Source: Schizochytrium sp. TIO01 (Eukaryota; Protista; Bigyra: Labyrinthulomycetes). Taken from it: a DNA stretch of 64,000 nt. The position numbers and the translations under genes were made by a program. A model generated the notes under the pieces. It searched no databases. It saw only the letters and a list, made by a program, of their open reading frames with translations, and had not been told where the DNA came from. Below, one piece after another: positions 1-64,000 of this stretch. The stretch spans positions 2,480,001 through 2,544,000 of the forward strand of contig SMSO01000025.1 of assembly GCA_004764695.1 (NCBI GenBank), given 5' to 3'. Position 1 is the stretch's first letter. The number at the start of each line of letters is the position of its first letter.

Positions 1-67
1 ATGACTTTATGTAAAAAGCTTCGCTCCTTCGTTCGCACATATCACCTGCCTTCACTCACGCCTACGC

Positions 68-1072
68 CTATGCTTCTGCCTCTTCCTCTTCCTCCTTGGC
101 TCCCTCTGCAAACTTAGTCCAGTAATCAATTGAGTCCAATGCAGTCTCGCACGACTCCGAAACTAAAGGCTCGGGATCATTGAGGTACTCCTTGAGCAGA
201 GCAATACATTCTGGTGTGCCCACAGCACCAAGCGCCTCCGCAGCCTCGTGCCTGACCATGCCATGCTCGTTCTCATCACGAAGAGCCTCCTCAAGCTCCC
301 TCACAGCAGGCGCAGCCGCCTCCTCGAGCTGGCCGAGAACATATGCCACCTCATGTCTGAACAGCGCACTGTCATCCTTAAGACCTTTGGCGAGCTCAAC
401 GACAGCCTCTTCTGTGCCCTTTGCCGCCAGATTCCGCAGTGAGAACATGGCCTGGTACCTTCTGAAAAGCTGTAAGTCCGCATTCATAAGAACAGCGCCA
501 AGATTAGCAACGCTCTGGTCTTGAACCTCGTCCTTGAGTGCCGCCGGGGCAGGGTCCACAGACTCAAAGAGACTTGCCTCGGCCTGAGCAAGAACATCGC
601 CGTTTCCTTCCCCATTCTTGCCAGAGGCCTGTTCAGGGTGATCTGCCAACCAGCGGAGCCTGCGCACCGCAATAGCGCAGGTCTCAGAGACCTCGGGGCG
701 CTCGTCATCACAAAACTTCTCAAGAACAGCCAATGATGAAGGGTCGGCGATGGCGCCAAGCGCCTCGGCGGCTTCGTGGCGTACAACAGGGCAGTCTTCA
801 GCATCCTCGAGGACACGAGTCAGGGTGGGCACGGAGGATGTGAGCTGCATCTGGCCCAAAACGTAGGCAAGCTCATGACGCAGAAGAGAGCTATCGGCTT
901 TGTGCTCCAGAGCGCGGCACAGCACCTCGCGAGCAGCATCGGAACCGTCTGTGCGAAGGTGGAACACGGCACGCATGCGATCACCCATGCGGCCAGACTC
1001 ACCGCGCAGACCCTCCAGAGCGGCAGCCCACTCAGAGATCGATGTGGAATCGGACGCAGTGGTAGCAGACAT
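68..1072 (-). CDS. DOHH: Deoxyhypusine hydroxylase (HEAT-repeat di-iron enzyme)
   Basis: Two-fold HEAT-repeat architecture with four His-Glu motifs (LRHELAYVLGQ, VRHEAAEALGA, FRHEVAYVLGQ, VRHEAAEALGA) and the linker SVDPAPA. Confidence 0.95.
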   Translation of the reverse strand: MSATTASDSTSISEWAAALEGLRGESGRMGDRMRAVFHLRTDGSDAAREVLCRALEHKADSSLLRHELAYVLGQMQLTSSVPTLTRVLEDAEDCPVVRHEAAEALGAIADPSSLAVLEKFCDDERPEVSETCAIAVRRLRWLADHPEQASGKNGEGNGDVLAQAEASLFESVDPAPAALKDEVQDQSVANLGAVLMNADLQLFRRYQAMFSLRNLAAKGTEEAVVELAKGLKDDSALFRHEVAYVLGQLEEAAAPAVRELEEALRDENEHGMVRHEAAEALGAVGTPECIALLKEYLNDPEPLVSESCETALDSIDYWTKFAEGAKEEEEEAEA

Positions 1073-2944
1073 GGCGGTGATATGGGAGGTAATACCGATA
1101 GTTCGACGTGGGCAGTTCGGGAATTGGCCAAAGAGTGATTGATTAATTGATGAATTCCTCGAGCTCCAATTCCACCCAATTCGACGCCCTTCGCCAAATA
1201 GTACACTCTCTTTAACCTACTTACAGGAAACGCACAAAATAGAACAAACTTGACTTACGCCATACGTTCATTGTTCTGCTACACTATAGACCTTTCCGCT
1301 CCCATACTACACATCTGTTACTGGTGATCCAAAAGTTCCCAATGTTCTGTCCGTACTTCGTCAAGACTGTAAATAGCGTTTGCTACGATAACGTGTTTGT
1401 AGTAGAAGGGATTTATATAGAAAAGTATAGTTTGGGCACAAGTAGGTTATAGTCATGCAAGTAGGTTATAGGGATACATGTAGGTTATAAGGGCGAGGGA
1501 TTGATTGGGTGGTGGGAGGATGACTTCTTGAGCAAGAAGCGTGCAGGAGCGTGCAAGTGATCACTAACTGCTGGGAGTGCGAGACGAATTGAAAGCATTG
1601 GTAGATTCGTTGAAGAAAATCTTATCTTAACTTCAGTTGTCGTGATTGTTGCTCTTGCTTGCTCCAATCCTTCAGACGGCTAGGTGTTGTGGTAACCTGA
1701 GTTATATGTATCTAAGTACGGTATAGTAGTAGAGGTTGACTATTATTTTCGCCGTTTGCATTCTTGAGGAATAATAGTTGCAATTTTCGTATGAGCAAAT
1801 TGAATAGATTTCAGCTGATGAGGAAATAGAGGCAGAACCTGAGTAAACATTTGAAGCGAAGCATGATCTTGGTAGCTAATTTCTATAATATGATTCGCAA
1901 TACCTAATCTAAAACGAAGGGAATTAGTGGTAGTGACAGTCGTAAAGCATAAGTGACCTTTAAGCTCCCAACTCTTCTTTTGGAAACTTAGCCCTAGGAT
2001 ATGAGTCAGCAATCTAAGTATCCTTTAGCATACCTACTTTCTACGAATCATTTTCTCGTGTGGACAAAAACGTGGCGGCCAACTCTAAACATGATTTGAA
2101 ATGAAATCTTCAAATGCGAAGCATGCCTAGGACAAATTAAGAAAGTCTTCAGTGACTATTCCTTAACTTAACCATTTTGCTCGATTGGACTGGGCAGACT
2201 TCAATATTATGCTGTTCGAAATATGTGTTGGACTTTGCTTATACCTTTCAAAGACAGCTATTTTTATCTCAAGTTGCACATAAGCTCATCAAAACTTCTC
2301 TGATTCTAATTAATCGCAAATGCTTTTATCATTGATCAAGCTGACTGTTTACTTGCAATTCAATACTGCACATACAAGGTTGCATAGTCTTCTACTTTCT
2401 TCTAACTCTACCACCTTGTTATACCTAGATAGTCCTTAGTCGTTCGTCATGTATAGGCCCATCGTATGGTGTTTTGTGGCTGTGTCCCCTGTTCCTTTCC
2501 ACAATAAAGCAACTAGCTAAGAAGTATGAATGTAACAAGGAGTCTTGCTGCAATGATGATCGGATTATTTCTCACTGCAAGTGGCTTTGGGCATTAATTT
2601 GACATGATTATACAGCTAGATGTCAAATACAACAATTGATAGTAAAATTTGCTGTGCTGAAAGCGCAAGCGCTGCACACCCTGGACTTGCTATTCTGTAG
2701 CATACTATTATCCCAATCCCTAAAAGGAAAAGATCATTTCCTAACAAAAAGTCATATTACATTGAGCTATGAAGAAGATCAATCGCGAAGAAATGCAATC
2801 GTGAATCGGACAGAGCTACAGCCTCTGGACGTGGGTTGCATTGTGACCGTTGGCTCACCTCACCACATACTTTCCAATCAATCTGCGACTGGATCACTCT
2901 TTGTCGGCTGCTTCGTTTGGGCTTCGTAAACTGTAAAGATCAAG

Positions 2945-3985
2945 ATGGATTCGTCCTCCGCAAGACGCGAGGTTGGTGCAGGTCGTGCTTCAGGCCTCCA
3001 TGCGTCCCTGCACTCTGCGGTTTCTCGAGAGTGGTCTGAGCCGCACTTGCATGCCTCCCAGCTTATCTACCCTCTTTTCGTGACACTTGAGCAGGACGAT
3101 AAGGATATCCCTGGATTTTCACCTAACAAGCAATGGGGTATCGGCAGCGACGAGTCCAAGCCATACGCTTCGCTTATGGCTCATTTGCAAGAGCTCTGCG
3201 AGAAGGGGCTTCGTGCAATCATGCTCTTTGGCGTCGTCAAGGAAAAGGACCCTGAAGGATCTATGGCAGCTCACAACGAGACACCTGTCATTCGCTGCAC
3301 CAAGGCTGTACGAGCTGCGCTCCCTGAGGTCTTGGTCATGTGTGATGTATGTCTTTGCGAATACACAAGCCACGGCCACTGTGGAGTTCTTCGTGATATT
3401 GAGCATGACCATGAAGAGACAATTGACAATGAGACCACCATTGAAATCCTTGCAGACGTGGCTCTTGCGTATGCTCAGGCCGGTGCTGAGTATGTGTGCC
3501 CCAGCGACATGATGGATGGTCGCATTCACACTATCCGCGAAAAGCTTGACAAGAATGGATTCCGCCATGTTGGCATTATGGCCTACACCAGCAAAAAGGC
3601 ATCTACCATGTATGCTCCGTTCCGTGATGCTGTGGACTCCACCTTCAAGGGCCACCGCAAGCGGTACCAGCAGCCGATTGGATCTACACTTCATGCTCGC
3701 CAGGCTCTGGCTCGCGACGAGGCTGAAGGCGCATCGGCTGTAATTGTCAAGCCATCTCTCTTCTACGGTGATATTATCAAGGAGTTTTCCCAGCGCTCCC
3801 TTCTGCCTATTGCTTGCTACGTTGTTTCTGGTGAGTACGTCATGCTTCAAGATTATGCCAAGCGCTCTGGAGATCTTGAGACTGTTCTCAAGGAGTCCCA
3901 TGTTGGTCTTGTGCGTGCCGGTGCATCTATTCTTATTACCTACTACACCCCTCATCTCCTTGAGTACCTCCCCAAGTGGAGGTAA
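2945..3985 (+). CDS. ALAD: Delta-aminolevulinic acid dehydratase (porphobilinogen synthase), Zn-type
   Basis: LIYPLFV, Zn motif DVCLCEYTSHGHCG, PSDMMDGRI, YAPFRDA, catalytic-Lys motif IVKP, YVVSGEY, RAGASILITY. Confidence 0.95.
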   Translation: MDSSSARREVGAGRASGLHASLHSAVSREWSEPHLHASQLIYPLFVTLEQDDKDIPGFSPNKQWGIGSDESKPYASLMAHLQELCEKGLRAIMLFGVVKEKDPEGSMAAHNETPVIRCTKAVRAALPEVLVMCDVCLCEYTSHGHCGVLRDIEHDHEETIDNETTIEILADVALAYAQAGAEYVCPSDMMDGRIHTIREKLDKNGFRHVGIMAYTSKKASTMYAPFRDAVDSTFKGHRKRYQQPIGSTLHARQALARDEAEGASAVIVKPSLFYGDIIKEFSQRSLLPIACYVVSGEYVMLQDYAKRSGDLETVLKESHVGLVRAGASILITYYTPHLLEYLPKWR

Positions 3986-4686
3986 GCGAATAGTATTCGA
4001 TTTCACCCATACATCAACCTACACTCTATTGAGCTTGCACATTCCCTTCTCCAGGTTACCTCCCCCAAAAAATTATATATCGTCCAATTATAACACCAAT
4101 TATATTTTCTTTTACGTTGTCCTTTGTATTCCTAATTTTATCTCTTGCATCTAGTAATAAAACTCGAACAAAAATAATTGTTCATGTCAGAAATCACACC
4201 GCAGATTGTTATATTAAGGGTCAAGCACATAGCCTGCAAGTATTCAGGAGTTAACCGCACGAAAATTCGGAAATTTAAATTCAACAAATCGTTTTAATTA
4301 AGTTTTACATCATTTTAAACAAAAATATAGTAGGTTAAGTAAAAGACGAAGAAGTAATGGAAGCGAAGTAGTAGATCTTTCCCCAGACCATTAGGTAAAC
4401 AAACTGGAAATGTAAGTGTAAAGGTAGAGGTAAGGTGTATAAGAAATAACAGTACAGCTTTCACAAAGTTTCTCTTTGACAGCAGATTTCACGATGCTAT
4501 TGGAGATTCTCTAGTTGTCAAATTATGTATATACTACAAATATGCATGAATTTGCAAATTTGTACACTTTCGAATAACAAGTTCATGAATAACAAGTTCA
4601 TGTTCTTCATATGAAAAACAAAGAGAGGAAGCAGACAATATATCGGCTTCTAAAACAAAAATAAGATGCATTGAAGCTAAAGGTGA

Positions 4687-7600
4687 TCAATGGGTTGAGC
4701 CATCTAAATCATCTAGTTCAAGATCATCGACTGCGTCTGCAGTAAAGTCCACATTCAGCATTCCATCATCGTCATCGTCATCGTTACCACCACCATTACT
4801 AGCATGCATCATCGTAAATCCAGGACTTAAATGCTCATTGTGCAATATTGGATCCATCACTGAGTCATGCAGAGGAATGCTTGGTGGTAAGTCCTCATCA
4901 GCTCTCGAGCCTGCTTGGTGAATTCGACGACGGTGCTCACGGATTGAACGCTGGATAACAAGTGTAGCGCTAAGCTGGCGCCTCCACGCATGAAAATTTT
5001 TACGCGCAAGAAGGCAACGGGTTGCTGCTTGAACTTGAATGACTTCTTGACGCGCTTGCTTGTACTCCCTCCGGGCGAGGAAGCCCTTTCCCACAGCCTG
5101 CACCTTCGTAGCCTTTTCCTCTAGATCAGCATCCCGGAGCTGGACTTTTTTGTCTCGAAAACCTTTCGCTTCGGTTTGCATTTTCCTAGAGGCAAGCACA
5201 CTCCGTCGCAATAGCCAGCGCCGAATATTTGTTTGAATTACGCGCGCCTCGCTTTCAAGTTCATGACGCTCTTCATCGTTCAAATTAGAAATAACGGCCA
5301 CAAGATTAGGACCATTTTCAGTCACAATCTTTTTCACTTTGGCGTCATTCCTTTCCTCTGTTGTCCCTAAAATTGGGTCCCGCGGAGGAGGGGAGCTCAA
5401 TAAATCTGACATATCATTTGCAGATGCATGCAGAGATGAGACGGAGGAAGAGGAAGCGGCAACATGATCGTGACCAGCGAAAGAGCTAGTCCTGGAGTGT
5501 CCAGGTGTAGATAAGGATGCACCTGGACTGCCATTCACAGCACTTGATACTGAAGTTCCATCCGTCTCTCGGACACCAAGAGAAAGTGCACAACGGTCTT
5601 TCAAACTCATTGATGCTAGCGCTTTCCGTAGCATTTTCTGCTGTTTGTCTTCCAATGACTCCTTGGGTTTAGCCTCCGTGTCCATCAAATCACCTGAAAG
5701 CGAGTCGACCGATGTCCCATTGTGCAGCGCTATAGAGGCAACAGATATACTTGAAGCCACTGATCTTACAGAAGAAGTAGACGCAGATGTATGTGCCGCT
5801 CCAGTTGACTGAAAGCTTTCGTAGACCTGATTATCATCTTCAGGACGCAGAATCTCTACAAGTTCCGGTAGCTCGTGAGCCTCTGCCAGTTGTGCTGCAG
5901 TGTTGCCATCAGCATCTCGCAGCAATGGATTCGCGCCCGCTGCCAACAGCTCTCCTGCCATGCCAATCTCTGCCACCTCGGCTGCCAAATGCAACGGGGT
6001 ATCACCTGTAGATGTTGTTTTGTTTGGATCAGCGCCATGGTTTAAGAGAAGACTCACGAGCTTTGCATGGTGGAAGGCTACCGCATAATGGAGTAAATTG
6101 AATCCAGAGTCATCCAAAGCATCAAGTTCCCCAAGCAAGTCATGTTCCTCCTTGCAGAGATCAACCAAGACCTTGGCTACCCGCTCTAGTAAGGATTCGG
6201 AGAGCTCAGTAAGCTCCTCGTCATTCAGCTGATCCATGTCCCGATCATCATCGATGTCCTCTGCTGTTCCGGGGACAGCGCCAGGTACTGGGGATGGCAG
6301 GCGACGACTTCGCTTGCGTTTGAGAAAACGACGAGGATCAGAGTTTTGAGAGTTCGGTGTCCCAATCGGGCTTACTCCAAACCGAGGCCGGAGCCCGTGT
6401 ACCACAAGTGGGGCAAGCGCAGCCTCGGCGCTTTTCGGACGAAGGCGGGGGTCTTCCTGCGATCGTGGCACATCAGCTCGAACTGAAGATATCATCGAGG
6501 TATCCGACAATGAAAAGTGCACGATGGCACCTGCGGAAGAAAGAGACTCGCAAAGATCAATCTTTGTGCGGTTAATCATGACCTCCAAGCTGGCGTGAGT
6601 ATTACGAGGCATCACAGGGGTCTCACAACGAATAACACCATTTGCGAGCATTGTGCCTTTCACAACATGTGTTTTAGCAAAAACTACATCAATATTTTCC
6701 ACTCCAACAGATAGAGACGATTTTGTAAATGGCTCACCCCCAATTTTTGAAAGAGAAATTAGCATTCGGGTTCCTCCGTTAATACAAGCAACGTTAGGTG
6801 CAAAGTCCTCAATCTCCAAAGTGTTTAAATCCACCAAAGTGACGAGCTCTGGAGAACGTGGATAAGCACTATTTGTTGGGCTTGTGACATAGAGGCTGTC
6901 CAGAAAGTTCATGTTCGGGTCAGGCAGTAAGGCTGGGTTCATATCAATATCATGCAAAAATGCGTGCATTTCAACGTCATCGTCGCGCGTTTGTGCGGCG
7001 CTTTCAGCCTCTGATAGAGGCCTGAATTCTGGGGTGGGAGCAACTTTTGCTTGAACTTGCATTTGGACCTGCTGGCTACCAGACTGAGTACTTCCTTGAG
7101 TCGAGTTGCTTCGATTTGAGTTCTTGCGTAGGAGCCCGCTTTGACCCTCTACAGAGGAAGAGTTTCTGTTGGGGGCGGCATTCTCCATTTTGACGCGAGG
7201 CTCCCTGAAGGCAACTTGAGTGCTCCCAGATTTCGCTAAGCTTCGGTTTGCAGATGATGCAGATGACTTCTCTGATACCGATTCGGCAGTATCCGTACCA
7301 TCCGCAGCAGCGGCAGCCTCAGCAGCGGCGACGGCGACAGAATGAGCAGGAGAAGTAGAAGCAGATGCGGTTGTCGAAGAGTCTGCAGGTAATTGCGAAC
7401 TAGCTTTGTTCATAGTGGAGGGTGGACTTGGAAGTAAGCGCGGACCTCCTCCTGAGGTTGGGATTGAAGGAGGCACAGGCAATGTTGTGACAGAACTTGA
7501 AGTTTTGCTATTAGAAGCAGAGGCCTTGGCTGAAGATGAAGCCCCTGCTGGTTTCGCTGTTACTGACGAGGTTCTGGATGGTTTGGCAGAATTCAAGCTA

Positions 7601-8739
7601 CGGGTGGAAGGTACAGATGTGCGCGCATTTGAAGTGCTCGGGCCAGTCGATGTATGAGACTTGTTGACAGCTTGCCGAGAATTTGACCCTGAACGAGAGG
7701 AAGTCATGGCAGAAGAGGATGACGAGTTTAAAGAGGATGCTTGGCCGGAACCAAGAGAACCGTTGACAGATATCATTCCCCTGCCAGAGGCTGCAGCTGC
7801 TGCAGCAGCTGCTGCAGCCATTGCAGCAGAGTGTTGCATTTGTTGGTGTTGGACCGAATCATCTTCATCAATACCCATTGTGCAACCGATACAAATACAA
7901 TCCCCAGGATGTTGCTCCTGCGCACTGACCTCACTGTCCCAATAATGCACAAGTATGAGGTTATTTCTGTTCTTGAGGTCCCAATAGCTGCGTCGATGCA
8001 TAGATTCACGCTCCATAGAGTGTACATGGCACGCATAAACTCTCTCTTCATGGTCATATTTGAGCTTTACGTGGTCCTCGCGAACTGCTGCAGCGTTGCC
8101 TTTCTTTTTCACATATTCGTATCCGTCAACGCGAAATTGAGGTGTCCTTGATCGGTCATAAAGGAAAAGAGATCCACTAGGAGGACGACGTTGTACTTTT
8201 TGTAATGGTTGAATGTCTCCCTTTGCACCCATTTCCAATAGAAAGAGCACAGCATGGGCGTCCAAGTATCGTCGCTTTGCAGCCTCAACAATGAACCGGA
8301 GCTCATCCTTAGAGGTGATAATACTCCTTGATGGAGAGGCAGCCATGCCCATCATAGCCATTTTGGTTGATGCACTTGCGACGCCTCCAGTGCCAGTCAT
8401 TAAATTTCGCTTAGCAGGAGATGTTTTCCCATTTCTCAACGCATTGGTCCCTCGGGAAGAATTTCCTGATTTTTTCTTAGATGATCGGGCCGGAGTTGCT
8501 CCCCTCGGCATCATTCCGTTGACTGCCGCAGCATGGGCTGCAGCTTGCTGAGCATACGGGTGCATCATATGCTGTGGGTGCATGTGCGCTTGGTACTGCA
8601 TATGCATAGGGTATCCATGTGGATGCATAGGTTGGCCAGGATGCATATAGCTAGCAGGGTGAGGAATGTGCGGATGTGGAACACCTTGGCTCGGGTACAT
8701 CGGGTAAACCCCATGCGGAGTCATGTGAGAGTGATGCAT
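4687..8739 (-). CDS. Calmodulin-binding transcription activator-like protein (CG-1, TIG/IPT, ankyrin, IQ)
   Basis: CG-1 motifs RPPSGSLFLYDR, FRVDGYEYVKKK, VREDHVKLK, HRRSYW, LILVHY; TIG-like IEDFAPNVACINGGTRMLI and GVIRCETP; ankyrin repeats (GFNLLHYA, GDTPLHLAA); C-terminal IQ motifs (VIQTNIRRW, VQAVGKGFLAR). The true start may lie upstream. Confidence 0.88.
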   Translation of the reverse strand: MHHSHMTPHGVYPMYPSQGVPHPHIPHPASYMHPGQPMHPHGYPMHMQYQAHMHPQHMMHPYAQQAAAHAAAVNGMMPRGATPARSSKKKSGNSSRGTNALRNGKTSPAKRNLMTGTGGVASASTKMAMMGMAASPSRSIITSKDELRFIVEAAKRRYLDAHAVLFLLEMGAKGDIQPLQKVQRRPPSGSLFLYDRSRTPQFRVDGYEYVKKKGNAAAVREDHVKLKYDHEERVYACHVHSMERESMHRRSYWDLKNRNNLILVHYWDSEVSAQEQHPGDCICIGCTMGIDEDDSVQHQQMQHSAAMAAAAAAAAAASGRGMISVNGSLGSGQASSLNSSSSSAMTSSRSGSNSRQAVNKSHTSTGPSTSNARTSVPSTRSLNSAKPSRTSSVTAKPAGASSSAKASASNSKTSSSVTTLPVPPSIPTSGGGPRLLPSPPSTMNKASSQLPADSSTTASASTSPAHSVAVAAAEAAAAADGTDTAESVSEKSSASSANRSLAKSGSTQVAFREPRVKMENAAPNRNSSSVEGQSGLLRKNSNRSNSTQGSTQSGSQQVQMQVQAKVAPTPEFRPLSEAESAAQTRDDDVEMHAFLHDIDMNPALLPDPNMNFLDSLYVTSPTNSAYPRSPELVTLVDLNTLEIEDFAPNVACINGGTRMLISLSKIGGEPFTKSSLSVGVENIDVVFAKTHVVKGTMLANGVIRCETPVMPRNTHASLEVMINRTKIDLCESLSSAGAIVHFSLSDTSMISSVRADVPRSQEDPRLRPKSAEAALAPLVVHGLRPRFGVSPIGTPNSQNSDPRRFLKRKRSRRLPSPVPGAVPGTAEDIDDDRDMDQLNDEELTELSESLLERVAKVLVDLCKEEHDLLGELDALDDSGFNLLHYAVAFHHAKLVSLLLNHGADPNKTTSTGDTPLHLAAEVAEIGMAGELLAAGANPLLRDADGNTAAQLAEAHELPELVEILRPEDDNQVYESFQSTGAAHTSASTSSVRSVASSISVASIALHNGTSVDSLSGDLMDTEAKPKESLEDKQQKMLRKALASMSLKDRCALSLGVRETDGTSVSSAVNGSPGASLSTPGHSRTSSFAGHDHVAASSSSVSSLHASANDMSDLLSSPPPRDPILGTTEERNDAKVKKIVTENGPNLVAVISNLNDEERHELESEARVIQTNIRRWLLRRSVLASRKMQTEAKGFRDKKVQLRDADLEEKATKVQAVGKGFLARREYKQARQEVIQVQAATRCLLARKNFHAWRRQLSATLVIQRSIREHRRRIHQAGSRADEDLPPSIPLHDSVMDPILHNEHLSPGFTMMHASNGGGNDDDDDDGMLNVDFTADAVDDLELDDLDGSTH

Positions 8740-10223
8740 TGCACCTGGCGCAACCTAATTTGTCCCAAATCCTCGTTCTGTCACTTTCAAAATGTGTACT
8801 CTCCAATTCCTAATGCACGTCACAAACAAAGTCGCCTGCTTCACAAATCTCAGTCAAGATAGAAATGCCGCCTTGAAACCCTCTCTGCCCAAGCCTCTCT
8901 GTCCAAGATATTACCTTCAAACAAAGCAAAGTTGAGGCCTCGGGGTGTTCAGAATTTAGACGATAGCTACCTAGGCTCACAAACAAATTATAGTCAAATC
9001 AAAATCACCAGTCGCAAACTCTGGCAACTGCAGGGCTCCAAAAACGCAGTTCGGGAACCGCGATGCACGGCTGCGTCAATAGTAAAACCCAAACGAAATA
9101 CAGTCTGTATTCCTCACTAAATATAAATTGCGCCAAAGAGCAAGAGCCCTTGCTCCCTCGCTCGTTCGGACTCAGGTCCGAGATACAACTCGTGCGGCCC
9201 ACTAAGCGCTGACGGCACAGAGGCCGCTTCAGCGCCGTGGTGACCTCGACCGGAGCTCCGCAAGCACCGCGAGGAGGATAGGCCGCGAGACGACTCGGCG
9301 AGGCGCTGGAATTGGGGACCTGTCGAGATGGCGTTGTGTCAGAAAAGAAAAAAGAGAGAAAGAGAGTACACATGGGACCATAATTAATTACACTTTATCG
9401 GTATGAAAATAGGTCGCCTTAACGGCACCAAGAAAACTACGAATTGTAATTTCTAGTGGGGGTGCGCTCTCAAAGCGGTTCGTTTGCGAGCAATGCGGAG
9501 TGATCACAATAAAGTTTGGGGGCATGTTCATCAGTATATAAGCAAGGTGGCGTGGGTGAAAGCTTTTGGGGTTGACATCATTAGTTTGTGTGTGAGTGGG
9601 AAGGAGATACGTAGGTACCTACTACTATGGCACGGTACTACACAATTTCCAGCATCTCGTCACTGCAATTCTCTAGAAGTGCTAACTTTGCTAAACCCGT
9701 GCTTCGTTTGATGCGTACGACCAAGCTAATATATGAAGTACTTAAAGCTTCGGGTATCCAAAGTATACAGGTTTCTGTTGATATAGGCATGAGCTTCCAG
9801 AAGAAAATTAAAATGAACTTGATGCTGGGGTGGATTGTTATTCTTTGACTCTAGTGACTATTGGTTTGAAGTTCCATTTCATAATTTCTGTTTCCTTGCC
9901 TCCGTGTTCAAAATCTCAATTGCCACCGAGGTTACCGCAGTAAAAGCAGAAGACCATGGCGTTACGCCTAACTTTGAACCTCCTTTGCCACACTCCAGCT
10001 CCGAGTGAATTTGCTTCTCAGCTGTCATAACTAGCCGTTGAGTCGAGCAATTTGAGCTTCCTTGCAAATTTTATGTTCGCCTTACTAGAAGTGACTCTCA
10101 AAAGCAAAGTCGCGAGAAGCGATGTATTCATACATAGTCGGAGATTTTTTAATGGCTCCAGGTGCTTCAGAACAATCATTGGGCTGAGTGTGATCAAGAG
10201 CTATAGGGAAAAGTGGGCTGCCC

Positions 10224-11477
10224 ATGGCGAACCTCTTGCAAGACCTCAGAGCTGCGCTCGTGTTTGACGAGCAGGGGCGGCTCCCACAAGCCGCTGCAAT
10301 CTACAAAAAGTCAGTGAAGGTGCTTCTTGAGATGGTAGCTGCGGAGCACGACTTGAAAACACGTTTGCTTCTTGCAAAACAGGTCGAATGCATACAAACT
10401 CGTCTGAACGAGGTTGAAATGCGAGTACAAGAGCTTGAATATGAAAGAACTAGGTATTTAATGCCCACGACGCCTGCGGCGACTCCCCAAAGAAGATACG
10501 ATATCTGGTCAGGTATTTTCGGTTTAAGAGATGCTGTTGAGTTCTTTCGAGAGCAGCTTGTTTTGCCTTCTCGATTTCCTGAAATGTATAAGAAGAAACA
10601 GCGCCTTTGGAATGCAGCTGTTCTTCATGGTCCTAGTGGATGTGGAAAGACCCATTTACTGACTACCTTTCATACAGAACTCTCAACACTTTGTCCAAAT
10701 ATCAAAATTTCGTATCACAACTGCTCGGAACTTGTCTCCAACGCTGTTGATGGGGACGTGGTAGTACGGAACGCCTTCGAAGATGCAGTTCGCAGACAAG
10801 AACAAAACCAATCTACAATTATACTACTTGAAAATATAGATCTTTTGAACCCCAATGATGAAGGTTTTCCTGAGACTAAGGCAGTTCTTCTTCGAAATGG
10901 AAAGAAATATAGAGCAAATCGGGAAAACGCAACTTCGGTGCGAGCCGAAGTTCTTCAAGGTCTTCGCCACACCAAAAATGGGCATTTTCATGGTCTCTCC
11001 GTGGTAGGTACCACCAATCGCCCCTGGTCTATGGACGCAGGCCTTCGCCGAAGGTTTGATAAACGAATAGTATGCCCTCCACTTGACATTGACGAATGCA
11101 AGGCCCTGCTTTCGCGGCTACTTGAGCAAGACCGACTGCGACAGGCTGTTGAAGAAGAAATCTTAGATCGCTCCGCTGGGCAATCCACTGAACGAATTGT
11201 CCAAGCGATTTCAAGAGCACTAAAGCAACCTTTGATTGATGTTCAGACCAAGCTCCTTAGCAAGCTAGACACAGGGATGTTTGCTGTTTATGAAGGCCAA
11301 GATTTTTTGAATCTTGCAGAGCCGCACGAAACAGCGTACCTTCGTAGCGTCCCAATTCACCTAGTTAAGGTGTTGGAGCCAGGAGTACAGCATATTTTTA
11401 ATTCCTTTGCAGATCTCCCCCCTCCGGACGCAACAAAACGTGTCATGGAATCGTATAACCACGCGTTTCCGTGTTAG
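10224..11477 (+). CDS. MIT-domain AAA+ protein, divergent Vps4/katanin-family member
   Basis: N-terminal MIT-like helices (AALVFDEQGRLPQAAAIYKKSV), Walker A GPSGCGKT, sensor/Arg-finger VVGTTNRPWSMDAGLRRRFDKRI; Walker B is degenerate (IILLENID). Confidence 0.75.
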   Translation: MANLLQDLRAALVFDEQGRLPQAAAIYKKSVKVLLEMVAAEHDLKTRLLLAKQVECIQTRLNEVEMRVQELEYERTRYLMPTTPAATPQRRYDIWSGIFGLRDAVEFFREQLVLPSRFPEMYKKKQRLWNAAVLHGPSGCGKTHLLTTFHTELSTLCPNIKISYHNCSELVSNAVDGDVVVRNAFEDAVRRQEQNQSTIILLENIDLLNPNDEGFPETKAVLLRNGKKYRANRENATSVRAEVLQGLRHTKNGHFHGLSVVGTTNRPWSMDAGLRRRFDKRIVCPPLDIDECKALLSRLLEQDRLRQAVEEEILDRSAGQSTERIVQAISRALKQPLIDVQTKLLSKLDTGMFAVYEGQDFLNLAEPHETAYLRSVPIHLVKVLEPGVQHIFNSFADLPPPDATKRVMESYNHAFPC

Positions 11478-11820
11478 TCTTACTTTTATTTACATTCTTT
11501 GATTAATATTGACAAAACTTAATATTTGGGGAAAATCCCTCGGTGGATCTTGTTTTAATTGTCACAGAGTTTTCTTGAATCCCTTTTCGGAGTGATCGAA
11601 TATGCAATTAGCTTGCGTGGGCAATCTGAAAATTCCTTGTTAAGGTGTTTAGGGGAAAGTATACAAAGAAGTATCTTGAAGTACGAGGAAACAACCACAA
11701 TTCAAAGGAGTTAAGTATTGAAAAATTCTGAGTTGTACTATACATGATATCTACTGAGATTAAGGATAAGGGCTCGATGATCTCGAGCGAATCGGATTGC
11801 AATATAAGATCTATGTCATA

Positions 11821-14031
11821 CTAAGCGAGTGGACGTGGCGCTTTGCCCTTTCGACAATATTCACCTTGTTCATCAATATTTTCTGTTCTGATATAAGGAT
11901 GGTACGCAAGTTTTGCAACAGCTGGCCGCCTTTGAGGGTCAAGTTGACAACATTGATAGAGAAAGTCAAGTCCGTCCTCATGTACTAGACCTTCGTCCAA
12001 AAGAGGGGGGCCTTTAGCACTTGCAATAGCAAACATCATTGCTGCTGGATTCGAATAGTTATTCCATGGGGCCTTGCCAGTAATCATTTCAATCATGGTG
12101 CACCCCACAGACCACACATCCGCTAACTTCCACCCTGCCAACTTGGCAGCTTCATCTTCCGCAAGTTTTCCTACTTCTTGCCGAATGACTTCAGGAGACA
12201 TCCAGGGAATTGAACCCTGTATTGAGCTTGTAGGGCCCATTGTACGATCCGCTACCTTTTTGGCGCTTCCGAAATCTGCTACTTTTAGTGTATAATCACT
12301 TGAAAGGAGCAAATTCTGACACTTGATGTCTCGATGCGCAATACCAGCAGCATGTAATGAACGTAAACCTAGAAGCAACTGTCGCATATAATTTCGCATA
12401 ACTTTTTCTGACATGGCTCCTTCCCTCTCTAAGAGACCAGCAATGGACCCATGCTCAACAAACTCCATGAAGATATTAAATTGTTTTCCCACAGCATTAG
12501 CCTTATCAAGCCCGTCAAGAGTTTGCATAGGCATTCCAAACTGCTCCTCCTCAGTAATAGCTTCCATGGTCATATCATCAGTCACAGACCAGCCAAGACA
12601 TTGAACAACATTCTGATTGCGAAATGATGCTCGGCACATAAGTACAACTTCATCAATCATTTGATCAAGCATACTAGCGGATGTAATACGCACTTGCTTC
12701 ACTGCGAGTTTTTCACCATTGCGTACATTAAGAGCTTTGTAAACAATACCAAACTGACCATGTCCAATCACCTTTTCGCGTCTCCACGGATCGCAAAACA
12801 TTCCATAACCATCGCCTAGTCTATTAGTCATAGCATCTGCGCCACCCATACCCATAGGTGAAGAAGGGGTGTCATCATTTCGATTAATAGGAGACAGCGT
12901 TGGTAAGCGCTGAGGTGAAGAAGGTACCCCATCTACAGTTATGGTCCTCTGACTGGGACTTTCCAGACTAATTTTTCGTAAGGTAGCTCTATTACGACTC
13001 GCCTCTTTAGCTTGAGATGCAAGTTCACTTACAGTTGATATCGAGTTCGAGCTTGGTGTGTTTATTAACCCTCCACCTGGTGATCTGGCAGTAAATGCAT
13101 GCCATTCAATACTCTCAGAGGATATCACTCCAGGACTCTTGCAATCTACAGTCAATGGTCGATGGTTACGAATCGTAGAAAGTGTTTCGGTCTTTTCTCC
13201 AGCTCTTTCATCTAAAGCACTATTATGCCGAGACTCCCAGCGTGTAAAGTGCTCCACGGAATGAGAAGGTGAGTCTGTGCTAAGGGTTGAGAGTGATGTC
13301 TCTGTAATTGCATGAGTACTACTGTTTAGAGACATTTGTGTACGAATTGCATTGAGTTGTCCAGCTGGAATTGATGGGTGAAGAACTGCAGGCAATGTGT
13401 GGATGCGTTCCATAACGTTTTGAGATTTTGCGTCTTCGCTGTAGGTGGATGTAGCCGCTGGCATCTCCCTCGATGCCAGTGGGTAACTTTCCGAGTAAGT
13501 GTTATCGCGAATATTTTGACTAAAGTGGTGCGTAGGTGGAGGTCCAAGATTCGCATAAAACTGTTGTTGACTATTGCCTCCACTACCACTAGGCGATTGT
13601 TGCTGTTGTTGCTGTTGCTGATTGTTATATAATATTTGAGCCTTTCCCGTGTTAGGTCTAGAATTGGGTGAAAGTGGCAAAATCTGGCCCGGTACAGGAA
13701 GCGCTTGAAGCATCCCCGGTGGAGATTTGGCGCCAAGGCCATTACGATTCGATGGAGAGTGAATTGGTTTTGGTGGACCTTTAGGCGGGCCTCCAGTTCC
13801 AAGGAGGTGGCCTGGCTTGGGTGAGAGAGGTAGTGGTACAAGTTTTCGACTCTGATGTTTTGGTGATATTGAATCCTCACTTGTTGTGCTATATGTAGAG
13901 TTCATTGGTAACAGGGGTCGCGGTCCTCCTTGTCCAGGTAATTTTGAAATCGAACTCGTTTGTGGAACCGCTCCTGAAGTGCTATGCATATTAGAAGAAG
14001 CACTCGACGTCAAAGAAACCCCATTTTTCAT
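11821..14031 (-). CDS. Ser/Thr protein kinase, MAP3K (STE11/NPK1-like)
   Basis: C-terminal kinase domain: IGHGQFGIVY, LAVKQV, IFMEFVEHGSI, HRDIKCQNLL, ADFGSAK, GSIPWMSPEVI, DVWSVGCTMIEMITGKAPW. Long disordered N-terminus with a poly-Q tract. Confidence 0.9.
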   Translation of the reverse strand: MKNGVSLTSSASSNMHSTSGAVPQTSSISKLPGQGGPRPLLPMNSTYSTTSEDSISPKHQSRKLVPLPLSPKPGHLLGTGGPPKGPPKPIHSPSNRNGLGAKSPPGMLQALPVPGQILPLSPNSRPNTGKAQILYNNQQQQQQQQSPSGSGGNSQQQFYANLGPPPTHHFSQNIRDNTYSESYPLASREMPAATSTYSEDAKSQNVMERIHTLPAVLHPSIPAGQLNAIRTQMSLNSSTHAITETSLSTLSTDSPSHSVEHFTRWESRHNSALDERAGEKTETLSTIRNHRPLTVDCKSPGVISSESIEWHAFTARSPGGGLINTPSSNSISTVSELASQAKEASRNRATLRKISLESPSQRTITVDGVPSSPQRLPTLSPINRNDDTPSSPMGMGGADAMTNRLGDGYGMFCDPWRREKVIGHGQFGIVYKALNVRNGEKLAVKQVRITSASMLDQMIDEVVLMCRASFRNQNVVQCLGWSVTDDMTMEAITEEEQFGMPMQTLDGLDKANAVGKQFNIFMEFVEHGSIAGLLEREGAMSEKVMRNYMRQLLLGLRSLHAAGIAHRDIKCQNLLLSSDYTLKVADFGSAKKVADRTMGPTSSIQGSIPWMSPEVIRQEVGKLAEDEAAKLAGWKLADVWSVGCTMIEMITGKAPWNNYSNPAAMMFAIASAKGPPLLDEGLVHEDGLDFLYQCCQLDPQRRPAVAKLAYHPYIRTENIDEQGEYCRKGKAPRPLA

Positions 14032-15422
14032 ATTTATCAGAATTGAAAGAGCAACTTACGCGTTGACAACTAGTTTCCTTCTGTCAGCTTTCTCCTACCT
14101 TTTTCGCGTGCTAATATCGATGACTGCTGCAACTTGAAGAACTAGAAATACTATGTTGACTTGCGAATGTTTCGGAACTCCCAATTCATGGAAAAGATGG
14201 ATTTGAGAAATTACCCAGCAATGTTCGGCCTCTTGTCTTCTTGTGATAGAAGATGCTACAAAAAAATAAAATGGATGTGTCTACTTGAGCGTTCGTGGAA
14301 GTGTAGCAAGAACTCGTTGGCGTTATTTAGTCCGCGAAGCTCTGCTTAGATCCACGTTGTGAATGAATTTATCTGTGAAGACCGCCCTTTTCGATATCTC
14401 CAAGAGCCCGAGGCTCTCCACTACCAACTTAGGAAAGAGAACGAGCACTACTATCCCCCACCCACCAACCCGTCCAGCCGCAAAGCAAGCCGGCGGGTAG
14501 ACAGACTAATGAGTAGAACGAGCGAATCAGACCTATATCCCCTTGTCTCAGAAGTTAGGGAAAACAATCTATGCGACGTTCTATCTGTTGGTACTAGGCT
14601 GTGAGGTCTCCTCCTCGTCAATGAAGAGTTTATCATACTTGCAAAGCAACGGATAAATTTCACTAGTACCTATCTAATTATTACTAATAATATGCTGCGC
14701 AATCCGCAAAAGACCGGATGAGAACTCTTGCGCTGACGCAGGCGTCGGAGCGAGGGGATCAACGTATGCGCGGAGTTTAACTTTGGAGTTTATCCCAGTG
14801 ATATTTGCCATTTGGAGTTGTGAGTGCACAGGATTCGTTCAACCGCCAGATGTTGGGAATGGCAAAATCCTCCTCCCGTGACACCCGTGCTAAGTTTCTC
14901 ATTTAACAGTGCCTTTTAAGTACGTAATATGGTACGGTCTTTGATGCTGAGGTCCACAACACCACTACTGTTGGTAGAGTTTTACTCTGGCTCGAGCAGC
15001 TGTCTACTGTTGAAAAAGGGAAAGGAAAGGAGAAAGTTTTGGTTGACACGAGGAATCCAAGTATACATTCATTACTATGATGGCTCTGCAACTTGTGAGT
15101 TTTAGGATTGTATGGGAGAACTATGGTAGGTGTCATGAAAGAAAGGCTGGCAGTTCCATAACTTGTTGGAATAAGCATTAACATGTGAGTTGTTAGTTCA
15201 TGCGCGGCTATAAATCAGGAACGAGTTTGGGTTTTTGAGCCAGCTGGGAGTGCACGACGCGCCTATTGGTGCGAAGATATACAACAAAACAATCACATAT
15301 CGACAAAAATTGATTTTCTGTCATTAAGGTTGAAACACCATATGTTAAGGTCAAAATTCAAAGCTTTCCCCAGGGTTTACACAAAACAATGTTCGCAGTT
15401 TTGAATGGAAGGCTGATTCAAA

Positions 15423-17338
15423 TTACTTGTTGTTGGCCTCGTAGTTGTCGAGCCACTTGCTCATCATAGAGACCTGCTCCAGAACGGAACGCTTGGAGGT
15501 GGAGCCCTGGGCGTCGCGGGACTCGACGGAGCTCTCGAAGGACCAAACCTTCTCTACGTCCTCCTCGAAGGCGCTGTGGAGGGTCTTGAGCTCCTCAAGG
15601 GTAACGCTAGAGAGGGGCTTGTTCTGTATTAGATAGGATTTTCACCAAATGTTTACAAGTAATAATATGATCAAGCAATAGCTCAGGCAATGGCAATACG
15701 TTAGTCGGACTCATTTCAATTTCCATTTTACAACACCCTCACGCACACTCCCACCCTGCCAAATTACCGGGCATCAACTATGTGTGCCTAAGTTTGTGGG
15801 TATCTAATTCGGCTACACTGAGCTCTATACCAAAACATGTGAACATTTCGGAGAACTCGTTGACGCAGTTTACACTCTTTAGCACTAGTTTCATTCGGCT
15901 CTCCCTTTGGGAACTTGCACCTTTTCAAAAAGCTTGCAGGTTCCACATTTAAATGGCACGAAATGCTGCCAGTAACAGCTAATATTCCGTGCTAATATTA
16001 AAACAAACGTACCTGGTTCTCAGCGATCTGGACGGCCTGGCCAGAGATGTGGTGGGTCTCACGGAAGGGGACACCCTTGCGCACAAGGTAGTCAGCAAGA
16101 TCAGTGGCAAGCATGTCTGCGGAGAGGCCCTTCTTCATGCGGTCCTGGTTAATCTTAAGGGTGGCGAGGACACCAGTGGCGATGGGAAGGCATCCCATCA
16201 TAGTGTCAACGGAGTCAAAGAGGGGCTCCTTGTCCTCCTGCAAGTCCTTGTTGTATGTGGACGGGAGACCCTTGAGAGCCACAAGCATCGTGGTAAGGTT
16301 GCCAATGTTGCGACCCGACTTTCCGCGGAGGAGTTCGCATGCATCAGGGTTCTTCTTCTGCGGCATGAGCGAAGATCCGGTAGAGTACGCATCAGACATG
16401 CTAATGTACTTAAACTCGTTGGTGCTGTAAATGATGCAGTCCTCTGCAAACTTGCTTACATGGACGCCGGTGAGACTAGCCCAAAAGAGGAACTCTACGA
16501 TAAAATCGCGGTCCGAAGTGGCGTCGAGAGAGTTCCACGAAGGGCCCTGGGTGAAGCCAATGTCTTTCGCGAGCTCAGTGCGGTCCTCAGGGCCAAAGTA
16601 TGCGTGGCCGGCGAGGGCGCCAGATCCGAGGGGCATGACATCGATGCGCTTGGCAAGGTCCTCGAGACGCTCGGCATCACGCTTCCACATGTTGCAGTAC
16701 GCCATGAGCCATTGGCCCCAACGAATGGGCTGGGCAGGCTGAAGGTGGGTGTATCCAGGGAAGATGACGTCCACTTCAGCTTCGGCACGGTTGGTAGCAG
16801 TGCGCATGAGCTGCACAAGCTCAGACTTGAGGTCCTTGACCTGGGCCTTGAGCCAGAGACGCACGTCAGTGGCAACCTGATCGTTACGGGAGCGACCAGT
16901 GTGGAGCTTGCCGGCAACCTCGGCGCCGATGAGCTCGGTCAGGCGGCGCTCGTTGGCACTGTGGATATCCTCGTCGCTGGACTTGATCTTAAAAACGCCG
17001 CTCTCCCATTCCTTGTGGACGAGCTTGAGACCCTCCTGCATCTTGGAGCCCTCAGCCTCCGTGAGGAGTCCTGCGCGAACAAGAGCGCGAGAGTAGCACA
17101 TGGAGCCGTGGAGATCCTCCTTCCACATGCGCTTGTCAAAGCCAATCGATGCGTTGAACTTTTCCATCAGGGGGTCCACAGCTCCTGTGAAGCGACCTCC
17201 CCAAAGCTTGGGGCCTTCGTCATCCTTGCCAGAGCTGCTCAAGTTGCGAGCCACAAAGCTCTTGCGCACAAGGAGGTCCAAGCTGCCGCTGTGGACTTTG
17301 CCCAGCGCAACCTTGCTGCTTGCGAGACGGCTCAGCAT
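15423..17338 (-). CDS. ASL: Argininosuccinate lyase; two exons (17338-16013, 15623-15423), intron 16012-15624
   Basis: [42 protein letters not shown], signature [14 protein letters not shown]. Donor CAG|GTACGT and acceptor TACAG|AAC restore the C-terminus ([13 protein letters not shown]...NNK*). Start set at the first in-frame ATG (MLSRLASS). Confidence 0.95.
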
Positions 17339-17499
17339 CTTGTTCTTGCTCCCGGTGCTTCTAAACCACGCGCTTCCCAACGGTGTCAGCTCTGTACCAC
17401 GATGCGCGGGCACCGATCGAGTTTGCGATTTGCTTGCGCCGCAGTCAACAATCGATGTCTCCAATTCACTCACTCCCTCCCTCCCTCTCAATACTTTAA

Positions 17500-17800
17500 T
17501 TACTTTACTTTACACTACATTAGACTACATTACATTACATTACATTACTTTACATTATCTACTTTACTGAAGTACTTTGCTTTGCATTACTTTGCTTTGC
17601 ATTACTTCGCTTCGCATTTACTTTGCTTTGCTGTACGTTCCTTCCATATCCGCAATGCTCTCTTTCGATTCGCTGACCACTTTCTACGTATGAACGAATG
17701 AGCTGTCCATCATTCGCCTTCGTTGCATTGCGTTGCATTGCATTGCGTTGCATTGCATTGCATTGCATTGCATTGCATTGCATTGCATTGCATTGCATTT
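17500..17800. repeat. Pentanucleotide microsatellite field: (TTACA)/(TTACT)/(TTGCT)-like, then (TTGCA)n
   Basis: Directly visible; about 15 TTGCA/TTGCG units at 17723-17798. Confidence 0.9.
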
Positions 17801-18005
17801 CCTGTTCTTGGACGAAGTAGTAGCACACGAATGAAATCAGGCAAGAAAACCTCGAATTTGCGACTCGAAAGCCTTCGTGCTGGACATCGCCGATATCGCC
17901 GCCAACAGGCAGGGGGCTATATCGCAGCGTCAGCTCCTAGGCAGTGCCCGCGGCATCCCTCCCCAACTTGAAGACCGCTGGCGAGCTGCAAGTTCTTGCG
18001 CTGTG

Positions 18006-18040
18006 TATTCATTCATTCATTCATTCATTCATTCATTCAT

Positions 18041-18080
<40 letters not shown>

Positions 18081-18450
18081 TTTTGGCGCTGCTTTGGTTT
18101 CTTGTTTCCAAACTTTGGTTCATTCACTCCTTCATTCACGACTTGGCTGGTGCCTCCTCTTCTTGCCCGAAAGAGCGGCCGCCAGCGAAGAGGGCCCCGC
18201 CGGCGCCAGTCCGCGGGGAACTAGGCTGCTAGGTCACTCGGGTTCTGTCGCAGAACTCGCTCGCTCGCTGCGGAATCCAATGCGGACTGCGCGATGTGCG
18301 GGTTGCCGATCTTGAGCCACTCAATTAAAGGGAGACAGAGAGAGAGAGACAGAAAGAAAGAAAGAAAGAAGCGCCTTTCTCTATCTTTTACTTTATTTTT
18401 ACTTTATTTTTACTTTATTTCTACTTTATTTCTACTTTATTTATTTTATT
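18006..18450. repeat. Microsatellites (ATTC)n-(TTTC)n, (GA)/(GAAA)n and a TTTTACTTTA-like tandem
   Basis: Visible at about 18006-18080, 18331-18370 and 18385-18450. Confidence 0.85.
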
Positions 18451-20293
18451 GCTTTAGCTAAAACTAAGTGATCAAAATAATTTTTTAGGTTAATTAGTAC
18501 TCATGATAATAATAATAATCATCGTCACAATCGTCGTAATAATAACTTAAAAAAGAATATCTTGAATAATACCTTGAATAGTGATAAATAATAAACATTG
18601 GATAATAAAAGTACCCACTACTTGCTTGCTAGCCGCCCTGCTAGTGAAAACGATGTGATAGTTTTAATAGTTTATTTTTATTTTATTTTATTTTATTCAT
18701 TTGTTTTAATTGAGAAAGGTTTTAAAGAATCTTACTCCTAACGAGAGAAGAGAAGAGCAACGCAACACAATAGTACAAATAACCCTTCTCAAAGTTCATC
18801 TCTTTGCTGTCGTATGCAATGCAAGTGTTCAAGTGGATCGCCATTTGGCCCTGACGCAGAAGTCGAAACGCACAGCCCATAGCTTTTAGCTGTTCCGAAC
18901 TGGCCTCAGCTTCTGCGAACGGTATCGTTGCTCTACATTGCTTCTATTTTACTGTGAAGGAGCCCTCCACGCAAACCCAATGGCTACAGTTCATGGTAGT
19001 TAGGTCCCTACTTTAGCAAATCTTGATTCACCCTCTTTCGAACATGCTTGCATACACTAGTCTGGTGTGAATGGACCAGGTGTGCAGCGTCACATGCGTA
19101 CAAGACCGGGGTATCTTCCCGCATTGCTCTAATTTTATTAGCCTAAAACTAAACTAAATGCGCCAGAATGAGGATTCCTACCAAGTCCAATCAATCAAGT
19201 TCCAAACCGTCATCAGTTCAGGGCTCTCATGAATCATGGTGTCCTTGAATGCTCTTTTAAAATTGGCCATTTTGCCTGAGAATGCCTTTCATGAGGGGTG
19301 TGCGTGCGTGTGTGCGTGGCTTTGAGACTGAGTTTAATGGGGAGTAGGAGCAGCCTTCTTCTTCGAAAGCAAAGAAGGAGTTCTTCATGGGAAAAGACCA
19401 CCTTATTTTGTTATGTGGATGTATGGTGTAACTTAGTGTGATTAAGGTGAGTCTTTGTATCCTATCTGCGTTCTTTCGTTCTCTAGGCAGAATCCAAAGT
19501 CACTCCCATAGTACACAGTATCTTGGCTATAGGTCACTTTATGGTATAATTGTCTACTTGTGAGGGCTTTATATGTAATAGTATAAGTTTGGAACAAATG
19601 GATGATATAGTAGTTGACTTGAGTGACATGATTTTGGATAGCGCGAGAGAAGTTAGTCTCCGCTTCTTCAGTTCCTCTCCGCGACGACGCCTTGAAACCC
19701 CGCGAGCGACCGTGGACTCTGAAGCCGACCAGGTACGTCTCCCCTAACCATCTTGTTCTCTTGCTGCGCCGCAAATAGCCTCCCGCGCCCCTGCCACCTA
19801 GCATGGGCGACGCGGAAGCTCTGGCGCCGTCTCCATCTTTCTTGACTCTCTACGTTTTCTAGCGATTATCCAACATCGGCACTCCTTGTACACGACTCTT
19901 GAGACTGCAAACTACAGGAGAGAAAGCCTTTTGACCTCGGGAATGTAGTTCACCTGGGCAGGACGATCGTGATGCATTTTGTAGCATGCAGAAACAGTGG
20001 AAACTAACTTTTTCAGTGGATTTTTGCTTTCACATCGTGATCTTCTCTGTCGATGATCTTCTCCATCGGACATGGAAATGGCGATGACCTCAACTATATT
20101 ATGTACAAAAACTCCCATGATATTTTTTGTATGGAATCGTTCGGCGAATCTTGACCAAATGGCCTCGCGTTGTGATATGATGTTTGGCTTGTTTTGTGTT
20201 GTTGTTCTTTAATTGTGGATTTGTAGCAGCAAATAAAAGTGCGAGGAAGAAACTCTTGCTGGTGTAGCAAGCAACCAATACCTTTAGGACAAA

Positions 20294-20644
20294 ATGGCAG
20301 ACATGATGAAGCTGAAGAAGGCCGAGGACGAGGCCACCAAACAGGTCGAGGCTGCACGGAAGCAGCGTGCGGCGACCCTCAAGCAGGCTCGCGCCGACGC
20401 CGATGCTGAGATCAAAGCGTACCGTGATTCGCAGATGAAGAAGCTCACTACTCTTGAGAAGGACCAGTCCGATGATAACAGCTTGATCCAGGATCTCTCC
20501 AAGAAGATGGAGGAGGACATCTCAACGCTCAAGAGCGATGTCGAGAAGAACTCCAACACCATTGTCGACATGATGCTTCACGTGGTGACCCAGGTCGACC
20601 TCGTGGTCCCGCCCTCGCGCAAGGGTGTCAAGACCAAGAACTGA
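20294..20644 (+). CDS. ATP6V1G: V-type ATPase subunit G
   Basis: 116-aa coiled coil with LKKAEDEATKQVEAARKQRAATLKQARADADAEIKAYR, the subunit G N-terminal pattern. Confidence 0.85.
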   Translation: MADMMKLKKAEDEATKQVEAARKQRAATLKQARADADAEIKAYRDSQMKKLTTLEKDQSDDNSLIQDLSKKMEEDISTLKSDVEKNSNTIVDMMLHVVTQVDLVVPPSRKGVKTKN

Positions 20645-21518
20645 TGCTCGTGGCAATTACAAACAGCAGAATATCATGATAAGATTAACGGCGAGCAACG
20701 GCGAAAACTCTATGTGAACGATGAGGAATAAGCTCCGGCAAAGTTTTCTCGTTTTGTCAGAAAGCCCGAATCCAGCCAGTAAGCTAGCAAGTAACTTCGT
20801 GAATTAAGAAAGCTTGGGTGGGTGACGACGACACACCGCGTTTGTTTCTGCATCGCGCCAAGCCAACCGTCCAGTGTTTTTGGGCAACTTGCGAAATATA
20901 AAAAGAAAAAACAACTTTTAAGTGAAGCATTTTTTGTTTTCTTACCAACCAAAAAATTTTGGTTTTCTCAGACGAGGAAATGAATCGTTTGTTGTAATTT
21001 CTATGATTCATATTAATAGATAATACCATTCCATTACGCAAATAGCTACTCTAGAATCATAGTTTCACATGTTGAAAAATGTTATAGAAGTAGCTGCAAT
21101 TGCTCCAGGCGCAAGAAAGGGAGGGTAGTTTGGTTGGATCGGTGCAATGAGACTTTAAACCAATTCTTTGACCTTGACCATAGTGTTTGTGAAGGCGACC
21201 TTTTTCCTCAAAATAAGAATCAAAGCAAAAAGAACAGGGAGAAATAACAAAAAAGGAGAGCACAATATTTTAGAATGTCGAATTTAGTGCATTTGCCTCT
21301 TGCGCACATATGGACCTACCTGCGCTGCTGCAGGATAAAGATTTGTACTTTTGTCAAGAGTTCTCGCATCATACGTTCCTATATCTATACTAAATTGGGA
21401 AGCAACAAGATGTCAGAGTCGTACATGCGCGATGATTTACACCGCATGAAATGGGAGAAAGAAGGCACTGAAAACCATGTCTTAAGTTTGTCACCAAACC
21501 AACGATTCACTAGATACT

Positions 21519-22955
21519 TTAATCATCGATCTCGGTAACAGCAGGAGCAATCGGAGGTACTGCCTCTGCTGTTTCGACCGCTGCATGAGAAGACTTCGTT
21601 TCAGAGTTCTCTTCCTTAGCATCAGCATCAGTATCAGCGGCAGGGGGTGCAAGTTGGCGCATAATGCCAGCACCAGACATACCATCAAAGAAGAAAAAGT
21701 TGTTCACAGGAGCATCCTTGCCAGTGATGCCCTTGAGAAGCTCCTGGCCAATAATTCCACCAACAACAGCACAGGTTGGGGACAGTTCAGCTCCTAAACG
21801 TGCACCCTTTACAAGTTCAACAACGGCATCCTCAGACAGCTGCTCAGGACTGATGTTCTGCGTAGACATAATAGTCTCCGTAAGCTCACGCGCAGCAGGT
21901 TCGGCCCAGGTATCAGCACCTGGAGCTGCATCGAGAGATTGGAGAACTTGCAAAGCGCAAAACTGCTCACCAATAGCCAAGCTAGAGTTTCGCGTTGTCA
22001 TGGTACGACGACGCTTTCTTTGAGGCTCAACAACATCCTTGAGCGAAACACTGAGAGCATCTTTAAGCGAGCAAAATGAGGCTTCGCGAGGTTCATGAGC
22101 AACCACCTTTTCGCCGTCTGCGTTGAGTTTGTTTGTGATCGTTTTCGCAAGGTAGGTATGCGTGTCGCCAAGGTCTTGGAACACAGTCGCTGACCAACCA
22201 AAACTCCAAGCAGATACAAAGCCGATGGATAGCGCTCTGCACATTGCATTAAGGTTCACGATGGTATCCATGTTGCCATCTGCCACGCAGACCATTGAAA
22301 AGGGTTTGAGATCCTCAAGCGCCAAATCCCGGGCCTGCTTTGTCATAACACCAACCTTTACCAATGGGTTGAGTTCTTGAACAGCTGGCGCAGCAGCCTC
22401 ACCACGGTTCTTGCCAAGCGCTTCTGCTGTGAGGAAGAAATTGCCACCAAGGTCTGCGGGCTCGACAACATTATCGTCCTGAATGGTCACACTCACACCT
22501 GCGAGCACAATGTTCTTACACACTTCTGCATTCAAGGTCCGAAATCCTACAAAGAGGACATGGGAGCTGCGCATGCGCCGCTGCGCCTCCACACCTGTAG
22601 TCAAGTTTGATTGCAATACAAAACGCAGACATTAATCAGGAACATGGATGATAAGCACACATCATCCACAGACACCACAATCCGAGCAGAAATGACAGGA
22701 CAAACATGAGAATTTGCAAGTAAAATTTTCACGCAAAGCCCTCGTCACGAAGAAAGTCAAAATGAAGTGGGAAGAGCCGTCGTTTAACCAGTGCGTTAGT
22801 TTCTTTGCCCCGTTTGGCCTTGACCTTTCGTCCAATTTAGTTAAAGGATGGTATCGCCACCACCTTTTTAGCGTGCTAAACGTACCCCAAAGTCGGATCT
22901 GCCGATCGTACACGGCCGCCTCCTGATCGGAGATGTCAGTCTCCGTGGTGGCCAT
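21519..22955 (-). CDS. SAE1: SUMO-activating enzyme subunit 1; exons 22955-22886 and 22594-21519
   Basis: EAAVYDRQIRLWG spliced (G|GTACG...CTACAG|GT) to VEAQRRMRSSHVL; EVCKNIVLAGV, ELNPLVKV, PTCAVVGGIIGQELLK, NNFFFFDG. Confidence 0.9.
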
Positions 22956-23180
22956 TGTGCGTGCGAGAGCTTCGAGCCAAGAGTCGTCCGTAGCCGCGCT
23001 CCCGAATTAGTTTATCGTTGTTTGTTCTTTGCTGTTGATCTTTCTATTGCTATTGTTGATGGTGGTTGCCTTTTTTCTTTTTCCGCTTTGTTTCCTCTCT
23101 TTAAATCTTATATTTTAAATTCATCTTATTTTTTTTAATGTCTTTACAAATGATTAAAAATTAAGTTATGAAAAGGATAA

Positions 23181-24123
23181 TTAAAAATCTATTGCAGCAG
23201 CGTCATCTCCGCGAAGACTAGAACTTATTGCCTTAGAACCAGATCGTTGAGGGGCAGATAAATTCATTAACTCTGGATTTAGATCATAAACTTCCCCATC
23301 CAACTCTTTGATGTAGCGTTTTATGGTACGCACATCTGAACGATACATCATCATGCCCGGAATCGGATTCTCCGTAAAATGTGGCAGAACGTCTCCCTGA
23401 CGTCGACTTATCCGATATTTCAGATATGGAAATGCACCTCTTTTGTGGTCATAAGCAGGAAGACCACTAGATGAAGGGTTTTTACTCTTAGAGCCGAACG
23501 AAGGGGTTGATTATCTCTTGAAGGTGACGCAGGAGGAAATTTTGATCTCACTATCATCTATCCAGATAGATTCCGACATAAACAGTAGTTCATGATCAGA
23601 ACCTTCGTCTTCGTTAGGCCTGTCACTGATGACATTGGTCTTTGGGAGGGAGATGGCTTGGGAACTTCTCAGCTTTCCACCGAACCCTTCTTTCTAGCAC
23701 TTGCTGCCACATGACTTCGTTTTGGTGTGGTTTGTAATGGATTTGTAGTTTGCTTGACCCAGGTTCCTTGCCAGGAGGTTTTGGTACATTTTTCACATTA
23801 CCAGCCGATAAGGTAGGATCATCTTGCTCTCCCTCCCCCTTTTTCTTTGTAGACTCACTGAATTTGATGTCTTGTTCATATATTTGTCAATATTAAAGAA
23901 AAATTCATCATCTAACAACCCGGTATCAACGACTTCATGACATGACACCCTATCAATGAATGCGACGTTTGTCTTCTTGGCTCTCGGTGATCTGTGTTTT
24001 CTGCTCATACTTACGTCATTGTCATTTGATGAGTTCGCTCGGCTCCTTCTTGTATGTAGTGCGTTTCTTCATATGGATCATTTGTGGCAATTCGTCTTCA
24101 TCTGATGATAAATCAGTTTCCAT
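23181..24123 (-). pseudogene. Possible decayed coding relic of unknown function
   Basis: The minus-strand frame runs from about 23650 to 23181 with one in-frame TAA at 23511-23513. Further broken protein-like segments extend to an ATG near 24123. Confidence 0.35.
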
Positions 24124-24517
24124 TGGAAAATGATGGTCGTTACTATTTATCTACCCAAACCATAGACTTGCAATTGATCCTAAAAGTGGCTCACGTGGTT
24201 CATGGCAAGCAAAATGAGAGCGATTAATGCATGCCAATGAAGTATAGCCGTAAATAATTTGTGACTCCCAGCTGTGATAAGGCATATTCTTATATAGGAA
24301 TGTTTACATCATCGATGATAAGTTTTCTTAGTTGTTAGAGCTCTGCAAATGTCGAAGTTTGCAACTTCGGCTCGAACTGACCGTCGCAGACAAAGTAGAT
24401 AGGGTTTCGTTTCTGGAGTCTTACAAAAAGAATAAAGTGCCAATGTATTATAACTCTAAGTTTTGGGCTTTGTTGATATAGACCTAAATTGAATACTTCC
24501 TTCAGAGTATTCGAAGA

Positions 24518-25327
24518 TCAAGATGACGTCGAAATACTCGTATGATTATCAGCGATGCTTTGAGCCTGCTCAACATGCTTGGGTTGACTTCCCTCGGCAG
24601 ATCGAGCATGATTCACTGTTTCACTTAGTACGTCAGCGGCTGTCTCTGCGCGAGGCAGCAAGAGCAACCGCTGTAGCACTTCTTTGGGACAGTGAGGCAT
24701 ATAAGGCCGTTCAATTGGCAAACTGAGTTTTTCTAACGCGGCTAGTCGCTCTTCTTTTGATTTAATCTCATGAGCAAGACCAACCTCTTTGGCAAGCTCT
24801 GTAACATCTTCAATCGTTTCAACACTATTGACATATTTTTCAGATATTTGACCAGACAAGCCAATCTGAATTGCACGTTTGTTCAGCATTTTGCGAGGTT
24901 CAGGTTTCTTATCTTCAGGAGCGAACAAATCTCGCTCAGGATCCCATTGTACTCTACCAAGGGTTCCCCCACCGCCATGTTGACAAGCGCACTCCGTTAG
25001 GAGCTCAGCAACAGTTTCATGGGATAGCTTGACTTTTAACACTCGCTCTTGATTGTGTTTGCGCCCGTACCCACATCGATATAACATCCAAGCAAAGGAC
25101 GGCTTAATCCATGTCATGCGCAAAGGCTTGAACTCGGGACCGCCAAAAGCTTGGTGTTCCACAGCATGATCTGCGATAGAGTCCTTAAATGCTTGGTAGA
25201 AATATACACCTTCCTCATCCCATTCTGCATTGAAAACTTGAACAGTATCTTCTACCTTACGGAACGGTGTGCCTGATGCATTGCGTCGCGCGTTGCGAGG
25301 CCCTGGCCTCCTGCCATTTTTAGTCAT
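24518..25327 (-). CDS. DUF4291 family protein
   Basis: YQAF...IA..AVEHQAFG, RMTWIKPSFAWMLYRCGYG, QERVL, RVQWDPERD, RAIQIGL. Likely start MTKNGRR at 25327; the ORF is open to 25570. Confidence 0.85.
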   Translation of the reverse strand: MTKNGRRPGPRNARRNASGTPFRKVEDTVQVFNAEWDEEGVYFYQAFKDSIADHAVEHQAFGGPEFKPLRMTWIKPSFAWMLYRCGYGRKHNQERVLKVKLSHETVAELLTECACQHGGGGTLGRVQWDPERDLFAPEDKKPEPRKMLNKRAIQIGLSGQISEKYVNSVETIEDVTELAKEVGLAHEIKSKEERLAALEKLSLPIERPYMPHCPKEVLQRLLLLPRAETAADVLSETVNHARSAEGSQPKHVEQAQSIADNHTSISTSS

Positions 25328-25804
25328 GCTCAAGATACTTTGGCCGATATCACTCACGTTTCCAAGCAACTCCACAGCTCTTGAACAATATCTGCTCTCT
25401 GCAATAGCTCTAGGTGATTTACTCGCGTCTCTAAGGAACACGGACGCAGTATGGATTTGGACGTACTGAAGACCCCTCTCAACTATCATAGCAAATACAG
25501 CTGTCGTTTGTGATCTGGTGAAGCTGCTGCAAATCACCACCACAAATGTAGTACACAGTAGGTGAAGCATTCTCTATCATTTCAGAATTCTGATCATCCC
25601 TCGTAGGGCGTTCCGCTCAAGTTTGCGGATCGTTCCGGTTCCGTGCCTGGTCTCCGATGGTTCCACTTTCAACACACTGAGCAAAAATCAAGACGAACAT
25701 GATAATGATGATGATGACGGTGCCCATCATCCGTATCTTTGGGTACAAGTACTCACGCTGTACAAACGAAGACAGCAGCTAAAAACGCAACCAGAATAAC
25801 CTAG

Positions 25805-26479
25805 ATGTCCGCATCAGGCTTGTCTCGCGCTCAACGCGACAGACTCGAAGCAACAGGAGTTGACCCAGACGAGCAAGACCATGAGACCCACGTGGACATG
25901 GCAACCCTCTTTGCAAGGCAATCTCAGGCACAAACTCTAGATTCATCGTGGAGCAAGGGAGACGTAGAGAATCAGAAGCATGAGTTCGAAAGAAATGATA
26001 GACAACACCTTAATGCCCAAAGTCCAGCCTCAGTTGTATCTCTGACGGGCAGTGGAAATCAAGACTCGCGATCCCTTCACAGAGCCTGCAGACAAATTTG
26101 CTATGCTGCACTCTTATGGCCAGCAATACGATCAGCATGGGAAAATAATGTCGCGTGCTCCATGCTTGCGATCTTCTTTACAGAGATCAGTGGGATCCTG
26201 TGTATTGCAAGGGCTATCCAGATTGCGTGGAACCAACCTCAAGTCTCCTTTGATCAAGTAGTTACGATGGCTCTTGCTGTATCTTACCTTTTTGTTACTT
26301 ATGGAGCGGGTACTGGGCAAGGTTTAATGAATTTATGGACTATTGCAGTATCTCTATACATGATGAAGATTTCTCTTCGGTCAGGAAGATCACCACGACT
26401 CGTCGTCATGTTGCTTCTCATTGGCTTTATGATGATGCCCCCTTCACCGCACTCTCTGATGTGTCCTGATAATGAATGA
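25805..26479 (+). CDS. Hypothetical protein with several C-terminal hydrophobic (putative transmembrane) segments
   Basis: 224-aa ATG ORF with a polar N-terminus and 4-5 hydrophobic stretches; no family recognised. Confidence 0.55.
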   Translation: MSASGLSRAQRDRLEATGVDPDEQDHETHVDMATLFARQSQAQTLDSSWSKGDVENQKHEFERNDRQHLNAQSPASVVSLTGSGNQDSRSLHRACRQICYAALLWPAIRSAWENNVACSMLAIFFTEISGILCIARAIQIAWNQPQVSFDQVVTMALAVSYLFVTYGAGTGQGLMNLWTIAVSLYMMKISLRSGRSPRLVVMLLLIGFMMMPPSPHSLMCPDNE

Positions 26480-26614
26480 ATAATATTTGAAATGTAAATT
26501 TTTATACATTGGCATTGTTGTTGCGCATCTTTGACTTGTTTCGGAAATGTGCTCAATCAAACTCTGGAAGTGGGCGAAATTATCGTAAAAGTAAGAAATT
26601 ATTTTCTTTATAGG

Positions 26615-29600
26615 TCATTCGTGGCGGGATGAAGTTTTCAGAGGCTCTGGGCGTTTCTGTTGTCGCAAGAGTTTCTGAGTAGGGTTACGCACCCTCCCAT
26701 TTTGGGAGGTCTGGGCAGATGCTGTCTGGGCTACGCGGCGACGTTGCACGGCAAGCTGTTGCTGCTGTTTCTCAAAGACCGAGCGCTCACTTTCCAAAGG
26801 GTCAATTTCCTCTAGGAGATACTTTCCTAAACCTTCCATTCTACGCATAAAATTTTCACCAGAGTTGACAATGCCTCTGAAAAAGTTGTTTCCTGCTCTG
26901 CTCAAAGTAATGTCTTCATCGTCGATAGTTGGGCTGCTTTGAGCGAATGATCTTGGTGATCTGTTACTCTGACTTGCCAGATTTTCAAGGTCAATCACTG
27001 TCTCAACATTCTTGGTTTGAGCAAAACCCGACGATATTTGTCTCGCTTCGCCTCGTGGGTGTTGAGTTTTAACCTTTTGATGCGCGGCTTGATCAAGCGC
27101 TTGGTTCCGAGAAATTTTAACAGATAGCTCGCGATTAAGGCCTGAAGCCGGCGCGTCACTTGATTGGCTGCTGCCAGCGAGTTCCAATTTCGCTCCAGTA
27201 GATGGGGTTGGCTGTTCTGCGAGTTCGCATAAGCGCTCTGAGAGTACCCGATTAGCCTCTTTGAGCTGCACGTTTTCACGCGAGAGCCGAACAACAGCAG
27301 CTTTGAGCTTCCGCGCAATTGCGATTGGCACGAATTCTTTGGATGGAGATGTAAGACTCGCAATGCTTTCGGATTGGGCCTTTTTGGGAGTGGTGTTAGG
27401 CGATTTTGAGTTTTCCTTTCGTGAGGCCTCTTTCTCAGGTGCATCTGGAGTTTCAGGGCTGCTGTCAGTGTCTTTACCGTACCTCTCGGCAGAGGGGTGA
27501 TCACCATTCCCCTGTGTTCCTTGGTCATTGTTGTTCACATCATCAGCATCCTTGCAATGAACTTGTGTGGTACCTGGTGGCGTGCCGGGAACGTTATTAG
27601 GTGTTGATAATTGCACAGATATTTCACTCACATGGTCGTTTATCTGGGATGCATAGTTGTGAGAAACCTTTAGAGCTAGTTCTGCCTCCAGCTCAGCAAT
27701 GCGAGCGTTCAAAGTCTTGACGGTCTCTTGCAAACCAAAAACTGATTGAGCTTCACGGTATGCTGCAAGTCGCTTTACAAATAATTTTTGAGCAGAAAGA
27801 CGTCGCACGAGAGCTTGCATATGAATAACGTGTTTGTACTGAATGTCATAAGCTTTACGGCTCAAGCACATACGTACCCAACTCTGTAAACGTAGACTTG
27901 CACATTGTTGAATTGCTCGCCGGGCCCGAAAGCATCGGAACATACACTGTATTGCAATAGCAGCGTTGATCGTCTTCTTGTACTGACGGACACAAACGAG
28001 TGATCGCCAGAATGATTGTGCGTGAATGACTGCTGCTCGCAGACGCTGAAATTGAAGCCGTGCGAATAGAGCTCGAGCGTAGTTCTGCAAAGTGCGTGCA
28101 GCACAAAACTTACGCACATACACCCGTGCGAGGAAACTACGCACGATCTTTTGCACAATAATAGTATTGTCTTGCAAGACTAACTGATGGCGCTCGCGCA
28201 ATATACGAAGAGCCCCGTGCACGAAAAATGTACGTGTTTTACCAACAAAGTAAAACGAGCGCTCATCCTGTTTCGTGAAAATGCGCTCAAGCATGCTTTG
28301 AGCTACCTGATTATGATTATCTTCGGCAAGAACAAAACCTATGTTGAAGTTCCGAACAATATCTGTGTGGGGGATGCGATCTGAATAACCTGCGCGCGAA
28401 ATTCGGATCGCCTCCACAACTCCACTGCATCTAAGCTGCTCACTCACCATATCATCATCAAAGTGATCCCTACGCATGGTTTTGTTTGGTTTAATGCAAC
28501 GCACAAAATGTGTATTGGTCTCTGTAATCGCCTTCATAAGGTCTTCAAGCTGTCTGCGAAACTTGTAGGTTAAAGTACGCTTTCCAGAGCTCTGTTCACT
28601 CTCTGAACCTTGAGAAACCATAAGTTTTCTCATGAATTCATGGTTACCCTGCAGAATATATGCACCCAGCGTCTCATTAAGATGGTCGAGGTTGATTTCT
28701 AGGAAGTTATTTGCACTATAAGAAACCTTTCCAGCAAAATGCTGGATCGTGAATGTATGTTTGTCAAAGCGATCTCTTTGAAGGAGATGTGAACGAGAGG
28801 TGTCGGCCGTCAACTTCGATACAAAGCCATGATCTGAGCCATTCGGACGAACTGATTCCTCGTGAAGAAGGCCGAATACACTTGCAGACTTGCCTTGGAT
28901 CAGTGCAATGACTTCGGCACCATCATTATGGTCAATGCGAGTCCATGGTACACCTTCTCGCTCATACTCTAGTTGAACTTGGTGCAGAACACAATCATTG
29001 AAGATTTGCTGAAGCCTTTCATTTGTAAAATTGATGCATAGCTGTTCGAGAGAATTCTTCTCAAAACATTCAAAGCCGAAGATGTCAAGAATCTTGATAG
29101 AATGGTCGCTTGCTGCTGCTCTTTGTAGACTTTGCAGAAGCTGTTGCACTTCTACATCACCGTCGTCGCAGTCAATGTCGCCCATTTGATTAAGGCTTTT
29201 GAACTCAGCTGCATTGCCAATTATATTGCGATTGATTTGAGTAACAAGCCAATCAAAAAGTGCTGAGTAGAGGGCCTTTGCAAGAGCCTGAGCGTTGGCC
29301 TTAGATTCTTCTGCGGTCAAAGGTTTGGAAATACTTTCTTTGCCAACTTTGATTTGTCGTTTTGTGAGAGCTTCCTCAAGTTTGGTATCGTCGGTCTCAC
29401 CCACAATAGATAAAAGTCGAGGCATGACTATTTCCTTGCTCAAAACACTCACTGAGGAGGTCTCAGCTGAGTCATCAGCCTGAAATTCGAGTTCCAGAAG
29501 GAAAAGAACTACAGAGAGTACATCAAGGATGTCCCGAAACACCTTCTCGTCACCCAAGCCAATACTCCTTAGAGCAGCACGAGTAATTAAGCCATGTTTC

Positions 29601-30499
29601 TGATCACGAGCAATCTGCTGATTGTTTGTCAAACATTCTAATGCCAAGTTGCCAAAGTTCTTGGTAGCATAATCTTCATCGAGACCACCGTTTACTAGCT
29701 GGTAAAATATATGAAACGTGCGCTCTCCAGCGCCTTGATGAACAAGGCGACTCTTTTCAAGCAAATATGTTGATAACGTAGCACCAGCAAGGACAGGGGC
29801 ATCTGTATCTTGTGATTTCTGAAAAAGGAGAGAAATAAACTTTCCAAAGCGGGAGCTGTTGTCATTGCGGGCAGTTTTGGCGTTTCCAAATGCTTCCAGC
29901 AACGGATTTGACTGAAGAATACGCTCTACAGTCGAGCGATTCTCAGCTGCTGCAATACCGCCCATTTTGTCACTAATCAAGGCGAAGTGATCCATGAGGA
30001 TTTTTGTGGATTCGGTCTTGCCAGCACCAGACTCACCACTGACGAGGATGCTTTGAGACTTTGTACGGGAGCACATGTCAACATAGCTGGCACACGAGGT
30101 GCGATACAAGTGGGGCGGTAAGGAGGGCTCATTGGCTTCAGCGTTATGTTGTTTTCTTATATATGCATCAACAAACTCTTCTTGTCGAGCAGTTGAATAA
30201 AGATGCTCGTGCCTGTGAAACGGGTTTACTGCAATGCACATACCAACAGCAGAGGTGTACGGCTTGTCGCCATGGAATCTTGCCTTGAGGGTATTAATGA
30301 CAATCTCTTCGTTGAGTTGTGGTAAATCATTAAGCTCATCAATCTCACATTCTAATGATGTGACCGGTTCGTGGTTATTAGCATTGGTCTTGTTGCTCTC
30401 CACGGGATCTGCTTGGCTTCCTTGCACCACTTCTTCACGTGTGTTTGCCTCCGCGTTGTACTCGCTGTTCTCATTCGCCGCAATCGCTTGGGTCTCCAT
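26615..30499 (-). CDS. Unconventional myosin (motor, several IQ motifs, coiled-coil/disordered tail)
   Basis: P-loop GESGAGKT, switch I NDNSSRFGK, YLLEKSR, switch II ILDIFGFE, HFVRCIKPN, QLRCSGVVEAIRI; IQ-like repeats (VQKIVRSFLAR, IQCMFRCFRAR, LQSWVRMCLSR). Confidence 0.95.
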   Translation of the reverse strand: METQAIAANENSEYNAEANTREEVVQGSQADPVESNKTNANNHEPVTSLECEIDELNDLPQLNEEIVINTLKARFHGDKPYTSAVGMCIAVNPFHRHEHLYSTARQEEFVDAYIRKQHNAEANEPSLPPHLYRTSCASYVDMCSRTKSQSILVSGESGAGKTESTKILMDHFALISDKMGGIAAAENRSTVERILQSNPLLEAFGNAKTARNDNSSRFGKFISLLFQKSQDTDAPVLAGATLSTYLLEKSRLVHQGAGERTFHIFYQLVNGGLDEDYATKNFGNLALECLTNNQQIARDQKHGLITRAALRSIGLGDEKVFRDILDVLSVVLFLLELEFQADDSAETSSVSVLSKEIVMPRLLSIVGETDDTKLEEALTKRQIKVGKESISKPLTAEESKANAQALAKALYSALFDWLVTQINRNIIGNAAEFKSLNQMGDIDCDDGDVEVQQLLQSLQRAAASDHSIKILDIFGFECFEKNSLEQLCINFTNERLQQIFNDCVLHQVQLEYEREGVPWTRIDHNDGAEVIALIQGKSASVFGLLHEESVRPNGSDHGFVSKLTADTSRSHLLQRDRFDKHTFTIQHFAGKVSYSANNFLEINLDHLNETLGAYILQGNHEFMRKLMVSQGSESEQSSGKRTLTYKFRRQLEDLMKAITETNTHFVRCIKPNKTMRRDHFDDDMVSEQLRCSGVVEAIRISRAGYSDRIPHTDIVRNFNIGFVLAEDNHNQVAQSMLERIFTKQDERSFYFVGKTRTFFVHGALRILRERHQLVLQDNTIIVQKIVRSFLARVYVRKFCAARTLQNYARALFARLQFQRLRAAVIHAQSFWRSLVCVRQYKKTINAAIAIQCMFRCFRARRAIQQCASLRLQSWVRMCLSRKAYDIQYKHVIHMQALVRRLSAQKLFVKRLAAYREAQSVFGLQETVKTLNARIAELEAELALKVSHNYASQINDHVSEISVQLSTPNNVPGTPPGTTQVHCKDADDVNNNDQGTQGNGDHPSAERYGKDTDSSPETPDAPEKEASRKENSKSPNTTPKKAQSESIASLTSPSKEFVPIAIARKLKAAVVRLSRENVQLKEANRVLSERLCELAEQPTPSTGAKLELAGSSQSSDAPASGLNRELSVKISRNQALDQAAHQKVKTQHPRGEARQISSGFAQTKNVETVIDLENLASQSNRSPRSFAQSSPTIDDEDITLSRAGNNFFRGIVNSGENFMRRMEGLGKYLLEEIDPLESERSVFEKQQQQLAVQRRRVAQTASAQTSQNGRVRNPTQKLLRQQKRPEPLKTSSRHE

Positions 30500-32616
30500 T
30501 TTTACTTTTAATCTTGTCTTGGTCGGAGTTGTTGTTTCGCTTTGTTGCTACTGCAAGGTTTCAAGTCTTGGCAATCGGCGTCACTGCAACCGTTCTCTGC
30601 ACGTTGACTTGTCCACTTGCAGGGGAGCTGAGGTCCCAAGCCTTAGTAGTGTGACTTCCACTATAGTTCAATCTTTTCCAGGGCCAACAGCAACCTCCTG
30701 GGCTCCGTGGCGAGATTTCAATTGCAGTTCTGGGCTCCACCGATCGCCATGCAATGCAACGTTGGTAGTAGAGCATTCCACATCACTTTAATGAGTATAC
30801 TCTCACTATCATTAAATATTTTCATACTGCTAACGTTTACATTATAGACTTCCTACATCTTCTGTTATTTAAAACGAAAATAAAACATTGAACGAAAACG
30901 AAGAAATAGTTTTCTCGGTCTGCTTTTTCCCCTATCAAACGTCTACTATTTTTTTCCCCTAGAAAATGCAAAATGGAGACCCCAAGAGCTGTTTCATCTC
31001 GAATAATAAGACTCTAGTACAAAGTATGACTGCAACCCACCAGCTATGGGTGAACTACTTTCCAGCAGCTTCTATTCTTCATTATTAGCACAATCATCGT
31101 ATTCGGTGCTCTTCTCTGGATTTGGTCGGCATCCTGGTCTCCATTCTCGTATCCAATATCCTTTTCTTTTTCCCTCTTCTCGGCGGTTGCATCAGTGTCA
31201 GCGGAACCCATTTTCGATCCGGGGTCACAAGTGACGTAGTCGGTAAAGCACTAGTAATGTACCAGGCTTCTTTCTTTCCAGGATACAGACCAATGGCATA
31301 TCCGCTTTCACGCTTGTGCTGGTGCTCTAAAAGGCATAGAAGCTCGAGCTGAAGGGTCGTAGGTAGCCAGAGATTGCCCCTCAGAGACCAATTTTGGGCA
31401 CAAGCCTACCAATAATTGCTCATTTCCGGCTGCCTTCAAAGCCTCAACGAGAAGGCAAAGTAAAGTAACGCACAAAAGTGGTTCGCAAAGTACCCTCCCA
31501 GATTGATTTTATCATATTGTCAATCAGTGTACTTTATACCTTTATGTAAGATAATCGTAGGTATGGGAAAGGAGGGGCTAAAAGGAACGAATATCTTTGT
31601 AAGATATCCCCACTGGGGTAATCATGAGCACTTGCTCCTCACAACCACTCTGTCATTATTTTCAGTCAGAGCAATTATTAAAAATATGCTCTTACTCACA
31701 AAATCTGCTTATAGTTTCCCTCACACATGCAAACAGTCAACTTCTTCGTGCCATATAATCATTGCTTCTTTTCTCCAAGAAAATGGTTTTAAAATCCCAC
31801 AGCCCCTCTATCAACTGATATTTTAAAACCAGTGTACGTGAGGCAGTGTGTTGAGAGGAAGTTGAGGGTTTCTTCACTGAGATAATTTCTTTGAAAAGGG
31901 GCCTCTCAACGAGGTCTTTAAAATCCGCCACGCCAGTCAGAGTCGCATCTTTCGGTGATCTTCGTCCTCCTCTCGCGTGGACCCGCTCAACAGGTACGTC
32001 TGCGCTGGGTGCGCTCCTTGCGGTGGCATCCCGTGGCCCCCTCTATGTCCCGCCCGCTCTCGCTGTTCTCGCGGCCCTCTATCTCGCGGGGCTTTCCGAA
32101 CGGTGAACGAATGCAGCGGAAGCCGCTTGCTAGCTCCTTCGCCTCTCTAGGGTCCCTCCTACCTCTTTCTCTACGACCTCACGCAGGGTCGGCTAGCCTC
32201 GACTCCGCCGCCTCTGCCGCGGCTGCTGCTGTGCCCTCGCTGCAGCCATGGGCCGCCTTGGCTTCGGGCCTCCCCGAGGCGCCTTTGGCCTCCGTCCGCG
32301 TCGCTCCCAGCGGCCTGGCCATGCCCTGGAGCCCCGTGGAGCCGGCGGTCCGGCGCTCTTCTCTTTCGCTCTTTCTCTCTTTCTTATTTCTTTCTCTCTT
32401 CTTTCTTTCTTTTACTGTATATGTGTAATTGATATATGGAGGTCAATGTATATATATGTATGTATGTATATATATATATATGTATTGTCTTGATACGCGT
32501 ATATGCGATAGTATTGGAATGTAGTGGATAATAGGGAGAATTAGGAGAATAGATATCGATTGAGCGAAAGCAAAGCGAAACAAAGCCCAGCAAAGCTTCG
32601 TTTGCGGCGCGTGAAG

Positions 32617-32750
32617 GTAGGCAACTGAGGCGGGCGGGGCGTGGAATGGAGGGGTGTGTGGGCGAGGCCTCCGGGCGATGGAGCTGATGGAGTTGATGGT
32701 AAGCTGGGTGACTGGTTGACTGACGATTGCTTTGCGTGACGATTTTGCAG
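32617..32750 (+). other. Probable 5'-UTR intron of the V-ATPase c gene
   Basis: GAAG|GTAGGC donor, CTGAC-like branch motifs and a TTTTGCAG acceptor 50 nt before the ATG. Confidence 0.5.
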
Positions 32751-32800
32751 ATTTATATATATAACTTTGGAGAGACTAAGTTCTCCTCGCGACAGTCAAA

Positions 32801-33683
32801 ATGAGCTCAACAGATGCGGACCTCCTTAACTCGCTGACCGGCCCGTCGGCATACTTTTTTGCGTACATTGGCGCCGCCTCCGCCATTGTCTTCGCTAACC
32901 TTGGCTCTGCCTATGGTACTGCCAAGGCCGGTGTTGGTATCCTCTCCATGGGTGTCGTCTCCCCGCACCTTGTCATGAAGGTAAGTGCTGATGAATCTCG
33001 AACATAGATTCTTGCTCAACGAAGCTGTGTGGCTAGAACCCCTTGCTAACAACCTTTGCAATTTCTTCTTCACGCTGGCGTCTCTACTTTTTGTGTGCAT
33101 TTATTTTAACATAACAGAACATCATCCCCGCCGTCATGGCTGGTATCTTGGGTATCTACGGTCTTATTGTGGCCGTTCTCCTCAACGGTACCATCACTGC
33201 CCCCGTGGCCCCCACCAACGGCGTGATCTGCCCGGACGCCGACTGCTTTAAGTACTCTGATGGCTTCCGTGCCCTCGCTTCTGGTCTCTGCTGTGGTATC
33301 AGTTCTCTTGGTGCCGGTATGGCCATCGGTATCGTTGGTGATGCTGGTGTGCGCGCTGTTGGTCAGCAGGTAAGTCTATGATTGAATGTCTTTTCAACCA
33401 TATGAAGTATTTCTTGGCTTCTCGTAGGGAAGAACGCGTTTCTTTCGAGTTCACCCTCTATCTTTTGTAAATAACATGTGATGAGGAATCGAGAGTTTAA
33501 TTTTTTATTCTTTAAACAAACTGAGGTACTGACAGTGGCATTTGCATGATTTTTGTGTGCGTGTGAATTAAATTTAAATCTCAATAGGACCGTCTCTTCG
33601 TTGGTATGATTCTTATCCTCATTTTCGCTGAGGCCGTCGCTCTTTACGGTCTTATCGTTGCCCTCGTGCTCTCCCAGGGTTAA
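32801..33683 (+). CDS. ATP6V0C: V-type ATPase 16-kDa proteolipid subunit c; exons 32801-32980, 33118-33369, 33588-33683
   Basis: Spliced product has [16 protein letters not shown]|[32 protein letters not shown] and [21 protein letters not shown] with the essential Glu. Both introns are phase-0 GTAAGT...AG. Confidence 0.95.
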
Positions 33684-35216
33684 GCAATGTCTCTGTAGCC
33701 TTGAAAGACAGTGGCCTAGCCCGTCTGATACCCTGCATACTAATCATCCAACGAGTAAAAACAAGCATCTTACACTAGCTTTCCCCCCAAGTTTTACAAA
33801 ATGCTCTCTTTTGATTTATTGATCTTGTCCTTATGCACTACATCAACTAACCCAGGGCTTGCTCGCTCCCAAAGTTGTTTTTCCTTCACTCGTATCCTCA
33901 CCTCCAAAAGATTCATTCGCAAGTGGAAAAGGCTTAGTTGCCAAAATTTTGCCCTGTTGAATGAGAAAATTGCACTTTTCAAACTCTCATATAAAAGCAT
34001 TTTTCGATTTAGTTGCTGAAAGTTGTCGTTGTTGTTCGTTGATCTGCACCAATTAAGGATTTCTTACTCCCCTGCCTTAGTAGGATTGATATTTCTTACC
34101 TACATATTTTGTAATTCGATTGCAGTCTGATGTTCTTTCAAGTTGTTGGGACTTTCATGATTTCTCCACGATGATCGCCTTCCCACACTCAGTAGTTATG
34201 ACTTCTTGTTATCTTTTAGATTTAATCACCATCAGAAAGTTTATTCCACCTCACATCTTAAGGTGAGTCTCAGACAGGTTTCCCTCTCTCCATTTATTTT
34301 TCATTTACCACAGTCCACTCTGGTATCACTGATTATAACTCATATATAATAGTAACCTTCAAAGCCCAGTGGCCGAGACTTGAATACTGCTTAATTATCA
34401 CAGTGATATTTCTGAAATGATTAATTAAATCTCCCCCACTTCCCACAGTGCCACTGACTGTGATGCAATGCAGTGATGACCTACGCGAATGTTCCTCCGC
34501 CTCTTTGCCGCAGAATCCATCTTGGAGGCCAAGCTTGAGGCTGCAGCGATCTCCTTTTATGAAATAGCTGCTCCTGGGCTTTTTTCTAGTGCCTTTATGT
34601 GTGGATTTGAGCAGCTTTCGATAGCTTCTGCAGTTTTCATGGCTAATTTCTGGTGACCTTTCATGATGTTAGCATTTGCGTCCTGACCTTCATATTCTGC
34701 TCTAAATTAGTAGATACAAGTCTATCCTCGGCTGCCCAGTTCGGGCGCGGACCCATATTGATGAACTGAGTTCCAACGACAATATTGCCGGTTATGTTAA
34801 CTTGTATTCAACAAACGGGGGTTTAGAGGTCTCGGAAGTAGATAGGTCTAGCTAGGTACAAGTAGCAGCAGTACCTACTACGTGCGCTGTAGTTTCTCTT
34901 AGAGTTTTCTCTCTCCTCTGATGGTTTGGTCTTGGATTGAAGTTGAAAGGCTTCTACAGTGAATCTGCGTAGCACTGTAGTAGAGGAAATCGTATAACCC
35001 ACTTTGCAGATCTCGGGCAAGTAGAACATTTTTGGCTTTCTCAATAGAAAATAGATTCGTAGAGAATGAATGAGTCACTCACTCACTCACTCACTATCAA
35101 TAGAGAGAGAGACAGAGAGAGAGAAATCAATCGATAAATAGTCGATGAGCTAAAGGAATGCGATAATAATATGGATACACCATCATTGCTACTGCTAGTG
35201 GGCGGCTAGCAGGGAC

Positions 35217-35303
<87 letters not shown>
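35217..35303. repeat. (TAGA)21 microsatellite with neighbouring (GA)n, (CACT)n, (TTCA)n, (CATC)n tracts at 35060-35980
   Basis: Perfect tetranucleotide run, directly visible. Confidence 0.95.
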
Positions 35304-36131
35304 TATTGTTATGAAATAGGATCCGCGATGAGGATTAAGATCAAGTTGGAAATGCGATGAGACTGTGCTTCGAAGCGGTTCTTGGAGATAGATCGTGGAG
35401 ACATGAGCCATCGTCGAGAATGGGTAAAGAGCGGCGCTCTGGGGCAATGGCGGACTGCACTGGCATTCGCAGATATCGATTATGGGTAGATCGCGATCTG
35501 TGGATTGATTTGTTCGGGTCGTTTTAATTGTCTGTGACTGTGAAATCATCGCAACTTGAAAAATAATGACAATAGTGAAAGAGGAAAAAAACATTATTTT
35601 AAAAATAGATACAGAATAGAGGGGACTAGGGGTTAGATAGATATTTTGGTAGTAGCTGTCTATCTTTACAGAGAGAGAGAGAGAGAGAGGGAGAGAGTCA
35701 ACTTAACTATCTTTGCTCGCTACGACTCCACTTGAGCGCTGCCTCGCGAGAAGCCCTGGCGGCAGGCCCGCTCTGCTACAGAACGAGAAGGCAAGAAGCG
35801 CCTCCCATCGCCGTCTACCTCCTCGCTGCGTTTTCGTGGAGCGAGGTCTGACGCGGCGTACCCAGCAAGCCAGCTTTTAAAGCCTTGAGTTGAAAGCTTT
35901 TTTCTTTCTATCGTTCATTCATTCATTCCTCGAATCTTCTTCATCCTCATCCATCCATCCATCCATCCCCCTATCTATCTTCCCGTCTGCCCGCTTTCTG
36001 CAAGCGAGCGACTAGCACTGCGGTCTTCGGAGAGAGGCCGTGTAGATCTGCTCGAGTCAGCTGCGGGCGCATCGTGCGTGCAGCAGTAAAGTTTTCTTCG
36101 AGTCCAAGTCAAAGTCGTCGATACAGGCAGA

Positions 36132-37988
36132 ATGAGCGATCCTTACAGCGCAGGCGACTCTGAGTCTGACTATGGCTTTGTGCTCCGCGTGAGTGGACCC
36201 CTTGTGGTTGGCGAGCGCATGGGAGGTGCCGCCATGTACGAGCTTGTTCGTGTAGGTAACGAGCGTCTGGTCGGTGAGATTATCAAGCTCGACGGCGACA
36301 CGGCTAGTATCCAGGTGTACGAGGATACAAGTGGTCTCACGGTAGGTGACCCTATCGAGCGTACCAAGGCGCCTCTGAGTCTGGAGTTGGGACCCGGTAT
36401 CATGAACCAAATTTTTGACGGTATCCAGCGTCCCCTGGAGCGCATCTGCGAAATCTCTGAGGACAGCGTCTTCATTGACAAGGGTATCACCTGCAACGCT
36501 CTCGACCGTGACAAGAAGTGGCTTTACAAGCCCAAGAACATCAGTCAGGGCGACGTAATCAGCGGCGGTGACATCTTCGCTGAGGTCTTCGAGAATGAGG
36601 TGCTCAACGCTCACTCTATCATGTGCCCGCCCAACATCCGCGGTACCGTTGTTGAAATGTACGGCGCCGGTACTGACGGCAACGAGGAGGTCACGCTTAA
36701 CGACACTGTGCTCAAGGTCAAGGATGAGAAGGGTCGCGTTCACGAAATTAAGCCCTACCACCTCTGGCCCGTGCGTCAGCCGAGACCTGTGACGGAAAAG
36801 CTTGCCGGCAACAACGCCCTTGTGACAGGTCAGCGCGTGATTGACACCCTGTTCCCGTCCGTTCTGGGTGGTACATGTGCCGTCCCCGGTGCTTTTGGAT
36901 GCGGAAAGACTGTGATTTCGCAGAGTTTGGCTAAGTTCTCCAACACACAGGCTGTCGTGTACGTTGGCTGCGGTGAGCGCGGTAACGAGATGGCTGAGGT
37001 GCTCGCGGAGTTCCCCGAGCTTATGATGGAGAAGGAGGGCAAGGAGTACCCTGTCATGCTTCGAACGGTGCTCGTCGCCAATACCTCCAACATGCCCGTC
37101 GCTGCACGAGAGGCCAGTATCTACACCGGTATCACGCTTGCCGAGTACTACCGTGACATGGGTCTTGACGTCGCCATGATGGCAGACTCTACCTCGCGTT
37201 GGGCAGAGGCCCTTCGTGAGATCTCAGGACGTCTCGGAGAGATGCCAGCAGATTCCGGATACCCGGCCTACCTCGGAGCTCGTCTTGCTGCCTTCTATGA
37301 GAGAGCAGGACGTGTGCACTGTTTGGGAGCACCTGAACGACAGGGATCCATCACAGTCGTCGGAGCTGTGTCGCCGCCAGGAGGTGACTTTAGTGACCCC
37401 GTCACTTCGGCAACATTGGGAATTGTGCAGGTTTTCTGGGGTCTTGACAAGAAGCTCGCTCAGCGCAAGCACTTCCCATCTGTGAACTGGAACATCTCTT
37501 ACACTAAGTACATGAACGTGCTTGGCCCTATGTTCGAGCGCATGGCGCCCGAGTACGGAGCGCTCCAGCAGGCCACCAAGCGTATCCTCTCGGAGGAGTC
37601 CTCGCTTGCGGAAATTGTGCAGCTTGTAGGAAAGGACTCCCTTTCTGAAGACCAGAAGCTCACCCTTGAGGTTGCGCGAATCATTCGTGAGGATCACCTT
37701 CAGCAAAACGCCTTCTCGGACTACGATTACACCTGCCCTCTCCACAAGTCTGTGGCCATCCTCAAGGCCATCGTGAAGTTTTACGAGATGGCGGTCAAGG
37801 CTATCGAGGAAAGCCCGGCCGAGAAACGCGTCACCTGGTCGCTCATCCGCAACACCCTGGAATCGGAGATTGTCCAGCTCACTGAGATGAAGTTCATTCC
37901 CCCTGCCACCCCGCCCCAGGAAGTTGAGGAGAAGACCAACGCTTTGCTCGCCAACATTGAGGCTCGCTTTGAGGCCCTCAAGAACTAA
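36132..37988 (+). CDS. ATP6V1A: V-type ATPase catalytic subunit A
   Basis: VSGPLV, P-loop [58 protein letters not shown]; no intein. Confidence 0.98.
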
Positions 37989-38759
37989 ACTCTTTCCTCG
38001 CCAACGCCCTTTCCTCCTTCTCTTTTTTGTTGTTGCTGCCTCTTACCTGTTTCTGCAACCATGATTTTGCTTGCCGACTCGGATTTTTTTTGCAAATAGA
38101 ACAATGGCCAGGGCAGAAGTAAGCAAGGCATGCAATGCTGTGACTAAGGAATCAATTGAGAGTTCTAGGCGCACGATACCAAGCTCCCTTGAAGCTGTAG
38201 GTCTGCTTTGCTACGTGACCATTTGGCTTGCTAGCAAACTACTGACTTACTCACTTTCTTACACATACTCTACTCTCATTACACAAACCCTGCTTTCCAT
38301 CATCCATCGCTCAAAACGTAAGCAGAAACTCAAACACCTTTCTAAAAAAGTAAATTGATGATGTCTTCTACGCAAACAAATCTCCCTTAGTGCTCATCTT
38401 CTCCCGTAGCTTTTGTGGGTCAGAAATCTTATTCCTTATCCCACATGTCTTCTCAATGTCTTCTCATAGTACAGTAAAATCATTTCGTGTACCTCGTATT
38501 TTGATACATGCCCGTAGTACACTTGCTGAAGACTCTTCATCTCTCTCCTCAAGCACAAGTTTTGCCTTGACAAAATTGGTGCCCGTCGTCATTTAAAACA
38601 AAAGTTCAATATTTCAGTAAATAGATAGCTGTAATAAGTAGTGGTAGATAAGGACTATGATCAATAAATTAAAGCAAAGAAGGGATGGATGAATAAAAAA
38701 TGAAAGAACGTAGTCAAACAAAGCTCTATCGCTGCGACTATCATACCTTGACCCGAAGC

Positions 38760-39322
38760 ATGAGTGCGTCACAGCCGAGCATGTCTGTGGAGGAGCGCCT
38801 TGAGCGCCTTGAGCTCCTCGGTCCTAAGTTTGGTGGTGCCCAAACCAGCGTTGCCAACAGCGAGGAGAATGTAAGTTGGTCTTGAGAGAAGCCATCCATC
38901 CTTCACCATCGGCAAGGAATAGAATCTAGGTACCTTATCTACGTTGAAAGCTTTGCGCTACACCTGATAAGAATTTCCTCCAGCAAACAACATAATACAC
39001 AGGAAATAGAGTGCATAGTTGTTGTGAAACCCTGACGTCGTTCTGATCAATCAATTATTGAAAGCAGCCCTCCATCAGTTTAAAGTGCTGGACGTATCTC
39101 GGAAATACTACAGCCACATTTGGCGTTATCTTCAAAAGGATAAAAGGGTTATATATGAGTTTGGGGAACTGACAATTTTAATTTATACTGTACATAAACG
39201 CGTAACAGCAAGAGATGGCACAAGAAAACGCCGCGCTCAAGGAGCAGGTTGGTAAATTGCAATACCGGATCAAGTTCCTCTTGCGCACACTTGACAAGTA
39301 CGACGCTAAGCGCGAGGAGTAG
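38760..39322 (+). CDS. Spliced 74-aa coiled-coil microprotein resembling the ArgRS N-terminal leucine zipper; exons 38760-38870 and 39209-39322
   Basis: GAAT|GTAAGT donor and TAACAG|CAA acceptor join in frame: MSASQPSMSVEERLERLELLGPKFGGAQTSVANSEENQEMAQENAALKEQVGKLQYRIKFLLRTLDKYDAKREE*. Confidence 0.7.
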
Positions 39323-39508
39323 AGAAGTCTTTCAAATAACACACAGCATAACATAAAAGTTAAAATTTAGTAGAGAAACTTTTTTGAAACAGCCAATATT
39401 TTGCAAAGGCCAGGAAAGATGGATTGATCAGCAACACTAAGCTGCTGTAGCACACATATCAGGATAATCAACAGCAAGTTGGCATAGTAATATTTGATGA
39501 ATACAACT

Positions 39509-40003
39509 CTAAGGAGCTGAGCCGTACTGAGTCATGATAGCGTTAAACTCCTCGCGGCTAATCTCGCCATCAAGATCCTTGTCAAACTCATCAATCATAG
39601 CTTGCAGCTCGTGCTCGGTCAAGCTTTCTCCCAGCTCTCTGGAGATCTTCCGCAAATCACGCAAAGAAATCTTTCCTTTGCCTTGCTCATCAAAAAGCTC
39701 AAACGCTTTAGCTACTTCCTCCTCTGGAGACCGCTCAGATTTTTTCTTGGCCACAATATGTAAAAAATCTTCGAGCATAATGCGACCCTTGTCCTCCACA
39801 TCATACTCGCTAGCAACCTTAATGACTTCCTTCTTGCTCACTGTAAATCCTAGTGCTCGCAAGGCAACCTTGAGTTCATGATAGTCAATGGATCCCGTGC
39901 CCTCCGCATCGAAGAGCTCGAACGCCTCCTTGAGTTCCTGCTCTTGCTCTGCCGAGAGTTTAGCCACACGAGTTCTGCCCCTGCCGGATGACCTCGACGA
40001 CAT
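39509..40003 (-). CDS. Centrin (centrin-3/Cdc31-like EF-hand protein)
   Basis: [68 protein letters not shown]. Confidence 0.92.
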
Positions 40004-41390
40004 GATCCCTTCTTCGCTGCAGTCTACTCTTCTCTTATCTACCCCACTCCAGATGAAATCTAGTCTAGACTCTTGTCGGTGTCAAACTAAAACTCGCAAC
40101 ACCAATGCTTTGTTGATTTACGAACTTGGTTGCTCGGCAATGCGTGGGTCCTCAGTTTGCAATTAGGTTGGGTACCATGGTAGGATGTAAGTAGGAGTAC
40201 CTATCGAGTTTTCCTTTTTAGAACAAAAACACCATCTTGAAGAAGAAAATGAATTAAAATACACTCCGTAACGTTCACCTGAATTTTGATCTGAGGTCCA
40301 ACCCCGAGAACATCTTACATCAATCCATTTGCAGTATAGGCTGAATGCTTATCTATGATGATGTTAGGTTATAAACATGTGTGTTACACGGAGCTTTGTC
40401 CAATCGAGGTAGGTTTAGAGATGCGTCGATATGATCGTTGAAGTGCTGACAATTGAAGGGAGTCTAGCAGGTCTTAGAGCTTAGTTACTACTTAATTTAG
40501 CTAATTGAATTAATGTTACATTAAAAAAATATATATGACCTTTTTGACAGGAGAGCTTGTCTCTGACTTTAATAGGTAATGTATAGTGTGACTGCAGATT
40601 AAGCTTTCGGGCTATTGGTTCTAAAGCTCTTGTGGGATTCCGAGCCCGCGAAGAGAGCCGCGAAAGTGTATATTATATTACTCATCACATCGATATTTGC
40701 GGTCATGCTATCCAAAAAAATCTGAAAGGAAAGAACTGTCCCTTGTAATATGCAGGCTTCTCGCGTAAAACATTTTGAGGCTTACTTCCTTTCGCCGCAG
40801 TCAGTAACATGTAAGCTGTGAAGCACCTTCGCTCGATTGACCATGGATATCGCTACATAAAACTCACGAATTGAGATATGCAGCACCATATCAGAAAAGG
40901 TATAGTTTCCAGTTAAGCTAAAACATTCTTGGGTCTTGCAGTAGGAAGTAAGTACCTAGTAGGCTTCGAGATGCTATCCTTCATACATTTACCCCTTCTC
41001 CATCTAGAATACAATTACTCTTTTGGCTATCCTTAAAAGAAACTCTTGTCTAATTTCCCATGTCAAATCAAACTTTAAAATCAGAAGATGAGGTATAAAG
41101 CAGAGAAAAATCAAAATTAAACTTCACCTCTTCCCCTTCTCCGGTTGAGCAATCAATTGTAAATTACAACGTTTTATTAAAAGTCGAAAATATCAATTAA
41201 TTAAACAAAAGAGATACGCACAGGCAAAGTGTGAGTGAACTCGTGCTAGGACTGTTCGAGGATATAACGTACAAAGTATGCGTCAGTCTAAAAGTCCCTT
41301 ATTGGGATAGGAGCGTCAGTGCAATGGAGATATTCAACATTTGAATGCTAATTCCTTACACGAGTATGTGACAGGTGCTCCTTTGTACAA

Positions 41391-43052
41391 TCAAACTGCG
41401 TTTTCTTGCAGTGTTTGTTCGAGTGTTTGCAGGCTCTTTTTAGCCCGAGCTTTAACACGAGCACGAGCTGCTGCCCGTCGTCGAGCACGAGCCTTTTCAG
41501 GGTCATATTCAGGCTTTTGGTCTTGTTTACGAGGGCGACCAGAGCTGTAGTAAACTTCGTTTGAGCCAAGATCAAGCTCAAACGGGCCCTGTGAGCGCTT
41601 TGCTAGAACAATAGCATCAGTTGTTGGGATAGGGTTTCCATGTATACGAACGCATGCAAGCACCGGACACTCCATAATAATTTCCTCCAAGGAAAATATT
41701 GTGACGAATGTACACCATGAGCAATCAAATCGACGGATAGCATGCATCCAACGAGGAATAGCTAATAGACCTTCATCAGAAAGTTTACTGCAGCTTGCAA
41801 CTGTTAAGGTATGAACCTGGGCGCCAACTTTGCTCTGAGCAAGAGCTTTGAGACCTTTATCAGTGATAAGTTTGCAACCCGTCAGGTCAAGCTCGGTAAT
41901 GCTTGTAGAAAATGTTGCAATCGCGTGAAGAGCGCCATCGTCAACAAGCTCACAGCCAGGCAGATTGAGTCGCGCTAGATTTGGACATGAAACAGCTGCA
42001 CTACGTACAGATATAGATGACAGACCACGAGCACCAGAGACGTGCAATGACCTTAGCGCATGACATCCGGCCAGCACTGGAGACAACAATGTATCGCCAA
42101 AGTGAGCACGGTTTATTACCGAGAGCTCTTGAAGTTCTGTACAGAGCTTCCCAATTGGCTCCAAGGTGCTCCAAGCATCTTTTGAACCAAGAGATAAAGA
42201 TCGGAGACTTCGCGCAGACTCTGCTGCAATTTTAGCCAAAACATAATCAGAACAAAACTTGCTATTGCATTCAAACTTTTGCAAGCGAAGCGAAATATGA
42301 TCTCGTAAACGATTATATCCAGCTGCTGTGAGAACATCACCATAGTCTATGATGTCGCCATCTATTATATATAGTTCATCTAATGCAAGTTTCCTCTGAG
42401 TTTGTACATTAGGCTCGGCTAGGAGAGAGAGAGCTTCAAATACTTGAAATTTGTGCATCCGTAAAATCTTCAACGTATGCACAGCTCCAGAAAGTATTGA
42501 GAGCATATTTGAAAATTCTGCTCCACTATTTAAAGTAAGACCAAGCTCCTGCAAGTCTGGCATTCTTGGGCAGAATGCCTCCCCAGTATTTTGGTCAGTC
42601 TCGAAAAGCGGGCCCAGGTCCACATCCAAAATACGAACGTTATGCAAAAATTCTGGCGCTAGTTGAACAAGTTCTCGCAGTGCTGCTGCGCTCAGCGCTG
42701 GACATGCGTGTATTCTAAGCTCTCGCAATTGTAAGCCATGCAGCGCAAAGAGTGCAACATCGGACAGCTCAGTTCCACAATTATGCAGTTCTACGGCCGA
42801 CAGTGCCCGACACCTGTGAACAAGTTTCACAAAATCTACTTCTATCAATCTAACATTGAGTAATCGTAGTTCTCGCGCCTTTTGTCGAAGTATGTCATCA
42901 ACGCACTTCGAGAGCAGTCCGCAGGTAGCAGCGATGGGCAGGAGCTCCTTGGTGCTCAGCCAGCCATTAGACACAACCACCAGAACAATGTCTTCTACAG
43001 CTCGTGTAAATGCTGTCGGTACGCAAAGCGCAGCTGAAATATCGTCGTGCAT
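41391..43052 (-). CDS. F-box/LRR (FBXL/AMN1-type) protein
   Basis: F-box-like N-terminus (WLSTKELLPIAATCGLL) and Cys-containing LRRs (LNLPGCELVDD, LDLTGCKLITD, VASCSKLSD). Confidence 0.75.
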   Translation of the reverse strand: MHDDISAALCVPTAFTRAVEDIVLVVVSNGWLSTKELLPIAATCGLLSKCVDDILRQKARELRLLNVRLIEVDFVKLVHRCRALSAVELHNCGTELSDVALFALHGLQLRELRIHACPALSAAALRELVQLAPEFLHNVRILDVDLGPLFETDQNTGEAFCPRMPDLQELGLTLNSGAEFSNMLSILSGAVHTLKILRMHKFQVFEALSLLAEPNVQTQRKLALDELYIIDGDIIDYGDVLTAAGYNRLRDHISLRLQKFECNSKFCSDYVLAKIAAESARSLRSLSLGSKDAWSTLEPIGKLCTELQELSVINRAHFGDTLLSPVLAGCHALRSLHVSGARGLSSISVRSAAVSCPNLARLNLPGCELVDDGALHAIATFSTSITELDLTGCKLITDKGLKALAQSKVGAQVHTLTVASCSKLSDEGLLAIPRWMHAIRRFDCSWCTFVTIFSLEEIIMECPVLACVRIHGNPIPTTDAIVLAKRSQGPFELDLGSNEVYYSSGRPRKQDQKPEYDPEKARARRRAAARARVKARAKKSLQTLEQTLQENAV

Positions 43053-43606
43053 TCCTTACGCAGTGGTCAATCGTCTCGACGCAGCCAAGTAAAGAATCTG
43101 CTTACGAGAATCGCTGGGCTTGGCAGCGCCTCAGTGTCTCCTATTCTTTTAGAAAGCCAAAGTCATAACGAACGCTGGTCAGCACAGAAAGAATTAACCA
43201 GTCTACAGAATCGGAACTCAGATTTCCTATCAATATACATTCACGCAGAGCCATGCAGACATAACCCACAGAATGATCCAACGATACGCCTCAAGCGCAA
43301 GCCGTGCAAGAGAGAATAGATATGGCACGCCAATTTTGCCGAATTCTTCTATACACTAAATTGAGTAGTTCGTTCCTTTCCAGTCGTTCTCTTGTTCTCC
43401 TATCCTGTCCTTTAAGTTCTGTTCCTCTGTTCTGTTCTTTCATAAGTATAGCTTTGCATATATAGACCTATCTATATATATATGTTATTGACCTAGCTAG
43501 GTAGGTATATATATACTAGTAGTACTATCACTAATAGTAGTATCATCAATACTAGAAGTACTGATACCACCTACTATGTAGTGCTGTTATTGATTACACT
43601 TTGCTC

Positions 43607-46600
43607 GGCTCGTCTGCCATGCTGACAAAAGTCTCTCTTCCAAAAGAGCAAAAAACTCGCGCTTAGAACGCCTATGAATTAATATGGGAGACTCATTGGT
43701 GTTCTAGAACAGTGTTCTCAAGGGTGTTCTGGAACGGTGTTCTGTTCTTAGTTCTTATATATTATATGAGTCTAGCTAACAGTAACGGCGACTTGACTTG
43801 AAAACTCAGTCGCTGAAATCTGAGGCGCTTGAGCTTGACTTTGACTTGACATTGCTTGGTTGGGATTTTTGATCGCAGCTAAGATTAAATTTAAATGCGT
43901 AGACCCCCTTGCGTCAGATCTGGCTGCCCAATAGACCTGTAAATATGAAATATTGTAAACCCTCCAGATTCCACGAACAATGTCCATCGCAAATGCCCTA
44001 CGATAAACTTCATTCATATGTTCATCTTGAATTTCCTGGTGAGCAACTTCTTCAGCTACATCTCCACGCCATAAAGTATACATTAGAGTAGATACGTGAT
44101 ATCCGCAATCCACACCGTTTTTTTGGTTGCCTCGCCTAATCTCGATCTCCCAGTCTTCAGCTCCAAAAAGACGGATGGCATCGCCAAATACTTTCATCAC
44201 GTGGCTCGGTTCATGCAAGGTACTTAATGGGTCGTAAAAGACAACACGCGCTTGCCTTTGGTTAAAATAAAGAAGCTGCCAATGACTTCCTGTACAAAAC
44301 GGTAGCATAACATATTCAATGACATCTGGAATATAGATTGACCTCGTTGAGGAGCTGTCCTTTTGAAAATGGCCTCTTGGTGTGGCATTTGCAATCGCAT
44401 TGCATACAGACGATATAAACAAATCGTGTCGGTCATCTACCGAACTTGTGAGGAATTGAAGTGCGGTGCTAGGTACAAATGCGGTTCCGTGACACTTCTT
44501 TCTTTCTGCAGGCTTCATAACGCGATTTTCTTCGCAGCAGGTAGCACACCATGCATCCATTGCATCCCCTTGCATCCATGATAAAGGTTCCCCGAAAGAT
44601 TCGGGGTTAGTTGATTCGGAGCATGGCAAGTTCCCATGAGAGTCTAAGAACAGCCTTTGACACATGCCAAACTCTAGAAACGTATGATTCATAGTGATGT
44701 TGTTTGAATGAACAAAGTGTTTTCCACTTGTAAAAACAGAGTGCTTGGGAGAAATGGAGCTCTTCAGAAGACTGAACACCTTTGCTGAAGCTTTCCAGAA
44801 CGCTGTGCATTTTGAGTTAAACGTTCGCACAGGTCCTCCTTGTCTTGGTTGCATTTTGACACCGCGTACATTTCCAACCTTGGGGACATCTACAGTATGT
44901 TCTTTAGGGGCTATCGCTTGAGCCCTTCTTTTTTCAGACCCGAAAAAGTCTGTGGGTGGTAAACTGTCCAGGGCAGAAATTGTTGCTTCGCAGGTCTGAA
45001 GTTTGCACTCAGCGCCAAATGGCGTGGGGTGCCCTTCTCTTGGTGCATAGCAAGACTGACAGTACTTGCACTTGCTCAGATTTTCAGGAGCTCGCCAGAT
45101 GCTCTTTCGTTTACTTTTCAAATGCTTGAATTGGAAAAAGGTTTGTTGAGGTGCAAGGGGGAAGTTCTTCGTCATAATTGACCTCAACTCTGCTGTGTCA
45201 AATCGTTCCAGAGAGGGATGCCGAGAGAGGAGTTCTTCGTTTATGATGTTCGCTTCCAGATTGCAACGTGTTGAATAGTCCAGCTCTCTGATACTTTCCA
45301 ATAGATGCAAGGGATGCACCAAAGCACCATCTGCAGTAACAGGTACGTCGACCAATGGCTCAGTCATGTGCTCTAACTTGGACGCTAGCATTAGTTTTCG
45401 ATTTTTGGCAGAAATGCTATCTCTCTGATTCAGAAAATCTGCATATTGCCTGAGTAGGAACGCCGTCTTTGGTTTCAGATATTCCCTCAAGTCGCCCGGA
45501 TGAGAGATCTGCACGGAATCAAGCTTCGGAAGGAAAAGACCGTCAAGATCCCCTGCAGGACAAGCGTATCGATTCCACAACTGTGCAAAGCTTTCGAAGC
45601 TGTTAGACAGAATGGGCGCAGCTTTTCGATTGAAGTTTTTGGTTTTAAGAAGATATAAATAAAAGTCTTGCTCCACTTTGTCCTGCTGTTCGGGCTTACC
45701 TTTCATTTTGAATGGGCAAGGCGTGCTAGCTCCTATGAGGTCCTTGGGGCGAGGTCTGGCCCAACCAGAGCCTTTTATGCCGCAAGTTGTATAAGATGCC
45801 GACAGTACTTGCTGCTGCTTCTTCCTACATTCCACCGTTTGCTCGGCATCATCCCCACTATTTTCGCTGAGAACTCTCTCCCACGAGACGTCATCAGTCA
45901 GAGAGGTTCCAGATCGATTTGGCAAAGGATCTTCACAGAATGCAATCCAACGGGTACGGTCAGGCCTTGCCTCTTCGGCAGGGAACAAGCCTTTTTTTAC
46001 CCTTGGCGCAGAAGCAAGCTGCGCTTTTGGAAGATTTGTAATATTTTTTCGAACAGAACATCCAATGTGCAGATGAATATCAGCGTTTGAGCTACCAACC
46101 ACTAATTCTGATATTGGGTCATCCTCGTGTTCAGGCGGTTCTAACTGTACGCACGATATTTTGATCCTTTCTTTAAATTCCTCAGAATCAGAGTCTGTAC
46201 TTATACAATCTTCAAGAATTTCTACACAAGTTGAAAGGACTCTCTGAACACCAATATCACCTTGAGGTTCAGGCTTGTCACCGTTCTCTCCTTTAGTGAA
46301 AAGGCTGCCGTTTACTAGTATATTCATTGCTATCAGGCGCAAGCTGATGTGGTCTTTCAATTTTTTATCGATGCCAGCCTCGTCGAGGACTGATCGATCT
46401 GTTTCGGTGGGTACCCCTCCTCCCGTTAGTTTTCGAAGAACTTTCTGGAGGTAACTTATGGCTTTTCTTTTATGTTCTGGTCGTGCGAGAGCTTTTGCAA
46501 AGGCAAATATCACAGCAATGGCTTGCTCTACGGCATGCGCCAGTGTTGAGTTCTCCGTGCTGTCGAAGAAAATCGGCACCACAGTGGCTCGCGTCCTCAT

Positions 46601-49600
46601 TATATGATTAGACTCCAAAACAGAACCAACACTTGGCATCATGCTGAATCCCATATGTAAGTCATGAGAAACGCACAAAGGCAGTCGTGCATCTGGATAA
46701 GGGAGCTCATTATGCTCGATTTTACCATTGAACGCATCATTGACGAGGGAGTTTATCGTGAGGTGGTGGCTGAATGGTTGGTGAATTAAATACGAAGGTA
46801 AACCTTTTATCTCAATCATTCTGGAACGATTGTATTTAGCAACCACTTTGGTGAGTAGCGCGTCAGCACGAACAATACCAATGGTAGCACTTGCAACAGC
46901 CTGGTTCAACATACGATGGAACACCTCATTTGCATTAGTACCTCTATTTCCCACAAGATGATTTTTGCCATTGATTTTAGTCTGTAGAACGAGACCTGGA
47001 GGGTCGCTCAAGCAGCCCTTATGAACATGTTCAAAAAGGCCTGCAATATACTTGTCTAGGCCAACCCCTGTGGCGGTCTTAGATAAAAATAATCCATGCC
47101 GAAACCCATTTGGATAGGGTCCGAAATGTTCTACACAAGCGTTACCAGATCTTGGTTTGCAACGCTCTCGTACGCGATGAAGCAGGTCAGCACTGAGATC
47201 CATCTTCGAGTTCATAATATAGTGAGTCTTAAAAACTTCCATGATGCGCTTATATAGAACCTCTGGTTGTGGGATTCGGGTTTCAACAGCTTGATTGATA
47301 AGCCGATCTTTTGTGAAGTTGCTCTTACTCTTATGTTCCTGTTGAACCTGCTTCACTCGCTTGTGGTCGCGCTGAAGAACAGCGTTTGCTAATGCAGTCA
47401 TGAATGCAGTACGAGGTGCTCGGCTTTCGTTGCTGCTTTTCACCATTATTTGCTCCCAACGCTTGAGCCAGTGAAACAAATCGAGCTTGATGGGGACTCC
47501 CTTGAAAATTTGTGATAGGCATTTATTTAATTTTCCACAACATGTATCTGTCCAAATACATTCAGGCCGGTAATCCCGACCATGCATTTCCTGGCGTAGC
47601 TTGACGAATCGTCCTAAAGCTTCTCTTATTTCCCTCTCGTTCTCACTGTTCGCCAACCCACAATAGAATATAATCTGGTTGTGTTCGTTACTGATTGTGA
47701 GTAGGGCTTGATATGGCTGGTATATCCTAAAGGATTTGTCTTGGTCTTGGAATCGAAGTTTACAGCGCTCGGGAAACCGGAACGTGCAATCGATAGCGAT
47801 ATACCTGGCGCTGTATGACGCAATTTCGCGAAGCAAAGGTCTTGCCTCTCCTTTAAACTGGTCAATACATAATTCGTCGAGAAATTTGGAGCTTAATCGA
47901 TATCCGTTGTACTCCATGTCGAAGTTGCCAAAATTTTCAGGAGCCGTGATTGATTTCTCTTGCGTTTCTTCTTCATTTGAGCACGATGCTGATTGATTTG
48001 TCTGGTCGACCTGTTTGCTCGCTTGCTCAGCTGCTTGCTCGGCAGATTCTTTATTGATCTTGTCTCGGGCAAGTCGCTCGTTGCGCTGCTGGATAACCAT
48101 TCGAGCATACTCCACGCTCAGTAAGTCCTTTTCTCGGAGTATCTGGTTGATTGTAGTCTCCAAAAGTTCTTTCCAACCCTCTATAACCCTCGTTCGGTCC
48201 CTCTCACGTCGAGCAGTGCTGAGTTGCTTGATTTTCTCGCCGTTTTTTGTATCTAGGATGTTCTTAAGCTCATGGAAGACATCAACAACTGTAGAGATAT
48301 TGAGAGCAGACTTTAGGATTTTAATCTTTTTTTCTCCCAAACTCTTGATTTGCTTTAAATCAAATTCCAGTAATTCACGAGCAGCCGTCTCCTTTCTCAA
48401 AACCTCAGCAGAACATTTTTCGGGCTGGAATTGAATCTTAGATTTGAGCGTATTTGTCGAGTTCACTGCTTGCTTTTGAAAAAAACTTGGGATTGTATTG
48501 GGGCCAGCTTCATCGAAGCGCCGAGTGTGTTCTCCTAAGCTTGATGCATAGTAAAAGTACTCTAGACGATTATGGTTCCGTACCTGAGCCTCATTGAAAG
48601 CATCTGCAGCCCACGCGGGACTTTTCAACCACAATTGGCTGAGACGTTGGCTAACCTCTGTTTCAATCCCGTGGCGTGGGGTTAAGGTCAGGCCAAAGCG
48701 TATCCGTACGTCAGCAGGGCACAAACGAAGAACATCCTCACTTGTATTGCGAAACTCTTTATTGCACTTTTTACATTTATACTTTCGAGCCACGAGAAAC
48801 CAATTTGCAGTCGCACCAGCAATCTCTCGGTAATTTGGTGCCCAGAAGCCATCGTCACCAGAGACGCTGACAAGAGGTTCACCCAAATGCGCTTTTTGGT
48901 TGCAGTATGGACATGGCATGCGATTGTTCATCGACGCATACATTTTTGCTGGATGCCATAACCCAACGCTGCGCTGGTGAAAGTACTCTGGTGCAATTTG
49001 TTGACCTCTTTTTACTTTCGGCAGTTTGGGTTTCTGGAGCCAAGTGATTGTCCCATCAGGAACAATGTCGTACAGGGACTGGCATGTTTTGATATCCATT
49101 TTATCAAGTGTGTCTTTGCAGCTGTCGATAAATTTTTGTTGGATTAAGGTGATCGTAGTCTCGCGCTTCTCCTCATCTACATTAGCGCTTTCATTTAAGC
49201 CTTCCAGATCCTTTCTGATATCCTCATGACTCAAGGATTCCTGATCATTGTCCCCGGGAGTGGCTGTCGCCTGGCGAAGCTTGCAACGTGATGAAAATTG
49301 CATCATTTTCGTGTTTGATGTTTACCTCGTTGTTGAGTTTCGCTACCTCAAAGTATCATTTAATATGCCCTGATCATCCAGTGAATATTTCCAAGTCTCT
49401 TTGCACATGTATTCGAGCCCAAGGAATACGAGCTTAACCACCATCAAAGTCCAGTATTAAATTGCATCAGTGAAACGTCGGCGTAGTATTCGTTGAGGTG
49501 GATGTGCCAGTTTACCAGAAATATGTAACATCCTTGTGAGGAGACCCAGTGGTGATACACTTAATTATTTTCAGTGGAATTAGAGGAAGATTATCACTGA

Positions 49601-49842
49601 GTGTTCTTGCTAAAACCAGTAACAAAATTCATAAAGAGTTTTAAATTAAAAGCTAAATGTCATGCCGCGTCCCACAGTTAAAGCCATATATCTTATAAAA
49701 TGCATATCAAAAAACTCGCCAACACAATGATTTTGTGAGGAAAAGTAGAATTTCCCCCCAGATTTTCGCCTGTTCTCTCCTATGTTCTCTCCCCCCCCCG
49801 CGAGTTTTTTTTTTGAGCTCACGTCAGCATGGCAGATGAGCC
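43607..49842 (-). mobile_element. Full-length autonomous DNA transposon (6,236 bp) with 20-bp TIRs and 8-bp TSD
   Basis: Left TIR GGCTCGTCTGCCATGCTGAC (43607-43626); right TIR GTCAGCATGGCAGATGAGCC (49823-49842), one mismatch. Identical CTTTGCTC at 43599-43606 and 49843-49850. A single long transposase ORF lies inside. Confidence 0.93.
43772..49306 (-). CDS. DDE transposase (DxxH-insertion class, Dada/DUF6729-like) fused to a C-terminal Ulp1/C48 cysteine protease
   Basis: Zn-ribbon region CPYC...YKCKKC...FGLTLTPRHGI; putative catalytic IAIDCTF, IWTDTCC, KLDLFHW (DxxH), GCLSDP, RGTNANEVFH; second Zn motif CQSC...GH...C; protease motifs GSHWQLL, FYDPL, QKNGVDCG. Confidence 0.85.
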   Translation of the reverse strand: MMQFSSRCKLRQATATPGDNDQESLSHEDIRKDLEGLNESANVDEEKRETTITLIQQKFIDSCKDTLDKMDIKTCQSLYDIVPDGTITWLQKPKLPKVKRGQQIAPEYFHQRSVGLWHPAKMYASMNNRMPCPYCNQKAHLGEPLVSVSGDDGFWAPNYREIAGATANWFLVARKYKCKKCNKEFRNTSEDVLRLCPADVRIRFGLTLTPRHGIETEVSQRLSQLWLKSPAWAADAFNEAQVRNHNRLEYFYYASSLGEHTRRFDEAGPNTIPSFFQKQAVNSTNTLKSKIQFQPEKCSAEVLRKETAARELLEFDLKQIKSLGEKKIKILKSALNISTVVDVFHELKNILDTKNGEKIKQLSTARRERDRTRVIEGWKELLETTINQILREKDLLSVEYARMVIQQRNERLARDKINKESAEQAAEQASKQVDQTNQSASCSNEEETQEKSITAPENFGNFDMEYNGYRLSSKFLDELCIDQFKGEARPLLREIASYSARYIAIDCTFRFPERCKLRFQDQDKSFRIYQPYQALLTISNEHNQIIFYCGLANSENEREIREALGRFVKLRQEMHGRDYRPECIWTDTCCGKLNKCLSQIFKGVPIKLDLFHWLKRWEQIMVKSSNESRAPRTAFMTALANAVLQRDHKRVKQVQQEHKSKSNFTKDRLINQAVETRIPQPEVLYKRIMEVFKTHYIMNSKMDLSADLLHRVRERCKPRSGNACVEHFGPYPNGFRHGLFLSKTATGVGLDKYIAGLFEHVHKGCLSDPPGLVLQTKINGKNHLVGNRGTNANEVFHRMLNQAVASATIGIVRADALLTKVVAKYNRSRMIEIKGLPSYLIHQPFSHHLTINSLVNDAFNGKIEHNELPYPDARLPLCVSHDLHMGFSMMPSVGSVLESNHIMRTRATVVPIFFDSTENSTLAHAVEQAIAVIFAFAKALARPEHKRKAISYLQKVLRKLTGGGVPTETDRSVLDEAGIDKKLKDHISLRLIAMNILVNGSLFTKGENGDKPEPQGDIGVQRVLSTCVEILEDCISTDSDSEEFKERIKISCVQLEPPEHEDDPISELVVGSSNADIHLHIGCSVRKNITNLPKAQLASAPRVKKGLFPAEEARPDRTRWIAFCEDPLPNRSGTSLTDDVSWERVLSENSGDDAEQTVECRKKQQQVLSASYTTCGIKGSGWARPRPKDLIGASTPCPFKMKGKPEQQDKVEQDFYLYLLKTKNFNRKAAPILSNSFESFAQLWNRYACPAGDLDGLFLPKLDSVQISHPGDLREYLKPKTAFLLRQYADFLNQRDSISAKNRKLMLASKLEHMTEPLVDVPVTADGALVHPLHLLESIRELDYSTRCNLEANIINEELLSRHPSLERFDTAELRSIMTKNFPLAPQQTFFQFKHLKSKRKSIWRAPENLSKCKYCQSCYAPREGHPTPFGAECKLQTCEATISALDSLPPTDFFGSEKRRAQAIAPKEHTVDVPKVGNVRGVKMQPRQGGPVRTFNSKCTAFWKASAKVFSLLKSSISPKHSVFTSGKHFVHSNNITMNHTFLEFGMCQRLFLDSHGNLPCSESTNPESFGEPLSWMQGDAMDAWCATCCEENRVMKPAERKKCHGTAFVPSTALQFLTSSVDDRHDLFISSVCNAIANATPRGHFQKDSSSTRSIYIPDVIEYVMLPFCTGSHWQLLYFNQRQARVVFYDPLSTLHEPSHVMKVFGDAIRLFGAEDWEIEIRRGNQKNGVDCGYHVSTLMYTLWRGDVAEEVAHQEIQDEHMNEVYRRAFAMDIVRGIWRVYNISYLQVYWAARSDARGSTHLNLILAAIKNPNQAMSSQSQAQAPQISATEFSSQVAVTVS

Positions 49843-51205
49843 CTTTGCTCTTTGGTGTCCCTCTCGTAAAATCTAAACTCTTCTTATCGTTGGTCTACAC
49901 TTGCACACGATTTCACTGATTGTGCTATGCTTTAAACGAACCTGGGTTTTCACTCAAGCAAACAAAGGCATTGATTGGAATGGCCTCTTGTTAATGCTGT
50001 ACTTATGAAAACCAAGACTCCATACAACTGATATATTCTAATTAGTTAGGTTTTTATTGAAAAGAGAGGTTAGGTAAGAAAATGGAATGGCCAAGGAACC
50101 ACAAGCTCCAAAGACTACAAGTGAAGGAAGTAAACCTTCAATACAAACCAGCAAAGTACTTGAGCCAGGAGTTTGGTGTCTCAGCAGGTGCCTTTCGGGA
50201 GCCTCCCCGGAGGCGATCGCATAGACGCAAGTGATGACGTTCAGCGTGCCTATGAATGAGGTGTGTGCCGGCGGCCGCGAGCAACACAGCACAGAACTGC
50301 ACAGCACAGCAGCGCTGGCCGTACGATTAAATGTCCTCCGCCAAGCAAAACGAGAGTTTTCAATGCCAGATTGGTGACCTACTTTTAGCGTGCCTACCGA
50401 GGCGCATCCGCCGTCTCCAAAGACATCGGACCTCAGAAGGGCGCCTACTGAAAAGCGAGATTCACCGCAAGCTTGGACTTTGGCTCTGTGAACGCCTCTG
50501 TGTCATGCTTTAGCCTAAACCTGAGACTTCGACAGGTGAACAAGGTGGATCAAAGTCAAGAAAACTCGAATGCTGTATCGTTCGTTGGCCTCTGCCAGTC
50601 GCTCACTCACAACGCCGAGGTTTCCCCTGGTGTAAACTGGTTCTTCGCCGAGCAGAGTACACCCGCAAAACGTGCAATGAATGTGGGCACTACCATCCAC
50701 GACAAGCTTGCAAGATCCGAGGGTTTCCAAGGCCTAAAATGCAAACAAAGACGTAGTCGATCATGATATCCACGCCACCAGAGGTATCCTCTGCACTCCA
50801 AGGAAGGATGGGATAGTGACGATGTCGTGCCTCGGAGTCGATTCGCGGGTTATTGTTTTGACCCGCGATTAGGTTATGCCACCGTAGGTAATGCAAGTTC
50901 TGCGAACCTTACAGGTTAGATGCTAAGTAGGAGTATAGGTGGACCGAGGTAGGTGCGAGGAAGGGGTGTGTAAAGGTACTAGTCTTGACCTAAGTGTCGG
51001 GGGGGGGAGGCTTTAGACTGATAGAACTTCTTTGTAGTCTGTAAGAACAAAGTTTGTGTGTAAGCTTTTCCTTTTAATCTTGGGAGCGAGGTAGGTGAGG
51101 TCTGGCACTTGATGGGGAGTCTGATCAAGGCAGTCAGCAAAACTCAAACGCAGCCTACTTCACGCAAATTGCACGCAATCTACCTCACGTAAATCGGAAT
51201 AAACG

Positions 51206-54200
51206 ATGGAACACTATGGAAATCAACACGTGGATCTAGACGATCCGAGTTGCATCGACACGGTGGAGGGGCTTGATCCAGACGAGAATGAGCCCAGTGT
51301 TCAGAATGACACAAAATGGACGTTGCTGCATTCTGCCGCTTCAAATGGTTTTCTCGACACAGTGAAGCAGCTTATTCAATACGAAAAGATAGATCCCAAT
51401 GTCCAGAACTGCAATGGACGGGCGCCACTGTATTTTGCCGCTAAGAATGGGCACCTGAGCGTAGTTCAATGGCTTGTCGATAAAGAAAATGCAAACCCTA
51501 ATGTCAAAGATAACGATGGGTGGGTGCCGCTGCATCTAGTCGCTCGGAACGGTAGCCTTGATGTGGTCAAATGGCTTGTTCAGGAAGGACATGCAGATCC
51601 CAATGTCAAAGATAACAATGGATGGGCGCCGCTGCACCAGGCCGCTGCACATGGTCGCCTCGACGTGGTAAGGTGGCTTGTTCAGAGAGGAAAAGCAGAT
51701 CATAATGTCAAGAATACCTATGGGTCGGCGCTGCTGCACTTTGCTGCTGCAAATGGTCACATTAACGTGGTTGAGTGGCTTGTCCAGAAAGGAAATGCAG
51801 ATCCCAATGTCAAAGATAACAATGGATGGGCACCGCTGCATCAGGCCGCTCTGAATGGTCGCCTCGACGTGGTAAGGTGGCTTGTCCAGAAAGGCAATGC
51901 AGATCTAATAATGGATGTATGCTGCTGCATTCAGCCGCGCAGAATGGGCACCTCAACGTGGTCGAGTGGCTTGTCCAGGAATTTAATGCAGATCCCAATG
52001 TCAAAAAAATCAACGGAAGTATGCCGCTATATTCGGCCGCGCAGAATGGGCACCTCAACGTGGTCGAGTGGCTTGTCCAGAAAGGAAATGCAGATCCCAA
52101 TGTCAAAGATAACAATGGGGGGGCGCCGCTGCACCAGGCCGCTCTGAATGGTCGCCTCGACGTGGTAAGGTGGCTTGTCCAGAAAGGAAATGCAGATCCC
52201 AATGTCAAAAATAACAATGGAGGTATGCTGCTACATTTAGCCGCGCAGAATGGGCACCTCAACGTGGTCGAGTGGTTTGTCCAGGAAGTTAATGCAGATC
52301 CCAATGTCAAAGATAACAATGGAGGTATGCCGCTACATTTAGCCGCGCAGAATGGGCACCTCAACGTGGTCGAGTGGCTTGTTCAGAGAGGAAATGCAGA
52401 TACCAATGTCAAAAAAATCAATGGAAGGGCGCCGCTACATTCAGCCGCGGAGAATGGGCACCTCAACTTGGTCGAGTGGCTTGTCCAGAAAGGAAATGCA
52501 GATCCCAATGTCAAAGATAACAATGGAGGTATGCCGCTACACCAGGCCGCTCTGAATGGTCGCCTCGACGTGGTAAGGTGGCTTGTCCAGGAAGTTAATG
52601 CAGATCCCAATGTCAAGAACACCAGAGGGTGGGCGCCTCTGCACCATACCGCTCTGAATGGACACCTCAACGTGGTCGAGTGGCTTGTTCAGAGAGGAAA
52701 TGCAATTCCCAATGTCAGTACTAACAACGGAAGTATGCCGCTACATTTAGCCGCGCAGAGAGGCCACCTCAACGTGGTAAAGTGGCTTGTCCAGGAAGTT
52801 AATGCAGATCCCAATGTTAAAAATAACAAGGGAGGTATGCCGCTACATTCAGCCGCTGCAAATGGTCACCTCAACGTGGTAGAGTGGCTTGTCCAGGAAG
52901 GCAATGCAAATCCCAACGTTAAAAAAAACAATGGAGGTATGCCGCTACATTCAGCCGCGGAGAATGGGCACCTCAACGTGGTCGAGTGGCTTGTTCAGAG
53001 AGGAAATGCAGAACCCAATGTCAAAAATAACAATGGAAGCACGCTACTGCATTTAGCCGCTGAGAATGGGCACCTCAACGTGGTTGAGTGGCTTGTCCAG
53101 AAAGGCAATGCAAATCCTGATGTCAGAAACAACAATGGAAGCACACCGCTGCATTTAGCCGCTGAGAATGGTCACCTCAACGTGGTTGAGTGGCTTGTCC
53201 AGAAAGGCAATGCGGATCCCATTGACAGAAATACCGATGGGTGGACGCCGCTGCATTCAGCCGCTTCAAATGGCCATCTTAACGTGGTTGAGTGGCTTGT
53301 TCAGAAAGGCAATGCAGGTCCCAATGTCAAAAACACCAATGAGTGGGCGCCGTTGCACCTTGCTGCTGCAAATGGTAATCTCAACGCGGTTAAGTGGCTT
53401 GTCCAGGATGGCAATGCAGACCCCAATGTCAAGGGTAAGAATGAAAGTATGCCGCTACAATCAGCCGCTTCAAATGGTCATCTCAACGTGGTAGAGTGGC
53501 TTATCCAGAAAGGAAATGCAGATTCCAATGTCAGGACTAACAAAGGGTCGGCGCTGCTACATTTAGCCGCTCAGAGTGGTCACCTCAACGTAGTTGAATG
53601 GCTTGTCCAGAAAGGCAACGCAGATCCTAATGTCAGGACTAACAAAGGGTCGGCGCCGCTGCATTTTGCTGCTGCAAATGGTCACCTCAACGTGGTAGAG
53701 TGGCTTGTCCAGAAAGGCAGCGCGGATCCCAATATCAAGAATAACAATGGGTTGGCGCTGCTGCACTTTGCTGCTGCAAATGGTCACCTCAACGTGGTTG
53801 AGTGGCTTGTTCAGGAAGGCAATGTAGATCCTATTATCAGGAATAACGATGGGTGGATGCCGCTACAATCAGCCGCTTCAAATGGTCATCTCAACGTGGT
53901 AGAGTGGCTTATCCAGAAAGGAAATGCAGATTCCAATGTCAGGACTAACAAAGGATCGGCGCTGCTACATTTAGCCGCTCAGAATGGTCACCTCAACGTA
54001 GTTGAATGGCTTGTCCAGAAAGGCAGCGCAGATCCCAATATCAAGAATACTAATGGGTCGGCGCTGCTGCACTTTGCTGCTGCAAATGGTCACCTCAACG
54101 TGGTAGAGTGGCTTGTCCAGGAAGGCAATGCAGATCCCAATGTCAAGAATAACAATGGGTCGGCGCCGCTGTACTTTGCTGCTGCAAATGGTCACCTCAA

Positions 54201-55464
54201 CGTGGTTGAGTTTCTTGTCCAGGAAGGAAATGCAGATCCCAATGTCAAAAATAACGATGAAATTACGCCCCTGCATTCAGCAGCTGAGAATGCGCACCTT
54301 GGCGTGGTTGCATGGCTTATTCAGAAAGGTAATGCAGATTTCATTGTCAGGAATAACGATGGGTTGACGCCGCTACATTCAGCCTCTTCAAAGGGCCATC
54401 TCAACGTGGTTGAATGGCTTGTGCAAGAACGTAATGCAGATCCTAATGTCAAGGATAACGACGGGTGGACGCCGCTACATTCAGCCGCTTCGGAGGGTCA
54501 TCTCAACGTGGTTGAGTGGCTTGTGCAGGAACGCAATGCAGATCCTAATGTCAGGAGTAACAATGACGGTCGAGTGCCGCTGCACTTGTCAGCTCTAAAT
54601 GGTCACCTCAATGTAGTCGAGTGGTTCGTCAATATCGCAAACGTTTCTGTCAATACTCGAGCAAGGAATGGAGACACACCTCTTCACGATGCCGCCTGGA
54701 ATGATCACCTTAACGTGGTTGATTGGCTCATTGAAGTGGGCAAGGCACCAGTGGATCTGCGCAACAGAAAGGCCCGTACGGCTCTAGACAAGGCTGTTAT
54801 GAATGGCCACATCAACGTTGCAAAACGTCTGGTTAAGGATCGCAAAACTGAAAAGCATGCATGCGTTAGTGAGGAATATTCGTTGCTACACAAAGCCGCC
54901 TGGAATGGTCATTCCAATCTTGTAAAGTGGCTTATCGAAGATGCCAAGGTTGACATCAACAGTCTCTCCAAGTGCGGAAGGACACCGCTTCATAGTGCTG
55001 CCATGAACGGGCACGTTAGCATAGTCGAATTGCTTGTTGAAAAGTACGGAATAGATGTATCAATTTGCGCGAATCTTGGAGGAATGACTGCACTGCACGA
55101 AGCCGCCCATAAGGGCCACCTCAACGTGGTCAAATGGTTTGTTAAAAATAGCGAGGCAAGTGTGATGGCCAACAAGAAAAGGGGAAGGACAGCACTACAC
55201 TTTGCCGCTGAGAGAGGTCAATGCGATGTGATAAAGTGGCTTGTCGAGGAGGGTTATGCGGACGTAAATGTATCTGACAAAAGAAAAGTGACAGTGCTTC
55301 ACGAATTCGCACGAATGGGCAATTTAGAGATGGTGAAGTGGCTTGTCGAGAACGCCAAAGCCGATGTGAACGTTCGCACAAACAATGCAAATACAGCATT
55401 TCAGCTGGCTGCTTATAATGGTCATGCTGATGTGGCCAATTATCTCAAAGAAAGGACAAAATGA
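51206..55464 (+). pseudogene. Giant ankyrin-repeat gene (~41 repeats, mostly 34 aa) with a frameshift at 51905/51906
   Basis: ORFs 51206-52147 and 51826-55464 carry the same repeat in different frames. Unit 6 reads GCAGATC-TAATAATGGA against the typical GCAGATC-CCAATGTCAAAAA-TAACAATGGA, a 13-nt deletion. Could be a disrupted allele or an assembly error. Confidence 0.8.
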
Positions 55465-56297
55465 TATCTTGCTGTTGATTCGGCCGCGTTTTAATCATTC
55501 ACAGGGCTCCTCGCTGGTATCTTACCCGTTGGGCTCCAACAGTTAGTGTTCTTTCCTTCCAAAACGAAAAAATCAAGCTTTTCACCTACAGCTTTCACAC
55601 TTTTGAGAACTTCCCCTTTTTAGAAAATCATAATTCATGTTATGGCGAATCTAGGTCAGATTCTAGGTAGGACCTCTTAATATGTTGAAGCAAAGCGAGA
55701 CACAGCTGAGAAAATTACATGTGATATCTCAATGCTCGAAAGCTTACGCTTTTTTATCTGTTAAATGCTAATCCCTAGGCAGCCTTAAGTTGGCTGGGAA
55801 GATGAAGGGAAGAAGCTTGGTAAGTATGATAAGACTAAGAAGTCCTTACGACTAATAGAGTTAACGATATGCTGCCTTTGGAGGTAACACCCCAAGTGGG
55901 CTGGTTCACCTTTTAAATAGGAGACTAAGATAGACCTCATTTGTTTTATGCAAAGCTCAAGGGTTTTGGTTAACTCATTGCCTCTACCACTAAATTAGGT
56001 AATCCGTACATAATCCCTTGGTTATGCAGTGCACTTTTACTCTTGAGTTTCCTTGGTCTCACAGCTTCGCTTCTAATGGTCGCATTCTATCATATGCAAG
56101 CCCTATTAGTTTAGGATTTATAGTAGAGTCCCAAGGGCTTTGCTATCGTCTTGTCCACATGATCCTTCGATTCGTAATGTTAGCACCATCCTTGGCTCTA
56201 TTTGAGTGTGAATATTGTTGGTCTGATACTTTAAGGATTTAATTACGATGCCAAGTTTCAACAAATTTTTGTTTTCCGTTTTCGTCGTATGTTACGC

Positions 56298-56481
56298 TTG
56301 AATTTTCTTAGATGCTTAGACTTCAGAGACCTGTGTCATGCTCCATGAGCGCAATTGCCGCCATGAAGCGCTGCTAAAGGAAGCGATGTTGGATTTCCAG
56401 AAATGCCTTTATAGCTTTTGACGAAGATAATTTTTTTGGGGGAGGGTTAATATAAACTTTCTGGGTTGCTAAAGAGTACGG
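56298..56481 (+). repeat. Diverged direct repeat, copy A (copy B at 60064-60261)
   Basis: Shared blocks TTGAATTTTCTTA, CATGAAGCGCTGCTAAAGG, ATGTTGGAT and CTGGGTTGCTAAAGAGTACGG, downstream of each ankyrin gene. Confidence 0.8.
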
Positions 56482-57650
56482 AGATAATCGGGAATAGGGT
56501 TCAACTTGGATCCAAAATTCCATCTTACGTTTGAGTTGGGCTTAACAGAACTCATCAAATTTCAAATGTCTTGCTTTGAAGAAAGTAACTTCGGAGAGGA
56601 ACAGTATGAATAAGTAATACCTAGTCCGTGACTAAAAGTACAGCTATTAAAAACACTAGTAGAACAGCCGCGGTAGGAAGTTTCTTTGGGTGCTTGAATT
56701 GGACTTAATATTTTGATACCCAATCTAGCTGCAAGTTCAATTTATCTCACATTTATTGTGGAATATATGACTTGTATTAATTAAGTGTGTAAATTAGGGT
56801 TTTCAAAGTGCTGGTGTGAAGTATGTAAGGAACTATACATCTTCATATCCATACATTATATTAAAATATTAATATGTAGGTCAGCATTGATATTTATAAT
56901 ACTAGGACAGTCCAATGATATTTTTTTCAAAAGCAGCTAAATTTAAGAACAGAGTATAATGGAGCTTAATGAAGCAGAGGTTAAGTGTCCCTATACAAAC
57001 ATCTGTTCAACATCCCCAATAAAAGTTTGTGAAGGCCCCCCAAGTTTATGTTATATAGTTTTAAGATTCAAGAAGAATGGATTTGTTTTTAGAGGGTTCT
57101 ATGTAACAATTGATGATATGTTGGCTTGTCTTAAAGTTATAGAGTACAACAAGCTGTTCTTTTGACACTTATAGTAAACAATAAACCATCGCTAGCTGCT
57201 GGTTTAAGTAAATTTTAAAATGTAACTCTGTATAAAATGCATATTGTTGGAGAATTATTCCGGAAAGGTTTTTCTCCCCAAAGAAGCGCTAGGTACGCGC
57301 ACTTCAGATACTTCAAATAATACTCCTTCTACTTCAAGTTGAGCAAAGAAGACAAGGTATGAACAGCCGCTACATTTTGATAATCTAAATACCTCCCGTG
57401 CGATCATCTAAATTACCTCTGGGCTATTCCTTGAGATAATCGAGACTATCACGGTAATAGGTATACTCCTGTTTCAAGTTGAGTTCAAAGATATATGTTT
57501 TGACTTGGAGTTTTATCCAAGGATAGTCGGGTGATGAATTTCAATTCAAGTGAAAGAACTTCAAAGGAATTGTCTTTGATGCACCGTGACGCACCAAGCT
57601 AGAGATAGCGAATAATAGACATACCTATTGTCACTGCTACGCACTATTAG

Positions 57651-57807
57651 AAGCCATTGATCTTATTAAATGGATATCAGAAAACCCGCCAACACAGTGG
57701 TTTTGTGAGGAGAAGTAGAATCCCCCCCCTGATTTTCGCCTGTTCTCTCCTATGCTCTCCTCCCCCCATGAGTTTTTTTGAGCTCACGTCAGCATGGCAG
57801 ATGTGCC
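57651..57807. mobile_element. Orphan, diverged copy of the transposon's right terminus including the TIR
   Basis: Colinear with 49681-49842 (TTTTGTGAGG, AAGTAGAAT, GATTTTCGCCTGTTCTCTCCTATG, TTTTGAGCTCACGTCAGCATGGCAGATG), ending in TGCC. Confidence 0.9.
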
Positions 57808-58416
57808 GATCTCATTACAGAATAGCTCTACTAAGTGATTCCTAACGTTTACAAGTTCTGTTCTTCAACATTTTACTATCACTTTCCCTGTGTTCTTCCG
57901 AGCCATACTTTACTGAAATGTTCTTTCCTACTTTAGAGACCGTTCTGCTCTCATTGAGTGCTCTAGAATTTAACATTTAGACGAGCAAAGGCTATTCTCA
58001 ACCCAATGCATGGCCACAGTATCATACAAAAGAATAAGATTATTTATTTCTCGTTTTCGTTTCAATTTTCAATTTGGTCATTTACCGTGAACGTGGCAGA
58101 ACAGAATCTGAAAATTGAAAATTAAAACGCGCACTTCAGACCGTGGCTTGCCCACCCGACTATATATAGTAAACACGGTTTTGTCCAGAAATAGCATTTT
58201 AGTACACTTTCCAATTTAAGTCGTAGTACTTTGAAAAGTACTAGTAATACATATATTTTCCTTACCACTCTGGAGTGGCTGCACTTATTTTTAAAACTTG
58301 GGAGCGTAGGTAGTTAACGAATGCACGTCACATGAACTAGAAAGTGTATTCACGATAGACATCGTTCTCTCTTCACACGCACGTCATTAGCTTCACGCAC
58401 AAGAGGAGGAACCTAG

Positions 58417-59319
58417 ATGCTGCACTATAATGTTGCCACCAAAGAAGGCGAGACTCATGCGCATGTTTGTGATATCGATGGAATTGTGCTGCTAAGCTCG
58501 GCGGATGAGGATTGTAACCTCAACGTAGCCAAGCAGCTCAACTATGGTTGGGCATCGCTAGACTTCGCAGCTCATGCGAGTCACCTTGGTGTGGTCGAGT
58601 GGCTTGTGAACGAGGGCAATGCAGATCCGACTGCCAGTAACAACAATGGAACCATGCCGCTGCACAAAGCCGCCAAGAAAGGTCACCTTGGTGTGGTTGA
58701 GTGGCTTGTGAATGAGGGCCATGCAGATCCCAATGCCAGAGACAACAATGGAAACACACCCCTGCACAAAGCCGCCAAGAAAGGTCACCTTGGTGTGGTT
58801 GAGTGGCTTGTGAATGAGGGCCATGCAGATCCCAATGCCAGAGACAACAATGGAAACACACCCCTGCACAAAGCCGCTCGTGAAGGTCACCTTAGTGTGG
58901 TTAAGTGGCTTGTGAAGGAGGGCAATGCAGATCCCAATGCCAGTAACAACAACAGGAAAATGCCGCTGCATTTGGCAGCTCGGGGAGGTCACCTTGATGT
59001 AGTTGAGTGGCTTGTGAAAGAGGGAAATGCAGATCCCAATGCCAGTGGCAACAATGTAACCACGCCGCTTCACAAAGCCGCTCGGGAAGGTCACCTTGTT
59101 GTGGTTGGGTTGCGTGTTCAGAAGTTCGACGCAGACCCGGATAGCAGTCATCGCTCAAGTGGGCTCCGTGGAAATGGTACAATTAATCGTAGGACGTCTC
59201 TACAAGCATTCCAAATACGACACTTTACCTGGTTGCTTGCAGTAGTAATCTTGATTTGGTCAATTATCTCATTGAAAGTACAAAATGAGATCTTGCTCTT
59301 GGTCAGGTCGATTTTTTGA
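58417..59319 (+). CDS. Ankyrin-repeat protein (about 6 repeats of the same 34-aa type) with a C-terminal hydrophobic segment
   Basis: PLHKAAKKGHLGVVEWLVNEGHADPNARDNNGNT repeats; tail FTWLLAVVILIWSIISL. Confidence 0.8.
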   Translation: MLHYNVATKEGETHAHVCDIDGIVLLSSADEDCNLNVAKQLNYGWASLDFAAHASHLGVVEWLVNEGNADPTASNNNGTMPLHKAAKKGHLGVVEWLVNEGHADPNARDNNGNTPLHKAAKKGHLGVVEWLVNEGHADPNARDNNGNTPLHKAAREGHLSVVKWLVKEGNADPNASNNNRKMPLHLAARGGHLDVVEWLVKEGNADPNASGNNVTTPLHKAAREGHLVVVGLRVQKFDADPDSSHRSSGLRGNGTINRRTSLQAFQIRHFTWLLAVVILIWSIISLKVQNEILLLVRSIF

Positions 59320-60063
59320 TAATTTATAAGGTATATTGTCGGTTGGACTCGAACATGTATTGATTTATACGTCGCGAGTAGTGCTGAAATTTCGCCCTCA
59401 GAATCATTCTCTTAAACTGCTTCACCTCGTAAGAAAGTTATAATTTCAAGTTATGACGATTTAAAGTCAAAATTAAAAGTAGGATCTCTTATGGTGTTGG
59501 AGCAAAGGAAGGCACAGCTTCAATGAGCATATGCGATACCTCAAAGGTTGAAAGATTATCACTTACCATCCTTGATTCTATGTTATACTTGATCGTGAGT
59601 ATATACAGGTCTAATATTTCAAGGATTTAATGATGACGCCGGATGTGATAAACTATTATATCAGTTTCAAGAAATCTCCATGTCACATGTTTAGATCTCC
59701 AATCGAAGGAAATAGTGGAGAAGGCATTACCAGAGTTCTAGGCATTACTCTCGAGTATTTAGAACTTCTATAGGAATAGGAGTTTAGAACTAGACTAGAA
59801 GAGGGCGACTGTGAAACCATGAATCAAAAGTGACGCATTCGCTCGAATCAAGCATGGTAGAATCTGAATTTATCGTTGAAGAGAAAAGTTAACACTAACC
59901 TAGTTGGTAATCTCTAACATTAGTCGGTCTACCTTGAAATTTGGTTCAAATGACAGTGGATCTCTACCCCTTCAAGCCTTTTTAAAATTAAGCACTCCTA
60001 AGCGTTCACTTAATCTCTTGCGTTTATCTTTCTACAACATCTAGCTACCCAGAGTCATCTAGA

Positions 60064-60261
60064 TTGAATTTTCTTATTAGAATCTTAGACTCTCGAGACC
60101 TGTACCTTGATCTACGAGCGTGATTGCCATCATGAAGCGCTGCTAAAGGTAGCAATGTTGGATATACCAGAATAGTGTTTTTACTTCTAGACTAAGATTT
60201 TACTATTATTTTTTTGGGGGGGGAGGGGGGTATAAACTCTCTGGGTTGCTAAAGAGTACGG
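60064..60261 (+). repeat. Diverged direct repeat, copy B
   Basis: Matches 56298-56481. Confidence 0.8.
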
Positions 60262-61716
60262 GGGCGAAATTGCACAATTAATGCTTGAAGAAAGCAATTT
60301 TGCGTCTCTTGAGATTACTACAAATTAAAAGGCTAAAGAAAATAGAACAGTTTATGCTTGTGAATAGGCAAACGGATAATCTTGGGAATGGCCTTCAGAG
60401 AAGTCGATTGTTTATGTAATATAGTGGAATTTGACCTCCTGCCTTGATATCTCGAGAGGTTTGGTATCTGTGAATATTTTCAACCATCGATTCTGGACCT
60501 GACTAGCTAGACTTTATTAGGTTCTTATGAGCCTGTATTGAATACACTCCAAGCTTATTTGTCACCTGTAAAATGCATACCCATTCTCATGAGCGGGTCG
60601 AATCGTTCTTGGTTTTAGAGAGGGTTGATGGGAGGGCGGGTCTTACTGCATCGCTCGCATCTAGGTTTCTTGGAATTATGATCTTAGTGTCTAGCTTTAG
60701 AAAAGGTTATGGTGTAGTTCAAAAGTATGGATTACTAGTCTTAGCAATAAAGTTCTCCTTCCGAAAGATACTGTGATTTTAGAAAAAGCGTTTAAATGTG
60801 CGTTAGAAGTGTTGCTTGGATCTCTCTCTATACCCGGATGTGTGATACTGCTAATTCAGATCAAACATCATATGATGCCATCTGAGATTTGAAGCTGTAA
60901 ATGAAAAGCCGAACTAAATATCATGCATTAAAAAAACATATACCTAGGCAGTTTAAACTGAGTGGTTACTTCGGAGAGATGTTTCCTGAACTTAAGACCA
61001 ACCACGCTTTGGTGATAGTAACTTTCTCGGACTCATAGTCTCAACTTTCATGTTTACTAATAAAAGAAACATTCAGGATTAGTTTTTGATAAGCAAAATA
61101 ATCTCCTTCCCACACTGACGTCTCAGAAAGTAAGATCCGTGTTGACGAATTTCTTTATGTTTAAAAAACCCTCCAAAGAGGAGAGATGTGTGTGTTTAAT
61201 CAGCTTCCTAATCTCTTCGAACTCTGCTTGAAACAAATTGTAGTTTATTAGATTGGCTTGGTACATGCTCAGCCACATTGGGACTTTAATCAGGTAACGT
61301 TGGTAATTACCACGAATTGCCAGATGCACTTCAAAGCGCATACAAGCGACAGTGTAGAGTTTCCGAATACGTGCATAATAAAAAACTGTCATTCACATTC
61401 ACGCAGATAGATATAGATAGTATAAAACAAGATGGCGCACATATATTTATGGAAAAGAATGCTCAGACCTCAAATTTAGAAGGTATGATTTTGCAAAGAA
61501 AATCTAGTAAGATACAAGAAGCAAAGCTTAGGAATGATGTAAGGTGCACAAGAGCAGGAAATGAAAATTAAACAAGCGCATTGTTTTTCTTTAAAAAATC
61601 TCAAAATCTCAAAATATAGCATCTCAGCCATGATCATAGACACAAAAGCGTATATATGGACACACTATGTTGATGTTTGTTTCCTGGTTTCCAAACGTCC
61701 AGAAATCAGGAATAAT

Positions 61717-64000
61717 CTACTGTTGCTCCTGTTCCTTGGCAGCACGACGCTGAGCACGTGCCTTAGAAGGGGGGAGACCAACGGGAGGACGAATCGAAGA
61801 TGTAGTTGACACAGATGCGCCATCAGCCGTAGACTTACGGCTCTTACGAAAGCGTGACTCGACAGGGTCAAATCCCTCCTCCGCAGCTCCCCACATTGCC
61901 CATTCAGGAGTATCAGCAAGGTAGTCCTTAGACGTAAATGTTTTCTCACCTCCAGACGCCTTGTATTCTTGAACAAGCTCGTGGAAGCGGTCGTAGTTGA
62001 TCCATGTACGCCAAGTTTTGCCATCTTCGGCCAAATAAGTATCCGTGCGTGCCAAGAGTGTGCAGCAGGAGTGTACATGCTCAGAGGCAGTACCGTAAGC
62101 ACCATTGGTCCGCTTGGAAATAGCTTCAGCAAACATGCGGACCTCCTCGTGCCATGGCACATTTTCCATGGTAAGGTTAGAAGCATCGGACTTGCCGCAG
62201 TAGGTAACAGCCTTGATCTCGATAAGGTCTGGCTGACCAAGCTCAATGAGTTTGGCGTAGCCTTCGAGCTCCTCCTCCATCATGTTCCACTGTTTCACCA
62301 GTGTCAATCTATACACGGTACGTTGGCCCTTGTCACGAAGTGCCTCGAGACTACCTGTAAAGCGTTCCCAGAAGTCTTTGAAGAGAGGGCGGTCCACTTC
62401 ACGCAGAGCGTCCTTGGTTGCAGCATCTACACTGACATAAAGCTGAGTTACAGGCTGAAGGTTCTTGATTGCGTCAGGGAATTGGGCATTGGTGACCAGA
62501 AAGGTGGAGATCTTGCGCGCATGGAGCTCATCGACAAGTTCATTAATACGCGGGTACATGATGGGCTCACCAACGAGGGAGAGGGCACAGTGGCGAACGT
62601 TGAAGGCCTCCTCAAGACGCTCAGGTTGGACTCCCGGAACGCCCTTCATCTGTTTAATCATGCTACAGTGCAGATCGACGGCCTGGCCAACGATGTCTGC
62701 AGGGTCATCCTCCTTCCAGCGCCACTCGCGACCAACGGGGTTCTTATGATGCCGCCAGCAGAAGACACATTTGTTTGCACACGCCAAACTCGGAGTGGCC
62801 TCCATGCACTGGTAAGAGGTGATACCGTAAAAGGTGTGCTTGTAGCAACCACCACGTCCACGTAGCTGATGCTTGGTCCAGCGGCAGAGCTTGACGGCAG
62901 AGTGGGTTCCAATAATCTTGTATCCTTCCTTTGTCAGGGCCTTGCGCTGAGAGCTGGTGACCATGTCAGGGCGCTCCGCTCCGGGCTCATTCGAAGTGTT
63001 TGTGCCGACAACAATGATATCCTCCATATCAGCAAGCATCATCTCGTTGATACGATCCTCCTCGTCATCAAGCGGTGATACAAAGTCCTCTTCGAGAGGG
63101 GATTCAATTGCAGCTTGTTTGTTGGTCTGGGCCTTGCCATTTGCGGGTCCGCGTTTGGTCGGGGCGCGCTCAGGAAGTGCGACGTTCTCATCACGATCAA
63201 TTGCCGCGCGAACACGCCCACCGAGGTTGTCGATCTTGGCACGGGAGTCAGAGTCATCAACAAGGATCGGAAGGCATAAACGACGTCCTCCGAGCTTGCC
63301 AAGAACGTCGTCAAGGCGCCAGCCAGTGCGGCAGAAGAGACCCTTTTCGTACTCGCGGCTGCCAAGAGCCACGACTGCAAAACGAAGATTAGACAGGTAG
63401 CGAGCCTTATCCACACGAAAGTCCAAAGCCATATCCTCGAGCCAAGCCAGCAGAGGCTGGCCAACTTCAGGCGCCTCACCATCAGTCCATGTGGGCATGA
63501 CGAAGATGACAACCTTCTCCTCCTCGAGATCGTCCGCAAACTCGTAGTTTTCAACGGCGATGGCCTTGGCTCCAGGAATTCCGGTGGCAACAATATCCGC
63601 AATGCGCCGGGCAGTTCCGGTGGTCGTGGCGTAGATAATCTTAATCTTGGCTTTGCGGCCTTCTTGGATAGCGGCATTTGTGTTAAAGCCCTCGGCATCA
63701 AATTCGTCGATTTCCTCATCATCCTCGTCGACGTCTGTGTCATCGTTGTTGCTGCTGTTCTTGACAGCGTTTACAGCTGCATTTGCGGCAGAGTTTGCAG
63801 ACGCAATGGCTGCACTGAGCTTGTCATCGACGGTATTCTTCACATTCGTTGCAGCATCGGCAGCAGCGTGAGCCCACGAGTTGAGGTTTTCCGCGACTCG
63901 TTCCCGAGCCTCCTGGAGGGCCTCAGCAGTCTCGTCTGCTAGCTCCAAGAAGGGCTTCTCGAGAGACTTGTCAGAGTTTCCACGCGCATCTCTGTAGCGT
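61717..64000 (-). CDS. TYW1: tRNA wybutosine-synthesising protein 1 (flavodoxin + radical SAM); 5' end beyond the window
   Basis: Flavodoxin IIYATTTGTA, MPTWTDG; GTHSAVKLCRWTK, GGCYKHTFYGI, CANKCVFCWRH (CxxxCxxC), HCALSLVGEP. The frame stays open to base 64000. Confidence 0.95.
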   Translation of the reverse strand, partial: RYRDARGNSDKSLEKPFLELADETAEALQEARERVAENLNSWAHAAADAATNVKNTVDDKLSAAIASANSAANAAVNAVKNSSNNDDTDVDEDDEEIDEFDAEGFNTNAAIQEGRKAKIKIIYATTTGTARRIADIVATGIPGAKAIAVENYEFADDLEEEKVVIFVMPTWTDGEAPEVGQPLLAWLEDMALDFRVDKARYLSNLRFAVVALGSREYEKGLFCRTGWRLDDVLGKLGGRRLCLPILVDDSDSRAKIDNLGGRVRAAIDRDENVALPERAPTKRGPANGKAQTNKQAAIESPLEEDFVSPLDDEEDRINEMMLADMEDIIVVGTNTSNEPGAERPDMVTSSQRKALTKEGYKIIGTHSAVKLCRWTKHQLRGRGGCYKHTFYGITSYQCMEATPSLACANKCVFCWRHHKNPVGREWRWKEDDPADIVGQAVDLHCSMIKQMKGVPGVQPERLEEAFNVRHCALSLVGEPIMYPRINELVDELHARKISTFLVTNAQFPDAIKNLQPVTQLYVSVDAATKDALREVDRPLFKDFWERFTGSLEALRDKGQRTVYRLTLVKQWNMMEEELEGYAKLIELGQPDLIEIKAVTYCGKSDASNLTMENVPWHEEVRMFAEAISKRTNGAYGTASEHVHSCCTLLARTDTYLAEDGKTWRTWINYDRFHELVQEYKASGGEKTFTSKDYLADTPEWAMWGAAEEGFDPVESRFRKSRKSTADGASVSTTSSIRPPVGLPPSKARAQRRAAKEQEQQ

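Follow-up and report, generated by a model that had tools for sequence, protein, structure and literature searches.

A Dada-like DNA transposon bearing terminal inverted repeats, 8-bp target site duplications and a predicted Ulp1-type protease in Schizochytrium sp. TIO01

Structure of the element

We identified a 6,236-bp transposable element in Schizochytrium sp. TIO01, located at positions 43607-49842 of a 64,000-nucleotide stretch of genomic DNA (the window, to which all coordinates refer). The element consists of terminal inverted repeats (TIRs) flanked by an 8-bp target site duplication (TSD) and a single open reading frame (Table 1). A sequence-only reading of this region had proposed 20-bp TIRs with one mismatch, a perfect 8-bp TSD and an uninterrupted frame of 1,844 codons, and all three were borne out: the left and right TIRs agree at 19 of 20 positions, the same octamer lies on both sides of the element, and one minus-strand frame encodes the whole protein. 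The hexamer TGTTCT occurs 13 times in the element, compared with about 1.5 occurrences expected, and is found close to both ends.

Table 1. Features of the element and its insertion site in the window
Feature	Position	Strand	Evidence or remarks
Left TSD copy, CTTTGCTC	43599..43606		Directly adjoins left TIR
Left 20-bp TIR, GGCTCGTCTGCCATGCTGAC	43607..43626	+	End comparison; break point in contigs of other sequencing runs
Second block common to both ends, AAAAAACTCGCG	43650..43661	+	Extends the repeat to an imperfect TIR of ~55 bp with gaps
Cluster of five subterminal TGTTCT repeats	43700..43748	+	Element positions 94-142; candidate transposase-binding sites
Intronless single ORF, 1,844-aa transposase-protease fusion	43772..49306	-	ORF translation, Pfam
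Ulp1/SENP-type cysteine protease domain, aa 1663-1773	43988..44320	-	Pfam C48; H1675, D1692, Q1728, C1734
C-terminal CCHC zinc finger, aa 1413-1434, CKYCQSCYAPREGHPTPFGAEC	45005..45070	-	Family consensus
RNase H-like DDE core with alpha-helical insertion domain, aa 495-835	46802..47824	-	D506, D587, D609xxH612, C765LSDP, E794
N-terminal CCCC zinc domain, aa 88-221	48644..49045	-	Pfam DUF6729; C132, C135, C178, C181
5' non-coding region upstream of ORF, presumed promoter	49307..49822	-	Two TGTTCT at 49771-49788
Right 20-bp TIR, reverse complement GGCTCATCTGCCATGCTGAC	49823..49842	-	End comparison
Right TSD copy, CTTTGCTC	49843..49850		Directly adjoins right TIR

Domains of the transposase-protease protein

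The N-terminal zinc domain was matched by Pfam DUF6729 above the cut-off (E 9e-9), and its C132-x2-C135...C178-x2-C181 pattern is kept in 92-100% of 62-67 relatives. The catalytic motifs read DCT (D506), TDTCC (D587), LDLFH (D609, H612), CLSDP (765-769) and RGTNANEVFH (788-797), so that every motif listed from the sequence alone (a DUF6729-like zinc region, DCT, TDxCC, LDxxH, CLSDP and RGTNxxExFH) was found again. The four zinc-domain cysteines, D506, D587-x-CC, D609xxH612, CLSDP and E794 are conserved across approximately 100 relatives, and the C-terminal finger (C1413-x2-C1416-x9-H-x7-C) is conserved in the family consensus. An AF2 model of the core (pLDDT 84, pTM 0.84) found its best solved fold in ISCth4 of the IS256 family (Z 13.9 over 239 residues), followed by the P element (9.2), retroviral integrases (approximately 9) and Hermes (8.6). 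The protein has an RNase H fold into which a helical domain is inserted, and its catalytic D-D-E triad and DxxH motif are intact. For the model of the N-terminal zinc domain (pLDDT 83.7), the best match in the PDB reached Z 4.5 through helices only and no known fold was assigned. A sequence search of the PDB with the core profile matched only the SENP/Ulp1 part, which was contributed by long relatives.

The C-terminal region was matched by Pfam Peptidase_C48 (E 8e-9, 36 bits against a cut-off of 20.7). Residues H1675, D1692, Q1728 and C1734 align with the His-Asp-Cys triad and oxyanion Gln of the solved Ulp1-like protease 6dg4, and the predicted protease therefore has an intact triad. The same Ulp1 architecture was found in five distant relatives.

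Copies, insertion sites and activity

The genome contains five copies that do not differ anywhere in their 6,236 bp; no two share a site, and each is flanked by a perfect 8-bp TSD of its own (ATAAGTCT, CTTTGCTC, TGATTCAC, TATGTGTG and ACCAAGTG). In addition, a 2,073-bp derivative with an internal deletion has its own perfect 8-bp TSD, CTTCAATA. Perfect duplications were therefore present at six of the seven clearly matched end pairs, where a chance match has a probability of 1.5e-5 per pair; the single exception is an older, rearranged copy. Two more old non-autonomous end pairs of 1.4 kb each, with diverged TIRs, also have no TSD, and older copies of the element show 92-99.7% identity. Since five copies of identical sequence each have a different perfect TSD, the TIRs and TSD lie far beyond chance, and the exact termini and an 8-bp staggered insertion are established for this element. 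The six independent insertions answer the genome-wide check that had been suggested for TSDs at these termini, and the five identical copies agree with the proposal of a young, possibly active element.

The element was present in 20 sequencing runs from 11 studies. Contigs from four other runs carry it at approximately 99.6-99.8% identity and break at 43604-43607, the terminus, into differing flanks that do not include the flank of the present site. Other strains thus carry the element at different insertion sites. For the site in the window itself, neither an excision footprint nor an empty allele was observed. It is likely that the element is still active in this culturable protist lineage, because of the five identical copies and the differences in insertion between strains. 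One contig from runs tentatively taken as RNA includes flank DNA.

The identical copies occupy unrelated intergenic sites, none of them in a small-RNA gene. Neither tRNA genes (ARAGORN) nor Rfam families were detected in the 1.5-kb flanks of the insertions. The Rfam scan was run at gathering and E<=1 thresholds, and at E<=1 it returned only 'mir-297' on a TG repeat and a weak match to a snoRNA approximately 700 bp from one insertion. When six empty sites were rejoined computationally, ARAGORN detected no tRNA in them either, in line with the earlier reading of the rejoined site of the insertion in the window. The six TSDs have no common consensus. Targeting of small-RNA genes was therefore rejected, given flanks without a tRNA or Rfam gene and rejoined empty sites without a tRNA.

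Relationship to Dada elements

The little-studied Dada superfamily has been described by Kojima and Jurka in 2013 (PMC3706591) and by Kojima in 2022 (PMC8869645), and the element shares many of its features. These include a DxxH motif after the second D of a DDE transposase (here D506, D587, D609xxH612 and E794), an N-terminal CCCC zinc region of the DUF6729 type, the motifs D-N/T-C-C, L-D-x-F-H, CLSDP and RGTNxxE, a C-terminal CCHC finger and a conserved region following the core. Its length of 6.2 kb is within the Dada range of 4.7-11 kb, and it is intronless like the Dada elements of Perkinsus. The published Dada alignment (PMC3706591 Dataset S1) contains W-x-P..C-x2-C..Y-x-C-x2-C, D-N-C-C, L-D-x-F-H, CLSDP, RGTNxxE and CCHC patterns, each with a counterpart in the element, and the core strings DNCC, LDIFH, CLSDP and RGTN are present only in subsets of that dataset. 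The zinc pattern W-x-P..CP.C..Y.C..C is also found in Dada-1_LB and Dada-2_LB (PMC3706591 Dataset S1), and the CCHC finger of Dada-U6_DR reads C-x2-C-x9-H-x8-C (PMC3706591).

More distant relatives of the element carry a DEDDy exonuclease (DNA_pol_A_exo1) exactly between the second D and DxxH, an arrangement reported only for the Laccaria and Ectocarpus elements Dada-1_LB, Dada-2_LB and Dada-1_ES (PMC3706591). An hhalign comparison of the group containing the element with these exonuclease-bearing Dada-type relatives gave 100% probability with E 3.3e-48 over 568 columns. The link to the named Dada elements is a motif-level reading of the published alignment combined with this shared diagnostic architecture, and together with the profile comparison it upholds the proposal of a Dada-like transposase.

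The element differs from published Dada elements in the features for which it had been called atypical, and each of these was upheld. Published Dada elements lack TIRs and have only short subterminal inverted repeats, whereas this element has TIRs of 20 bp with a single mismatch and a second block common to both ends. Their TSDs are reported as 6-7 bp, compared with 8 bp at six independent insertions here, although the Dada authors could not exclude an 8-bp TSD for Dada-U1 and Dada-tIA_PMar. All Dada elements with defined ends sit in U6, U1, 5S or tRNA genes, whereas this one lies in unrelated intergenic sites. Furthermore, no Dada element is reported to have an Ulp1 domain, and no paper linking Dada with Ulp1, or mentioning DUF6729, was found in the literature searched.

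Based on these comparisons, the element appears to represent a new variant or lineage of the Dada superfamily that is undescribed in the literature searched. The suggestion of an undescribed TIR-bearing lineage with mixed features thus stands as regards its TIRs and its absence from that literature, whereas its likeness to Zisupton is only skin-deep, being confined to the structure of the ends. The exact 1,844-aa protein was absent from a collection of 15 billion proteins, and a word-indexed protein search gave one match with the protein and one spurious match with the alignment. Three other large DUF6729 frames were found in the genome (C34:601642, C24:917580 and C6:1108864).

Classification and alternatives

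We consider it probable that this is an autonomous cut-and-paste DNA transposon, currently or very recently active, and that its transposase falls within a broadly drawn Dada superfamily (the DUF6729-type DDE transposases in the C/DxxH group) as a deep separate lineage with a C-terminal Ulp1-type fusion. The closest competing view is that it forms a superfamily of its own. Within the C/DxxH group, which comprises MuDR/IS256, hAT, P, Kolobok and Dada, this would be the sister of Dada, and the target-specific, TIR-less Dada elements would form a separate derived branch. The element does depart from every published Dada hallmark apart from the transposase, through its TIRs, its TSD of 8 bp, its random targets and its Ulp1 domain. 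A set of 1.8 billion representative proteins yielded only 230 relatives, and core identity to any of them is at most 30%. In the tree, which contains long branches, the element is deep and poorly resolved, lying outside the exonuclease-bearing clade and pairing only with the relative P0005 (SH-aLRT 92). Nevertheless, the element has all of its zinc and catalytic motifs in common with Dada, as well as the N-terminal domain in its entirety and the region that follows the core, and since superfamilies are usually defined by transposase homology, a profile-profile E of 3e-48 over 568 columns indicates similarity within a superfamily. A separate superfamily is thus unlikely.

Two groups with comparable ends were also considered. 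Mutator-like elements (MULEs) have long TIRs, often of 100 bp or more, and TSDs of 8-11 bp, so that the 8-bp TSD of the element fits, whereas its TIR measures only 20 bp, or approximately 55 bp with gaps. A divergent MULE would also share with MuDR and IS256 the C/DxxH-type DDE core with its inserted helical domain, in keeping with ISCth4 as the best solved fold, and plants, hydra and lancelet have documented Mutator transposons with Ulp1 domains (PMC2836005). The isolated core matches the MULE domain PF10551 weakly (E 0.0068), and the nearest ESM-Atlas cluster was automatically named 'MULE transposase domain-containing protein (Fragment)'. However, the PF10551 score of 17.3 bits is below the Pfam cut-off of 27.6, and none of 31 relatives matched PF10551, Transposase_mut (PF00872) or the SWIM finger. 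The putative N-terminal DNA-binding domain is a different one, the Dada-specific DUF6729, the protein also has the CCHC finger, CLSDP and RGTNxxE of Dada, and homology to the exonuclease-bearing Dada-type proteins is strong. Some resemblance to MULE and IS256 proteins is in any case expected, because published work places Dada near MuDR and IS256 (PMC3706591), and we regard a MULE identity as quite improbable. For Zisupton and the KDZ group, the chance of such an identity is very slight. These elements share TIRs and a large single protein, and their 8-bp TSDs (PMC12730594) agree with the earlier description of the TSD as Zisupton-like. However, the catalytic motifs of the element are those of Dada, and PF18758, the domain by which Zisupton proteins are recognised (PMC9297572), had no match in the element protein at E<=0.1, in 30-31 relatives or anywhere in the genome; control genomes were silent too. 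A KDZ/Zisupton identity was rejected on the lack of any PF18758 match.

For this element, the following mechanism may be proposed. The TIRs and the subterminal TGTTCT repeats would be recognised by the N-terminal CCCC zinc domain, and perhaps also by the CCHC finger. The DDE core would excise the element and join its 3' ends to the two target strands at points 8 bp from each other, with gap filling after this staggered joining producing the 8-bp TSD. Copy number may rise when a sister copy serves to repair the excision gap or when the element transposes during replication, and the internal-deletion derivative fits abortive gap repair. More speculatively, the Ulp1 domain might act on a host or transposon protein by stripping it of SUMO or a related modifier.

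Implications

Among DNA-transposon superfamilies, Dada is known almost exclusively for being the one that strictly targets small-RNA genes, and because these targets are repeats, Dada ends and TSD lengths are hard to define. The present element supplies the superfamily with clear ends, TIRs, an unambiguous 8-bp TSD and candidate binding repeats. It also shows that target specificity is not inherent in the transposase fold, and this frames a comparison of which part of the Dada protein confers targeting. Pfam DUF6729, whose official name assigns no function, can now be tied to the putative DNA-binding head of a demonstrably mobile transposase.

A tentative suggestion, and one that we hold to be rather doubtful, is that this lineage shows Dada as it was before its specialism for small-RNA genes, bounded by TIRs, non-specific and with an 8-bp stagger. 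If so, 8 bp may be the real stagger throughout the superfamily (compare Dada-U1 and Dada-tIA), and target specificity would be a later addition, one that a comparison between the two kinds of protein could map. With its likely activity in a culturable protist, the element may also become a practical tool. Intronless, with a single ORF and naturally active, it would potentially be a ready-made transposon for mutagenising thraustochytrids by insertion.

The predicted protease also has a parallel in Ginger1 (PMC2836005), in which a C-terminal Ulp1 or OTU cysteine protease is fused to the transposase, whereas the Ginger1 core, which is of the integrase type and has a GPY/F motif, shows no sequence relationship to that of the element. 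The element would therefore be one more independent Ulp1-transposase fusion, after those of MULEs and Ginger1, and this addition strengthens the idea that de-SUMOylation helps transposons.

An intact transposon and its copies

Re-examining window 43607-49842 bore out the ends proposed by the sequence-only reading: 20-bp TIRs with one mismatch between them (left end GGCTCGTCTGCCATGCTGAC; right end, as the reverse complement, GGCTCATCTGCCATGCTGAC), a perfect 8-bp TSD, CTTTGCTC, directly outside both ends, and an uninterrupted ORF. A second block, AAAAAACTCGCG, is common to both ends, and TGTTCT occurs 13 times against about 1.5 expected, five of them clustered at positions 94-142 of the element and two lying at 6165-6182. 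There is one long ORF; the only other ORFs of at least 100 aa within the element are two antisense frames starting with TTG, which we treated as spurious.

Features of the element and its encoded protein
Feature	Position	Strand	Description
Element	window 43607-49842		6,236 bp
Sole long ORF	window 43772-49306	minus	1,844 codons
DUF6729	aa 88-221		Pfam, above cut-off
CCHC finger	aa 1413-1434
Peptidase_C48	aa 1663-1773		Pfam, above cut-off
Solo right-end fragment	window 57651-57807		87% identical to element positions 6075-6236; TIR variant GGCACATCTGCCATGCTGAC

A search of the whole genome (64 Mb in 37 contigs, with the window on contig 24) turned up five copies without a single difference across the 6,236 bp, spread over four contigs and each flanked by a different perfect 8-bp TSD (ATAAGTCT, CTTTGCTC, TGATTCAC, TATGTGTG and ACCAAGTG), as would be anticipated for the young, possibly active element first proposed. 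A 2,073-bp derivative, in which element positions 1-816 are fused to 4963-6236 (96-98% identity), also lies within a perfect TSD, CTTCAATA, making six insertions with perfect 8-bp TSDs. The genome also holds two copies cut off on one side (99.5-99.7% identical), one rearranged copy at 97-98% identity with a degraded TSD, one fragment at 92% identity, and about 30 diverged right-end-like repeats with about 70-87% identity and the same TIR variant as the solo fragment; the TIR pattern occurs 29 times, against none for a reversed control. The identical copies together with this older, diverged material indicate that the family is a long-standing resident with a very recent burst. Precise ends, an 8-bp stagger, mobility and an internal-deletion derivative are established for this element. 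The solo right-end fragment is one of the diverged repeats outside the young family, and therefore a functional 14-kb composite of the element with the ankyrin gene looks unlikely.

Most of the element is present in 20 public sequencing runs from 11 studies under seven organism labels. Four of these runs (X5, X6, X15 and X17, labelled as four other organisms) were compared over window 43400-49399, using assembled contigs, which have no bearing on transcription. Their contigs match the element at about 99.6-99.8% identity, and the 200-bp intergenic flank at 43400-43599 is absent from all four at a likeness of at least 95%. The contigs diverge from the window at 43604-43607 into several different flanks, which fixes the left terminus independently and shows that insertion sites differ in other strains or close species. 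High identity without a shared flank may mean either that these are close strains whose intergenic DNA varies or that the element spread recently between lineages.

The element had been described as lying outside small-RNA genes, and this held at every site: ARAGORN found no tRNA in the insertion loci or in six computationally rejoined empty sites, and Rfam gave no match at gathering thresholds. Relaxing Rfam to E<=1 yielded just two hits: 'mir-297' on a TG repeat, and a weak snoRNA match that lies about 700 bp away from one site. No long ORF spans a rejoined empty site, and thus the insertions are intergenic. The six TSDs average about 38% GC and have no common consensus, six being too few to define a preference.

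Domains and fold of the transposase

Apart from DUF6729 and Peptidase_C48, Pfam returned nothing else noteworthy in the protein. When 1.84 billion representative proteins were scanned in full with HMMER, only 230 relatives emerged, of which the best full-length matches have 23-30% identity. Residues conserved among them include the N-terminal zinc cysteines C132, C135, C178 and C181; D506, D587-x-C-C, D609-x-x-H612 and H760 in the core; and, later in the core, C765-L-S-D-P, R788-G-T-x3-E794 and N826. The confident AlphaFold model of aa 470-900 (pLDDT 84.4, pTM 0.84) has an RNase H-like sheet, with D506 predicted on strand 1, D587 after strand 4, DxxH after strand 5, followed by a helical insertion domain, and E794 on the next helix, in agreement with the D...D...DxxH...E layout read from the sequence. 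The top Foldseek matches were P element transposase (E 2e-4) and ISCth4 (9e-4). In an exhaustive structural search, the IS256-family transposase ISCth4 was best (Z 13.9 over 239 residues), followed by P element (9.2 over 249 residues), retroviral integrases (about 9), Hermes (8.6) and MuA (8.2). This is the neighbourhood in which Kojima and Jurka placed Dada, near MuDR, hAT, P, Kolobok and IS256 (PMC3706591). The model of aa 80-300 is of good quality (pLDDT 83.7) and has no solved counterpart, the best match being helices only (Z 4.5). The C48 domain retains H1675, D1692, Q1728 and C1734 in an alignment to a Ulp1-like SUMO protease of solved structure; the DDE and DxxH residues and the protease triad are intact.

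Probable placement in the Dada superfamily

On its motifs, its exonuclease-bearing relatives and a profile comparison, we file the transposase as a putative separate lineage of the Dada superfamily. The Dada resemblance first noted in the motif set was strengthened by Dataset S1 of the Dada paper (PMC3706591), whose 36 sequences show these motifs in an identical succession, with the core strings in subsets only: an N-terminal W-x-P..CP.C..Y-x-C-x2-C region, SIDH / D-N-C-C and L-D-I-F-H, then C-L-S-D-P, R-G-T-N-x2-E..H, a conserved post-core segment and a C-terminal CxxC..H..C finger. More distant relatives (phmmer E 1e-12 to 1e-6) combine DUF6729 with a DEDDy 3'-5' exonuclease seated precisely in the gap from the second D to the DxxH motif, a position reported solely for Dada of Laccaria and Ectocarpus (PMC3706591). 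Profiles of the Ulp1-bearing group (this protein and relatives P0005, P0008, P0010, P0033 and P0061) and the exonuclease-bearing group aligned with hhalign at 100% probability (E 3.3e-48, 568 columns). A tree of 85 core sequences gathers the exonuclease-bearing proteins into one clade (SH-aLRT 95) and pairs our protein with P0005 (SH-aLRT 92). The latter branch is deep and poorly resolved, and long branches in the tree call for caution.

Two other superfamilies were weighed. Zisupton proteins are recognisable by PF18758 (PMC9297572), and KDZ/Zisupton was excluded as this domain had no match in the protein, in 31 relatives or in the genome, the genome scan being silent in control genomes also. 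The isolated core matched MULE at 17.3 bits, under the 27.6 cut-off. In the ESM-Atlas its neighbours were chordate DUF6729 clusters and one oomycete cluster with the automatic name 'MULE ... (Fragment)', a picture in keeping with a Dada-type protein of distant MULE kinship.

Within Dada, the element departs from three descriptive features: published members have 6-7-bp TSDs, no TIRs and insertions in small-RNA genes (PMC3706591, PMC8869645), whereas this one has TIRs, 8-bp TSDs and sites outside such genes. Apparent 8-bp duplications flank Dada-U1 and Dada-tIA_PMar, and the Dada authors did not rule out 8 bp (PMC3706591); in this element the length is unambiguous, since insertion is into unrelated sequences. 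The papers searched contain no mention of DUF6729 and none linking Dada to Ulp1, and the Dada literature examined describes no TIR-bearing or non-specific elements. The most that can be claimed is that the element is undescribed in these papers.

Exonuclease-bearing Dada-type proteins with DUF6729 and DDE (P0067, P0076, P0087, P0099, P0129, P0134 and P0142) were found in Plasmodiophora brassicae, Amoeboaphelidium protococcarum, a Podochytrium species and many environmental contigs, which broadens the distribution given in the 2013 paper (Laccaria and Ectocarpus).

Possible mechanism and other DUF6729 genes

Transcription would start in the 536 bp upstream of the ORF, and the zinc domains may bind the TIRs and TGTTCT repeats. 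DDE-catalysed cut-and-paste, with 3'-OH attack at points 8 bp apart, would then move the element, and copies could be gained via gap repair or replication timing. More speculatively, Ulp1 might strip SUMO, or a modifier like it, off the transposase itself or off host factors for repair or chromatin. MULE and Ginger1 transposons likewise carry Ulp1 fusions, independently; these have been suggested, not shown, to play a part in transposition (PMC2836005).

Elsewhere in the genome, locus L060 (G000:C3:1623377-1626718; proteins P0004, P0151 and P0003) encodes only an N-terminal DUF6729 region like transposase aa 30-483 and a CCHC region (aa 1402-1460), and it lacks a DDE core. An 830-aa transcript of MMETSP0960, which we take to be Aurantiochytrium limacinum, matches it at 99.6% identity. 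The counterpart of L060 in Hondaea fermentalgiana, GBG34801.1, has 48% identity and additional LRR repeats. This gene may encode a domesticated Dada-type DNA-binding protein, apparently conserved between thraustochytrid genera. Further DUF6729 matches outside the window, at C34:601642-602025, C24:917580-918125 and C6:1108864-1109391, lie in open frames of 1,848, 1,912 and 1,596 aa, respectively; since these are not copies of the element, the genome probably hosts additional Dada-type families.
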